Shown here: positions 1-37,439 of the stretch, piece after piece | Position numbering within the stretch: the first letter of the stretch is position 1 | Layout of the letters: the number at the start of each line of letters is the position of its first letter | Source of the DNA: a virus | Length of the DNA: 37,439 bases | Virus record (IMG/VR): IMGVR_UViG_3300045988_085122 | Location: 1-37,439 of that record | Strand: one strand, 5' to 3' | Made by a program: the position numbers and the translations under genes | Notes under the pieces: generated by a model | What the model saw: the letters and a program-made list of their open reading frames with translations, nothing else | What the model was told of the DNA's origin: nothing | Databases searched by the model: none

Positions 1-735
1 CTTTTTTTTGGCTGTTTCACACATTTTTTTCTCAACTTCAAAACCGTATGCACTGCGATTCAATTCAGCTGCAGCTCTTAACGTGCTGCCACTACCTGCA
101 CATGGATCAATTACAACATCTCCCGGGTCGGTAAAGATTTCAATCAGGCGCCTTAGCACTGGTATCGGCTTTTGTGTGGCGTGAATTTTAGGATAAGCAT
201 TATCAACTATCCAAGGGAAATGATCTACAATCATACGCCCATCATTGTTGAATTTGGGCAGCTTATCACAATACAACACCAGGGCGTATTCGGTAGCTCC
301 CACAATCTTCATATTTGCTTTTAGCACTTGTGAACTCGTTTTTTTGTTAAAAGTCAATGGAAAGGCGTGTTTAAAGCCTTCTTTCTTCGCCTGTTCTGCT
401 AGCATGTTGATTTGCTGCCAACCACAAAACACGATCATAGCTGGAGCCTTGCCAACTTCCTTTGGTTCTTTTTTTAAAAGCTTTCTGGCAAACTTCATGA
501 AGTTAATAACATTGAAGTTTTCATCACGATTAAACGCCATAGAGTTCGCATTCTCACTTTCTCCGTTTTTGCCGTCTCCCCCAACATACCAATCTGAACG
601 ACTGGCGTAAAAATTATTTCCGATATTGTAAGGGATATCTGCAATAATCAATTGTGCCTTCGGTATGTTGTACCTTTTAAAATTTTCAAAATTATCGTTA
701 TATAGTTCTACTTTAGTTTTGATTTCTCTCTTCAT
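1..735 (-). CDS. DNA methyltransferase, N4/N6 class (motif IV before motif I); N-terminal and central part, gene wraps the window end
   Basis: Reverse translation gives MMKREIKTKVELYNDNFENFKRYNIPKAQLIIADIPYNIG (DPPY-like motif IV, here DIPY) and, further on, AGSGSTLRAAAELNR (AdoMet-binding motif I). Start ATG at 733-735 is preceded by GGAATTG. Positions 1-99 repeat 37341-37439, so the C-terminus continues at the window end. Confidence 0.85.
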   Translation of the reverse strand, partial: MKREIKTKVELYNDNFENFKRYNIPKAQLIIADIPYNIGNNFYASRSDWYVGGDGKNGESENANSMAFNRDENFNVINFMKFARKLLKKEPKEVGKAPAMIVFCGWQQINMLAEQAKKEGFKHAFPLTFNKKTSSQVLKANMKIVGATEYALVLYCDKLPKFNNDGRMIVDHFPWIVDNAYPKIHATQKPIPVLRRLIEIFTDPGDVVIDPCAGSGSTLRAAAELNRSAYGFEVEKKMCETAKKK

Positions 736-1153
736 CATTTTTCAATTCCTTTACTTTAATTTCAACTTCTATTCTTGGCTCATCTGAGTAATATTTGTCA
801 ATTTCTTCGTGAACGATCATCGCGTCATCTGCCCATAAAACACCGTTTAAGGCGTCTTCAAACGACTTAAGGTAATTAGACAGGTCGGGCTTTACAATTG
901 GTCTGCGTGCTCCTGAGACCCGTCTATCGTGTTCTTTCTTAGATACATTCTTTTGAACCTTCCGATAAAAAGCCACCTTGAGATAAATCTCACCTTCAAG
1001 TGGTGCATCATGATACGTTTCTGCTGCCAATGCTCGCAACTGTTTCTTGAATTTAGCCGTTTTAGGTGGATCATACATTCGAATAAATTTGCCACGCCCT
1101 GTTGCTCTAGGCCGTTCTTGTTGCTGTGGTTCAATGTTGAATATCAATTCCAT
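713..1153 (-). CDS. rusA: RusA-family Holliday junction resolvase
   Basis: 146 aa. KPDLSNYLKSFEDALNGVLWADDAMIV matches the RusA catalytic D-x-D-N/K region. It overlaps the methyltransferase start by 23 nt. Confidence 0.75.
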   Translation of the reverse strand: MELIFNIEPQQQERPRATGRGKFIRMYDPPKTAKFKKQLRALAAETYHDAPLEGEIYLKVAFYRKVQKNVSKKEHDRRVSGARRPIVKPDLSNYLKSFEDALNGVLWADDAMIVHEEIDKYYSDEPRIEVEIKVKELKNDEERNQN

Positions 1154-1324
1154 GTTTCTCTACCTCCTTGAAGCCCATATAACGTCGTTTAAGACGTTTA
1201 ACGTGTTTTTGGTATATTTATACTAGGACAGGTTTTAAATTGCTCTAGCATACCTTTTTGCGCGTCTGGTGTGCTCTTTTTTCAATATGTTATCGCCCTT
1301 GTGGTTCAATGTTGAATACTATCT

Positions 1325-1552
1325 TCATTTGTCCGCATACAACCTTTTATTTAGTATATTTAGTGGCTTTTTCTTTGAATTAATTTCTTCTGAAATTTCA
1401 TCTCCACGCTTGGCGTATCCTCCTACATAAAGGCTCTTTTCGTTATCTTTTGAATATCCAACGTCCTTACTAATTCGCATTGTGTTTCTATTTGAATACG
1501 TTATTCCGTTCATAGCTGCCTCCTTAAATCTTGATTCCATACTTTCTTGCAA
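1325..1552 (-). CDS. hypothetical small phage protein
   Basis: 75-aa ORF in a run of four small, overlapping or abutting minus-strand ORFs typical of phage early regions; the true start may be an internal Met. Confidence 0.4.
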   Translation of the reverse strand: MQESMESRFKEAAMNGITYSNRNTMRISKDVGYSKDNEKSLYVGGYAKRGDEISEEINSKKKPLNILNKRLYADK

Positions 1553-1751
1553 GTTCTCCTATCTCTCCTAAAAGTCTAGTCCTTTCAATTTCCATACCTT
1601 GCTTAATATACTTATGCTTTAAGAATTCCTGTGCTTTGTTCTCACCTTCTGCATCAAGCAATCGTTCAAACGTTTCTTTATCAGCCTTATAATAAGCATC
1701 CTTGATCTGTGCTAACATATCCTGCTGACCTTGTTCATATTTATCAATCAT
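1524..1751 (-). CDS. hypothetical small phage protein
   Basis: 75-aa ORF; its start overlaps the stop of the upstream ORF, suggesting translational coupling. Confidence 0.45.
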   Translation of the reverse strand: MIDKYEQGQQDMLAQIKDAYYKADKETFERLLDAEGENKAQEFLKHKYIKQGMEIERTRLLGEIGELARKYGIKI

Positions 1752-1962
1752 GCAAATCTTCCTCCTTATTTTCTCTTAGTTCTTCAAAAACTGAACCATC
1801 GCTATACGACAAGCCCCTTAAAACATCAGCTTGTAAACGTCTAGCCTCTTTAATCTCATCTTTAAATCTAGCTTGATTAAAATTTCTAAATTCAACGTTC
1901 ATTTGCTCTCTAGCCATTCTTAGTAAACCGATAGCCATATCTAGTTTTTTCTTGTTGTCCAT
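1744..1962 (-). CDS. hypothetical small phage protein
   Basis: 72-aa ORF that overlaps its neighbours by a few nt. Confidence 0.45.
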   Translation of the reverse strand: MDNKKKLDMAIGLLRMAREQMNVEFRNFNQARFKDEIKEARRLQADVLRGLSYSDGSVFEELRENKEEDLHD

Positions 1963-1964
1963 TC

Positions 1965-2156
1965 CTAGCCCTCCATTTGTCTTTGTGCTTCTTTACTCAC
2001 AATCAAGTAAGGCCTTGTATTGTGTATCAACTCCACAAGTTCCACTTCTTGGCCAACCTTAAGCACAGGCTTGTTTTCAAACAGATAACGGAACTTGACT
2101 CCTCCGATCGTGTATGTGATTTCGTTATAGTCTAGCATCATCTTTTCTACTCTCAT
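1965..2156 (-). CDS. hypothetical small phage protein
   Basis: 63-aa ORF immediately downstream of the helicase-loader gene, with a 4-nt ATGA-type overlap. Confidence 0.45.
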   Translation of the reverse strand: MRVEKMMLDYNEITYTIGGVKFRYLFENKPVLKVGQEVELVELIHNTRPYLIVSKEAQRQMEG

Positions 2157-2974
2157 ACTGCAACGCTCCTATAATCCTTTATACTGTCTTTAAATAAAAT
2201 ATAATTACCTCTTGCGTGTTTTCTAAGCCTTGATATAGTTTGTTCACTGTAAAGATTGACTAATTCTTTAGGTGGAACATTAGTAGTGACAATCACGTCT
2301 TTATCTTCCCTAAACCGCATGATTTCATTAAAGACTTCCTTGTTCCAACCACTATTCATTTGGCTTTCTGTCCCAATATCATCAACGATCAATAAATCCG
2401 CTTGCTTAGCTTTATGAATAGCCTTATCTACTTTTTTACGTGCCTCACTGTCGTTAATTCCTAATCTTTGAGTAGATACAAGCAATGGATAGTCAATGAA
2501 TACAACGCTCCTCTTATATCCGGTCAAGCGCCATACTTCGTTGATAATAGATACTGCTATTCTTGTTTTACCGCGTCCTGAACTTCCGGAAAATAACGAA
2601 TGTACTGGACTATGTTGTGGCTTTGATATCCTGTTAGCTATATCTTTAGCAATTCTGGCGACTTCCTTGATATCGTTTGAATAAAGATTCAAGTTATTAA
2701 ACGTTGCCCCCATCATCTTTAGGCTTGGCAAAATAGAATTGTCTAAGAATGCTCCTGTAGCTTTGTTTTTCTGGGCCTCTACGCTCCACGTTTCTTCTGT
2801 ATTGTTTTTCCTTAAGTTTCTGTCGCTGTATGCACAAGTTGGACACGTTGGTGGAACTGTTTGCTTCGCTTTAGGCACTAGCAACTTACCCCCACATTGT
2901 GGGCAATCTCCAACTTCAATAAATATTCTTTTCATCATTTGAGAAAAAATATCTCCTGTTGTTTTAATCGCCAA
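2153..2974 (-). CDS. DnaC/IstB-like AAA+ helicase loader with N-terminal zinc ribbon
   Basis: 273 aa. Walker A GSSGRGKT, Walker B LLIVDDIG, and N-terminal CPQCGG...CPTC. It lies directly downstream of the replication initiator. Confidence 0.8.
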   Translation of the reverse strand: MAIKTTGDIFSQMMKRIFIEVGDCPQCGGKLLVPKAKQTVPPTCPTCAYSDRNLRKNNTEETWSVEAQKNKATGAFLDNSILPSLKMMGATFNNLNLYSNDIKEVARIAKDIANRISKPQHSPVHSLFSGSSGRGKTRIAVSIINEVWRLTGYKRSVVFIDYPLLVSTQRLGINDSEARKKVDKAIHKAKQADLLIVDDIGTESQMNSGWNKEVFNEIMRFREDKDVIVTTNVPPKELVNLYSEQTISRLRKHARGNYILFKDSIKDYRSVAV

Positions 2975-3779
2975 AAAATCGCCTCATTTCTTCTTCTTCG
3001 GATAGATACGTCCATTGTTTGGCATCATATCCAGCAGCATTACCTTTTTTAGCTTGTTTGTTATATTTGCTTTCTTTGTTCTTCTCAAATCGTTCTTGAT
3101 CTGCTTTCAAATCCTCAATGTTGTATATACGGTTGTCATACCAACGCTTTAAAATTGCTTTGATATAACTGATACTCCTAACACCTTTATCAAGTGCCAT
3201 TTTGATTGACTCAAGTATCATTTCTTTAGGTTGTTTAGATACTTCTGACCAATCTTCATAAATAGCTTGAATTTCTTCATAGAGATAAGGGGATAGACTG
3301 CCAACGTTTGACTCCCAAAACTCATATATTGATCCAATTTCAGTTGGTCCAGTAGTAGTAGTTATATTATTATTAGTATTGTTATTATTAGTATTGTTAT
3401 TATTAGTACTTGTTAGTGTGCGATTTTCCAACATACGATTATCCAATATAGGATTTTCGCATATAGGTTTTTCGCATATAGGTTTTAACATGGAGTTGTC
3501 AGATAATACCCATTCATTTCCTTTAAATTTGCCTTGCTCGCCTCTTACTCTTTGGCGTTTTAAATACCCTTGTTGTTCTAACTCTTTCAATCCACTTTTT
3601 AGGCTAGATAATCCGTCTGTTGAATGCCTTGCGACTTCCGATTCGTAAAAATCCCATTCATCATTTTGGGACCAAAGATAAGCAAACAGCCCTTTAGCTT
3701 TCCATGATAAATTTGTGTTGCTTAGTACTGCATTATTAACTATTGTAAAGCCCTTCTGATATCGTTTCTTTATTCTCAT
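2964..3779 (-). CDS. phage replication initiator / replisome organizer with DnaD-like C-terminal domain
   Basis: 271 aa. N-terminus MRIKKRYQKGFTIVNNAVL...AKGLFAYLWSQ (replisome-organizer-like) and C-terminal DnaD-like domain (YIKAILKRWYDN). An internal low-complexity N/T linker and ENPILDNRMLENRTL repeats are encoded by tandem 15-mers. Confidence 0.8.
   Translation of the reverse strand: MRIKKRYQKGFTIVNNAVLSNTNLSWKAKGLFAYLWSQNDEWDFYESEVARHSTDGLSSLKSGLKELEQQGYLKRQRVRGEQGKFKGNEWVLSDNSMLKPICEKPICENPILDNRMLENRTLTSTNNNNTNNNNTNNNITTTTGPTEIGSIYEFWESNVGSLSPYLYEEIQAIYEDWSEVSKQPKEMILESIKMALDKGVRSISYIKAILKRWYDNRIYNIEDLKADQERFEKNKESKYNKQAKKGNAAGYDAKQWTYLSEEEEMRRFFGD
3366..3410. repeat. tandem 15-bp repeat (attattagtattgtt, about 2.5 copies) inside the replication initiator gene
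   Basis: Visible as attattagtattgtt attattagtattgtt attattagtact, with more attatta units just upstream; encodes the N/T-rich stretch. Confidence 0.8.
3446..3487. repeat. tandem 15-bp repeat (atataggdttttcgc, about 2.7 copies) inside the replication initiator gene; candidate iterons/ori
   Basis: atataggattttcgc atataggtttttcgc atataggtttt, preceded by the degenerate copy acatacgattatccaatataggatttt. Confidence 0.75.
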
Positions 3780-4134
3780 TTCTTACCATCCCTTTCCATT
3801 CACTTAATAGCTTGGCCCCTTTGCTACTATTGCATCTTCTACAAGCCATAACTAAATTTTTATCTTCGTTGTTCCCACCTTTAGCTATTGGAATAACATG
3901 ATCCACGCAAGTATCAGAAGCTTCTAGAGTTAATTGCTTACCACAATACGCACATTTACCGTTGCATTTTTTCAAAAGTCCTCTTTCTTTTAGGCTTTGA
4001 AATTTTAGGCCTTTTTCCTTTTTCATAACCAAATTAACATGGTATTCGTGCAATGCTTTATTGTATAAGCTAGATTCTTCTGTTGAAAATACTCTTTGAT
4101 GTTTGAACTTATTTATAATTTCTATGCAATCCAT
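3736..4134 (-). CDS. HNH endonuclease
   Basis: 132 aa. CAYCGKQL...CVDHVIPIAKGGNNEDKNLVMACRRCNSSKG is a classic HNH motif with Cys pairs. Confidence 0.85.
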   Translation of the reverse strand: MDCIEIINKFKHQRVFSTEESSLYNKALHEYHVNLVMKKEKGLKFQSLKERGLLKKCNGKCAYCGKQLTLEASDTCVDHVIPIAKGGNNEDKNLVMACRRCNSSKGAKLLSEWKGMVRNENKETISEGLYNS

Positions 4135-4197
4135 TTCTTTTCACCTCTCTAATGGGCTTCCCACCCATCCGGCATTGTAAGTTCACTGACTTGTTTT

Positions 4198-4386
4198 CTA
4201 AAAGATTATATCTTTACCTTCGTTTTCTAGGATAAAGCTGGATAGCTTTTCTTGTGCAGCTTCCAATTTTGGTAGCCAAGCTTCAAAATTCTCTTTCCCT
4301 AGATCTACTGGCACTCCTCCTTGGAAAAGAAGTATTTTGTAAGCACTAATATCTGTCTTCAATGTAATTAATTCACCTAATGTCAT
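4198..4386 (-). CDS. hypothetical protein
   Basis: 62-aa ORF overlapping the downstream gene's start; no recognisable motif. Confidence 0.4.
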   Translation of the reverse strand: MTLGELITLKTDISAYKILLFQGGVPVDLGKENFEAWLPKLEAAQEKLSSFILENEGKDIIF

Positions 4387-5038
4387 TGTTTATCACTCCT
4401 AATTTAAGCTGTTTTGCTATATCTTCTGTAATCTTGATAGGCCTTATATGGTACTTCATAAAAAAGCTCTTAACGCCCATTTTGTGCTGCTCTGTGTGGT
4501 GTTCTCTGCATAAGGTCATAATGTAGTTGCCAACGTGGCTGATCTTATTTCGATTTCTGCCAGCACCTACCGCATGATAATGTGCAATATCTGCATGCTT
4601 GCCACACAACACACAGCGCTTATTTTTAAGGCACAACATTTGTTTCGGAAACTCGCTTGGTAAACTATCCCATGTTTTAGTTTTGAAAGGTATATCTTCT
4701 TCAAACAAGAAATTTAAAATTACTAAGATCATGTAATTAGCTACCGATACGGAACAATCAGACAAACTGAATTCTGGTATTCCAAATGTTTCTCTTACTT
4801 GATATTTGAATACTGATTCCCAGTATTCTGGAACGTCTCCAGTGTAAGAACATAGATCGTTAATCAATGCAAATATTTTCTTACGTTGTTCTGGGCTTAT
4901 CTTCCTGTTATCAGCCATTTTCAGCTCGACTGTGGGCCGTTTCCCGTTAGCAAGTCTATTTACCTTGGCCATATCTAAATCTTCGTCAAGAACGATTTTA
5001 AGCACGTTTCCTTGCATACCGATCAACTTGCCAAACAT
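4373..5038 (-). CDS. DUF968-like phage protein with C-terminal HNH-like zinc-binding motif
   Basis: 221 aa. C-terminal CVLCGKHADIAHYHAVGAGRNRNKISHVGNYIMTLCREHHTEQHKMG. It sits next to ERF where phages often place ssb- or nuclease-associated genes. Confidence 0.55.
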   Translation of the reverse strand: MFGKLIGMQGNVLKIVLDEDLDMAKVNRLANGKRPTVELKMADNRKISPEQRKKIFALINDLCSYTGDVPEYWESVFKYQVRETFGIPEFSLSDCSVSVANYMILVILNFLFEEDIPFKTKTWDSLPSEFPKQMLCLKNKRCVLCGKHADIAHYHAVGAGRNRNKISHVGNYIMTLCREHHTEQHKMGVKSFFMKYHIRPIKITEDIAKQLKLGVINNDIR

Positions 5039-5703
5039 TATTTATTAGCCTCGTTTTCTATGAGTCCTTTTAAAATCATGATTCCATGTTTTAACTTATC
5101 TTCTGACTTCGTATCGTTAGGAAACATTTTCCCAATTTGTTCAGTAACTTGTGATTTTAATGTGGCTTTATCTGTTTCTAACGTCTTTAATGCTTTATTG
5201 AATAAACTGTTATATGTTGCAATTTCTGGGTTTACCTGTTTCTGTTGTACTTGCTGCCTCGGTTGTGGGTAGCTTTGCTGATAGTTTCCTTTTGCTTGTG
5301 TTTTAAAGCTTCCACTCCCAACGTTTCCATCATCATCAACATCTGAACTAACTCCGAAAGCTGACGATAGTTGATAGCGTTTGGCGTAGGTGATGGTGGA
5401 CCCATAACCTTGTGGGGTTGCTTTTTCTGGTCGCAAGGCAAGAACTCCAGTAGTAAGATATTGTCCGCTTTCGTGAGTAATAATTGTTTCAACTCCTACA
5501 TTGCCGTTATCGTCGTTTTTGACGATTTGAGTATATGCAAGCCCTGTTCCTTTGATGGCTGCATCTATCGCGTTTTGAACGCCTTCAAGTGTTACATAAT
5601 TAGATTTAAAGAATGGATTCTTTGCATCCTTTACTGGCTGTTTTAATTGGCTTCTGAAAGTATTCATGCCTTTAAACAGCTTGTCTAAATTTTCACTTTG
5701 CAT
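5038..5703 (-). CDS. erf: ERF-family single-strand annealing protein (recombinase)
   Basis: 221 aa. NPFFKSNYVTLEGVQNAIDAAIKGTGLAYTQ followed by GVETIITHESGQ matches the ERF superfamily core; the C-terminal region is Q-rich and low-complexity. Confidence 0.7.
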   Translation of the reverse strand: MQSENLDKLFKGMNTFRSQLKQPVKDAKNPFFKSNYVTLEGVQNAIDAAIKGTGLAYTQIVKNDDNGNVGVETIITHESGQYLTTGVLALRPEKATPQGYGSTITYAKRYQLSSAFGVSSDVDDDGNVGSGSFKTQAKGNYQQSYPQPRQQVQQKQVNPEIATYNSLFNKALKTLETDKATLKSQVTEQIGKMFPNDTKSEDKLKHGIMILKGLIENEANK

Positions 5704-5705
5704 TG

Positions 5706-6374
5706 CTATTTGTCCTCCTTAGGTTTCTTGATCGATACTGATACATAAGCGGGTTTAGTTACTGGATTAGCTCCATCTATAACTTCGCCTGTTTCTGTAT
5801 CAATCACTTTATTTCCGATAACTGATAAACGTTTCTTTAAATCGCCTTTATACAAGGTTGACTCAGTCTTAACTAAATCAGTTCCGTTGTACTTCTTGAT
5901 CAACTTTTCTTCGTCCAACTCAAAATCTAGTTTTTCTTTGTGGTTCACGAAGTTGCCAAATGGTGATTTGATCTTAGCTTTAGGATCTGCCATCATTTGT
6001 TTTTCGTGATATGCAAGTAAGGCGTTCTTAAGGCTATCTATCTTAAATTCTTCATATCTTATTTGATTTTCATAGAAGTTCTTAGTTTGCTTTATTTTGT
6101 CTTTCAAATTCTTAATCTTGCTTTGTTCGTCAAAAATTTGTTCAAACGTTAGCAATGCTTCTTCCATGCTTGTGATCTCATAAGCTTCTTTTTCAATTTC
6201 GAATTCTTCATTCAATTTATCTAGCATGTTTCTTCCTCCTAACTCACGTTCTAACCAACCTTGATTGTTAAGATATTTTTGCCCTTTACGTTCAAGGTAT
6301 CTATCGTCCGGCAAGACTATCGGATCTTTGCCGAATGAATATTCAATAGCTTTGTCTGTTTCCTGTCTGTCCAT
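5706..6374 (-). CDS. hypothetical phage protein (recombination module; possibly DUF1351-like)
   Basis: 222-aa ORF immediately upstream of erf in the transcription direction; charged and coiled-coil rich. Confidence 0.4.
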   Translation of the reverse strand: MDRQETDKAIEYSFGKDPIVLPDDRYLERKGQKYLNNQGWLERELGGRNMLDKLNEEFEIEKEAYEITSMEEALLTFEQIFDEQSKIKNLKDKIKQTKNFYENQIRYEEFKIDSLKNALLAYHEKQMMADPKAKIKSPFGNFVNHKEKLDFELDEEKLIKKYNGTDLVKTESTLYKGDLKKRLSVIGNKVIDTETGEVIDGANPVTKPAYVSVSIKKPKEDK

Positions 6375-6488
6375 TGCTTGTATCCTCCGTTAGTGGTATA
6401 CTTTAAGTAATTCAATTAACTAAACTCCTTAGAGAGTTATATCTTCTTTACGTCTAGTCCAAAACTTTATGCTCTGGGCTTTTTTGTT

Positions 6489-6602
6489 TCAATCAAAAAA
6501 TGTTCCATCTTTGATTGCATCTGCCACGCCATGTAGCGTGTATCCACCTAATACAGACAAGCCTATTAATACAATGTAACCCGCGGTTGTTAGTTCGATC
6601 AT
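6489..6602 (-). CDS. small hydrophobic peptide (37 aa), predicted membrane peptide
   Basis: MIELTTAGYIVLIGLSVLGGYTLHGVADAIKDGTFFD. RBS AGGTGA precedes it, and its ATG overlaps the stop of the preceding peptide (ATGA). It is below the ORF-track size cut-off. Confidence 0.35.
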   Translation of the reverse strand: MIELTTAGYIVLIGLSVLGGYTLHGVADAIKDGTFFD

Positions 6603-6697
6603 TTTCCATCACCTTCCTTACGTTTCTTGTTCCATCTATAAAGATCTACACTGCACGCAAATGCCATACATGCAAACATTCCGTATATGCACCACAT
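6599..6697 (-). CDS. small hydrophobic peptide (32 aa)
   Basis: MWCIYGMFACMAFACSVDLYRWNKKRKEGDGK, with RBS AAGGAGG 9 nt upstream; translationally coupled to the next peptide. Confidence 0.3.
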   Translation of the reverse strand: MWCIYGMFACMAFACSVDLYRWNKKRKEGDGK

Positions 6698-6710
6698 ATC
6701 ATTTACCTCC

Positions 6711-7439
6711 TTAAAATAGATTTTCTTGTGCATTTCTAAGCTCTATTTCTTCTTTTAGTTCAAATGGTGGATACCAGTTGCCAATAAAGTTTTTAGCTTT
6801 ATCAAAATATCTCATTGGCGTATCTACGTATTGACTTACATCAAAACGATTTCTAAAGGATTTAAATAATTCTTTATAGATTTTTGAGCGTAAGCTCTTG
6901 TCTTTATACGAATTACTTTCGGCGCCTCCGCATATTTGAATGACCTTTTTATTTCTAGCTTTCGTAAGTTCTTTATTTCTTGAACTTGTTAAACCGGATA
7001 GATCCATGAGAAAATCAACTTTCTTTCCTTGTTCTTCAATTTTTTTATCTTGTCCTTGCATCACGTTGTTAAACATCAATGTCATTTCAGTTAGGTTAGT
7101 TGGAAGCCTGAATTGTGATTCGCTTTTAATCTGTTCTTCCATTTGATTAAATGCGTCAATGTATTTAAGCTTGAATTCATCTGCCTTACGTCCTGTAAAT
7201 CCCATTGCAATGAATGTGAAACCATCACGATTGAGATAGTACATTTTGTTTTGCTTGCCACTTTTATCTGTATACGTTGTTTCTGCAAACATCTTTTTGT
7301 ACTGAGCGGAATTTTCCGCTGAGTTAATTTTTGAACTAATTTTTTCTAAAACATCTCTGTGATTTTTATTAAATGCTTCTGCTAAAACCAGGCTTGTTGT
7401 TACTGCTTGTTGGTCGTACATGATTACTAAATTGTTCAT
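6711..7439 (-). CDS. phage regulatory protein Rha / antirepressor (Rha N-terminal domain plus C-terminal domain)
   Basis: 242 aa. N-terminus VTTSLVLAEAFNKNHRDVLEKI matches the Phage_pRha family. Confidence 0.75.
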   Translation of the reverse strand: MNNLVIMYDQQAVTTSLVLAEAFNKNHRDVLEKISSKINSAENSAQYKKMFAETTYTDKSGKQNKMYYLNRDGFTFIAMGFTGRKADEFKLKYIDAFNQMEEQIKSESQFRLPTNLTEMTLMFNNVMQGQDKKIEEQGKKVDFLMDLSGLTSSRNKELTKARNKKVIQICGGAESNSYKDKSLRSKIYKELFKSFRNRFDVSQYVDTPMRYFDKAKNFIGNWYPPFELKEEIELRNAQENLF

Positions 7440-7451
7440 TTGTGTTCCTCC

Positions 7452-7736
7452 TTAAATTTCAAAATTTTCTTTTAAGAAACGTCTAACTTCTTCGCGATCA
7501 AACCGAATTGAACCGGTTGACCATATTTGTTTCTTCAAGCCCATGGCAATCCATTTATTTAAACGATCCTGTCCTATGCCTAAGGATTGCTTAAGTTGTT
7601 CTTGAGTTGGATAAGGTGGCAAATCGTATGTGTCAGTCATTAGATTCATACGTGCATCAAACGCCTTGAGTGCTTGACTGACAATTTCGTTTGCCACTTC
7701 CTTCGCCTCAATTTTTATCGGAACTGTAACTTCCAT
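7452..7736 (-). CDS. small DNA-binding protein (HTH, excisionase/MerR-like fold candidate)
   Basis: 94 aa. SLGIGQDRLNKWIAMGL looks like a helix-turn-helix. It is the second gene of the rightward early operon. Confidence 0.5.
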   Translation of the reverse strand: MEVTVPIKIEAKEVANEIVSQALKAFDARMNLMTDTYDLPPYPTQEQLKQSLGIGQDRLNKWIAMGLKKQIWSTGSIRFDREEVRRFLKENFEI

Positions 7737-7797
7737 GAATTACACCTCCTTTTTTTCGATCAGCTCTTCAATAACTCTTGCTCCAATGTAATCCCGC

Positions 7798-7826
7798 CTT
7801 TAATTAAACATATCGTTTAACTTTAG
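7798..7826. promoter_or_regulatory. copy 1 of the 29-bp repeat cctttaattaaacatatcgtttaacttta, containing the inverted repeat TTAAAC-N5-GTTTAA; candidate operator
   Basis: Identical 29-mer to the one at 8039-8067; lies between the cro stop and the next gene. Confidence 0.6.
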
Positions 7827-8029
7827 CTTAAAATTTTTTCAAGTGGAACGTTTAAAAAACGTGCCGTCTTGATTGCTATTTCAACACTTAAGTTCCTACT
7901 TCCGTTTAATAATTGGCTTAAGTATGTAGTTGTAACTCCAATATTTTCAGCCACAAACTTTTGTTTCAAACCTCTACTCTCAAGCTCTTCTTTTAAAATA
8001 GAGTTTGCATTTTCTTTCAACAAGGTCAT
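7823..8029 (-). CDS. cro: Cro-like XRE-family HTH repressor
   Basis: 68 aa. KQKFVAENIGVTTTYLSQLLNG is an XRE HTH. The gene is divergent from cI and carries the RBS AAAGGAGGTGAG. Confidence 0.8.
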   Translation of the reverse strand: MTLLKENANSILKEELESRGLKQKFVAENIGVTTTYLSQLLNGSRNLSVEIAIKTARFLNVPLEKILS

Positions 8030-8193
8030 GTTCTCACCTCCTTTAATTAAACATATCGTTTAACTTTATACTATTATTATACTAAACATTCTGTAAAAGT
8101 AAATACTTTTTTTAAACTTTTTGTTTAAAATTGTGCATTTTCTGTTTAACCAATATATAATATAGTATATAAATTTAGATGGGAGGTTATCCT
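8030..8193. promoter_or_regulatory. cI-cro genetic switch region with divergent promoters
   Basis: Rightward promoter read on the reverse strand: TTTACT-16nt-TATAAT around 8085-8110. Leftward promoter for cI: TTGTGC-17nt-TATATAAT around 8140-8170. Multiple TGTTTAA half-sites. Confidence 0.5.
8039..8067. promoter_or_regulatory. copy 2 of the 29-bp operator-like repeat, overlapping the cro RBS/leader
   Basis: Identical 29-mer. More GTTTAA half-sites occur at 8121-8160 within the cI-cro intergenic region. Confidence 0.6.
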
Positions 8194-8535
8194 ATGTCGG
8201 TTGAATTAGGTAAAAGATTAGAAAATCTAAGAGAAAGTAAAGGTTGGAATAAAACTTATGTATCAAAGAAAATTGGTTTAAAAACAATGCAAACATATGC
8301 TAATTATGAATACGGTAGCAGAGAACCGGATCTTGAAACTTTGAAAGAATTGGCTGAATTATACGGTGTTTCTGTTGATTACCTACTCGGAAAACCCACT
8401 CAAACTGAAACCGTCAAGACTGCCGATATTGAGGACGATAGCATTATCTTTACTTACGAAGGCAGACAGATTCCAAAAGAGGATTTAGAGTTTATGAGGC
8501 GATTGATGAGAGGCACACGTAACGACTTGAAATAG
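8194..8535 (+). CDS. cI: CI-like XRE-family HTH repressor
   Basis: MSVELGKRLENLRESKGWNKTYVSKKIGL is an XRE HTH. RBS GGGAGG lies 7 nt upstream of the ATG at 8194 (the track's upstream ATG lies within the RBS). Confidence 0.8.
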   Translation: MSVELGKRLENLRESKGWNKTYVSKKIGLKTMQTYANYEYGSREPDLETLKELAELYGVSVDYLLGKPTQTETVKTADIEDDSIIFTYEGRQIPKEDLEFMRRLMRGTRNDLK

Positions 8536-8550
8536 TGGAGGTATATTATT

Positions 8551-8991
8551 GTGGTTGACGATATAATATCATATCTGAATAATATTGCGATTAATAATAA
8601 TATACGTGTTATCTGGGAACACTTTGACCCATACACTCCATCCGGTGCATCTTACGAAGATATGTGTGTTGTGATGAATTTAGACTGGCATAAACAGCAT
8701 GAATTGATTTTCCAGTACGCCCACGAACTATCCCACATAATACGCGGGGATAAATCGGACTTAGCCTTTTACAACACGTCACGTAACAATAAATCAGGTA
8801 TTGAGTATCAGACAAATGTAATCGCCGTTAGGTTGTTAGTACCTTTTTATTGCAATGATACAGATATTAAAGATATAAGCGTTTATGATTTTATTAGACA
8901 GTACTGCATACCTGAATATTTGGTTGACGTTGCTACTGATGAAATAACTAAGTTTTTTAATGAAAGAAATGCAAATAAACACTACATATAA
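8551..8991 (+). CDS. ImmA/IrrE-family metallopeptidase (HEXXH), partner of the XRE repressor
   Basis: 146 aa. AHELSHIIRGD is an HEXXH motif. GTG start with RBS GGAGGT 8 nt upstream; immediately follows cI, as in ImmR/ImmA pairs. Confidence 0.7.
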   Translation: MVDDIISYLNNIAINNNIRVIWEHFDPYTPSGASYEDMCVVMNLDWHKQHELIFQYAHELSHIIRGDKSDLAFYNTSRNNKSGIEYQTNVIAVRLLVPFYCNDTDIKDISVYDFIRQYCIPEYLVDVATDEITKFFNERNANKHYI

Positions 8992-9021
8992 ATTATATAA
9001 CCCGTCGAAATCGACGGGTTT
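8991..9021. terminator. hairpin cccgtcg-aaat-cgacggg within a 31-bp element that recurs inverted at 10586-10616
   Basis: aattatataacccgtcgaaatcgacgggttt at 8991-9021; its exact reverse complement is at 10586-10616. Confidence 0.6.
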
Positions 9022-9066
9022 GAAAATGCCTTAAAAAGAACGTATATTCTAACGGAGGTTCAAACA

Positions 9067-10221
9067 ATGACTAAAATCAAAAAATACATTAAAAAAGACG
9101 GTTCTAAGGCTTACATGTTTAACTTGTATCTAGGAACTGACCCAGTAACCGGAAAACAGCGCCGAACAACAAGGCGTGGATTTAGGACAATAGCAGAGGC
9201 AAAGACTGCCCTATCACGTTTAGAGTTAGAGGTTATGGAAAACGGACTACCTACAAGCAAGCGTAAAATTATGACCTTCGAGGAGGTTTATAAAATGTGG
9301 TTTGAGCAATACAAAACGACCGTTAAGGAAAGTACTGCATACACTCAAAACAATATTATAAACGTTCAAATACTCCCCTATTTTGGAGCTTTAAGAGTAG
9401 ATAAGGTAGATACTGCATTTTGTCAAAAACAAGTTAATCGAATGTTCAAAACTTCCAAAAACTATAATAATATTATCAACTTAACACGCCGGATTTTTGA
9501 TTATGCCAAAGTGATGAAACAAATTAAAGTTAATCCTATGAACGACGTTATAATTTCGAAGAAACGAAAGACTTTAGATGATACTGATAAGCAAGTGAAT
9601 TTTTACACTAAAGAACAATTAAGAACATTCCTAGAAACATTAAAGAAACATTCTACATATCAAATGTATGCAGTATTTAGAGTTCTTACTTTCACTGGTA
9701 TCCGCAAAGGTGAGTTAGCTGCATTAAAATGGTCTGACGTGGATTTTAACAATGGAACCATTACGATAGATAAAACTGTTGCGATTGATAGTAACGGAGG
9801 CTTGCATATACAAACGCCTAAGACACGTAAAAGCATACGTACTATATCAGTTGACGATACCACTTTAAACGCTCTTAGAACGTGGAAAAACGAACTCAGA
9901 AAAGAATTATTTAAACAAGGTAAAAACATAGATAAAGGCGACGGATTCATCTTTCATAGAAATAACGGAAATTTCATAAACAAATACATTGACCAGTTTC
10001 TTCCGTCTTTTTTGAGAAAATACGATCTTCCACCAATCAAACCGCATGGATTCAGACACACTCATGCATCGTTATTATTTGAGAGTGGAGCAAGCATTAA
10101 AGAGGTTCAAGATAGACTTGGCCATGAAAACATAAAAACAACCATGGATATCTATACTCATGTCACACAATCAGCTAGAGAGAAAACGGCAGAAAAATTT
10201 GCTAAATATATTGATTTTTAA
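9067..10221 (+). CDS. int: tyrosine site-specific integrase
   Basis: 384 aa. C-terminal HGFRHTHASLLFESGASIKEVQDRLGHENIKTTMDIYTHV carries the R...HxxR...Y catalytic signature. RBS GGAGG. Confidence 0.95.
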   Translation: MTKIKKYIKKDGSKAYMFNLYLGTDPVTGKQRRTTRRGFRTIAEAKTALSRLELEVMENGLPTSKRKIMTFEEVYKMWFEQYKTTVKESTAYTQNNIINVQILPYFGALRVDKVDTAFCQKQVNRMFKTSKNYNNIINLTRRIFDYAKVMKQIKVNPMNDVIISKKRKTLDDTDKQVNFYTKEQLRTFLETLKKHSTYQMYAVFRVLTFTGIRKGELAALKWSDVDFNNGTITIDKTVAIDSNGGLHIQTPKTRKSIRTISVDDTTLNALRTWKNELRKELFKQGKNIDKGDGFIFHRNNGNFINKYIDQFLPSFLRKYDLPPIKPHGFRHTHASLLFESGASIKEVQDRLGHENIKTTMDIYTHVTQSAREKTAEKFAKYIDF

Positions 10222-10585
10222 TCAATACGTATTCAATTACATATTCAAAACAAAAATAGACACTTATAAAAGTGTCTATAATCGTTTATATATCAATGTT
10301 TTTTGACGTAATTATATTTTTGTATGGATTAAATTTTAATTTTAAATGTGCTATTTTTTGAGCTTTTCCACGCCTTTCTGTAACTAGCATTTTAACACAA
10401 AATAAGATTTTTAGTTTTCTGTATTTTTCTGCGGTTTGCTGATTAACGTATTCAACTCGTATTCAAAATAAAAACTCCACCTTTTTGAGTGGAGTTTGTT
10501 TTTTTATGATAATTCGTTCATTATGGTTCCTCCTTATATGATTTTTATTAGCCTTAAAGCCTGTAAAGCCCATGGCTAATAAAGT
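10222..10585. mobile_element. attP region: two similar ~35-bp arm-type repeat blocks, each followed by a hairpin
   Basis: Block 1 at 10222-10256 (acgtattcaattacatattcaaaacaaaaa) is followed by the hairpin atagacactt-ataa-aagtgtctat at 10254-10281. Block 2 at 10440-10474 (acgtattcaactcgtattcaaaataaaaa) is followed by the hairpin aactccac-cttttt-gagtggagtt plus a T-run at 10473-10505. The core is not resolved. Confidence 0.6.
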
Positions 10586-10616
10586 AAACCCGTCGATTTC
10601 GACGGGTTATATAATT
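10586..10616. terminator. inverted copy of the 31-bp hairpin element (terminator for the minus-strand membrane-protein gene)
   Basis: aaacccgtcgatttcgacgggttatataatt is the reverse complement of 8991-9021. Confidence 0.6.
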
Positions 10617-11295
10617 ACTTCAAGCCAGACTGTGCTTTAGAAGTCAAGCTATCATTTGTAAATGATAATGTGATCGTGCCGCCTTTAGTGCCAGTTATCC
10701 ATGTCGCGCTAACAGTTTTCTCGCCACCGATAATCATTTCACTTAAGCCATCAGGTTCACCATACTTACTTACAACATCATCATACGAAGAACCATCTGC
10801 AAGGCTGTTATAAGCGTCTAGATCAAATTTAGGGGTACGTGAGAACTTGAAACCTGTTATGCCTTTAGAAACAGCCTGATCACCATTAAATTCAACAGTG
10901 ATGGACACACCACCTTTGCTCCAAATATAATTTTTAATTTGCACGCCTTGTACGTCTTGTGTTGACGTTGAAGAAGGCTTACCTAAAGCTTTTTCAACAT
11001 CACTAAGGGCTGTTCCGCCATCACCATGGCTCATCAAATCACCAACAGCAATATTATCAAACGCCTTTCTAAATTCAGTATTTTGAGTGATAACCTTATT
11101 GTTTGAACTTGATTTACTCTCTGAAGCTGAAGATGTATCTGGATCAGATCCACCACCTATAGTTCCTGCAATAACTATAATAGCTAAAATAGCTAAAACC
11201 CAAAACCACACTCTTTTGTAAAGAGGCTTCTTTACAACATAAACATTTCCGTTTTCTTCTTTAATTTTTTTTGGCATAAATATCATCCTCTTCAT
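10615..11295 (-). CDS. membrane-anchored protein (N-terminal TM, Ser/Thr-rich linker, extracellular domain); lysogenic-conversion or superinfection-exclusion candidate
   Basis: 226 aa. One TM segment WFWVLAILAIIVIAGTIGG, then SSASESKSSSNNK, then a soluble domain. The likely start is the second ATG at 11277 (RBS AAGAGGATGA). Located between lysis genes and attP, where morons cluster. Confidence 0.5.
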   Translation of the reverse strand: MKRMIFMPKKIKEENGNVYVVKKPLYKRVWFWVLAILAIIVIAGTIGGGSDPDTSSASESKSSSNNKVITQNTEFRKAFDNIAVGDLMSHGDGGTALSDVEKALGKPSSTSTQDVQGVQIKNYIWSKGGVSITVEFNGDQAVSKGITGFKFSRTPKFDLDAYNSLADGSSYDDVVSKYGEPDGLSEMIIGGEKTVSATWITGTKGGTITLSFTNDSLTSKAQSGLK

Positions 11296-11348
11296 TTTCA
11301 GCTTTTAAAGACATCAGTATTTGGTCCCCTCAACTCTATTATTTTTTA

Positions 11349-11753
11349 TTAAATAATTTTATTGTCTTTTAGCAAATCATTGATTGCTGCTAAAGTATAA
11401 TGCTTTATCTCTCCGTCTTTAAACTCAGCTATCGCCCATGTTCCTTCGACTCTTAAAATTTCGCCGATACCTTGACGTGTTTTTACATGCTTTCCAATAT
11501 ACTTGTGCAATTCTTTATTTTGACGTGCCATCTCCTCTTTGTGCTCACGTTCTCTTCTTTCTGCGTCTAACTTGTTTCTATCAACAAAATTCTTTATGGT
11601 ATATCCATCTTTCTCAAGTTCCAATATGCTACCGTGTGGAATTCTTTCAAAATCGTTATCCAAAACGTATGAACCATTACTAATATAAGCCCATCCTGTT
11701 TCGCCTACTTCTGCATCTCTTACTTTAATGTATTCTGTTTCTTCTAATTTCAT
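11349..11753 (-). CDS. hypothetical protein (moron island gene 1)
   Basis: 134 aa; two small beta-rich segments joined by a charged helix (AERREREHKEEMARQNKELHK). It has its own sigma70-like promoter copy upstream. Confidence 0.5.
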   Translation of the reverse strand: MKLEETEYIKVRDAEVGETGWAYISNGSYVLDNDFERIPHGSILELEKDGYTIKNFVDRNKLDAERREREHKEEMARQNKELHKYIGKHVKTRQGIGEILRVEGTWAIAEFKDGEIKHYTLAAINDLLKDNKII

Positions 11754-11760
11754 TGTTATT

Positions 11761-11830
11761 TCCTCCTAGTTTTGTATATCTTCTTTACATTTATTATTAT
11801 ATCTCATTTGAGCTATATTGTAAATATTTC
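11761..11830 (-). promoter_or_regulatory. promoter/leader copy A (about 45 bp, near-identical to 12441-12500)
   Basis: Reverse strand reads TTTACA-16/17nt-TATAAT, then a leader, then GGAGG and ATG of the 134-aa gene. The shared core is tatatcttcyttacatttattattatatctcatttgagctata. Confidence 0.6.
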
Positions 11831-11832
11831 TT

Positions 11833-12012
11833 TCAATTATTTTTAAAATACTCATCTAATTTTTTGATAATTTTAATTGTAAGATTATCAAAATTTCGCT
11901 TACCTCTTCTTAAACCATAAATGGTTGACGTACTAACCCCAGTTTTTTTCTGAATATCGTAAGCACTGTAATTACTATCCATTACTTTATTTTTTATTTC
12001 ATCAATATCCAT
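11833..12012 (-). CDS. small HTH DNA-binding protein (59 aa)
   Basis: MDIDEIKNKVMDSNYSAYDIQKKTGVSTSTIYGLRRGKRNFDNLTIKIIKKLDEYFKNN; the segment SAYDIQKKTGVSTSTIYGL is HTH-like. RBS GGAGG. Below the ORF-track size cut-off. Confidence 0.5.
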   Translation of the reverse strand: MDIDEIKNKVMDSNYSAYDIQKKTGVSTSTIYGLRRGKRNFDNLTIKIIKKLDEYFKNN

Positions 12013-12030
12013 TGAATAACCTCCTAAATT

Positions 12031-12429
12031 TTAGAAACCTTTAACAACTGACTTTGGAGCCCACATTGTGATATTTCCGAAATCAGTTTCAAAGCATAAT
12101 AACAATGCTTTTTCTGTTTCACGTTCTACTCCAATGTTATAAGCTAATTGAGCGCCTTGTAATTCTGCTTGGTCAAGGTTCTTTTTCATTAACCAAACTG
12201 GAACACCTTGACGACCCATCCAGAAAAATTCAGGCCCGTTATATTCTTTATGTGTCAATTCGTATACAACGCCTTTAAATGCACTGTCTGACATTCTTTT
12301 GCGTCCAGCTTTAGCCATAGCCCAAATTTTCTTTAAAGCTAATTTTAAAGCTACCATATAATTTCCGACAGCTTTAACGATTTTCTTTGCAATTTTATGT
12401 GCTTGTTTCATGATTTGTTTCTTGCTCAT
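12031..12429 (-). CDS. hypothetical protein (moron island gene 2), with N-terminal Lys-rich amphipathic helix
   Basis: The start is likely MSKKQIMKQAHKIAKKIVKAV (RBS AAGGAGTGA). The longer track ORF (to 12483) reads through the promoter repeat and is rejected. Confidence 0.5.
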   Translation of the reverse strand: MSKKQIMKQAHKIAKKIVKAVGNYMVALKLALKKIWAMAKAGRKRMSDSAFKGVVYELTHKEYNGPEFFWMGRQGVPVWLMKKNLDQAELQGAQLAYNIGVERETEKALLLCFETDFGNITMWAPKSVVKGF

Positions 12430-12440
12430 TTCAATCACTC

Positions 12441-12500
12441 CTTTAGTTTTTATATCTTCCTTACATTTATTATTATATCTCATTTGAGCTATAATGCAAT
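12441..12500 (-). promoter_or_regulatory. promoter/leader copy B (TTGCAT-16nt-TATAAT)
   Basis: Reverse strand reads TTGCATtatagctcaaatgagaTATAATaataaatgtaaggaagatataaaaactaaAGGAGtgattgaaATG. Confidence 0.6.
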
Positions 12501-12528
12501 AGTTTTTTTATAAAAAAGTGCAAAAAAA

Positions 12529-12553
12529 TAAGATCCTACAATTTAGTAGGATC
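12529..12553 (-). terminator. hairpin agatcctac-aattta-gtaggatct flanked by A/T runs (bidirectional terminator)
   Basis: Perfect 9-bp stem; the reverse strand has a T-run after the hairpin. Confidence 0.55.
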
Positions 12554-12643
12554 TGTTTAGTCAGTGCACCAACACTGTAGCACCTGCAACTATATTATAT
12601 CAGTATAAGCTGTTGTTATCAATTTTAAAAGCATAAAAAAATA

Positions 12644-12667
12644 AGCCTACCTTTCAAGGTAGGCTTA
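12644..12667 (-). terminator. Rho-independent terminator after the endolysin gene
   Basis: aagcctacc-tttcaa-ggtaggctt, with TTTTTTT on the minus strand. Confidence 0.7.
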
Positions 12668-12672
12668 AAACA

Positions 12673-13602
12673 TTATTCAAAATTGCCCCAACTATTTACA
12701 CGCTTACCATTTACACTTACGCCAGTTGGCAAGTAGCCATATTGTCCATTCCCTCTTGGTTGTCTAATCCATACGTAAGCACCGGAATGACAGAAAGCAT
12801 CGTATTTAACAACTGAGCCTTTAGGCAAAACTCCAATCTTAGATGAATTAGTTGTAGCGCCCCAACGTAACACAATGCCTTCATCAACAGTAATAGTGAA
12901 CTTGCCATCTTCCTTGTACCATTTTACGCCAAGATCATCAGTCCATGAGTCATACTTAATGTTATTTTGGCTAGGTGCTGGAGCTGGTTTAGGTGCTTCA
13001 GTTTGTGGCTTTGATCCAGCCTTAGCAAACTTATCCCAAGCGTCCACATCCAGATACCAAACAGATCTATCCATATCTCCGCCTGTGTATTGCCAACCAG
13101 CAATTGAAGCAAAAGCGCCACTAGACACGTTCATATCTGGTACTGTCCAGGAGTTCCAGTTCATAGATGCATATTTGGCTACCCAAACAGCACAATCCTT
13201 TGCACAGTTAGCTACTTGGTTTAAAGCTGATTCCTGTACATAAATAACGCACCATACTCCGGTCAAACGGTGTACTTCGTCTACAAATTGGCGAACCCAA
13301 TTAGAATCACCCCACGCTGAATTTTGATAGCCTTCCCAGTCAACAATCAGCATACCTTGACCAACATAATTTTTGATGTTAGTAATAAAATACTGTGCTT
13401 CTGATACTGGATTACCACCGCCGGCATAATGATACAGACCGCGCTTTTTACCAAGTTCTCCGGCTAGATCCCATTGGTAGTTACATTTAGGATTAACGTA
13501 TCCTGTGCCTTGAGTAGCCTTCACAATTACTCCTTGAGCGTGTGGATCACGAATAATACTATCATCTGACCCTGAATAAACGTCTACTGTATACATAACC
13601 AT
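12673..13602 (-). CDS. lys: endolysin: GH25 muramidase with C-terminal SH3b cell-wall-binding domain
   Basis: 309 aa. N-terminal GH25 features (GVIVKATQGTGYVNP...DWEGY...) and a C-terminal SH3_5-like region (KYDSWTDDLGVKWYKEDGKFTI...). Confidence 0.9.
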   Translation of the reverse strand: MVMYTVDVYSGSDDSIIRDPHAQGVIVKATQGTGYVNPKCNYQWDLAGELGKKRGLYHYAGGGNPVSEAQYFITNIKNYVGQGMLIVDWEGYQNSAWGDSNWVRQFVDEVHRLTGVWCVIYVQESALNQVANCAKDCAVWVAKYASMNWNSWTVPDMNVSSGAFASIAGWQYTGGDMDRSVWYLDVDAWDKFAKAGSKPQTEAPKPAPAPSQNNIKYDSWTDDLGVKWYKEDGKFTITVDEGIVLRWGATTNSSKIGVLPKGSVVKYDAFCHSGAYVWIRQPRGNGQYGYLPTGVSVNGKRVNSWGNFE

Positions 13603-13603
13603 G

Positions 13604-13963
13604 CTATTTATCCTCCTTAATCTTAACTGTTGGTGTTAAATCTGATTTCTCGTAAGCTGATTGAACGGCAGTATGGATAGTCTTAGAGTCTAGCTTATAG
13701 CCTTGTTTCTTCATCACATCATTAACAATCATACTAGCTTCATCAAACTTTTCACGTCCGCTTTTATCTTGGCCAACTAAACTAGTAACTGCCATATCTG
13801 CTACTTGTTCAAGCAACATCCATAGTGCTTTAGATTGCTCAGTGGATGCATGTTCAGCTTTATTATCTAAGACTGGCTTGAGCTGCTTAAGTAAAAAAAT
13901 AGCCAATACAGATAATAGGCCTGTCTGTACTAACCATTCAATAATATCATTGATAATTTTCAC
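13604..13963 (-). CDS. holin candidate
   Basis: 119 aa. N-terminal TM segment (LVQTGLLSVLAIFLLKQL) and a charged C-terminus; immediately upstream of the endolysin. Confidence 0.55.
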   Translation of the reverse strand: MKIINDIIEWLVQTGLLSVLAIFLLKQLKPVLDNKAEHASTEQSKALWMLLEQVADMAVTSLVGQDKSGREKFDEASMIVNDVMKKQGYKLDSKTIHTAVQSAYEKSDLTPTVKIKEDK

Positions 13964-14268
13964 TTTTTATCACCTTCTAAATTTCCGATTCGGGTTTCAT
14001 GTTCAATCAACTCATCATGGTGTCTACTAACCTCATCCCTCAATTCCTCTAAGCTTTTGCGTTGCTCTTCAAAATTGTTGTTGAGTTGTTTGATCGTATT
14101 GTTTAGTTCTTTAAACTGTTGTTGTAGTGGGAATGTTCCAACAATAATCGCATTGTTTACCACTTTGGCGGCATATTTAGTCAGCCAATATATCCCACTA
14201 AAAAAGACAGAAACAGCAGCCAGAATAGATGCTATTTCTGCCCAAGAATATCCTAATAATGAATGCAC
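13960..14268 (-). CDS. holin-like small membrane protein with coiled-coil tail
   Basis: 102 aa. TM segment IASILAAVSVFFSGIYWL followed by a coiled-coil (NNTIKQLNNNFEEQRKSLEELRDEVSRHHDELIEHE); 4-nt overlap with the downstream holin. Confidence 0.5.
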   Translation of the reverse strand: MHSLLGYSWAEIASILAAVSVFFSGIYWLTKYAAKVVNNAIIVGTFPLQQQFKELNNTIKQLNNNFEEQRKSLEELRDEVSRHHDELIEHETRIGNLEGDKK

Positions 14269-14317
14269 ATATGTTCACCTACTTTTTTAATCCTACCCAC
14301 CCACCCCTTCGTTTGTT

Positions 14318-14479
14318 TTAAGCTTCTGAAGCTGCCGGTGTATCATAATCTTGGCCGGTAATTTCTTTGAATTGTTCTTTACCAAAATAATGAACTTGAA
14401 CCGCTAAACGACAATCATCAACTGTAAATAAACCTAGTGGATAGTATTCCTTAAACATTGTATACATCACTTCGTCCAT
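14318..14479 (-). CDS. hypothetical small protein (53 aa)
   Basis: MDEVMYTMFKEYYPLGLFTVDDCRLAVQVHYFGKEQFKEITGQDYDTPAASEA, with RBS AGGGAGG; below the ORF-track cut-off. Confidence 0.4.
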   Translation of the reverse strand: MDEVMYTMFKEYYPLGLFTVDDCRLAVQVHYFGKEQFKEITGQDYDTPAASEA

Positions 14480-14480
14480 G

Positions 14481-14840
14481 TTATTTTCCTCCCTTATTTA
14501 GATCCATTAATTGTTTTGTTAAACTTGCATTGACCTTTTGTTGTTGTACATTTGCTGCTTGCAATTGCATAACTTGCTTAGTTAATGCTGCTAATGCTTG
14601 TTGACCTTGAGTTGGTTCTGGTTTGGGTTCTGAAGCAGCATGCTTTTGCTTCCATTCTTCTTCTGTTAAACCATTCCAAGAATATGTGTTTTCATTCCAA
14701 GTTGGACCATACAAGCCAACACCGTTGTTATCTACTGGTTTTACTGTTGTAGCATTAGCTGGAATTTCTGCAGTATCTTCAATTACATCATAGCCATTAA
14801 ATTCCTTTGTCTTTTCGTCATAAAAATATACTTGTTTCAT
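14481..14840 (-). CDS. hypothetical tail/baseplate-associated protein
   Basis: 119-aa ORF in the tail-fibre region; N-terminal MKQVYFYDEKTKEFNGYD, then a P/E/Q-rich C-terminus. Confidence 0.45.
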   Translation of the reverse strand: MKQVYFYDEKTKEFNGYDVIEDTAEIPANATTVKPVDNNGVGLYGPTWNENTYSWNGLTEEEWKQKHAASEPKPEPTQGQQALAALTKQVMQLQAANVQQQKVNASLTKQLMDLNKGGK

Positions 14841-15266
14841 TTAAGCCACCTCAATCCATACGTCATGTACATCAAAATGTTGCCCTGCTGGCAAGCTGGT
14901 GCTACCAAAATTAGTAATATTCATTTTCCCCTGATCAGCAAAAAATACCATATCCCCCGCATGTTCATTACTGAATACTCCAATTCTTCGCCAGCTTGGA
15001 AATCCTGATGGTTGGACAGCAACTTGTACTGAATATGGAACACTTTCGAGTTTAGGTGAAATGAGAGAAACGTCAAATGTGTTAATAGTAATATTGCCTA
15101 ATCTAATTTTTATCCATGTTCCATTGCTACCCCACCCGTTGGCAGGAGTAATCGTAACTTTCGTAACATCCCAATCTTGGACATTAGCCAATTTGTCGAA
15201 ATTTTCTTTAATCTTTTCTGGCCCATTTTGCATTCCAGAGAAAATAGGTTCAAAATTTATTGCCAT
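14841..15266 (-). CDS. hypothetical tail/baseplate-associated protein
   Basis: 141-aa ORF abutting the previous gene, between the BppU-like gene and the lysis genes. Confidence 0.45.
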   Translation of the reverse strand: MAINFEPIFSGMQNGPEKIKENFDKLANVQDWDVTKVTITPANGWGSNGTWIKIRLGNITINTFDVSLISPKLESVPYSVQVAVQPSGFPSWRRIGVFSNEHAGDMVFFADQGKMNITNFGSTSLPAGQHFDVHDVWIEVA

Positions 15267-15351
15267 TTTTGGTCCTTCTTTCTTTTTTATTTACGCCATT
15301 CTAGGCGTTGTGTGCGTTGATCGATATAGTTGGCACGTAAGTCGGAGGGGC

Positions 15352-16635
15352 TTACTGGTTTGCTAAAGTAACCAGATCCACAGCAAGAGTGCTTCCCCCT
15401 TTGCCTTCTCCAGCTTTAGCAGCATCATCATCAACATCACCTAGACTGATTTTAATTACTTTGTTTTCACTTCTCAAATACCAATCACCATATTTGTAGA
15501 AAGGCGCGGCATTCATGTAAAAATTATGCGGTATACGGACAACAATTGAATTATTGCTCGTATATTCAGCTTCATAGGGAACTAATTTAGTTAATGTTTC
15601 GCCAAATGATCCAGCACCCAAACCATCGGTTTCAGTGCCGATCGCATTTTCATAATAGAAAACAGTTGGCTTAGGATAATCTTTCTGATTGTGCACGATT
15701 GTGATCTTGTAGCCATAAAGCAAATCTTCCAAGCTGTCAGCTGTTACTATACTTGCGTTACGTTCAGCAGCCATACCATTGGTTAGCTCAATAACGTTAG
15801 TACCATCTGGAACTTCATCCTTATGTTTAACACGAATTTGCCAAACAGCCCCATGACCATCATCATAGTTATCCCAACCTTTTGTAATTGCAAGATCGCC
15901 TGCAGCTAATGGAGCATAGTTTTGCATGGCTGGAACGTCACTGAATTGCCATGCTCGGTCGTGAAATTGAGCTTGTTTCAGTGTTTCTTGGATCTGTTTT
16001 GTCATCTCTAACAGTTGGTTATAGCGAATATATAATCCATTCTTAGGATCGTTCACTTCTGCCATTGCATCGTTTAACGATTGCTTGTATTTAGCCAGCC
16101 ATTCACTAAATTCTTGGCTGTACGTTTCACCCGCCTGATCAAGCTTATCCTTGATTGTGTTGCCTCGCTTGGCTACTTGCTCAAGAATTTTTTCGAACTC
16201 ATCAATGTAATCTCTACCAGCATTCCCAACGTGTGCAAAGAACTGATCATCGATAACGTCAAAATCCATGTCAACAGTCGATGCAGTTGAACCATCTCTA
16301 CCAATAAATCTAATGTAAAATTGTTGCCAATGTCCAGGCACATTAAACGTGCGTTCATCAAAATGCAATGTTATTCGGCCTAATGCAATTTGATCATTAC
16401 GTCCATTACCTTCAACTGGGTAGATATGCTTGTGAGCGTATCCTTGATTATCTACACCGCCATACTCATATTTCCAGCTCCGCATATCAACGGGTAGACT
16501 GTTACTGGTGATATATACTGGCAAATAGTCGTCAGTGTCACCTACGCGACCTTTGAAATAACCACTAATATCTAAGATCTGGTCTTGATATCGTGTTAGA
16601 TCAAGCGTTAGGCGTGTTTTCTCTCGTAATGCCAT
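15352..16635 (-). CDS. baseplate upper protein (BppU-like) / receptor-binding complex component
   Basis: 427 aa. The N-terminus (MALREKTRLTLDLTRYQDQILD) resembles the BppU N-terminal domain of lactic-acid-bacteria siphophages; lies downstream of Tal. Confidence 0.5.
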   Translation of the reverse strand: MALREKTRLTLDLTRYQDQILDISGYFKGRVGDTDDYLPVYITSNSLPVDMRSWKYEYGGVDNQGYAHKHIYPVEGNGRNDQIALGRITLHFDERTFNVPGHWQQFYIRFIGRDGSTASTVDMDFDVIDDQFFAHVGNAGRDYIDEFEKILEQVAKRGNTIKDKLDQAGETYSQEFSEWLAKYKQSLNDAMAEVNDPKNGLYIRYNQLLEMTKQIQETLKQAQFHDRAWQFSDVPAMQNYAPLAAGDLAITKGWDNYDDGHGAVWQIRVKHKDEVPDGTNVIELTNGMAAERNASIVTADSLEDLLYGYKITIVHNQKDYPKPTVFYYENAIGTETDGLGAGSFGETLTKLVPYEAEYTSNNSIVVRIPHNFYMNAAPFYKYGDWYLRSENKVIKISLGDVDDDAAKAGEGKGGSTLAVDLVTLANQ

Positions 16636-16651
16636 TTATTTATCCCTTCTT

Positions 16652-16827
16652 TCATCGTTCATCTAAAGTGTCTTCATCGAGGCCATACGAATTCAAAAAG
16701 CCATCTACTTTGTCCTGCTTTGAAGCTAACAGTTCAAAGCCTTTTGCTATAGCTTCCCGAACATCCTTGCCATATTGGGCCTTACGAATTGTTTCAGCAA
16801 TGTTCTTCATTTCGTCGGTAGTAGCCA
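16652..16827 (-). CDS. small hypothetical protein (58 aa) in the tail module
   Basis: MATTDEMKNIAETIRKAQYGKDVREAIAKGFELLASKQDKVDGFLNSYGLDEDTLDER; ATG overlaps the Tal stop (TAGATGG). Confidence 0.4.
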
Positions 16828-16828
16828 T

Positions 16829-19123
16829 CTATTTGCCTCCTTTCAGTTTATCAACTTCAGCTTTCAATGCATCAAAGTCCGCCTGTGACACATAGCTTGC
16901 TGGAATTCTGTCGTTAATAACCGTCTGTAATTGTTTTATATCAAATTTGAGCTGTGTTACATCTTCACTGCTTGCTCCATTCTGAATGATTGTAGTAGTG
17001 CTCGATACGTTAGATTGTCCACTTGCTTGAACTTCAGCTACACGGCCAACAATAACCTTGACACGCTCTAAATCTTGACCCTGTCGGTTTGTTTCTGCCT
17101 GATAATCAGTTAATCCTAGTGACTTATCGCCAATAGTTAACGTTGATTTGTGTGGCCTCAATAGATCAATTTCCTTCTGTACAACTCGTAACAGCTGAGT
17201 TTGCGCAACATATGGGTTAATGAACATATAGCGATCAGCAACTTTAAAATGGTTGAAATTAGGCAAATCTAGTTCGATTGCACTAACTTGCCAATTTTCT
17301 GGAACTCGTTGTGCATCTATCCATGCTTTCGCTTGGTTCATTAAAACGTTAGCATCAGTTACTTCGTTAAACTCAACCGTACCACAAATAATACCGAATT
17401 CATTTTGCAAATCCGGTATATCGATATAATCGCGTCCCCCGTTGACACTAGTGATTGTCAGTTTGGGTTTAGCAGCATTTGAGTTACTAATCTCATCCTT
17501 TTTGTCCTCATCTTTAGATTGTGAACCATCGCCGCCTTTTTTTATCAGTGCTTGCGGGTCAAGCCATGTCCCATCATTCGTGAATGATTTTCTGACAGCT
17601 TCATAAAAATCGGCTTTAGTAACGCCAACGTGTAAATGACTGGTGTCTCTCCAACCAATAACATCGCCGGTTTTGACTTTATCACCAATGTTTACCCGAA
17701 TTTGTCCAGCACTGCTAAACGCCTCCTGATACACAATGTTAAAGCCATCAGTGCTATGTGTCACGACGTAGTTACCAAGGCCACCCATATAACCTTTGAA
17801 AACTACCGTGCCGCCATGAATAGCGTGTATTTCACTCCCCGGATGATCCACAGATCCAAAATCTAATCCATCATGGAACCCATTTTGTCTAAATTCACCG
17901 CCAGGATGAACGCCAAATAATTGACCGCCAGAGAAACTACCTTCACCAACGCTAGGGAACGGCCAGCCCCAGCTATTTGATGTTGTTGTCGTAGTATCAC
18001 TAACAGGCCCGTTAACTCGCCGTGTACCAGTCGGACCCCAACCGCCAGCGTGTGAGATATCAGCTAACCAATTAGAATCGTTGAACAATGCTAAAAGTTG
18101 ATGAAATCCTTTATGGATATCTTCATATCCTTGTACCTTCCAAGCGTCAAATGTTGGCTGGATGTACTGAAGTAAGCCAGTTGACGGATGGCCTGCCGCC
18201 GCATTACTATCCCAATTATTTGTAACAGTTTCACTACCACCAGACTCTTGATTGATACGCCTTAGAACAGCACTTAAACCGTTCTGATCAAGATTGACAT
18301 TCATTATCTTTGCAGCATGCTTAATTGCCTCAGTCCAATCGCCATTAATGGCGGTAGTTGCACCGCCACCAGTCGTTACTGTTGAGCTTTCACCATCAAC
18401 TTCGACCTTACTACTTTCAAGCTGTTTTCCTAAAGGTATAAGTCTAGTTATAACTTTTGTAGGATCAATCGTAAGACTTGCAGATTGCATGTTGACCGCT
18501 AACTGGATAGGCGTATCGCTCTTATGATCGTTGCCAATATCAGTTACATAGTCAAGCACATTTGGCCCGCCTGGCCTATATTCTGTTACTAGATAGCCGC
18601 CTAACTCGTTAATTAGCTTGTCTTTGATTGCATCCCGTGTTTTGGGATAATCGATTTGTCGATAAGCATCATCCTTATTGTTAGTAACGTTACAGTTACG
18701 CAGCTTAAATTGCTTATATTGTGGTACTTGACTATTATGAACATCCAGTAGCGACTGCAGAAACTCTTTTGGTTTCAATCCGACGGCTTCGTAAAACCGC
18801 TGAACGCTATCAAGCAGATATGCTTCGATATCCTCGAACGTGTATGTTCTAATAAAGTTCCCGCTTGATTGCATTTCTTTCTTTGGCTTGATTGCTCGGC
18901 CTCGAAACAACAGTTTATCATCATCATAGACTTCAACATGTGTGTGCATTGGTCTGACGTTATCAAACAACAAACTATCACGATTTACAGTGAGTTCCAG
19001 ATCATCAATATCGGTTTCTTTGATCGTCAACTTGCCTTCGCTAACCGTGCGATTAACTCGTTGATCAAGCACGATAAAACCATTCTTATCGGCAGGCTCG
19101 TTATATCCAATAATCCGATACAT
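16829..19123 (-). CDS. tal: tail-associated lysin (Tal): prophage tail endopeptidase N-terminal domain, lytic transglycosylase-like region and M23 peptidase domain
   Basis: 764 aa. M23 signature HxxxD...HLH (GFHDGLDFGSVDHPGSEIHAIHGGTVV...SHLHVGV) and an SLT-like segment NWDSNAAAGHPSTGLLQYIQPTF; lies downstream of Dit. Confidence 0.8.
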   Translation of the reverse strand: MYRIIGYNEPADKNGFIVLDQRVNRTVSEGKLTIKETDIDDLELTVNRDSLLFDNVRPMHTHVEVYDDDKLLFRGRAIKPKKEMQSSGNFIRTYTFEDIEAYLLDSVQRFYEAVGLKPKEFLQSLLDVHNSQVPQYKQFKLRNCNVTNNKDDAYRQIDYPKTRDAIKDKLINELGGYLVTEYRPGGPNVLDYVTDIGNDHKSDTPIQLAVNMQSASLTIDPTKVITRLIPLGKQLESSKVEVDGESSTVTTGGGATTAINGDWTEAIKHAAKIMNVNLDQNGLSAVLRRINQESGGSETVTNNWDSNAAAGHPSTGLLQYIQPTFDAWKVQGYEDIHKGFHQLLALFNDSNWLADISHAGGWGPTGTRRVNGPVSDTTTTTSNSWGWPFPSVGEGSFSGGQLFGVHPGGEFRQNGFHDGLDFGSVDHPGSEIHAIHGGTVVFKGYMGGLGNYVVTHSTDGFNIVYQEAFSSAGQIRVNIGDKVKTGDVIGWRDTSHLHVGVTKADFYEAVRKSFTNDGTWLDPQALIKKGGDGSQSKDEDKKDEISNSNAAKPKLTITSVNGGRDYIDIPDLQNEFGIICGTVEFNEVTDANVLMNQAKAWIDAQRVPENWQVSAIELDLPNFNHFKVADRYMFINPYVAQTQLLRVVQKEIDLLRPHKSTLTIGDKSLGLTDYQAETNRQGQDLERVKVIVGRVAEVQASGQSNVSSTTTIIQNGASSEDVTQLKFDIKQLQTVINDRIPASYVSQADFDALKAEVDKLKGGK

Positions 19124-19893
19124 TAAATCATCTCCTCACGTTTAAAGATAAACTCAATCGTGCCGTTGCCAGACAAATTGATTTTGTTATCACCAATATC
19201 AAATACTACTTGCGTTTGCTTGTAGTTGCCATCGTTTAACGATACTTCGCCAAAGCTTCCTTTTGCCTTGACATTACCAGTTACCACAAAAGACGATAAA
19301 ACCGGCCGTGAACCAATATTTTTAACATTGACGTCTTGACTGCCATTGACGTTGAACTTGACTTGTTGCCATACCCAGTGTGGGAAGAAAACATCGTCCC
19401 AATAATCAGCGCCTTCGTTGTGGTTTGTGTAAGCATACGGATATGCAGTAAACACGATTGAAGCTTCGAGTGTTTCATTGTCACTGTTATCGTTAACTTC
19501 GACACTTTTACACTTAGCCCACCAGTAGTAAGTTGGTTCGTGGGTATCGACTAGTTTATCCCAATTGTGTGGCATTAATTGCCGTTTTAGCTCTTGCTCA
19601 AAGCCTTTACGATTATAATATTTCTCGCCAACATATAGCAGTTTGTAGGTGATTTCTCGGTTGTTGAAAAAGCGTTCGTTATCAATCATTGAGAAATCGT
19701 AACTTCCTTGGCGGTAGGGCACACTTTCGGTAATTTCTTGTTCTCCTGGTGTTGGAGCTGTTCGTTCAGTTAACCACCAGCCATTCAAGCACGTATCGTA
19801 ATTGTTAAAGATAAAGCCTTCGCTTGCTATGTTTGGTTTAGCTTTCTCATCTATAGGATCAAGGTTTCTAAACTCATACTGCATCAACTCCAC
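19123..19893 (-). CDS. dit: distal tail protein (Dit)
   Basis: 256-aa ORF between the tape measure and Tal, typical position and size; 10-nt overlap with the TMP. Confidence 0.6.
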   Translation of the reverse strand: MELMQYEFRNLDPIDEKAKPNIASEGFIFNNYDTCLNGWWLTERTAPTPGEQEITESVPYRQGSYDFSMIDNERFFNNREITYKLLYVGEKYYNRKGFEQELKRQLMPHNWDKLVDTHEPTYYWWAKCKSVEVNDNSDNETLEASIVFTAYPYAYTNHNEGADYWDDVFFPHWVWQQVKFNVNGSQDVNVKNIGSRPVLSSFVVTGNVKAKGSFGEVSLNDGNYKQTQVVFDIGDNKINLSGNGTIEFIFKREEMI

Positions 19894-22800
19894 CTACCTT
19901 TCAAATTCACTCGATTCCCTAAGCGATTATCGTATCTATCGCACGTACTTCCAACAAGCACATCACCATCTAGATAGATATCCTGTTGCTTATCTGCTAT
20001 CTTCCGCAATAGACTGTTGTTCTCCTGTGCCATAGTAGTAGGACTATCAATCGTCAAGTTATCGCTAAAAGTTCCGCCAAAGCTTACTGAATGTTGTCTA
20101 TAAAGGCTTTGACTAGCACTCTGTAAAGCACTCATTGTATTCATAAAGTCCCTTGCATCCAGGCTTGGCACTGTGATTGTTTCTAAATTGCTAGATACTG
20201 CATCAGAAACTGCGCCAGCCATATTAGATACGTTTTTCTTGACCGTTTCGAATTGGTCCTGTAAGCCTTTATTGAAACCGGTCATGATTGCGATACCGGC
20301 TGGGATTAGTAATTTGCGGTCATAACTGATAGGACCTTTGTGTTCTTTGATCCAGCTTGCAATCCCAGAAACAAACGATTTAACACTCTCATACGCGGAT
20401 CTCATACCACTGAGAAAACTGTTAATTATCGCGCTACCGTTGCTGAATAGACTAATTCCTGAGGTTCCATTTTTTGCTGCATTGGCGTTCTTTCTACCTG
20501 CGCTACTAGAACCACTTATACCGTTTTCGATACCTTTGATGAACATTTTAATGAGCTTGTCGCCGGAAGATAATACTTCACCTAATGCGTATCCTACACC
20601 ATAAACGAATTGCATTACCGCTTGTAATGCTTCATCGCCAATCTGTGGTATAGCTTCAGCAAGACCTATTAGGAATTGCCCAATCAGATTAACCGCCGCT
20701 TGAATGATTTGTGACAGTCCCTGTGCTATTCCATCAATAAAGGCAACAATCAAATTAATCCCGGCTTGAATAATCGACGGTAGCTGTGCAGTTAACGTAT
20801 CCAAGAAAGCAACAATAATTAGACTAACATAAGTCACAATCATCGGTATTCCCTGCAGAACTCCTTGCAAGAAACCTTCAATAATCAATAATCCTTGTTG
20901 CATGATCATCGGTATATTTTGAGCTATTATTGCTAGAATTTGGACAAACATCTGAAGAACCGCATTAGCAATGACAGTGATATGTTGAGTGATCTGAACT
21001 ACCAATTGAGTAAGTAGGTTAGCAACTGTACTCGCAATAAGTGGCGCTGCTGCTGCAATTTGTTGAACAAAACTAGTAATCATAGACGCCAAGCCTTTGC
21101 CCATTGCTGTGAATAAAGGAACTATTGACGAGATATTTCCACTCAATTGAGAAAATGCGCTAATAAGTATCGCTAGTGACACATTAATCAATGCAATCCC
21201 AGCACCAACCATAAGGACAGCAGCACCAAAGGCAACTAATCCTACAGCACTGGCTGTTAATGCTGGACCAACTAAAGCAAACACAGCAGCCATAGCAGCT
21301 ACTGCAACAGTAACAGCCACCAGTGCTTTAATTCCAGCGGTTCCAGTAGAAGCAAATTTAGTTACAGCCAGAACAAACAGACTAAATGAAGCAACTAGTA
21401 GCGCCATTCCTGCATAAGCCATAAGCGCTTGTGGGCCCATCGAACCTATTGCTTTACCTGCTAACACAGCAACTCCAACAATTGCCGCTAAGGACGCTGT
21501 TACAGCTAATAATGCTCCTGCTCCAGCCAAACCTTGCTTGGCTAAGTTAGTTGTTGCAAATACCAATAAAGCCATGCCGGCCGTTGCTAATCCAATACCA
21601 GCACCAATTTCGAGAACTGCTGTTCCTAGTTGTAGGAAATTAGTAGAAGATTCACCAGCGGACTTGCCAGCTTTTTTAACGCTTTTACCGGTCTCATTCA
21701 TTCCAGTATTAGCTTTAGGCAATGCCCTATTCAGTAAAGGGATCTTAGTTACCAGCTTCCCAATACCTTTACCAGCGGAAATAGCTACTTTCCCAATCTT
21801 CCCAGCATGTGTGAGAAATTGACCAGTTACAGTAAGAGCAGGGCCAAGGACAGGAGCTAAACCGATAGCACCTTGAATAACCTTAGCAAAGCCACTTTTT
21901 GAGGTGTTAGCCCATGTTAGTGTCTTGTTAATCATATCTAATATAGAACCACTTATTTTATTATGCGAGCTTAGCGACGTGTTACGTAATGCTTCCCAGT
22001 TACCGCCGACTTGTTCAATCTTGGCACCAACATTTTTCTGCATTTCGTTCGCTTGCCCATTAAGGCTCTTGTTGGCTTTTTTACTTGTTCCTGCTGCTTT
22101 ATCAACAGCTTTGGACCAAGCACCCCAACTCTTAGTGGCGTCGTTTGTTTTGTTCTTCATCGCGTCCATCAAAGGCGCAATAGCCGCCATACCTGACGTG
22201 CCAAACATTTTCTTGAGTTTTTGGGTCTTTTCGTCATCACTAAGCCCCTTCATTGACTTGTTCAACTCTTGCAGAATTTGAGGGAATGGTTTCATCTTTC
22301 CTTGTGCATCAGTAAAACTAACACCCAAATCGTCCATTGTTTCTTTAGCACTTTTAGATGGAGCCAACATTTGTAGGACAGCATGGTTTAAATCTTGCGA
22401 AGCTTGTGCCGCACTGAACCCTTTATTAGTAAGTAATCCGATAGCTTCCGTTGAATCTTGCATATTTATACCGGCAAGCTTAGCCGTTCCGGAGAACGTT
22501 GCCATCGCCTGTTGCATATCCTCAACTGAGGCGTTAGACAAGTTGGCAGTTTGAACTAGAATTTCAGCTGCTTGTTGTGGAGACTTTAGTGAATCACCCC
22601 AAATGTTCATTGCTTGTTGGACAACTCCAGCCGTTGTCTGTAAATCAGAACCGGCGGCAGTTGCTGCTTGGGCAATTGCTGGGAATTGTTGCTTAATTGA
22701 GCTAATAGAAGCGCCATTACGCGCCATTTCAATCATCGCATCAGAGGCGTCTTGGGCACTAATTGGCAGATCAGCACCCATCTTATTCGCAACGTCAGCC

Positions 22801-23066
22801 AAGCCGTTGATATCCTTTGACGTACCACCTGCAACAACTGCCGCGGTATTAAGCGATTGTTGGAATTTACCAAAGCTCTTTAGCCCAGCAACACCCACAG
22901 CAGTTGTAGCAGCACCAGCAACTGTAAGCGCCTTACCAACACCGCTAAGGCTCTTTTCAATCTTTTCTCCGGCTGATGATGCAGTATCAGAAGCAGTGTT
23001 AAAAACCGAAGTAAAACCATCATCAACAGCCTGTAATACTGCTTTAACGTTGAATGATTGCGCCAT
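19884..23066 (-). CDS. tmp: tail tape measure protein
   Basis: 1060 aa; Ala/Gly-rich with long hydrophobic repeated segments and coiled-coil stretches; lies downstream of the G/GT chaperones. Confidence 0.9.
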   Translation of the reverse strand: MAQSFNVKAVLQAVDDGFTSVFNTASDTASSAGEKIEKSLSGVGKALTVAGAATTAVGVAGLKSFGKFQQSLNTAAVVAGGTSKDINGLADVANKMGADLPISAQDASDAMIEMARNGASISSIKQQFPAIAQAATAAGSDLQTTAGVVQQAMNIWGDSLKSPQQAAEILVQTANLSNASVEDMQQAMATFSGTAKLAGINMQDSTEAIGLLTNKGFSAAQASQDLNHAVLQMLAPSKSAKETMDDLGVSFTDAQGKMKPFPQILQELNKSMKGLSDDEKTQKLKKMFGTSGMAAIAPLMDAMKNKTNDATKSWGAWSKAVDKAAGTSKKANKSLNGQANEMQKNVGAKIEQVGGNWEALRNTSLSSHNKISGSILDMINKTLTWANTSKSGFAKVIQGAIGLAPVLGPALTVTGQFLTHAGKIGKVAISAGKGIGKLVTKIPLLNRALPKANTGMNETGKSVKKAGKSAGESSTNFLQLGTAVLEIGAGIGLATAGMALLVFATTNLAKQGLAGAGALLAVTASLAAIVGVAVLAGKAIGSMGPQALMAYAGMALLVASFSLFVLAVTKFASTGTAGIKALVAVTVAVAAMAAVFALVGPALTASAVGLVAFGAAVLMVGAGIALINVSLAILISAFSQLSGNISSIVPLFTAMGKGLASMITSFVQQIAAAAPLIASTVANLLTQLVVQITQHITVIANAVLQMFVQILAIIAQNIPMIMQQGLLIIEGFLQGVLQGIPMIVTYVSLIIVAFLDTLTAQLPSIIQAGINLIVAFIDGIAQGLSQIIQAAVNLIGQFLIGLAEAIPQIGDEALQAVMQFVYGVGYALGEVLSSGDKLIKMFIKGIENGISGSSSAGRKNANAAKNGTSGISLFSNGSAIINSFLSGMRSAYESVKSFVSGIASWIKEHKGPISYDRKLLIPAGIAIMTGFNKGLQDQFETVKKNVSNMAGAVSDAVSSNLETITVPSLDARDFMNTMSALQSASQSLYRQHSVSFGGTFSDNLTIDSPTTMAQENNSLLRKIADKQQDIYLDGDVLVGSTCDRYDNRLGNRVNLKGRWS

Positions 23067-23866
23067 TTAGAACCCACCCCTTTCTTTTTTAGTTCTCATG
23101 TTCCAAGGAATAATTTTTCCTTGCTTCTTAAGCTTTTTAAACTCTTTCAAGCGTTCTGCAAATAAGCTTTCGTTATCCTGCAGTGTGTTTCGCTTACTTT
23201 TAGCTTTGTAATCAGGTTCAAAGTTCCCCCTGATTTCGTCAATCATTTCGTTAGCATCAAAGAATTGGTCAAACTTCCTAAATTTAGGCTTAGGATTTTT
23301 CGAGCTACCCGTTGTGGCCTGTACTTGTTGATTAAGCCACGCTTGATAAGCTAATTCTTCGTTACGTTTGATTGTTTTGAGTTGAAATGCTTCTAAACGT
23401 ATCAGATACTCGTTAAAAGTCATCTTTTCAATCTCTTGCATGCTAACCAAGCCTAGATATGCTAAAGAGTTAAGGACTATCTCGTGATACATCTGTTCAC
23501 TTGATAATCCTGCATCTCCAGTATCTAGGCTTTGAGGTTTTTTGACACAAGCTTAGTAGCTGTACTTTCATCAATTTGCTTAAGAATATTGTCAAAATAC
23601 TTTTCTAAATCTTCAAATGAAACTTCCTTATCGATGAAAGCTTCTACATCCTTCATAGTTGGACGTGGCTTATTGTCATAACTTGCTGCATAAATTACAT
23701 TACACAATGCCACTGGGTCATATGTTTGCAATGCTGGTAATGTACGCATTAAAGCCATACCTAAAGAAATTCCGTTATTAGATACGCTTGCTACTTTGTC
23801 CAATTCACGAACAAAACGAATGCCAAAATTTAGTTCATATTCTGTGCCTTTAATTTTAATTTTCAT
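23067..23866 (-). CDS. tail assembly chaperone GT fusion, produced by a programmed -1 frameshift
   Basis: The G ORF (23525-23866) ends 4 codons after the slippery heptamer A_AAA_AAC (plus-strand gtttttt at 23537-23543). The -1 frame stays open across the G stop into the 141-aa ORF (23067-23492). Confidence 0.7.
23525..23866 (-). CDS. tail assembly chaperone G
   Basis: 113-aa ORF between the major tail and TMP genes; canonical position. Confidence 0.7.
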   Translation of the reverse strand: MKIKIKGTEYELNFGIRFVRELDKVASVSNNGISLGMALMRTLPALQTYDPVALCNVIYAASYDNKPRPTMKDVEAFIDKEVSFEDLEKYFDNILKQIDESTATKLVSKNLKA

Positions 23867-23886
23867 CTAAAAAATGCTCCTTTGAA

Positions 23887-24459
23887 TTATTCTTGTGTTG
23901 TTGCTGAACCTGTTCCACGGTCTGCATCTTTCCATGCTGTACCTTTGCCTGTTTGGTCATCACTAGAAACAACGCCTAAGCCTCTAAATACATATGCCAA
24001 TTCTTCCTTAGCACTTGCTGGCAATTCTAACCAACCACGTTGTGGTGTTCCAGTAACACTAAACTTTATTTCTCGTTTTGAATTATCATCTGGGTCGTTA
24101 TCGTTGCTGTCTTCAGTTATGGAGCCTTGAGCGTACCAAGCAAATACTTTACCTTCTGAATTCTTACGTGAAATGTTTACGATCCAAAATTCAACCTTTT
24201 CATTTTGAATTAAAGCATCGTATAGGTCATCAGAAACTTTAGAAATGTTGTTTACAAATTCAACCCCGATTTCTGTTTCTAAAGAACTTGACGTGCCAAC
24301 TGCGCCATCTTTGGTTTTAGTTGTATCACTATCGCGTTTTGGTTCGAATGATAGTGAGGTTTGATAAGGGATTAATTGTCCTTGTTCTGTTGCTGCATTC
24401 TTTAATAAACGAATATATGCTAAGGTATCCATACCTTGTAAAACTTGTGGCTTTGCCAT
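23887..24459 (-). CDS. major tail protein
   Basis: About 190 aa; position and composition fit a major tail protein. The start is probably the ATG at 24459 (RBS AGGAGA 8 nt upstream) rather than the GTG at 24468. Confidence 0.7.
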   Translation of the reverse strand: MAKPQVLQGMDTLAYIRLLKNAATEQGQLIPYQTSLSFEPKRDSDTTKTKDGAVGTSSSLETEIGVEFVNNISKVSDDLYDALIQNEKVEFWIVNISRKNSEGKVFAWYAQGSITEDSNDNDPDDNSKREIKFSVTGTPQRGWLELPASAKEELAYVFRGLGVVSSDDQTGKGTAWKDADRGTGSATTQE

Positions 24460-24472
24460 GTATATCACTCTC

Positions 24473-24865
24473 CTAGCTTAAATTAAATACAAGCGTCATT
24501 ATGCCATGATTTAACACGGTATTCGGAACGCTTGTATCTTGAATTATTTGATTGTCGCACTGGTCTATACGTAATCTAACGAATGTATCTCCCAGCCTTA
24601 CTGGTTGCATGCACTGGATAAAGATATCATTCATTATTTGAGAAACTTTGAAACGGTTCTCTCCGTCTCCCCATACGTCCACATTAGCCGTTATTTGCCC
24701 TTGTATTGCGTTTTTAGTTGTAGCCGGTAGTATTTGTACTGATCCGACTAAAACAAACGGATAAGGTGCATTTTCGCTTTCTAGTGGCAAATGGTCGTAT
24801 GTTGTATAGCCTGAATTTAATGATAATTGATAAATGTAGTCAAAAATTAATTGATCTGGTGTCAT
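24473..24865 (-). CDS. tail completion / tail terminator-like protein
   Basis: 130-aa ORF between the HK97 gp10-like gene and the major tail gene. Confidence 0.5.
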   Translation of the reverse strand: MTPDQLIFDYIYQLSLNSGYTTYDHLPLESENAPYPFVLVGSVQILPATTKNAIQGQITANVDVWGDGENRFKVSQIMNDIFIQCMQPVRLGDTFVRLRIDQCDNQIIQDTSVPNTVLNHGIMTLVFNLS

Positions 24866-24873
24866 GATTCCAC

Positions 24874-25227
24874 CTACTTAAATAAGTTGTTGAAGTCTCT
24901 GCGAAATTGTGGTTCTATCTTGCTAAACGCTGGGCCTAATGTAGGCCGTCTACTCATATAGCGAGTCCCGAATTCAAGCCAGCCGAAATACGCGCTGTGT
25001 GGTTGTACTTCTGCCTTGAATTTACTCCTTTCCAGAGTAACGCTTCGTTTGGTAGCACCGGTACTATATCCAGCCGTATAAGCACTATCCATGTTAGATT
25101 GAGTTTGATCCTGCAATCTAGCGCCATGTTTTACCACAATTTGTTCAACTTCATTTGGAAAACGTGAAACGTTTCCCTGTAATGCTGCTTTTAATTCCTT
25201 GACACCGCTAATTTTAACTCGTGCCAT
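24874..25227 (-). CDS. HK97 gp10-family head-tail joining protein
   Basis: 117 aa; the N-terminus MARVKISGVKELKAALQGNV is typical of the family. Confidence 0.65.
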   Translation of the reverse strand: MARVKISGVKELKAALQGNVSRFPNEVEQIVVKHGARLQDQTQSNMDSAYTAGYSTGATKRSVTLERSKFKAEVQPHSAYFGWLEFGTRYMSRRPTLGPAFSKIEPQFRRDFNNLFK

Positions 25228-25230
25228 ACC

Positions 25231-25539
25231 CTAATCTCCCTCCCCGACGATTAGAGTTGTCATTTTCTGTGTCTGTCGCATGGTCTGGAGCCAATATTTA
25301 GTATCAGAGTTACCAACAGTAATGAACGCCCAATTTTGATAAGGCAATTCTGAAACCCTGATGACTAGACTATTAACATCAAACTTACCAAACAATTGAA
25401 CAGCTCTGTTTGTTCCTATATCTGTAACGTTAGCCATACAGCTTCCGAGTAAATCAATCCCCCCAACATATCCATGTGTTGAAGGATCATAGTGCTTTTG
25501 GTTCTCGGAATAGAAGCTCACTAAAGTATCGAACCTCAT
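25231..25539 (-). CDS. head closure / head-tail adaptor protein
   Basis: 102-aa ORF in the connector cluster with a 4-nt overlap to its neighbour. Confidence 0.55.
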   Translation of the reverse strand: MRFDTLVSFYSENQKHYDPSTHGYVGGIDLLGSCMANVTDIGTNRAVQLFGKFDVNSLVIRVSELPYQNWAFITVGNSDTKYWLQTMRQTQKMTTLIVGEGD

Positions 25540-25892
25540 ACATCATACCTCCTGTAAGGATCAATCGTATATAACAATCCATCTGAATTGTTTCTGCGCT
25601 TGTACTCCTCAATATCGCTTTCGAATGCGTCAAAATCGTTGTTACTAAACGTGATAGACTCGCCTTCTTGAGAGTAAGACGTCATACCTTCGTTTTTAAC
25701 ACGGTTAAAACGACGTATAGCGACTTCTAAAGGCATATATGATAATTCACTAGGTATATCTTCATCAGCCTTTAAACCTAGCTTAAATCGCAATGACAAC
25801 TCTGTATTCTTAATGATTAATTGTAGAAGGCTATCAGACTCCTTGTTTTCATCTGATAGCCCCAACATGATTTTAAAGTCTGATAGTTCCAT
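25536..25892 (-). CDS. gp6-like head-tail connector protein
   Basis: 118 aa; MELSDFKIMLGLSDENKESDSLLQLIIKNTE resembles the Phage_connect_1 family; immediately downstream of the capsid gene. Confidence 0.6.
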   Translation of the reverse strand: MELSDFKIMLGLSDENKESDSLLQLIIKNTELSLRFKLGLKADEDIPSELSYMPLEVAIRRFNRVKNEGMTSYSQEGESITFSNNDFDAFESDIEEYKRRNNSDGLLYTIDPYRRYDV

Positions 25893-25906
25893 AAGCTATT
25901 ACCTTT

Positions 25907-26830
25907 CTATTTTTTGTCTGCACCTGATGTTTCTTCAGATGCGCCACCTGTGGCTGGTGCTGCTAAAGTTCCTTTGATTACGCCGTTAGCAACTTCTGGG
26001 AAGATCTTAATACCCCAATACAATGTGCTTTGGTTTGTCAAGTTTGTTGTGTTATCATCGCGAACTAAAGCGATTAAACCTGTTTCGTCTGTTGTAATAG
26101 ACTTGTTTTCAAATAACTTACGACTTTCACCGTTTGTATCTAAATACATCAAGTTAATGTTATCCTTGACGGTTGCATAGAATGTACCTTCTGGAACACT
26201 GGAGTTCATGATTAAAGTAACGCCACCTAAGAAGTTGTTAAGCAATGTTAAACCAAAGCCAACACTTGCTCCGTTTGTAATTTCTGCTGCACCTAGATAC
26301 TTAGCTGCATCCATTGGGTTGATAAACACAATTGTTTCTACTGCATCATCGTCGAACAATACTTGTAATTTACCTACTGATTGAGCAATTGCATTTTGTA
26401 AGCCACCTTGGGCTTTTAGATCTGTTGGCGCTGTTGCAAGAAAATCAAAGAAACTCTTACGAACGTTCTTTTGGATTTCCTTTAAGATACGCTTGTCTGA
26501 TTGTAGAACTGCCATATCATATCCAACGCGTTGAACTTCTTCAATAGATACGGCTTTACGTGCTTTTTCAAATGTAACAGTGAAAGCACGATCTTTCACA
26601 CGCTTAACTCCACTCAATGGGATATCTTCGCCTTCGCCAACAGCTGTTGTTTCAGCCATATCAGTAGCGAACTTATACATTTGAATAGTATTGCCTTGGG
26701 TCATCGCTTGCGGACGTGTAGTACTCAATGCTTGAGTTAATTTTGTAACACTTTCAGAAAAACGTTCTACGAAGTCTTTTGCTTGTACATCACCCATATC
26801 AGGTGTTTTGATTAATTTTGGATCTGCCAT
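25907..26830 (-). CDS. major capsid protein
   Basis: 307-aa ORF downstream of the scaffold gene with a strong RBS; conserved position. Confidence 0.8.
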   Translation of the reverse strand: MADPKLIKTPDMGDVQAKDFVERFSESVTKLTQALSTTRPQAMTQGNTIQMYKFATDMAETTAVGEGEDIPLSGVKRVKDRAFTVTFEKARKAVSIEEVQRVGYDMAVLQSDKRILKEIQKNVRKSFFDFLATAPTDLKAQGGLQNAIAQSVGKLQVLFDDDAVETIVFINPMDAAKYLGAAEITNGASVGFGLTLLNNFLGGVTLIMNSSVPEGTFYATVKDNINLMYLDTNGESRKLFENKSITTDETGLIALVRDDNTTNLTNQSTLYWGIKIFPEVANGVIKGTLAAPATGGASEETSGADKK

Positions 26831-26844
26831 AATTTTGTTTCCTC

Positions 26845-27453
26845 CTAGCTGAATAAGGACCAGTTATCACGCATTGCTTTTTGGCGCTCTGCTGTGTCCT
26901 TAATGTTTCTAATTTGTTCTTTTGTCATTTTAGTTTTAACTCCTGTTGTTCGTGGAGTTTTGCCTGCTAACAATTCTTTGCGTGTATCTTCCTTGATTCT
27001 CTCGATGAAATTAGTAATTGCTTGAACGTTAGCAACAGTCTTCTTGTTATCATTTACAACAACCATATCAAGTACTTCGTCAGGGACAGATAAGCCGTAC
27101 TCTTCAAACACTTGTTTAGTTTGCTTTAAGTCTTCGTTATGTGCTAAACGGTCTTCAAGCTCCTTGATACGTCTATCTTTGGCGTCTTCTTCCTGTTTAG
27201 CTTTCTCTTCGTCTGAAAGTTCCTTGATACTCTTGTCGTTGTTTTCGTACTTAGCAAGTTTAGCTTTGAGTTCCTCTACTTCTTTTAAAGCTTGGTGCTT
27301 GTCTTCTTGCTCCTTACTAATACGCTTTTGTAACTTCTTAGCAATCTTGTCAGCGTCTACTGGTTTCTTATCTTGGACGTCCTTCTCAACCGTTTCGACG
27401 TTTTCTTGATTGTCTTGAACATCAGTTACTTGTGTTGCTTCTTCTGTATCCAT
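26845..27453 (-). CDS. scaffolding protein
   Basis: Highly charged coiled-coil protein (KELSDEEKAKQEEDAKDRRIKELEDRLA). The start is likely the ATG at 27453 (RBS AGGAGG 7 nt upstream) rather than the ATG at 27474. Confidence 0.7.
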   Translation of the reverse strand: MDTEEATQVTDVQDNQENVETVEKDVQDKKPVDADKIAKKLQKRISKEQEDKHQALKEVEELKAKLAKYENNDKSIKELSDEEKAKQEEDAKDRRIKELEDRLAHNEDLKQTKQVFEEYGLSVPDEVLDMVVVNDNKKTVANVQAITNFIERIKEDTRKELLAGKTPRTTGVKTKMTKEQIRNIKDTAERQKAMRDNWSLFS

Positions 27454-27549
27454 AATTGGACCTCCTACTCGCATTTAACGTCATGGGAGACAGTTTACTC
27501 AAGTTGTTCTTTAACGACTGCAGCTACGGAAAAAGTCATCGCTTTAACA

Positions 27550-27828
27550 CTACTTTTTTAGTTTTGCATTTAATTTAAAAAATAAACGTTTGTACCAAGG
27601 TTGACGTTTGAATACAGATATCTTTCGATGGATGCTCTTGTGTGGATCAAAATAATAGCTTTTGGCACAAAAAGTAATGTTAACTTCGACAAAATCACCA
27701 TTGTTTACTGTTTTTGTGGTTGTGGTGCCATCAATGTTCGTCACGACGTAAGGTACTTCGTAATTATCGATCAATAGTGCATCTTTGTACTCTCTTACCT
27801 TTGGCAATCTTTCTTTTCTCATAGTCAT
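27550..27828 (-). CDS. hypothetical head-module protein
   Basis: 92-aa ORF between the minor head and scaffold genes. Confidence 0.4.
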   Translation of the reverse strand: MTMRKERLPKVREYKDALLIDNYEVPYVVTNIDGTTTTKTVNNGDFVEVNITFCAKSYYFDPHKSIHRKISVFKRQPWYKRLFFKLNAKLKK

Positions 27829-27834
27829 CCCTCC

Positions 27835-28845
27835 TTAGGAATTTTCGTGGGAATTATTTTCACCATCAACCCAGTAAGCGCTAATCCCGCATCTACAATT
27901 TGGGTGAGCTGGAACAATTGGACAATCATCTATCTCATAGACACCTTTGCCAAAGCCATCATCATTGTTCACGATATCACTGCAAATCTTACATGCACCC
28001 GGTTCAGCGTGCCATTTACAAAATCTATAGTCCATCTTAATCAACGAACTAACCTGTGCTTTATGCTGTACTCTAGCGCTCTCAGTACGTGCGATGCGCT
28101 CAGTAACATATCTGTGGTTAGCAACTGTTTGCCGCACATGTTTCTTAAGCAGCCTTGCCATCTCTCGTGGATTGTCTCCACGTATAATCCCTGTTGATAT
28201 AACTGCATCTAATTCAGCTTTTAAAGCGTCTATATTTGCCCATATTCGTTGGCTAAAGTTAGCACTGCCCGTTTGAGCCATTATGATTGTAGCAACCGTC
28301 AAGCTAGACCATAACGATGTTTTAGTTAGATCTTTACCTAAGATACTAGATTGACGTTTAACTTCATCCATATAGTCATCTCGAACCTTTTCTCGCATCT
28401 CGCCGTCTATATCCATACCTAAATCAACCATAGTTAATCCTATTTGTGATTTTAGGTACTCAAGTCGATTAAGCCGCATGGTTGCATTGTAAACTTTCAT
28501 ACGTATGTTTTCTTCTGTTGTAAAATCTTTACGAGATACTTTCCTACCTTGTTTTCTAATCCTGTTAGCTTTAGCTACAAGCCTTTTTGCTTCACGCTCA
28601 TATTTTTCTATGTCAAGTTTGTTAACTGCTTTATAAGCCCCTGTAACGTCAACGTTATCACCGTGTATCTCAACTATCTTCTGATATTCTACATCGATTT
28701 TGTCATTGATATCGTCAATGACTCTGTCATAATAATCAGTAAGTCTGTCATTAAACTTCCTATCGTTCTTCAGGTTTTGAGCTATCCGCTTCTCCTCGGC
28801 TTGTTCTCTGGCTTTCCAGTACGCTTCGTTCTTCCGGTTCTGCAT
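27835..28845 (-). CDS. minor head protein (Mu F-like / SPP1 gp7-like head morphogenesis protein)
   Basis: 336 aa. The C-terminus CKICSD...CPIVPAHPNCRCGI is typical of F-like minor capsid proteins; lies downstream of the portal. Confidence 0.75.
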   Translation of the reverse strand: MQNRKNEAYWKAREQAEEKRIAQNLKNDRKFNDRLTDYYDRVIDDINDKIDVEYQKIVEIHGDNVDVTGAYKAVNKLDIEKYEREAKRLVAKANRIRKQGRKVSRKDFTTEENIRMKVYNATMRLNRLEYLKSQIGLTMVDLGMDIDGEMREKVRDDYMDEVKRQSSILGKDLTKTSLWSSLTVATIIMAQTGSANFSQRIWANIDALKAELDAVISTGIIRGDNPREMARLLKKHVRQTVANHRYVTERIARTESARVQHKAQVSSLIKMDYRFCKWHAEPGACKICSDIVNNDDGFGKGVYEIDDCPIVPAHPNCRCGISAYWVDGENNSHENS

Positions 28846-30235
28846 CAGTTACACCACCTTTGAACATATCAGTCGCATTAATTGAATTCTGCAATGATTG
28901 TTTGATAAGATTTTCCTTTTCTGCATCCATCTTTTCAATCTCAGCTTTAGGATCATCAACAATAGATAATACTTTAAGCTGTGTTTCTTTAGATACAACG
29001 CCTTCGAGTGTCTTAGCTGTATTTGCTTCGTCTGCGTCGTTTACTGGTATGTTACGTTTAAACGTGAACGACAAGCCAGTTTTGATTTCATTAACTGAAG
29101 TGCTGCCGATAACCTTGCCCAAGCTTACGATATTGCTTAGAAAATTAGTTAAAGCTATCGTGAATTTACGTTCTTCTAACGCTGCTTGATTCTGCATGCT
29201 TAGCAGCTTATATCTAATAGCCACGCCGCTAGAGTTCCCACTAAACGCCTCATCGTTTAAATTGGCTACCATCGCTGTTTGAAAGATATCATTAACCAAA
29301 CGATCAAGCATGTTTTCTTGCATATTGTCGCTGTCCGGTTTAGATAAGAATTCAAATTTTGCATTTGCTGCTTCTGGCGATGGATCATTAAACACGCGCT
29401 TGCCGCCGTTAAAGTCAAGGATTGGCTTACCTGTTTTAGGATCCTTAGGCAAATTAATACCCAACATTAGAAGAAACGACTGATCAAAATATTCGAGCTC
29501 GTTAGCTTTTTGTGAGATTGCATTATCGTACGTATCAACTAAGGTTCTGATCTTACCAACTAAAGATAAACGTTCTTCATTTGCATAGAACTCTACCGCC
29601 GGAACTTCTTTAAACGGAACGATATCTCCTGTTTCTTCAAGTTCCCCGTCTCTGCCGATACTATAAACCTTACTATCAGTATAGACTTCCCCAACTAACT
29701 CAGAATTAAAATAAGCATATCTAACAAACGCAATAGGTTTACGCTTGATACTTGTATCATAGATAATAAAACCTTCATCCGGTGGCACTACTGCAACACA
29801 AGTATTACTATCTTCGTCTTGATAAGCCAACATGTAGGACGATCCATAGATTGCCACTTGCTTGGCTACTTCTGATAATTTGTCTGTAAACGTGTTAACC
29901 TTCAGCCAATCCTGTAACAGTTTGTTCTTACCATCATCTTCTAGCTGGATTTTAACCGGCGTTCCCATAAAGTATCCGATATACGTATCCACAACGTAAT
30001 TAGCCCAATTACTGATTACTCTGTTATCTGGTCTAAAACTGTTAGGATCAAACTTCTTCTTTAAAATCGAATGCTCGCCAGTATAGTAGCGGTAGTTCTC
30101 TCCATACGTTGTGATGCCTCTGTTATAGTTAATAAACGTTAAAACATCTTCGCCTGTTAGTTCTTCATTTGGATAAAGATACAGGCCTTCCTTAGATATA
30201 TAAGCACTGCCAGCAATCTTTACACTGTCTGCCAC
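28760..30235 (-). CDS. portal protein (SPP1 gp6-like)
   Basis: 491-aa ORF directly downstream of terL; size and position fit a portal. Confidence 0.85.
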   Translation of the reverse strand: MADSVKIAGSAYISKEGLYLYPNEELTGEDVLTFINYNRGITTYGENYRYYTGEHSILKKKFDPNSFRPDNRVISNWANYVVDTYIGYFMGTPVKIQLEDDGKNKLLQDWLKVNTFTDKLSEVAKQVAIYGSSYMLAYQDEDSNTCVAVVPPDEGFIIYDTSIKRKPIAFVRYAYFNSELVGEVYTDSKVYSIGRDGELEETGDIVPFKEVPAVEFYANEERLSLVGKIRTLVDTYDNAISQKANELEYFDQSFLLMLGINLPKDPKTGKPILDFNGGKRVFNDPSPEAANAKFEFLSKPDSDNMQENMLDRLVNDIFQTAMVANLNDEAFSGNSSGVAIRYKLLSMQNQAALEERKFTIALTNFLSNIVSLGKVIGSTSVNEIKTGLSFTFKRNIPVNDADEANTAKTLEGVVSKETQLKVLSIVDDPKAEIEKMDAEKENLIKQSLQNSINATDMFKGGVTDAEPEERSVLESQRTSRGEADSSKPEER

Positions 30236-30246
30236 GCTGCCACCTC

Positions 30247-31104
30247 CTAAATGTAAACTGAATTGATAAATTGAGCATCATTGTTTAGATGTTCGTTATA
30301 AATCGCGTATCTCATAGCATCCATTACGTCATCGTTTTGTTTGACTGGTTCGCCTGTTTTATCATCCCAGATGTATGTATAAATTTCATCTAGGAAACTT
30401 TGCACTGCTGAACTCAAAACAAAAAAGCGTCCTAACTTCATCAGTTTAGCCACGCTTTCTATTCCTGCCATACGTGCTTTATTTGCATTTCTGGTGTTTA
30501 TTCCATTACGTAAGAACTCATTGTAATTATCCGGCCTTGCTCCGTCTATAAAAAAGGTAACGTTGTATCCATATCTTTTCTGAATGCCCTTAGCAATATT
30601 AACCCAATAATCAATGAATTTGTGTTTTTTAGTATGTTCTTCAATTAGATAAGTGTTTCCCTTGTCGTCGTCTCCAAACAACACTATTGAGCCTTTGTGT
30701 TCATATCCCCAGTCAACTCCCGCATAATAATGTAAATCCTTCGGAACTTTGTCTACTAGCATACGTTTTTTATCGAAATCTTGATAAACCATGCCTTCCC
30801 CTGATACCCACAAGCCTAAAACATCCCGCTCATACATCATACCACTTGGTGTCATCGCTTTTTGGTCGTTGATATACTTTTGGCCTAGAAAGGACTCATT
30901 ATCATCCAAAGTAAAATGCGTGGATGATACTCTAACTTCTGGCTTGTCGTTATCTAAATAATCCACCTTCAGCCAGTGCTGGGGGTGGTCCGGATTAGTG
31001 TCACATATAATCTTGGCTTCATCTGCTGAACATCTATCCATGATTTCTTTAAACACATATCTATTAGCAAGGGATGCTTCATTAACGTATGCACCCCATG
31101 CTGT
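30247..31104 (-). CDS. terL: terminase large subunit, exon 2 (Walker B region plus C-terminal nuclease domain)
   Basis: Reads TAWGAYVNEASL...DDVMDAMRYAIYNEH, with the terminase nuclease aspartates. The in-frame TAA immediately upstream shows the 5' part lies across the intron. Confidence 0.85.
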   Translation of the reverse strand, partial: TAWGAYVNEASLANRYVFKEIMDRCSADEAKIICDTNPDHPQHWLKVDYLDNDKPEVRVSSTHFTLDDNESFLGQKYINDQKAMTPSGMMYERDVLGLWVSGEGMVYQDFDKKRMLVDKVPKDLHYYAGVDWGYEHKGSIVLFGDDDKGNTYLIEEHTKKHKFIDYWVNIAKGIQKRYGYNVTFFIDGARPDNYNEFLRNGINTRNANKARMAGIESVAKLMKLGRFFVLSSAVQSFLDEIYTYIWDDKTGEPVKQNDDVMDAMRYAIYNEHLNNDAQFINSVYI

Positions 31105-31479
31105 CATCATTTAATACCCCTGGTTTCCCAGTATTTTAAAAAGGGATTAGACTATATCTTCAATATTAATAAATAATATTGTTCCGCACTTCCAAATAAG
31201 GAATTTCACCTTAAATGTACTCCATAAAGGATAGTCGTTACACCTTCCTTGATTATCAAGGCTTGGCACGGTATTGTCATGCAAATTCAAAATGTAAACC
31301 TCTATATTGTTTATTAGATGGTGAAATTATTCTATATACATAACCAATCATTTATATAACCCCCTATGGTGCTTATATAAATGACTATACTAAGAATTTG
31401 TTTAGATTTCTACCGTTAGCATCTTTAAAAGATACACCTAACATTTATTAGTTCACGGAATTACGTGGCTAGACTATTA
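31105..31479 (-). ncRNA. group I self-splicing intron interrupting terL (no homing endonuclease ORF)
   Basis: RNA-sense sequence carries the S element AAGAUAUAGUCU (reverse complement of 31146-31157) and the R element ACGACUAUCC (P7: GACUA/UAGUC). The internal guide GCCACG pairs with the exon-1 end CGUGGU, giving a U-G wobble at the 5' splice site. P9 forms cugg-GAAA-ccag. The intron ends in G before ACAGCAUGG. Boundaries are inferred, plus or minus a few nt. Confidence 0.75.
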
Positions 31480-31842
31480 ACCACGGATGGCACCTAAGCC
31501 ACCAATAGAACCAGTATAAGCTAGAACGACTTTAACGCCAAATAAAGTGAAATTACCATGCTTGTCAAACTTGAATTCTATTCCATACTTGTTGCGCAAT
31601 GGATTAAGTATATTCTGTTCGATCGTCTTAGATGATACACCAGCAAGGATATATTGTGGCTCTCTGAATTTAACTGCATCCGCTCGTTTTCTAACTGCTC
31701 GTAATTCCATTAGAAACAAGTCATTGTCAATTACAGTCTTCCCAGAACGCTTAGCACCATAGTTAATCATCAATCGAAAGCCTTGCTTGTACTTCTTCAA
31801 AACTTCGATTTGGCGTTCGCTATACATCTGTCTTAGGCCCAT
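31480..31842 (-). CDS. terL: terminase large subunit, exon 1 (ATPase N-terminus, Walker A GAKRSGKT)
   Basis: MGLRQMYSERQIEVLKK...INYGAKRSGKT...VVLAYTGSIGGLGAIRG, then an intron-encoded stop; the N-terminal 121 aa alone cannot be a functional TerL. Confidence 0.85.
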
Positions 31843-32314
31843 CCTCTTTCACTTCCTTTTCAGCCAATGAGTCTAATTTGTCTAGATATTCGTTTAGTAA
31901 CTCTACGCCACTCGAGCCACTTTCTTTGAGCATCTGAGCTTTGAACTCTGCAATATTTGCTTCTGCGTTCGTCTTACGTGATCTAGCTTTAGCAAGCTTG
32001 AGTTCATCTGGTGATAACTGACTATCGTTGTATTTATCACGCCAGTTGTTCTTTAACCAAAAAATCATAGCGGTTGTATTACCGTTGATAGCCTTTTGAA
32101 ACAACTCTCGTTCAACAATGAAGTTGGCTGTTTCGCGTCCCACTTTTAGAGATTGCCTTATCTGCTTGTATTTTTGCTTCCAATGGTTGAGAGTGTGGAC
32201 ACTTATGCTCATATTATGAGCAATTTGTTCATCAGTTAAACCGTTTCTTTTCCATCCCTGGAGCAAAACTAAATTATCATCCTCTAGCCACTTTTGATAC
32301 AATCCTTTAGCCAC
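31820..32314 (-). CDS. terS: terminase small subunit
   Basis: 164 aa; N-terminal HTH-like region (LTDEQIAHNMSISVHTLNHWKQ) and a charged C-terminus. GTG start with RBS AAAGGTGGTGA; overlaps the terL start. Confidence 0.8.
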   Translation of the reverse strand: MAKGLYQKWLEDDNLVLLQGWKRNGLTDEQIAHNMSISVHTLNHWKQKYKQIRQSLKVGRETANFIVERELFQKAINGNTTAMIFWLKNNWRDKYNDSQLSPDELKLAKARSRKTNAEANIAEFKAQMLKESGSSGVELLNEYLDKLDSLAEKEVKEDGPKTDV

Positions 32315-32345
32315 GATCTAATTCACCACCTTTCAATCACAAGTC

Positions 32346-32377
32346 TTAACCTAATTGATTTAACGTCCTTCTGAAAC
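32346..32377 (-). promoter_or_regulatory. copy C of the conserved element AATTGrTTTAACrTyCTTCTGAAACm, upstream of terS and overlapping the Dam stop
   Basis: ctaattgatttaacgtccttctgaaaccatg matches 36021-36050 (caattggtttaacattcttctgaaacatca) at about 26 of 30 positions, with further similarity extending toward terS. Confidence 0.6.
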
Positions 32378-33271
32378 CATGTAAAGTTTCTCACACCTCT
32401 TATTAACGCCCCCAGCATATGTACCACGCGCCGTTTTAAACTCCCAAACAACCTTAAAACGTGGATCTGGAATGTTGTAGCCGGAAATAATTACAATATT
32501 TCTCTTGGACATCTCAACACACCAGTCATAGAACAATTGATAATCGAGCTCGAATTTATAGTCATTTTTTGTGTTTTGGTACGGCGGGTCAAGATAGAGA
32601 ATAGCATTTTTAACATTTGAAAATGCTGTATAGTCATAATTAGTTAGTTTCAGTTTTTGTGTTTGTTGTAATTGCCCCAACTGTTGCAGCCGTTCCAGTT
32701 GTGCCAGCCGTTCCAGTTGCGTCAGCCGTAGTATTTGTTTCGGTCGCCCTGGTTGCTTAGCGTTTCGGTAGATTTCCGTTTGCCTATAGCCACTAAACAC
32801 ATCATGTTTTTTTATAATTTCAATTGCGAGATTGTATTTTTCGTTAGACTGTTCTTTGTTGTACAAGTACCTCTTTGAATTATTAGCGAAAGAATTGACT
32901 AGCAATTTAAGATTGTCATCAACTGTTTTTTCTTTTTTATCACGAATAGTCAGAAACTCGTCACGTGAAACAATCAATGCTTTGAGCCATTTTCTATCTT
33001 GTGAGATGACTCTTACAAACATATTTGTAACATCGCTGTCTAAGTCGTTGTAGTGAACCCACATATCATTCAATAGCAACTCTGCAGTAATTGCACCGCC
33101 ACCGCCGAAAACGTCGTAAACTGGTATATCACTTCCGAAGTTTTGCTTGATTATCTCCACGATTTTTTTGGATACTTTTTTCTTGCTTCCAACATACGGG
33201 AGCCCAATAGGTTTTCCTTTTCGAATTTTTTTGTCGTCTAGTTGTAAAATCGGAACCCCCCTTGATTGCAT
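32360..33271 (-). CDS. dam: Dam-family (D12 class) N6-adenine DNA methyltransferase with internal QLERL-type repeat insertion
   Basis: Motif I VYDVFGGGGAIT and motif IV YLDPPYQNTKNDY. An internal LRLTQLERLAQLERLQQLGQLQQTQKLKL is encoded by tandem cagccgttccagttg-like repeats (32690-32745). The start is taken as the ATG at 33271; the track's longer ORF reads through an upstream terminator and is rejected. An AGGGGGG run 3 codons inside this ATG may instead be the Shine-Dalgarno for a later, non-canonical start. Confidence 0.8.
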   Translation of the reverse strand: MQSRGVPILQLDDKKIRKGKPIGLPYVGSKKKVSKKIVEIIKQNFGSDIPVYDVFGGGGAITAELLLNDMWVHYNDLDSDVTNMFVRVISQDRKWLKALIVSRDEFLTIRDKKEKTVDDNLKLLVNSFANNSKRYLYNKEQSNEKYNLAIEIIKKHDVFSGYRQTEIYRNAKQPGRPKQILRLTQLERLAQLERLQQLGQLQQTQKLKLTNYDYTAFSNVKNAILYLDPPYQNTKNDYKFELDYQLFYDWCVEMSKRNIVIISGYNIPDPRFKVVWEFKTARGTYAGGVNKRCEKLYMVSEGR

Positions 33272-33278
33272 AAAAAAA

Positions 33279-33300
33279 GAACAGTCGTTAAAACTGTTCT
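33279..33300 (-). terminator. Rho-independent terminator (agaacagt-cgttaaa-actgttct plus T7 on the minus strand) immediately upstream of dam
   Basis: 8-bp perfect stem followed by seven T on the transcribed strand. Confidence 0.6.
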
Positions 33301-33399
33301 CTGTAAAGGAATAGAATGAAAAATGATAGTTAATTGAAAACCCAAAACATGAGTAAAATATAAAATGCAATTATATCCACATAACGCTGCGGCCACGGT

Positions 33400-33475
33400 A
33401 TGGATAGTGCCATACACGCAAAGTAGCGTTCCGGGATCGAACCGAAACCACACTCCTACAAATATTATTCCAAAG
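33400..33475 (-). ncRNA. tRNA-like 3' fragment (T-arm GGTTCGATCC plus 7-nt acceptor strand); degenerate or partial tRNA
   Basis: Reverse strand reads ...uucgg-UUCGAUC-ccgga-acgcuac-u. The upstream acceptor strand gtagctg pairs for 5 of 7 bp. The anticodon arm folds poorly (possible UUG anticodon with U33). No CCA is encoded. Confidence 0.3.
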
Positions 33476-33750
33476 TGGAGGCATATTCTCAGCTACAAAC
33501 AACCAGAGAATATCATCGTCAAATGCTAAAGTCATTTAATGTCAGAGTGTGGCGTACCTACACACCACATAAAAGGCGAGTTAAACTCGTCTCGCTGTCT
33601 TTGAAGCTAATTATTAAGTTTTGGAATTGAAATGAATAAACTATGTCTTTCGACAATAATATAATAACACTTTTTTCGTTTAATTTCATCCTTTTTGTTT
33701 TCAATGTACGTTCCCAAGAAATCCCTTTGGTTTCCACTTTTATGCAATGC

Positions 33751-34263
33751 TCAAATATAAATGTGTAGATCTGGGCAATGTAAATTTTGGACTTCTAAGA
33801 TATCAGCAAATTCATTTAAAGCTTGTTTTCTAACTAAATAATATCTTGTTTTCTCATAATGCAACATCTGCATTGCTTCAGCTGCACTCGTCTCTCCAGT
33901 TATGTTACTAAATACCACTTTTAACTCGTGTGATCCTTTATCTATCGTTTGCCTAACTCCATCTACAATCGCCTTCGCATACAAATATTTGACCATCTTA
34001 TTTTCATTGCTGTTTCCAACACTACCCCCAGGCATACCACTTAAGCTTGGACTCTTTAATTTTTCCGGATTAGCCTGCATACATATATCATACAGTCTAG
34101 GATAGTATCTTCTGTTTGTCAGAAACTTTACGACATTATCAGCCGTTCCATCATAATCGATTTGAGGTAAATCTAATAACATATCTTCCACAAGCCCACA
34201 CTCCTTATGATATTTTTGTTTAAAGCTCTGTAATAATATTATCTCAATAAACCGAAGTGCCAT
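33751..34263 (-). CDS. ArpU-family late transcriptional regulator
   Basis: 170 aa. C-terminal KTRYYLVRKQALNEFADILE (sigma70 region-4-like) and position just upstream of the packaging genes are typical of ArpU/RinA-type late activators. Confidence 0.6.
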   Translation of the reverse strand: MALRFIEIILLQSFKQKYHKECGLVEDMLLDLPQIDYDGTADNVVKFLTNRRYYPRLYDICMQANPEKLKSPSLSGMPGGSVGNSNENKMVKYLYAKAIVDGVRQTIDKGSHELKVVFSNITGETSAAEAMQMLHYEKTRYYLVRKQALNEFADILEVQNLHCPDLHIYI

Positions 34264-34438
34264 CAGTATTTGTTAATTTACGGTATTCATACTGCCTACC
34301 CCATATTTCGCTATATGGTACTTCCTTGTTGTTCTCGTCAAAATATTTGATGGTATCTTTTTGTTGCCCTCTGCAGCATTTGAAATGAACTTTCAAACCG
34401 TCTTCAAATAATATTTCACCTTTTAAATCAAAAACCAT
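34244..34438 (-). CDS. hypothetical small protein
   Basis: 64-aa ORF overlapping the ArpU start region; contains CC and two charged segments. Confidence 0.35.
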   Translation of the reverse strand: MVFDLKGEILFEDGLKVHFKCCRGQQKDTIKYFDENNKEVPYSEIWGRQYEYRKLTNTDGTSVY

Positions 34439-34441
34439 ACT

Positions 34442-34621
34442 TACACCATCATTAAGCTTAAAAACATTATCACTGTCATAAAGACAGCAACATAGCCTAC
34501 ATTCTCTATTAATTCTAAAGTTTTGCCTTTATCTTCGCGTTTCATTGAATATATAAAGCAGCTTACTACCATATACGTTATTCCTACCGCAATCATTCCA
34601 TAGACAATTAATTGTTTCATT
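34442..34621 (-). CDS. small two-TM membrane protein (59 aa)
   Basis: MKQLIVYGMIAVGITYMVVSCFIYSMKREDKGKTLELIENVGYVAVFMTVIMFLSLMMV, with RBS AGGGAGG. Confidence 0.45.
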
Positions 34622-34858
34622 GTTTTGCCTCCCTAAAGCTCATCACTTATTGAATAGCCAACAACATTCTCTTTACCAAGATCGAAACATGATATCATTT
34701 CTTGATTTGCTTCGTCATCAAAGTGGCTAACTAAGAGAACTGTCTTACCACCTTCGCATAATTCTTTTGTGCTTGAAACATCATCTAAAATAAATGCTTC
34801 CCCATTTGCCAAAAAACACCTTTACACAATTATTCATCTTAATCAACCTCTCTTCTTA

Positions 34859-35050
34859 TTACTCTAAATAACTAAAAATACCAATCGTGACAACTGCTGA
34901 CGCGGATGCAACACATACAACTTCGCCTATTCCTATTAGATAAAAGCCTGCTCCGCATACGCCAAGCGCATCAAGTATATATCCTGCAATAACTCCAAAC
35001 GCGCTTACTCCTGAAATTATTGTAAAAATTAACGCCATGATCTTTTTCAT
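34859..35050 (-). CDS. small GxxxG-rich membrane protein (63 aa)
   Basis: The start is likely MKKIMALIFTIISGVSAFGVIAGYILDALGVCGAGFYLIGIG (RBS AAAGAGG). The track's longer ORF overlaps the upstream gene. Confidence 0.45.
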   Translation of the reverse strand: MKKIMALIFTIISGVSAFGVIAGYILDALGVCGAGFYLIGIGEVVCVASASAVVTIGIFSYLE

Positions 35051-35051
35051 A

Positions 35052-35546
35052 TTAAAACCTCTTTCTTTTCTTAAATGTTCTGTATTTGTAAATCTTGTAA
35101 TTTGTTCTTGCAATGAATGAAGCTCTATCAATGTATTGTGACAACGATCTATAGTCTTTTCTTCCCAAGAACTTAGCTACATCTTGCAAGCTGTAAAATT
35201 GATGCTTTTCTTTAGTAACAGCATCTATCAAATAATACGACTTTACCCGCTTATAATAATTATCAATCACGTCTTCCATACCCAGCCTCTTGGCTAGACG
35301 TTTCGCATACTTAATTCCATATCTCCGAAATGCTTCAGTTGGCAGCATATCCTTGTTGATCAACTCAGATATTTCTCTAATTTCGGCTTGTGTTAGTCCT
35401 ACCCTGTCCATCACTCCTATATCTCTAGCTTTTAAGATTCTATCCCAGCTTTCTTTTAACTCATCGGGCAGCTCCTTTATATGATCGTCCCACTCCATAA
35501 TTGGTCTCCATTGTTCTAACTCGTGAATTGCTGTTATAAGCTCCAT
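35052..35546 (-). CDS. hypothetical protein, possible DNA-binding regulator
   Basis: 164 aa, helical and basic C-terminus (KIYKYRTFKKRKRF); first gene after the ~480 bp noncoding region. A promoter-like TATAAT lies within the palindrome TATACCGGTATA at about 35565-35580. Confidence 0.45.
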   Translation of the reverse strand: MELITAIHELEQWRPIMEWDDHIKELPDELKESWDRILKARDIGVMDRVGLTQAEIREISELINKDMLPTEAFRRYGIKYAKRLAKRLGMEDVIDNYYKRVKSYYLIDAVTKEKHQFYSLQDVAKFLGRKDYRSLSQYIDRASFIARTNYKIYKYRTFKKRKRF

Positions 35547-35990
35547 TTTTACCTCTCCTTATCGTTTTAATATTATACCGGTATAAATGCCTTGCCACGC
35601 CCTCAAAACGTGTGACCAGCTCAAATCTTGTGGATGCAAGGTGGTGTTACAGGCTTACGAAGAACATGTTACGGAGTTTTGCTCCTCTCAATTTATTTGG
35701 CCTGTAACGTATTTAAAAGATTAAGTAGGTTTTATAAACCCTAATTTTTGGCAATAAATTCGCTTGGTTGCTGCAGCATGAATTAATGGGAAAGGGAAAT
35801 TTACACCTACCTTTTTAATAAATTTTGTTGTTTGCAGCTTCCTTACATCTTTACCACCTATGACTTAGCATCCTTTGACAGATACTAAGTCTGTACTGTG
35901 TCGCTATTTGTGAGATCCTGATTTACGGTTTTTTGTGTGAATGTATACCGTTCAAATAACCACGTCAGCATTTAACAGTTTTACGACTTG

Positions 35991-36050
35991 TTAAGGTCAA
36001 AATTTAACATTCTTCTGAAGCAATTGGTTTAACATTCTTCTGAAACATCA
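35991..36050 (-). repeat. tandem copies A and B of the conserved element (tttaacattcttctgaa twice, 24-bp period)
   Basis: ttaaggtcaaaatttaacattcttctgaagcaattggtttaacattcttctgaaacatca; the flanks match copy C at 32346-32377. Confidence 0.7.
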
Positions 36051-36202
36051 TAGTTTTTTGAAATTCTGTCTAGCACTAAAAATATGGCTATTAACATTAA
36101 AGCTATGATTCTCATAACAGGGCTTCCTTTAGATAAAGCTAGTTCAATAACCATAATTATTAAAGAGATTATCATGATGATATCTAATATTTTTGAATTC
36201 AT
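36029..36202 (-). CDS. small hydrophobic membrane peptide (57 aa)
   Basis: MNSKILDIIMIISLIIMVIELALSKGSPVMRIIALMLIAIFLVLDRISKNYDVSEEC, with RBS AAGGAGA 7 nt upstream. Its 3' end overlaps repeat copy A. Confidence 0.45.
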   Translation of the reverse strand: MNSKILDIIMIISLIIMVIELALSKGSPVMRIIALMLIAIFLVLDRISKNYDVSEEC

Positions 36203-36430
36203 ATTTTTTCTCCTTACAGTACGTTTATTTCTGCCTTAACCCAAATATCGCTTTCATCTCCTGCATTTCGAATTAAGCTTTCAAGCGTATCATAAGTTCC
36301 AAAAATTTGATTAGTAGTTAAATTAACAACTGAATATCCACCATCTGCATTATCTGCTATGAGCCATCAAGCACCAGCACAATTTTTAATTGTGTTGCCT
36401 ACTTGGTACATATCTTTACGACTGTTATTT

Positions 36431-36817
36431 TTAAAATGGTGCTTTGTGAGCGTCACGTACAAGATTTCCAAGTTGTGTAGTAACGTTTAATTCAGTTACT
36501 AGCGTGTCTAAATCTTCAATATCGTTTAAAGCCATAATACGTTGTTTTAGATAATCAATATCTTTTTTTGTTTGTTCGTGCTCTCTAGTTACTTTGTCTT
36601 TAAATGGTTCTAGTGGTTTCGAACCTTCCCAACCTTTGACGCTGTTTAAAAATCTTCGTACTTTATATAAAGAATAGCAACTAGGTGTAGCTCCACCTTT
36701 TAACCATCTACCGACTGTTGTATCATCAGCTTCAATCCTTCTTGCTAATTCTGCAATTGGTAAATCTTTATCTTCTTTGTATTCTTTAAGCTCTTCAATT
36801 TCTTCCATCAATTTCAT
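36431..36817 (-). CDS. HTH-containing hypothetical regulator
   Basis: 128 aa; LPIAELARRIEADDTTVGRWLKGG is HTH-like; coiled-coil C-terminus. Confidence 0.5.
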   Translation of the reverse strand: MKLMEEIEELKEYKEDKDLPIAELARRIEADDTTVGRWLKGGATPSCYSLYKVRRFLNSVKGWEGSKPLEPFKDKVTREHEQTKKDIDYLKQRIMALNDIEDLDTLVTELNVTTQLGNLVRDAHKAPF

Positions 36818-37050
36818 TTTTCTTCCTCCTCTAACTCAAAAACTGCAAATGATACATGCGCTTTTATTCCTACTATCGCAAGCGTTGCTACTAACTCAGC
36901 AATCCACAGCTTGAATAGAAACATATCAAAAAAATAGAATATCCCTAAAATCAAGATTATAACATTTACAAAAATTGCAATTCCTACTAACCAAGATAAT
37001 AATTTATTTAGTATTTTCATCTTCTGCATCTCCATCAAGTTTGTAATCAA
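36814..37050 (-). CDS. small two-TM membrane protein
   Basis: 78 aa, hydrophobic (WLVGIAIFVNVIILILGIFYFF ... LVATLAIVGI), acidic C-terminus EEEEK; 4-nt overlap with the next gene. Confidence 0.45.
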   Translation of the reverse strand: MITNLMEMQKMKILNKLLSWLVGIAIFVNVIILILGIFYFFDMFLFKLWIAELVATLAIVGIKAHVSFAVFELEEEEK

Positions 37051-37294
37051 CGATTAGCTTAGCTTTGACTAATGTATCGCCTTCGTCTCCCACTGTTAGT
37101 TTCAATTCTTTTAAAGATTCATACATTTTTGACGATACAGTTGCTGTGTATAAATTTATAAGGAAATATTCTGTACATCCATTAGAAGCAGCCTTTTGGC
37201 AAACTAAATAAACATTCCCAGCATCTTCAATCACACTTCCAACTTTATAAATATTTTTGTTTTTATAATCTTTATTTTTGTATTCAATTTCCAT
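37004..37294 (-). CDS. hypothetical protein
   Basis: 96-aa ORF immediately downstream of the methyltransferase stop. Confidence 0.4.
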   Translation of the reverse strand: MEIEYKNKDYKNKNIYKVGSVIEDAGNVYLVCQKAASNGCTEYFLINLYTATVSSKMYESLKELKLTVGDEGDTLVKAKLIVDYKLDGDAEDENTK

Positions 37295-37307
37295 TTTTAA
37301 GTCTCCT

Positions 37308-37439
37308 TTAAACTAATAAAATTTCAGCATGTCCCAGCATCTTTTTTTTGGCTGTTTCACACATTTTTTTCTCAACTTCAAAACCGTATGCACTGCGATT
37401 CAATTCAGCTGCAGCTCTTAACGTGCTGCCACTACCTGC
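37308..37439 (-). CDS. C-terminal end of the same DNA methyltransferase (stop TAA at 37308-37310); about 255 aa in total across the circular junction
   Basis: Reverse complement reads ...AGSGSTLRAAAELNRSAYGFEVEKKMCETAKKKMLGHAEILLV*. This is in frame with the gene body at 100-735 once the 99-bp terminal duplicate is collapsed. Confidence 0.8.
   Translation of the reverse strand, partial: AGSGSTLRAAAELNRSAYGFEVEKKMCETAKKKMLGHAEILLV

What the first reader, a model, noticed from the sequence alone, without database searches (positions are those of the whole stretch)
11349..12500. Accessory island between lysis genes and attP: two unknown proteins, each under a duplicated promoter/leader, bracketing a 59-aa HTH protein
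A ~45-bp element (tatatcttcyttacatttattattatatctcatttgagctata) occurs twice, at 11761-11830 and 12441-12500. Each copy supplies a near-consensus sigma70 promoter (TTGCAT or TTTACA, 16-17 nt spacer, TATAAT) and a leader for a minus-strand gene: a 134-aa protein and a 132-aa protein with a Lys-rich amphipathic N-terminus. A small HTH gene with its own RBS sits between them. The position (between the endolysin and attP) and the autonomous strong promoters are typical of lysogen-expressed morons, a known hotspot for prophage-encoded defence, superinfection-exclusion or toxin-like genes. None of the three proteins shows a motif I can assign. This is the best candidate in the window for an undescribed system, possibly together with the adjacent membrane protein at 10615-11295.
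Basis: partly seen in the sequence, partly recalled or inferred. Interest (0 to 1): 0.7.

Follow-up and report, generated by a model that had tools for sequence, protein, structure and literature searches.

The report
Aca11-controlled candidate anti-CRISPR locus
The duplicated promoter, small HTH gene and two unknown genes behind the lysis genes of this Ligilactobacillus salivarius phage look like an "acr-aca" anti-defence operon, a known kind of locus, and its two unknown proteins are untested anti-CRISPR candidates.

Summary
A 63-nt element occurs twice (11771-11833 and 12447-12509, 87% identical), and its 21-nt core occurs nowhere else in the window. Each copy carries a promoter for a minus-strand gene.

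The interpretation needs changing. The 59-aa HTH protein is a homologue of Aca11 and of the N-terminal HTH of AcrIIA15. Both are autorepressors of anti-CRISPR (acr) operons. Each promoter copy holds a 24-bp inverted repeat between -35 and -10. It has the geometry and the CAAATG centre of the operator that Streptococcus Aca11 binds in two twin promoters.

So the layout is P-IR, gene A, aca, P-IR, gene B: an acr-aca11-type operon pair. I do not read it as a defence system.

- Protein A (132 aa, phrog_12732) resembles Orf1 and Orf10 of Streptococcus phage acr loci. Orf10 did not inhibit three Cas9 orthologues; Orf1 was toxic in E. coli, so its test was indeterminate.
- Protein B (134 aa) belongs to a rare orphan family. 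On other mobile elements it is fused to an Aca-like HTH.
- Related phages carry solitary CRISPR-repeat RNA genes directly upstream of A.

Neither A nor B matches a validated anti-CRISPR protein, so their function is inferred. Verdict: a new member of a known kind, of moderate interest.

The parts
12430..12509 (-). P1: upstream copy of the duplicated promoter, operator and leader. -35 TTGCAT at 12499-12494. 24-bp inverted repeat ATTATAGCTCA-AA-TGAGATATAAT at 12495-12472, with arms matching at 10 of 11 positions. -10 TATAAT at 12477-12472. A-rich leader and ribosome-binding site AAGGAG.
12031..12429 (-). Gene A, 132 aa. It has a basic three-helix N-domain and a small beta C-domain. It is a member of phrog_12732 and an untested acr or anti-defence candidate. 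It is the first gene after the endolysin terminator in all the Lactobacillaceae phage loci sampled.
11833..12012 (-). aca gene: a 59-aa Aca11-family HTH protein and predicted dimeric autorepressor of P1 and P2. It starts 19 nt after gene A, with its own ribosome-binding site.
11754..11833 (-). P2: downstream copy of the promoter, operator and leader. -35 TTTACA at 11824-11819. 24-bp inverted repeat AATATAGCTCA-AA-TGAGATATAAT at 11819-11796, with arms matching at 9 of 11 positions. -10 TATAAT at 11801-11796. Ribosome-binding site AGGAGG.
11349..11753 (-). Gene B, 134 aa, acidic. It has two small SH3/Tudor-like beta-barrels joined by a long charged helix. The family is a rare orphan, and in some mobile elements it is fused to an Aca-like HTH. 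It is the stronger acr candidate of the two.
10615..11295 (-). Variable cargo gene downstream of B: a membrane-anchored DUF3862/BLIP-like protein. Relatives start it at the MPKK codon (11277), giving 220 aa. No terminator lies between B and this gene, so it may be read from P2. Relatives replace it with other genes.
10587..10608 (-). Intrinsic terminator that closes the unit.
12524..12622 (-). Candidate small RNA unit just upstream of P1; whether it belongs to the module is uncertain. Promoter TTGATA-17-TGaTATAAT (12622-12594), then a transcript of about 65 nt with a hairpin, then terminator 12554-12531. Relatives carry solitary CRISPR-repeat RNA genes at the same place.
12642..12667 (-). Terminator of the endolysin / late operon. 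It insulates the island from late transcription.

Best explanation
The region is an anti-defence locus of the acr-aca type in a temperate Ligilactobacillus salivarius siphophage.

**Proposed mechanism.**
1. Two nearly identical strong promoters, P1 and P2, each carry a 24-bp inverted repeat between -35 and -10.
2. P1 drives gene A and the 59-aa Aca11-family HTH gene. P2 drives gene B and probably the downstream cargo gene.
3. On DNA entry, both promoters fire at full strength and produce A and B. These are candidate inhibitors of host immunity. Host CRISPR-Cas (types II-A, I-E or III-A) is the most likely target, but another defence system is possible.
4. As the HTH protein accumulates, it dimerises and binds both inverted repeats, occluding RNA polymerase. 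Both units are throttled to a low level, which then persists in the lysogen.

**Shown here.**
- The duplication exists.
- The HTH protein is homologous to Aca11 and to the AcrIIA15 N-terminal domain.
- The operator has the same geometry and the promoters are collinear with validated Aca11 targets.
- A is homologous to residents of Streptococcus acr loci.
- HTH-B fusion proteins exist.
- Related phages carry solitary CRISPR-repeat elements next to the module.

**Inferred.**
- DNA binding and repression by this particular HTH protein.
- The timing of expression.
- Any inhibitory activity of A or B.
For: **1. The HTH protein is an Aca11 relative.**
- A profile of five orthologues searched against PDB sequences gave AcrIIA15 N-terminal domain (8jfr_B) at E=4.3e-11, Aca11 (9lx2_A) at E=1.2e-9, and AcrIIA1 at E=0.04.
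- The window protein alone gave AcrIIA15 at E=1e-5 and Aca11 at E=2.7e-4.
- Aca11 is the only protein of a 33-protein acr/aca panel that hits any six-frame ORF of the window besides Orf10 hitting A and a marginal Orf16 match to ORF 713-1153 (E=0.0016).
- The Aca11 DNA-contact residues Y18, K22, K38 and R39 and the dimer residue L44 (PMC12658196) are conserved. Q28 is T and S32 is Y (alignments).

**2. The operator matches.**
- The published Aca11 operator is two 11-bp half-sites separated by 2 nt, lying between -35 and -10 of two promoters that 'share extensive sequence identity' (AGTATATAACAAATGTTATATACT; PMC12658196 section 12, PMC12282945 section 20).
- The window has ATTATAGCTCAAATGAGATATAAT in P1 and AATATAGCTCAAATGAGATATAAT in P2. 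The geometry, position and CAAATG centre are the same. The arms match at 10/11 and 9/11 positions.
- The differences from the Streptococcus operator are concentrated at inner half-site positions.
- The promoters align collinearly with the published probes, including the leader TGTAAG. P2 versus PacrIIA3 is 40/64 identical.

**3. Operator and HTH class co-vary.** Loci with the 68-72-aa HTH class carry a different inverted repeat, TATTTAC-N6-GTAAATA. In L012 and L023 it appears before both transcription units.

**4. Protein A has relatives in acr loci.** Its C-domain matches Orf10 (hhalign probability 94.8%, E=5e-8; profile E=9.5e-10). Its N-hairpin matches Orf1 (profile E=6.2e-5). Both were acr candidates next to AcrIIA6, AcrIIA25 or Aca12 in Streptococcus phages (PMC8934645, Table S1).

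**5. Protein B is linked to the HTH.**
- B directly follows an Aca11-like HTH gene in the three closest locus types.
- P0111, P0126 and P0128 are single proteins with an HTH extension fused to the B N-domain; the Aca-type HTH model matches the extensions of P0126 and P0111, not P0128. This mirrors AcrIIA13-15, AcrIIA1 and AcrIIA29. PMC8934645 names such fusion as a confident acr marker.

**6. Neighbouring elements in relatives.**
- Relatives L019-22, L030/L060 and L032 carry promoter + AGGAGGATTA + GTTTCAGAAGATTGTTAAATC between the endolysin gene and A. This matches 19 of 21 positions of the L. salivarius II-A repeat (PMC12502609, Table 6).
- That is a solitary guide-plus-repeat unit, like the viral scaRNAs reported in L. 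salivarius prophages 'nearby to an Acr or Aca' (bioRxiv 10.64898/2026.06.01.729453).
- In L189, B lies two genes from an AcrVA2-like protein.

**7. Host context.** According to PMC11288051, 32.5% of L. salivarius genomes carry self-targeting spacers, and about a quarter of those spacers hit prophages.
Against: - The tested relative of A did not work as an Acr. Orf10 did not inhibit SpyCas9, St1Cas9 or St3Cas9. Orf1 was toxic in E. coli, so its test was indeterminate (PMC8934645).
- The cargo transcribed with or after B is heterogeneous: a Sie-like membrane protein here, and an SNF2-PAPS-reductase-ParB cluster elsewhere. It could serve the lysogen rather than the infecting phage.
- A small HTH with a dyad operator is also how many non-Acr accessory operons are controlled.
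- In this window the solitary-repeat elements are not next to the module. They lie at 32.3 kb and 36.0 kb.
- In L189, B has no adjacent Aca11-like gene.
- There are no expression data.
Confidence: 0.7

Rival explanations
1. **Lysogenic-conversion (moron) module.** A, B and the DUF3862 membrane protein are expressed from the prophage. They protect the lysogen by superinfection exclusion, abortive infection or another defence. The HTH is simply their local regulator.
For: - The position next to attR/attP, the flanking terminators and the autonomous promoters fit a moron.
- The neighbouring gene is a DUF3862/BLIP-like membrane protein. Its N-terminal region matches PHROGs labelled Sie-like.
- In relatives, B heads an operon with an SNF2 helicase, a PAPS-reductase/DUF3440 protein and a ParB-domain protein. 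These show weak similarity to ZorD, DpdE, DndC and BrxP models.
- PMC13551039 reports that Aca proteins can also control defence-related operons.
Against: - No PADLOC model matches A or B.
- The regulator and its operator are specifically of the Aca11 type.
- Relatives of A sit in validated acr loci.
- B is fused to Aca-type HTH domains, as Acrs are.
- The Sie-like gene is dispensable to the module. It is absent in L020 and L018 and replaced in L019, L027 and L012.
Confidence: 0.15
2. **Split transcription factor.** B is not an inhibitor. It is the sensor or co-regulator domain of the HTH protein, here encoded as a separate polypeptide. Together they switch the variable downstream cargo on or off.
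For: - HTH-B fusion proteins exist (P0111, P0126, P0128).
- B is always the first gene of the cargo unit.
Against: - Fusion to an Aca domain is equally typical of genuine Acrs (AcrIIA1, AcrIIA13-15, AcrIIA29, AcrIIA31.1, AcrIIA32; PMC8934645).
- B occurs with no cargo at all (L018, L020) and without an adjacent HTH gene (L189).
Confidence: 0.1
3. **Toxin-antitoxin-like addiction module.** The HTH is the antitoxin and autorepressor. A or B is the toxin.
For: - The unit has a small HTH autorepressor with a dyad operator.
- Orf1, a relative of the A N-terminal hairpin, was toxic when over-expressed in E. coli (PMC8934645).
- The HTH family shows weak similarity to HipB, PezA and HigA-type HTH proteins, with E values of 0.1-1.
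Against: - At 59 aa, the HTH protein has no room for a toxin-neutralising domain.
- Neither A nor B shows a toxin fold or toxin family match.
- Gene A is frameshifted in L010 while the rest of the module is intact.
- B has its own promoter, which is not the usual antitoxin-toxin coupling.
Confidence: 0.03

Closest known systems
Streptococcus acrIIA25.1-aca11 / acrIIA3 locus (Aca11-regulated twin promoters; PMC12282945, PMC12658196)
   Same: - Gene order: promoter + inverted repeat, small gene, about 60-aa HTH gene, second near-identical promoter + inverted repeat, next small gene(s), all on one strand.
- The HTH proteins are homologous (E=1.2e-9 by profile, 2.7e-4 for the single sequence).
- The operator is 11 + 2 + 11 bp between -35 and -10, with the same CAAATG centre.
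- The leader has a similar sequence (TGTAAG...).
   Different: - The cargo proteins are unrelated. A and B replace AcrIIA25.1 and AcrIIA3.
- The inner half-site bases differ (GCT versus TAA), and the contact residue Q28 is T.
- The host is Ligilactobacillus, not Streptococcus.
- Binding and repression are not demonstrated here.
AcrIIA13-15 (Staphylococcus), AcrIIA1 (Listeria) and AcrIIA29: Acr proteins with an N-terminal autorepressor HTH
   Same: - The window HTH protein is most similar to the AcrIIA15 N-terminal domain (E=4.3e-11 by profile).
- Distant B homologues (P0111, P0126, P0128) have the same 'HTH + effector domain' architecture.
   Different: - In the window, the HTH and B are separate genes with a promoter between them.
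- The domains of B show no similarity to the C-terminal inhibitor domains of those Acrs.
Orf1 and Orf10 of Streptococcus thermophilus phage acr loci (Song et al. 2022, PMC8934645)
   Same: - A combines an Orf1-like basic helical hairpin with an Orf10-like beta C-domain carrying the motif ETxKA...W.PKSV.
- All of them sit directly beside acr or aca genes.
   Different: - Orf10 showed no inhibition of SpyCas9, St1Cas9 or St3Cas9. Orf1 was toxic in E. coli.
- No function is known for either.
- In A, both modules are in one protein.
Viral scaRNA / solitary-repeat RNA anti-CRISPR islands of L. salivarius prophages (bioRxiv 10.64898/2026.06.01.729453)
   Same: - Relatives of this phage carry guide + II-A-repeat-like units immediately upstream of gene A.
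- The window itself has three repeat-like units elsewhere.
   Different: - In the window, the slot upstream of A holds an unrelated hairpin RNA candidate.
- I could not see which neighbouring proteins that study scored as Acr or Aca, because Table S6 is truncated in the held copy.

Membership tests
Aca11 family (anti-CRISPR-associated HTH autorepressors) | Sequence homology to Aca11 or to the AcrIIA15 N-terminal domain | tested here: met
   - Profile search: AcrIIA15 N-terminal domain E=4.3e-11, Aca11 E=1.2e-9.
- Window protein alone: 1e-5 and 2.7e-4.
- Aca11 used as query hits only ORF 11833-12012 in the window.
Aca11 family (anti-CRISPR-associated HTH autorepressors) | Conserved DNA-contact and dimerisation residues (Y18, K22, Q28, S32, K38, R39; L44) | tested here: inconclusive
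   Y18, K22, K38, R39 and L44 are conserved. Q28 is T and S32 is Y (alignments; residue list from PMC12658196). The Q28 change fits a changed operator, but this is not proof.
Aca11 family (anti-CRISPR-associated HTH autorepressors) | Inverted-repeat operator (11+2+11 bp) between -35 and -10 of its own operon and of the downstream operon | tested here: met
   The 24-bp inverted repeat lies at 12495-12472 and 11819-11796, with arms matching at 10/11 and 9/11 positions. Both promoters are collinear with the published EMSA probes.
Aca11 family (anti-CRISPR-associated HTH autorepressors) | Binds the inverted repeat and represses transcription | not testable with these tools
   This needs EMSA and reporter assays.
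Aca11 family (anti-CRISPR-associated HTH autorepressors) | Adjacent to at least one validated Acr (the criterion used to name an aca gene) | tested here: not met
   No ORF of the window matches AcrIIA24-32, AcrIIA4, AcrIIA5 or AcrIIC1. A and B match no solved Acr. Only unvalidated acr-locus residents (Orf1, Orf10) match A.
acr-aca operon (anti-CRISPR locus) | Small genes (<300 aa) directly next to the aca gene, in the same orientation, on a mobile element | tested here: met
   A is 132 aa and lies 19 nt upstream of the HTH gene. B is 134 aa and lies 79 nt downstream. All are on the minus strand of a prophage.
acr-aca operon (anti-CRISPR locus) | Candidate found fused to an Aca domain in some homologues | tested here: met
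   Met for B: P0111 (192 aa), P0126 (259 aa) and P0128 (136 aa) carry an HTH extension before the B N-domain; the Aca-type HTH model matches the extensions of P0126 and P0111 only. Not seen for A.
acr-aca operon (anti-CRISPR locus) | Inhibition of a CRISPR-Cas system by the cargo proteins | not testable with these tools
   The only related experimental data are negative or indeterminate. Orf10 was inactive against three Cas9 orthologues, and Orf1 was toxic (PMC8934645).
Known anti-CRISPR protein families | Sequence or fold similarity of A or B to a validated Acr | tested here: not met
Known anti-phage defence systems (PADLOC-DB) | Match of A, B or the membrane protein to a defence-system model | tested here: not met
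   One search gave no family for A, B or the DUF3862 protein. The only hit was a weak HTH match (mad1, E=0.0012).
Type II toxin-antitoxin modules | Antitoxin with a DNA-binding domain plus a toxin-neutralising domain, co-transcribed with a recognisable toxin | tested here: not met
   The HTH protein is 59 aa with a single domain. No toxin family or fold was found for A or B.
DUF3862 / BLIP-like prophage membrane proteins (gene 10615-11295) | N-terminal membrane anchor plus a DUF3862 domain | tested here: met
   PF12978 E=1e-54. phrog_6148 E=5.8e-58. The N-terminal region matches Sie-like PHROGs. An exclusion function was not tested.

The most novel reading that the evidence does not exclude
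B is the founding member of a new anti-CRISPR or anti-defence family. It has an acidic SH3-like N-domain, a charged helix and a second barrel, and no structural relative among viral or solved proteins. It would inhibit an L. salivarius CRISPR-Cas system (II-A, I-E or III-A).

A is the conserved first gene of post-lysin islands in Lactobacillaceae phages, with domain-level relatives (Orf1, Orf10) in Streptococcus phage acr loci. It would be a nucleic-acid-binding counter-defence protein whose target is not Cas9.

The Aca11-type repressor would then coordinate protein inhibitors, RNA decoys and, in relatives, a DNA-modification cluster as one regulon.
Probability: 0.35. Interest if true: 0.65.

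Novelty: new member of a known kind. Interest (0 to 1): 0.45.

Why it matters
**Testable candidates.** If A or B inhibits an L. salivarius CRISPR-Cas system, each would be a new Acr family for a probiotic species. According to PMC11288051, about a third of L. salivarius genomes carry self-targeting spacers, and no Acr has been validated for the species. A cell-free test bed for its II-A, I-E and III-A systems already exists (PMC11288051).

**Reach of the Aca11 design.** The locus extends the Aca11 'one repressor, two twin promoters' design from Streptococcus to Lactobacillaceae. The operator changes at inner half-site positions together with contact residue 28. That gives a natural specificity pair for orthogonal Aca-based switches.

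**A widespread unknown.** The A family sits at the same genomic slot in the L. salivarius-type, L. fermentum, L. rhamnosus and L. plantarum phages sampled, and domain-level relatives (Orf1, Orf10) sit in Streptococcus phage acr loci. A relative was inactive against Cas9. A conserved counter-defence function of unknown target is therefore worth finding.

**For annotation.** These three 'hypothetical protein' or 'HTH regulator' genes can be flagged as an acr-aca-type locus, not as defence genes.

Tried and rejected
**Searches that gave nothing for A or B**
- Pfam, NCBIfam and PADLOC gave nothing for A or B; in PHROGs, B matched nothing and A matched only phrog_12732, a family of unknown function.
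- A megablast of the island against the phage collection found no match.
- B had no tblastn match in deposited phages.
- PDB sequence profile searches for A and B found nothing at E<=10.
- A Foldseek search of B against BFVD found nothing at E<=0.001.
- A search of 1.84 billion representative proteins with the B profile found only 34 relatives, all unannotated.

**Scans that were uninformative**
- B-pattern scans found 2 IMG/VR loci and no locus in the species-representative genomes.
- A 16-mer operator scan of genome contigs returned only chance hits. That was a poor use of the scan.
- In IMG/VR, only three L. salivarius-type contigs have the operator twice.

**Ideas tested and not supported**
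- The small RNA at 12524-12588 might mimic a CRISPR repeat. It has no Rfam match. A 19-mer scan of metagenome contigs found only single copies and no arrays. This is not supported.
- The guide AGGAGGATTA of the relatives' repeat units might match the cas9 upstream region available in L023. It does not, though L023 may be from another species. Inconclusive.
- L006 first looked like a prophage remnant retaining only this island. The junction contains an N, so it may be an assembly join. I dropped the claim.
- The 59-aa HTH protein could be a truncated phrog_1529-type 200-aa protein whose C-terminus was replaced by B. B does not match phrog_1529. The short form is conserved intact in many phages. 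I reject pseudogenisation.
- Toxin-antitoxin and split-regulator readings are kept as low-probability rivals.

**Sources I could not read**
- Supplementary tables that might name the L. salivarius Acr or Aca neighbours are truncated in the held copies: Table S6 of the bioRxiv preprint and Table S5 of PMC11288051.
Full report
**Context.** The window is a temperate siphophage or prophage of Ligilactobacillus salivarius. Proteins identical or nearly identical to those of the island are annotated from L. salivarius genomes and gut viromes. The late genes run on the minus strand and end with a holin pair and a GH25+SH3_5 endolysin (12673-13602). A strong terminator follows (12667-12642). The island lies between that terminator and the terminator at 10608-10587. 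The integrase gene (9067-10221, plus strand) lies beyond it.

A 63-nt direct repeat (11771-11833 and 12447-12509, 87% identical) is the longest repeat in the region.
- Its 21-nt core is identical in both copies. It occurs nowhere else in 37 kb even with three mismatches allowed, and 0 matches are expected by chance.
- On the minus strand each copy reads: -35, 16-17 nt spacer, TATAAT, A-rich leader, ribosome-binding site, ATG.
- P2 (TTTACA-17-TATAAT) scores 11 of 12 consensus positions.
- P1 has a weaker -35 (TTGCAT, 3 of 6) but a perfect -10. Relatives have TTTACA or TTTACG at that position.
The 132-aa start is the credible one, because the 150-aa frame begins inside the promoter.

**The decisive point is the identity of the 59-aa HTH protein.**
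- Pfam gives only a sub-threshold HTH_3 match. PHROGs place it in the N-terminal HTH domain of phrog_1529, a family of unknown function.
- A profile of five orthologues searched against all PDB sequences gave the N-terminal domain of AcrIIA15 (E=4.3e-11) and the anti-CRISPR-associated protein Aca11 (E=1.2e-9), with AcrIIA1 as a weak third.
- The window protein alone reaches E=1e-5 and 2.7e-4.
- Aca11 used as a query finds this ORF and no other in the six-frame translation of the window.
- Residues shown by mutagenesis to matter for Aca11 DNA binding (Y18, K22, K38, R39) and dimerisation (L44) are conserved. Q28 is T and S32 is Y (PMC12658196).

**The duplicated element corresponds to the Aca11 operator-promoter.**
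- In Streptococcus, aca11 lies downstream of acrIIA25.1 and upstream of a second operon beginning with acrIIA3.
- The two promoters there 'share extensive sequence identity'. Each carries, between -35 and -10, an inverted repeat of two 11-bp half-sites separated by 2 nt (AGTATATAACAAATGTTATATACT). Aca11 binds both and represses both (PMC12658196 section 12; PMC12282945 section 20).
- The window has ATTATAGCTCAAATGAGATATAAT in P1 and AATATAGCTCAAATGAGATATAAT in P2, at the same position. The geometry is the same 11+2+11, the centre is the same CAAATG, and the arms match at 10/11 and 9/11 positions.
- Aligned with the published EMSA probes, the window promoters are collinear from -35 through the leader (TGTAAG...). 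P2 is 40/64 identical to PacrIIA3.
- The half-sites differ from the Streptococcus ones mainly at three inner positions (GCT versus TAA). This fits the Q28-to-T change in the recognition region.
- Prophages whose HTH protein belongs to a second class (68-72 aa, about 30% identical) carry a different inverted repeat, TATTTAC-N6-GTAAATA, overlapping -35. In L012 and L023 it appears in front of both transcription units, in arrays with 21-22-bp spacing. So the operator co-varies with the regulator.
- I infer, but cannot show, that the 59-aa protein is a dimeric autorepressor of P1 and P2.

**Protein A (132 aa).**
- AlphaFold2 (pLDDT 87) predicts a basic three-helix N-domain (net charge about +12.7) and a small beta C-domain.
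- It belongs to phrog_12732, a family of unknown function.
- It is the first gene after the endolysin terminator in phages LFP01 (L. fermentum), Lrm1 (L. rhamnosus) and phig1e (L. plantarum), and in 20 IMG/VR contigs.
- In 12 of 25 such loci, an Aca11-like HTH domain follows within one or two genes. It is either a 59-60-aa protein or the N-terminus of a 139-230-aa protein.
- The C-domain is homologous to 'Orf10' (hhalign probability 94.8%, E=5e-8; profile E=9.5e-10). The N-terminal hairpin is homologous to 'Orf1' (profile E=6.2e-5). Orf1 also matches LFP01 gp26 at E=1.8e-13.
- Orf1 and Orf10 are Streptococcus thermophilus phage genes. They were picked as acr candidates because they sit beside AcrIIA6, AcrIIA25 or Aca12.
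- In that study, orf1-17 showed no inhibition of SpyCas9, St1Cas9 or St3Cas9, and Orf1 was toxic in E. coli (PMC8934645).
- So A is a recurrent resident of acr loci, but the only functional data on relatives are negative or indeterminate for Cas9.

**Protein B (134 aa).**
- AlphaFold2 (pLDDT 87) predicts two small SH3/Tudor-like barrels joined by a 25-residue charged helix. The protein is acidic, with an N-domain charge of about -7.
- The family is very small: 44 hits in 5.8 billion cluster representatives, and 34 representatives at E<=1e-3 among 1.84 billion proteins.
- In the three closest locus types, B directly follows an Aca11-like HTH gene and has its own operator-bearing promoter. The gene before the HTH varies: A, a 112-115-aa protein, or an 80-aa protein.
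- Three distant homologues are single polypeptides with an HTH extension fused to the B N-domain; the Aca-type HTH model matches the extensions of P0126 and P0111, not P0128. P0111 lies on a MobL-type mobile element.
- Fusion with an Aca domain is characteristic of AcrIIA1, AcrIIA13-15, AcrIIA29, AcrIIA31.1 and AcrIIA32. [quoted passage not shown]
- B is unrelated to any protein of the AcrIIA24-32 / AcrIIA4 / AcrIIA5 / AcrIIC1 / orf1-17 panel.

**Neighbourhood evidence.**
- The L. salivarius II-A CRISPR repeat is GTTTCAGAAGTATGTTAAATCAATAAGGTTAAGACC (PMC12502609, Table 6).
- In relatives L019-L022, L030/L060 (two units) and L032, the intergenic region between the endolysin gene and A contains a promoter, the short sequence AGGAGGATTA(A), a 21-nt stretch matching the repeat at 19 of 21 positions, and a terminator.
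- This is the anatomy of the 'viral scaRNAs' recently described in L. salivarius prophages and IMG/VR contigs, which were 'all located nearby to an Acr or Aca' (bioRxiv 10.64898/2026.06.01.729453, section 10).
- In the window, that slot holds a different candidate small RNA. It has a near-consensus extended -10 promoter, a transcript of about 65 nt, a folding z-score of -4.9 and no Rfam match. The window does carry three II-A repeat-like units elsewhere.
- In phage contig L189, a B homologue is two genes from an AcrVA2-like protein (PF26125). The genes there again have twin promoters with the same leader motif.
- The cargo after B is interchangeable: the DUF3862/BLIP-like membrane protein here, a 144-aa membrane protein, three unknown proteins, nothing at all, or an SNF2-PAPS-reductase/DUF3440-ParB cluster that starts 13 nt after B.
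- That fits the recent report that Aca proteins co-regulate neighbouring operons encoding helicases, DNA-modification enzymes and other defence- or anti-defence-related functions (PMC13551039).

**Mechanism proposed.** On DNA entry, the unrepressed P1 and P2 fire and produce A, the Aca-like repressor and B, plus the cargo. The repressor then dimerises on the two inverted repeats, which overlap the -10. It throttles both units to a low level that persists in the lysogen. A and B are the putative effectors against host immunity.
- Shown: the anatomy, the homologies, the operator geometry, the co-variation and the fusions.
- Inferred: binding, timing and every effector activity.

I put 0.7 on 'Aca11-type-regulated acr-aca-like anti-defence locus'. 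I put about 0.35 on A or B being a true inhibitor of a CRISPR-Cas system.

**Rivals.**
- *Defence or exclusion moron.* This is supported only by position and by the Sie-like neighbour, which the module can lose. PADLOC finds nothing.
- *Split regulator.* B as the sensor or co-regulator of the HTH protein is compatible with the fusions. It does not explain B occurring without cargo or without an adjacent HTH gene.
- *Toxin-antitoxin.* This is unlikely for a 59-aa single-domain HTH protein with no toxin-like partner.

**Novelty and interest.** The architecture is a known kind (an acr-aca11 operon pair), so this is not an undescribed system. What is new:
- its occurrence in Lactobacillaceae phages;
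- an operator-regulator specificity variant;
- two uncharacterised cargo families, one of which (B) has no detectable relatives of known structure or function.

That makes it a good, concrete lead for anti-CRISPR or anti-defence discovery in L. salivarius, but not a surprise for specialists. Interest is 0.45.

Noticed in passing
window 32342-32377 (-): There is a solitary copy of the L. salivarius type II-A CRISPR repeat: GTTTCAGAAGGACGTTAAATCAATTAGGTTAAGACT, matching 32 of 36 positions. It overlaps the last codons and the stop codon of a 336-aa ORF with a DPPY methyltransferase motif, just upstream of the ORF 31820-32314 (function not checked). Chance expectation is 0. It may be an RNA anti-CRISPR or a viral scaRNA-like element.
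   Followed up: partly
window 36001-36046 (-): Two tandem partial II-A repeat-like units (GTTTCAGAAGAATGTTAAACC and GCTTCAGAAGAATGTTAAATT) lie at the 3' end of a 57-aa hydrophobic ORF in the early region. As at 32.3 kb, the repeat supplies the last codons (VSEEC*).
   Followed up: partly
window 12524-12622 (-): A candidate small RNA lies between the endolysin terminator and P1. It has promoter TTGATA-17-TGaTATAAT and a transcript of about 65 nt with a 5' hairpin and an intrinsic terminator. The predicted fold is -24.7 kcal/mol with z=-4.9. It has no Rfam match and occurs only as single copies in metagenome contigs.
   Followed up: partly
L019:4060-4240; L030:3615-3900; L032:3775-3900: In related phages, the endolysin-to-A intergenic region carries one or two units of promoter + AGGAGGATTA(A) + a II-A repeat-like 21-mer + terminator. 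They resemble the viral scaRNAs of bioRxiv 10.64898/2026.06.01.729453.
   Followed up: partly
L012:5431-8885 (also L013-L016, L023-L026, L033, L038, L039): A cluster of an SNF2-type helicase (385 aa), a PAPS-reductase/DUF3440 protein (433 aa; I recall IbrA as similar, not tested) and a ParB_N + NUMOD protein (340 aa) starts 13 nt after the B homologue. In other phages it sits downstream of A-led islands. The prophage end abuts host cas genes: cse1, or cas9 in L023.
   Followed up: partly
L189:3001-5013: A phage contig has, after the endolysin gene, a B homologue (127 aa), a 101-aa protein of a recurrent 'KxYNTxTAK' family (also LFP01 gp28, L024 121 aa, L188 98 aa), a 310-aa AcrVA2-like protein (PF26125) and a 73-aa protein. 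B and the 101-aa gene have twin promoters sharing ACGGG(G)GTGTTATAAT.
   Followed up: partly
L183:4001-4579: P0111 is a 192-aa fusion of an Aca-like HTH domain with a full B-type protein. It is encoded on an element with a MobL relaxase, which suggests a plasmid or ICE, not a phage.
   Followed up: partly
L001 (phage LFP01) 3860-4003 and 5459-5585: LFP01 also has a duplicated promoter, TGGTATTATATAGTTGTA, in front of its A homologue and in front of gp26. gp26 is a homologue of Streptococcus phage Orf1 (E=1.8e-13). gp25 has an Aca11-like N-terminal HTH.
   Followed up: partly
promoter leaders of A homologues: window 12455-12464, L001, L002, L003, L189: The motif TGTAA(A/G)G lies about 5-7 nt downstream of the -10 hexamer. 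It is shared by the post-lysin promoters of L. salivarius, L. fermentum, L. rhamnosus and L. plantarum phages, and by the Streptococcus Aca11-regulated promoters. Its role is unknown; it could be the start-site region or an RNA element.
   Followed up: no
L010:3098-3549: In one metagenomic relative, gene A is split by a frameshift into two 75-aa ORFs. The HTH gene, B and the membrane-protein gene are intact.
   Followed up: no
L006:3224-3235: In GCA_009863555.1 the island appears directly between murA and mreB with a truncated endolysin. It looks like a prophage remnant, but the junction contains an N and may be an assembly join.
   Followed up: partly
L003 (phage phig1e) 3265-3792: Rorf175, the gene before the A homologue Rorf148, has an N-terminal stretch weakly similar to Aca13 (E about 0.003-0.005 in small local databases). 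This is only suggestive.
   Followed up: partly

Follow-up and report, generated by a model that had tools for sequence, protein, structure and literature searches.

Group I introns in terminase genes are already well known from LL-H, Moonbeam and the Bastillevirinae (PMC4299906, PMC11878797), and reviews name terminases as typical targets of these elements (PMC3984707). The candidate described here, from a phage of Ligilactobacillus salivarius, adds one more; in the literature searched, no report of an intron in L. salivarius phages was found. The DNA analyzed, hereafter the window, is a whole viral stretch of 37,439 nt. Its host follows from the names of the cluster members and agrees with the presence of the salivarius-1 RNA in the window, and the phage is regarded as a temperate L. 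salivarius phage, common as a prophage or gut phage. The salivarius-1 sRNA motif (RF03030) gives a full-length match at 35587-35642 on the minus strand (75.1 bits, E 7.6e-15).

Several described introns can be compared with the one in the window, which occupies 31108..31479 of the minus strand. In LL-H, also a phage of a lactobacillus, the large terminase gene is likewise interrupted by a group I intron, but the host species and the terminase are different, and LL-H is absent among the DNA matches listed. The LL-H terminase intron reportedly carries an ORF. In Staphylococcus epidermidis phage PH15 (DQ834250), terL is annotated as a joined CDS that encloses a 'SegB homing endonuclease'. Its intron matches the 3' half of the intron in the window at 75% identity across 133 nt (E 6e-11) and shares with the window copy the host gene, the elements P3, P3.2, P4, P6, P7, P7.1, P7.2, P8 and a GAAA-capped P9, as well as the placement of the endonuclease gene in the P5 loop. 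However, the PH15 intron is inserted elsewhere, in a different terminase and in an unrelated portion of it, has P2, lacks P3.1, and retains its endonuclease intact. The best DNA match (141 nt at 75% identity, E 2e-16) is the intron in yonO, the phage RNA polymerase gene, of phi3T and many SPbeta-like Bacillus phages. It agrees with the window intron in the P3 - AAC - P3.1 - P3.2 - UAA - P4 layout and in P7.2, P9 and tail type UAUCAAAG, and it differs in host gene and genus, in the presence of P2 and in a C-G pair of P7 where the window has U-A.

The lysin-gene intron of Streptococcus thermophilus phages is 82% identical to the window over the P4'-P6-P7-P7.1 segment (E 1e-6). Its host gene is the lysin gene instead of terL, and the endonuclease ORF of SW28 lies downstream of P7.1 and not in L5. 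By the account of Foley et al. (2000) that is cited in PMC3952083, this intron exists in a full-length endonuclease-bearing form and in shorter forms with deletions of the endonuclease ORF. The segment of the window intron comprising its positions 202-372 (intron position p lies at window coordinate 31480 - p) is 74-83% identical to other phage introns in BLAST searches, with a best E of 2e-16. Its matches are the yonO spacer of phi3T and SPbeta-like phages, the PH15 terL intron, the S. thermophilus lysin-gene insertion and terL of Twillingate, whose annotation reads 'interrupted by two introns'. The phage IA2 introns, T4 td and Twort orf142-I2, presumably resemble the window in having P7.1 and P7.2 between P7 and P3'. 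We take the R-type and S-type motifs AACGACUAU and GAUAUAGUC to be common to the window and the td/orf142-I2-like introns, as well as a stop codon soon after the 5' splice site. These introns have P2 and are not known to possess the P3.1 and P3.2 hairpins. The td endonuclease gene resides in P6a, whereas that of the window lineage resided in P5.

The interrupted terL gene and its predicted splice junction

Profile comparison showed that two ORFs on the minus strand, 31477-31842 and 30247-31110, each encode a portion of a single TerL of the PBSX family. Exon 1 (31480..31842, minus strand) has 121 codons, carries the Walker A motif GAKRSGKT and matches positions 2-89 of TIGR01547; exon 2 (30247..31107, minus strand) consists of 286 codons plus the stop, starts with AUG ACA GCA (M T A) and matches positions 106-394. 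The joined 407-aa TerL covers positions 2-394 in one stretch as a single match of 169 bits, which bears out the initial annotation in its view that TerL is encoded in two pieces. At the protein level, the intron falls after the invariant RG and ahead of the Walker-B-like YVNEA motif. Exon 1 ends with ...CGU GGU, the UAA codon at 31479-31477 is formed by the first three intron bases, and the downstream ORF (31110-30247), read as an open reading frame, has 287 codons with an in-frame ATG ATG at its start. Neither exon contains a frameshift or a stop.

Upstream of the exon-1 ORF, and overlapping it by 23 nt, is the gene of a 164-aa HTH protein (32314-31820, minus strand), probably the small terminase (terS); an SPP1-type portal gene follows the exon-2 ORF on the same strand. 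A D12-class adenine methyltransferase gene upstream of terS (32360-33370, minus strand) contains a LERLAQLERLQQLGQLQQ-type repeat, and its called length varies from 156 to 364 aa across ten otherwise near-identical contigs (L005-L014). When the whole terL region was compared with phages by megablast no match was obtained, and exon 2 found only relatives at 54-64%, in other lactobacilli, among genome contigs. Public annotation has missed the intron in terL: in NCBI exon 1 is a 'hypothetical protein' (MYU70418.1) and exon 2 a truncated 'PBSX family phage terminase large subunit' (WP_160996908.1), and UVY23118.1 is a further public record in which the terL exons are annotated as separate proteins.

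The boundaries of the intron were set by two intron-less alleles, L016 and L017. Their DNA is collinear with exon 1 plus exon 2 and reads CGTGGT^ATGACAGC (the caret marks the junction), or, over a longer stretch, ...ATACGTGGT^ATGACAGCTTGG..., where the window has ...ATCCGTGGT, 372 nt, and then ATGACAGCATGG...; shifted placements never yield the same product. Because L016 and L017 read straight through CGTGGT^ATGACAGC, the 372 nt are an exact and unambiguous insertion, and since these alleles fix both ends, the intron extends from 31479 to 31108 (minus strand, 31% GC). The intron-less site reads ...GCTATACGTGGTATGACAGCTTGGGGC.... The 5' splice site after U31480 proposed by the initial annotation is thereby confirmed. 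The 3' end, which had been placed at G31105 to give a spacer of about 375 nt (31105-31479), is not: the last base absent from the intron-less alleles is G31108, the omega-G, one codon upstream of the site first claimed, and the length is corrected to 372 nt. Related introns likewise end in ...AAAG or ...AAAUG.

Protein comparison leads to the same junction. A search with the joined protein returned more than 4000 homologues; the nearest of full length, P0001 among them, are 402-407 aa long, share 89-95% identity and are continuous through the junction. In each of the 30 full-length sequences aligned, RG and T are separated by a single residue, which is M, L, S or F. The in-frame joining of the exons claimed earlier therefore stands in so far as excision restores the conserved uninterrupted frame, matching TIGR01547 end to end, but the junction GAIRG^TAWG that had been given deletes a residue present in 30/30 homologues; the correct one is GAIRG^MTAWG. 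With the Met codon retained, the spliced TerL aligns continuously with intron-less homologues, and its junction GAIRG^MTAWGAY, which keeps the conserved Met/Leu, is identical to that of the intron-less P0001. A 3' splice site at 31105 is thus ruled out by the L016/L017 DNA together with these homologues. The predicted junction would read CGUGGU^AUGACAGC in the spliced RNA and ...GCCATCCGTGGT^ATGACAGCATGG... in cDNA, with ATCCGTGGTATGACAGCATGGGGT as the 24-mer across it, and the predicted junction-spanning peptide of TerL is GAIRGMTAWGAYVNEASLANR.

Predicted fold of the ribozyme

At gathering thresholds, a Rfam search of the whole window returned the salivarius-1 RNA only and no intron. A permissive local search with the group I model RF00028, the check proposed in the initial annotation, does give a match at 31129-31238, but at 26.8 bits (cut-off 50; E 1e-4 on 801 nt) it is borderline; the alignment consists mainly of J8/7-P7' (GAAGAUAUAGUCUAAUC) and P9, and only P7-P9 is well aligned. 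Other Rfam families appeared in the local search with E values of 4.5 and 8.4 only. Partial Rfam matches have been reported to be common for phage introns (PMC11878797). We also used a covariance model, R1, trained on eight lineages (PH15, phi3T and six IMG/VR contigs retrieved with a core pattern), none of them that of the window. Model R1 finds a single match in the 37-kb window, at 31144-31243 on the minus strand, with 95.2 bits and an E of 3.8e-21. Thus the curated Rfam model scores this intron type below threshold, and a small lineage-specific model finds it unambiguously. A blastn query with the first 205 nt of the intron yielded, besides short matches at chance level, just a 39-nt match at the starts of endonuclease genes of Staphylococcus phages.

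The fold could be followed from the splice site onward (all coordinates on the minus strand). In P1, the exon sequence CGUGGU (31485-31480) pairs with the guide GCCACG (31469-31464) across a 10-nt loop, and U31480 stands opposite G31469 as a wobble pair at the splice site. P2 is absent, and four nucleotides (UAAU) lead from P1 to P3, which is formed by UCCGUG (31459-31454) and UGCGGA (31188-31183). Between P3 and J3/4 (UAA) there are two hairpins: P3.1, with CUAAU (31451-31447) paired to GUUAG (31442-31438) around an AAAU loop, and P3.2, with GUAUCUU (31435-31429) paired to AAGAUGC (31425-31419). P3.1 is a recognized optional pairing (PMC3873408). P4 pairs CGGUA (31415-31411) with UACCG (31273-31269), where relatives have CAGGG/CCCUG or CUGGG/UCCAG. 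Comparison of lineages assigns 31277..31410 to J4/5, P5 and the L5 loop, and this loop formerly housed a homing-endonuclease gene. P5 itself is tentatively placed as two pairs, UC (31406-31405) with GA (31278-31277). The alternative GUCAU/AUGAC pairing for P5 is broken in L015, a sister copy of the intron, and was rejected.

The 3' part contains the catalytic core (31150..31236). P6 and P6a occupy 31267-31242, with GCC (31267-31265) paired to GGU (31244-31242) in P6 and CCUUGA/UCAAGG closed by a UAA loop in P6a. P7 pairs GACUAU (31236-31231) with AUAGUC (31155-31150), and the corresponding sequences ACGACUAU (5' strand) and AAGAUAUAGUC (3' strand) are both present. P7.1 (31230-31222) and P7.2 (31217-31193), of which the outer pairs covary, precede the 3' strand of P3, and P8 (31181-31161) is joined to P7 by J8/7, GAAGAU. 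P9 pairs CCC (31145-31143) with GGG (31119-31117) and is extended by P9a, CUGG/CCAG with a GAAA cap (31131-31120). The intron closes with a tail of 9 nt, UAUUAAAUG, which ends at the omega-G 31108 and is of a type common to the relatives. P10 is weak, with 3 bp and an offset of 2 nt. Every placed helix of the window has canonical pairs throughout. Three elements had already been recognized in the initial annotation and are found where it predicted them: the guide GCCACG with its U-G wobble to the end of exon 1, the two P7 (R/S) strands, and the GNRA-capped CUGG-GAAA-CCAG of P9. P7.1 and P7.2 are listed as class features in PMC3984707, and, judged from the predicted helices, the layout is of the phage IA2-like type, with P7.1/P7.2, without P2 and with the additional P3.1/P3.2 hairpins.

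The helices are supported by compensatory changes. Among ten lineages, with strands picked by eye and with P3, P4 and P7 held in a fixed register by invariant anchors, such changes occur in P3, P3.1, P3.2, P4, P6, P7, P7.2, P8, P9 and P9a, P7.1 being the exception; P3.1, P3.2 and P4 rest on structural comparison, as the 5' 200 nt are without DNA relatives in the phage collection. All six positions of P3 show compensatory changes, and the helix reads UCCGUG/UGCGGA in the window, UCAGUG/CGCUGA in phi3T, and CUGGUG/UGCCAG or GGGGUG/CGCCCU in others. One U-A pair of P7 in the window is C-G in phi3T, and P9a changes from CUGG/CCAG to CUAG/CUAG in L015, a G-C to A-U replacement. The U33C polymorphism (L005 and others) turns a U-G pair of P3.1 into C-G. 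The module formed by P3.1 and P3.2 (31419..31451) is conserved and covarying in 9-10 lineages. When MAFFT aligned the eight outside lineages without supervision, 92.5% of the cells were paired, compared with 80% after shuffling (0/500 as high) and about 40% with slid partners. A model in which the hairpin 31442-31419 served as P2, with P3 beside J3/4, failed: in 10/10 lineages the strand that covaries with the 3' strand of P3 is found upstream of the hairpins. Six relatives (L002, which is phi3T, L023, L024, L025, L035 and L043) have a longer P3.2 with a distal conserved motif, (A/C)AGGAAAUG(A/G)U, perhaps an element of tertiary contact; in the window, L001 and L044, P3.2 is short and lacks this motif.

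Endonuclease remnant and related split genes

The window intron was initially described as small and free of any endonuclease gene. It contains no intact endonuclease, but it does contain a stub of one, and it is a deletion derivative. Alignment with L015 delimits the stub as 24 codons at 31351-31277 on the minus strand, MIGYVYRIISPSNKQY^RGLHFEFA followed by a stop, so that 16 sense codons from the start and 7 from the end of a GIY-YIG endonuclease gene survive; the UGA stop of the stub overlaps the putative 3' strand of P5. L015 has the same intron at the same site in a 1141-nt form with a 280-aa ORF in the P5 loop, in which the Pfam domains GIY-YIG (PF01541), NUMOD3 and an I-HmuI NUMOD-like domain were recognized and PF22083 was matched. 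Compared with L015, the window copy has lost 768 nt in frame, with the deletion junction between 31303 and 31302, and the YIG motif and all the DNA-binding modules, the NUMOD modules included, are gone. The deletion is wholly inside the L5 loop and the closing bases are kept. A GIY-YIG ORF is likewise carried by the copies of this intron that L031 and L039 have at this site. A hairpin at 31348-31384, with 17-nt arms that are 88% complementary, encloses the Shine-Dalgarno sequence and the AUG of the stub, which suggests that translation of the endonuclease was structurally repressed in the ancestral intron.

The 372-nt form, with 0-3 substitutions, was found in all ten of the other examined contigs that carry the exon-2 ORF (L005-L014); nine of them are 30.7-38.6 kb long and one is 146 kb, they come from 10 different sample accessions, and both exons are open in each. 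Between the window and L015 the introns are about 97% identical and the exons 86.4% identical; therefore the intron arrived, or was exchanged, after the alleles had diverged, as homing predicts. From these sequences the window copy is a non-autonomous derivative of a mobile intron that has lost its mobility gene. Three stages are thus seen at one site in one phage population: intron-less, endonuclease-bearing, and with an in-frame deletion of the endonuclease.

Split genes of a similar kind were seen elsewhere. In phi3T (KY030782.1, locus 2242-2637) and other SPbeta-like phages a related intron splits yonO, which in the inspected records appears as two ORFs ('hypothetical protein' or yonO_2) with the intron unannotated. 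Applied to phi3T, the rules used here predict the junction ...NNFTID^FAKTLFMP..., and the intron-less yonO of SPbetaL1, SPbetaL8 and Goe12 reads through it without a break. Three L. salivarius prophages (L054-L056, e.g., GCA_009866205.1 VSUN01000001.1) have a TerL of the same family that is split at a second, downstream site into ORFs of 311 and 117 aa. The spacer of about 880 nt (L054:3437-4313) encodes a 208-aa HNH_3 endonuclease and gives a sub-threshold match to RF00028 (28.9 bits, E 3.8e-5), which suggests a further group I intron in terL, distinct from the first. At this downstream site the window has no interruption.

Alternative explanations, proposed splicing and implications

In our judgment, 31108-31479 is very probably a functional group I intron that interrupts terL. 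The precise absence of the insertion in alleles with 95% protein identity, the covarying core, the homology to other phage introns and the match to model R1 all uphold the initial proposal of such an intron on the minus strand. It would be improbable, though the scenario deserves to be stated, that the element is a splicing-dead relic, with a ribozyme that is defective or that folds defectively after the deletion, and with terL a pseudogene in a decaying or satellite-dependent prophage. The sub-threshold RF00028 match, the weak P5 and P10 and the already decayed endonuclease gene would fit such a relic. However, the core helices are all intact with canonical pairs, and the deletion is confined to the L5 loop with the closing bases retained, a type of derivative for which the S. 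thermophilus lysin introns offer a precedent in the account of Foley et al. (2000) cited in PMC3952083. Furthermore, the same 372-nt intron with 0-3 substitutions recurs in at least ten contigs from 10 sample accessions with open exons. The exons of the window are also without frameshift or stop, and the spliced CDS, 86.8% identical at the nucleotide level to the intron-less L016 with its frame undisturbed, differs from it in 125 synonymous and 19 non-synonymous codons, a pattern that suggests a working gene. This synonymous-dominated divergence mostly reflects the history before or around the insertion, and by itself it is compatible with an intron that died recently.

The two other explanations do without a ribozyme, and we give them still less weight. 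Very little speaks for a naturally split terminase, in which products of 121 aa and 286/287 aa would assemble without RNA splicing and the spacer would be ordinary intergenic DNA: public annotation does have two genes (MYU70418.1 and WP_160996908.1), and exon 2 begins at an in-frame ATG ATG, but the break would divide the ATPase fold, separating Walker A from the Walker-B-like motif, at a place where the aligned full-length homologues are all continuous. The spacer, moreover, is a homologue of conserved ribozymes (E 3.8e-21) with covarying helices, and an endonuclease-bearing version occupies exactly the same site. The exactness of the insertion relative to the intron-less alleles would also suit an IS, a MITE, a group II intron, an intein or a translational bypass element, and yet an insertion of any of these kinds is what we consider the least credible. 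Terminal inverted repeats or a target-site duplication were looked for at the ends of the spacer and none was found, no credible match to another Rfam family was obtained (E 4.5 and 8.4 only), and the group I core elements are all present. An intein is excluded because the sequence begins with UAA. To our knowledge, 372 nt is far beyond the known translational bypasses, such as that of T4 gene 60.

For the group I intron, the anatomy leads us to infer that splicing occurs and that it is independent of proteins. In the mechanism that we propose, terS and terL would be transcribed together as a single RNA, and the guide GCCACG would pair with the exon-1 end CGUGGU so that a U-G wobble forms at 31480. 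P7 would bind a free guanosine, which would then attack after U31480. The terminal G31108 would take its place in the P7 site, and the 3'-OH of exon 1 would attack after G31108. Ligation of ...CGU GGU to AUG ACA... would produce the message for the 407-aa TerL (GAIRG^MTAWGAY), and on the unspliced RNA the ribosomes would halt at the UAA that opens the intron.

The finding leaves the knowledge of how group I introns work unchanged; what it offers is chiefly a better annotation and a view of intron decay within a population. A wider reading is offered tentatively, and we lean against it at present. According to it, Firmicutes phages would harbor a widespread clade of group I introns defined by the covarying P3.1/P3.2 module; the two copies tested are sub-threshold in Rfam, so that split essential genes (terL, yonO and the second L. 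salivarius terL site) would be annotated as fragments. The endonuclease-less 372-nt form would be common in L. salivarius phages and may persist or spread by means of endonucleases supplied in trans by co-infecting relatives. For the phage itself, once the intron is recognized the terminase is again complete at 407 aa, and judgments of prophage integrity are corrected.
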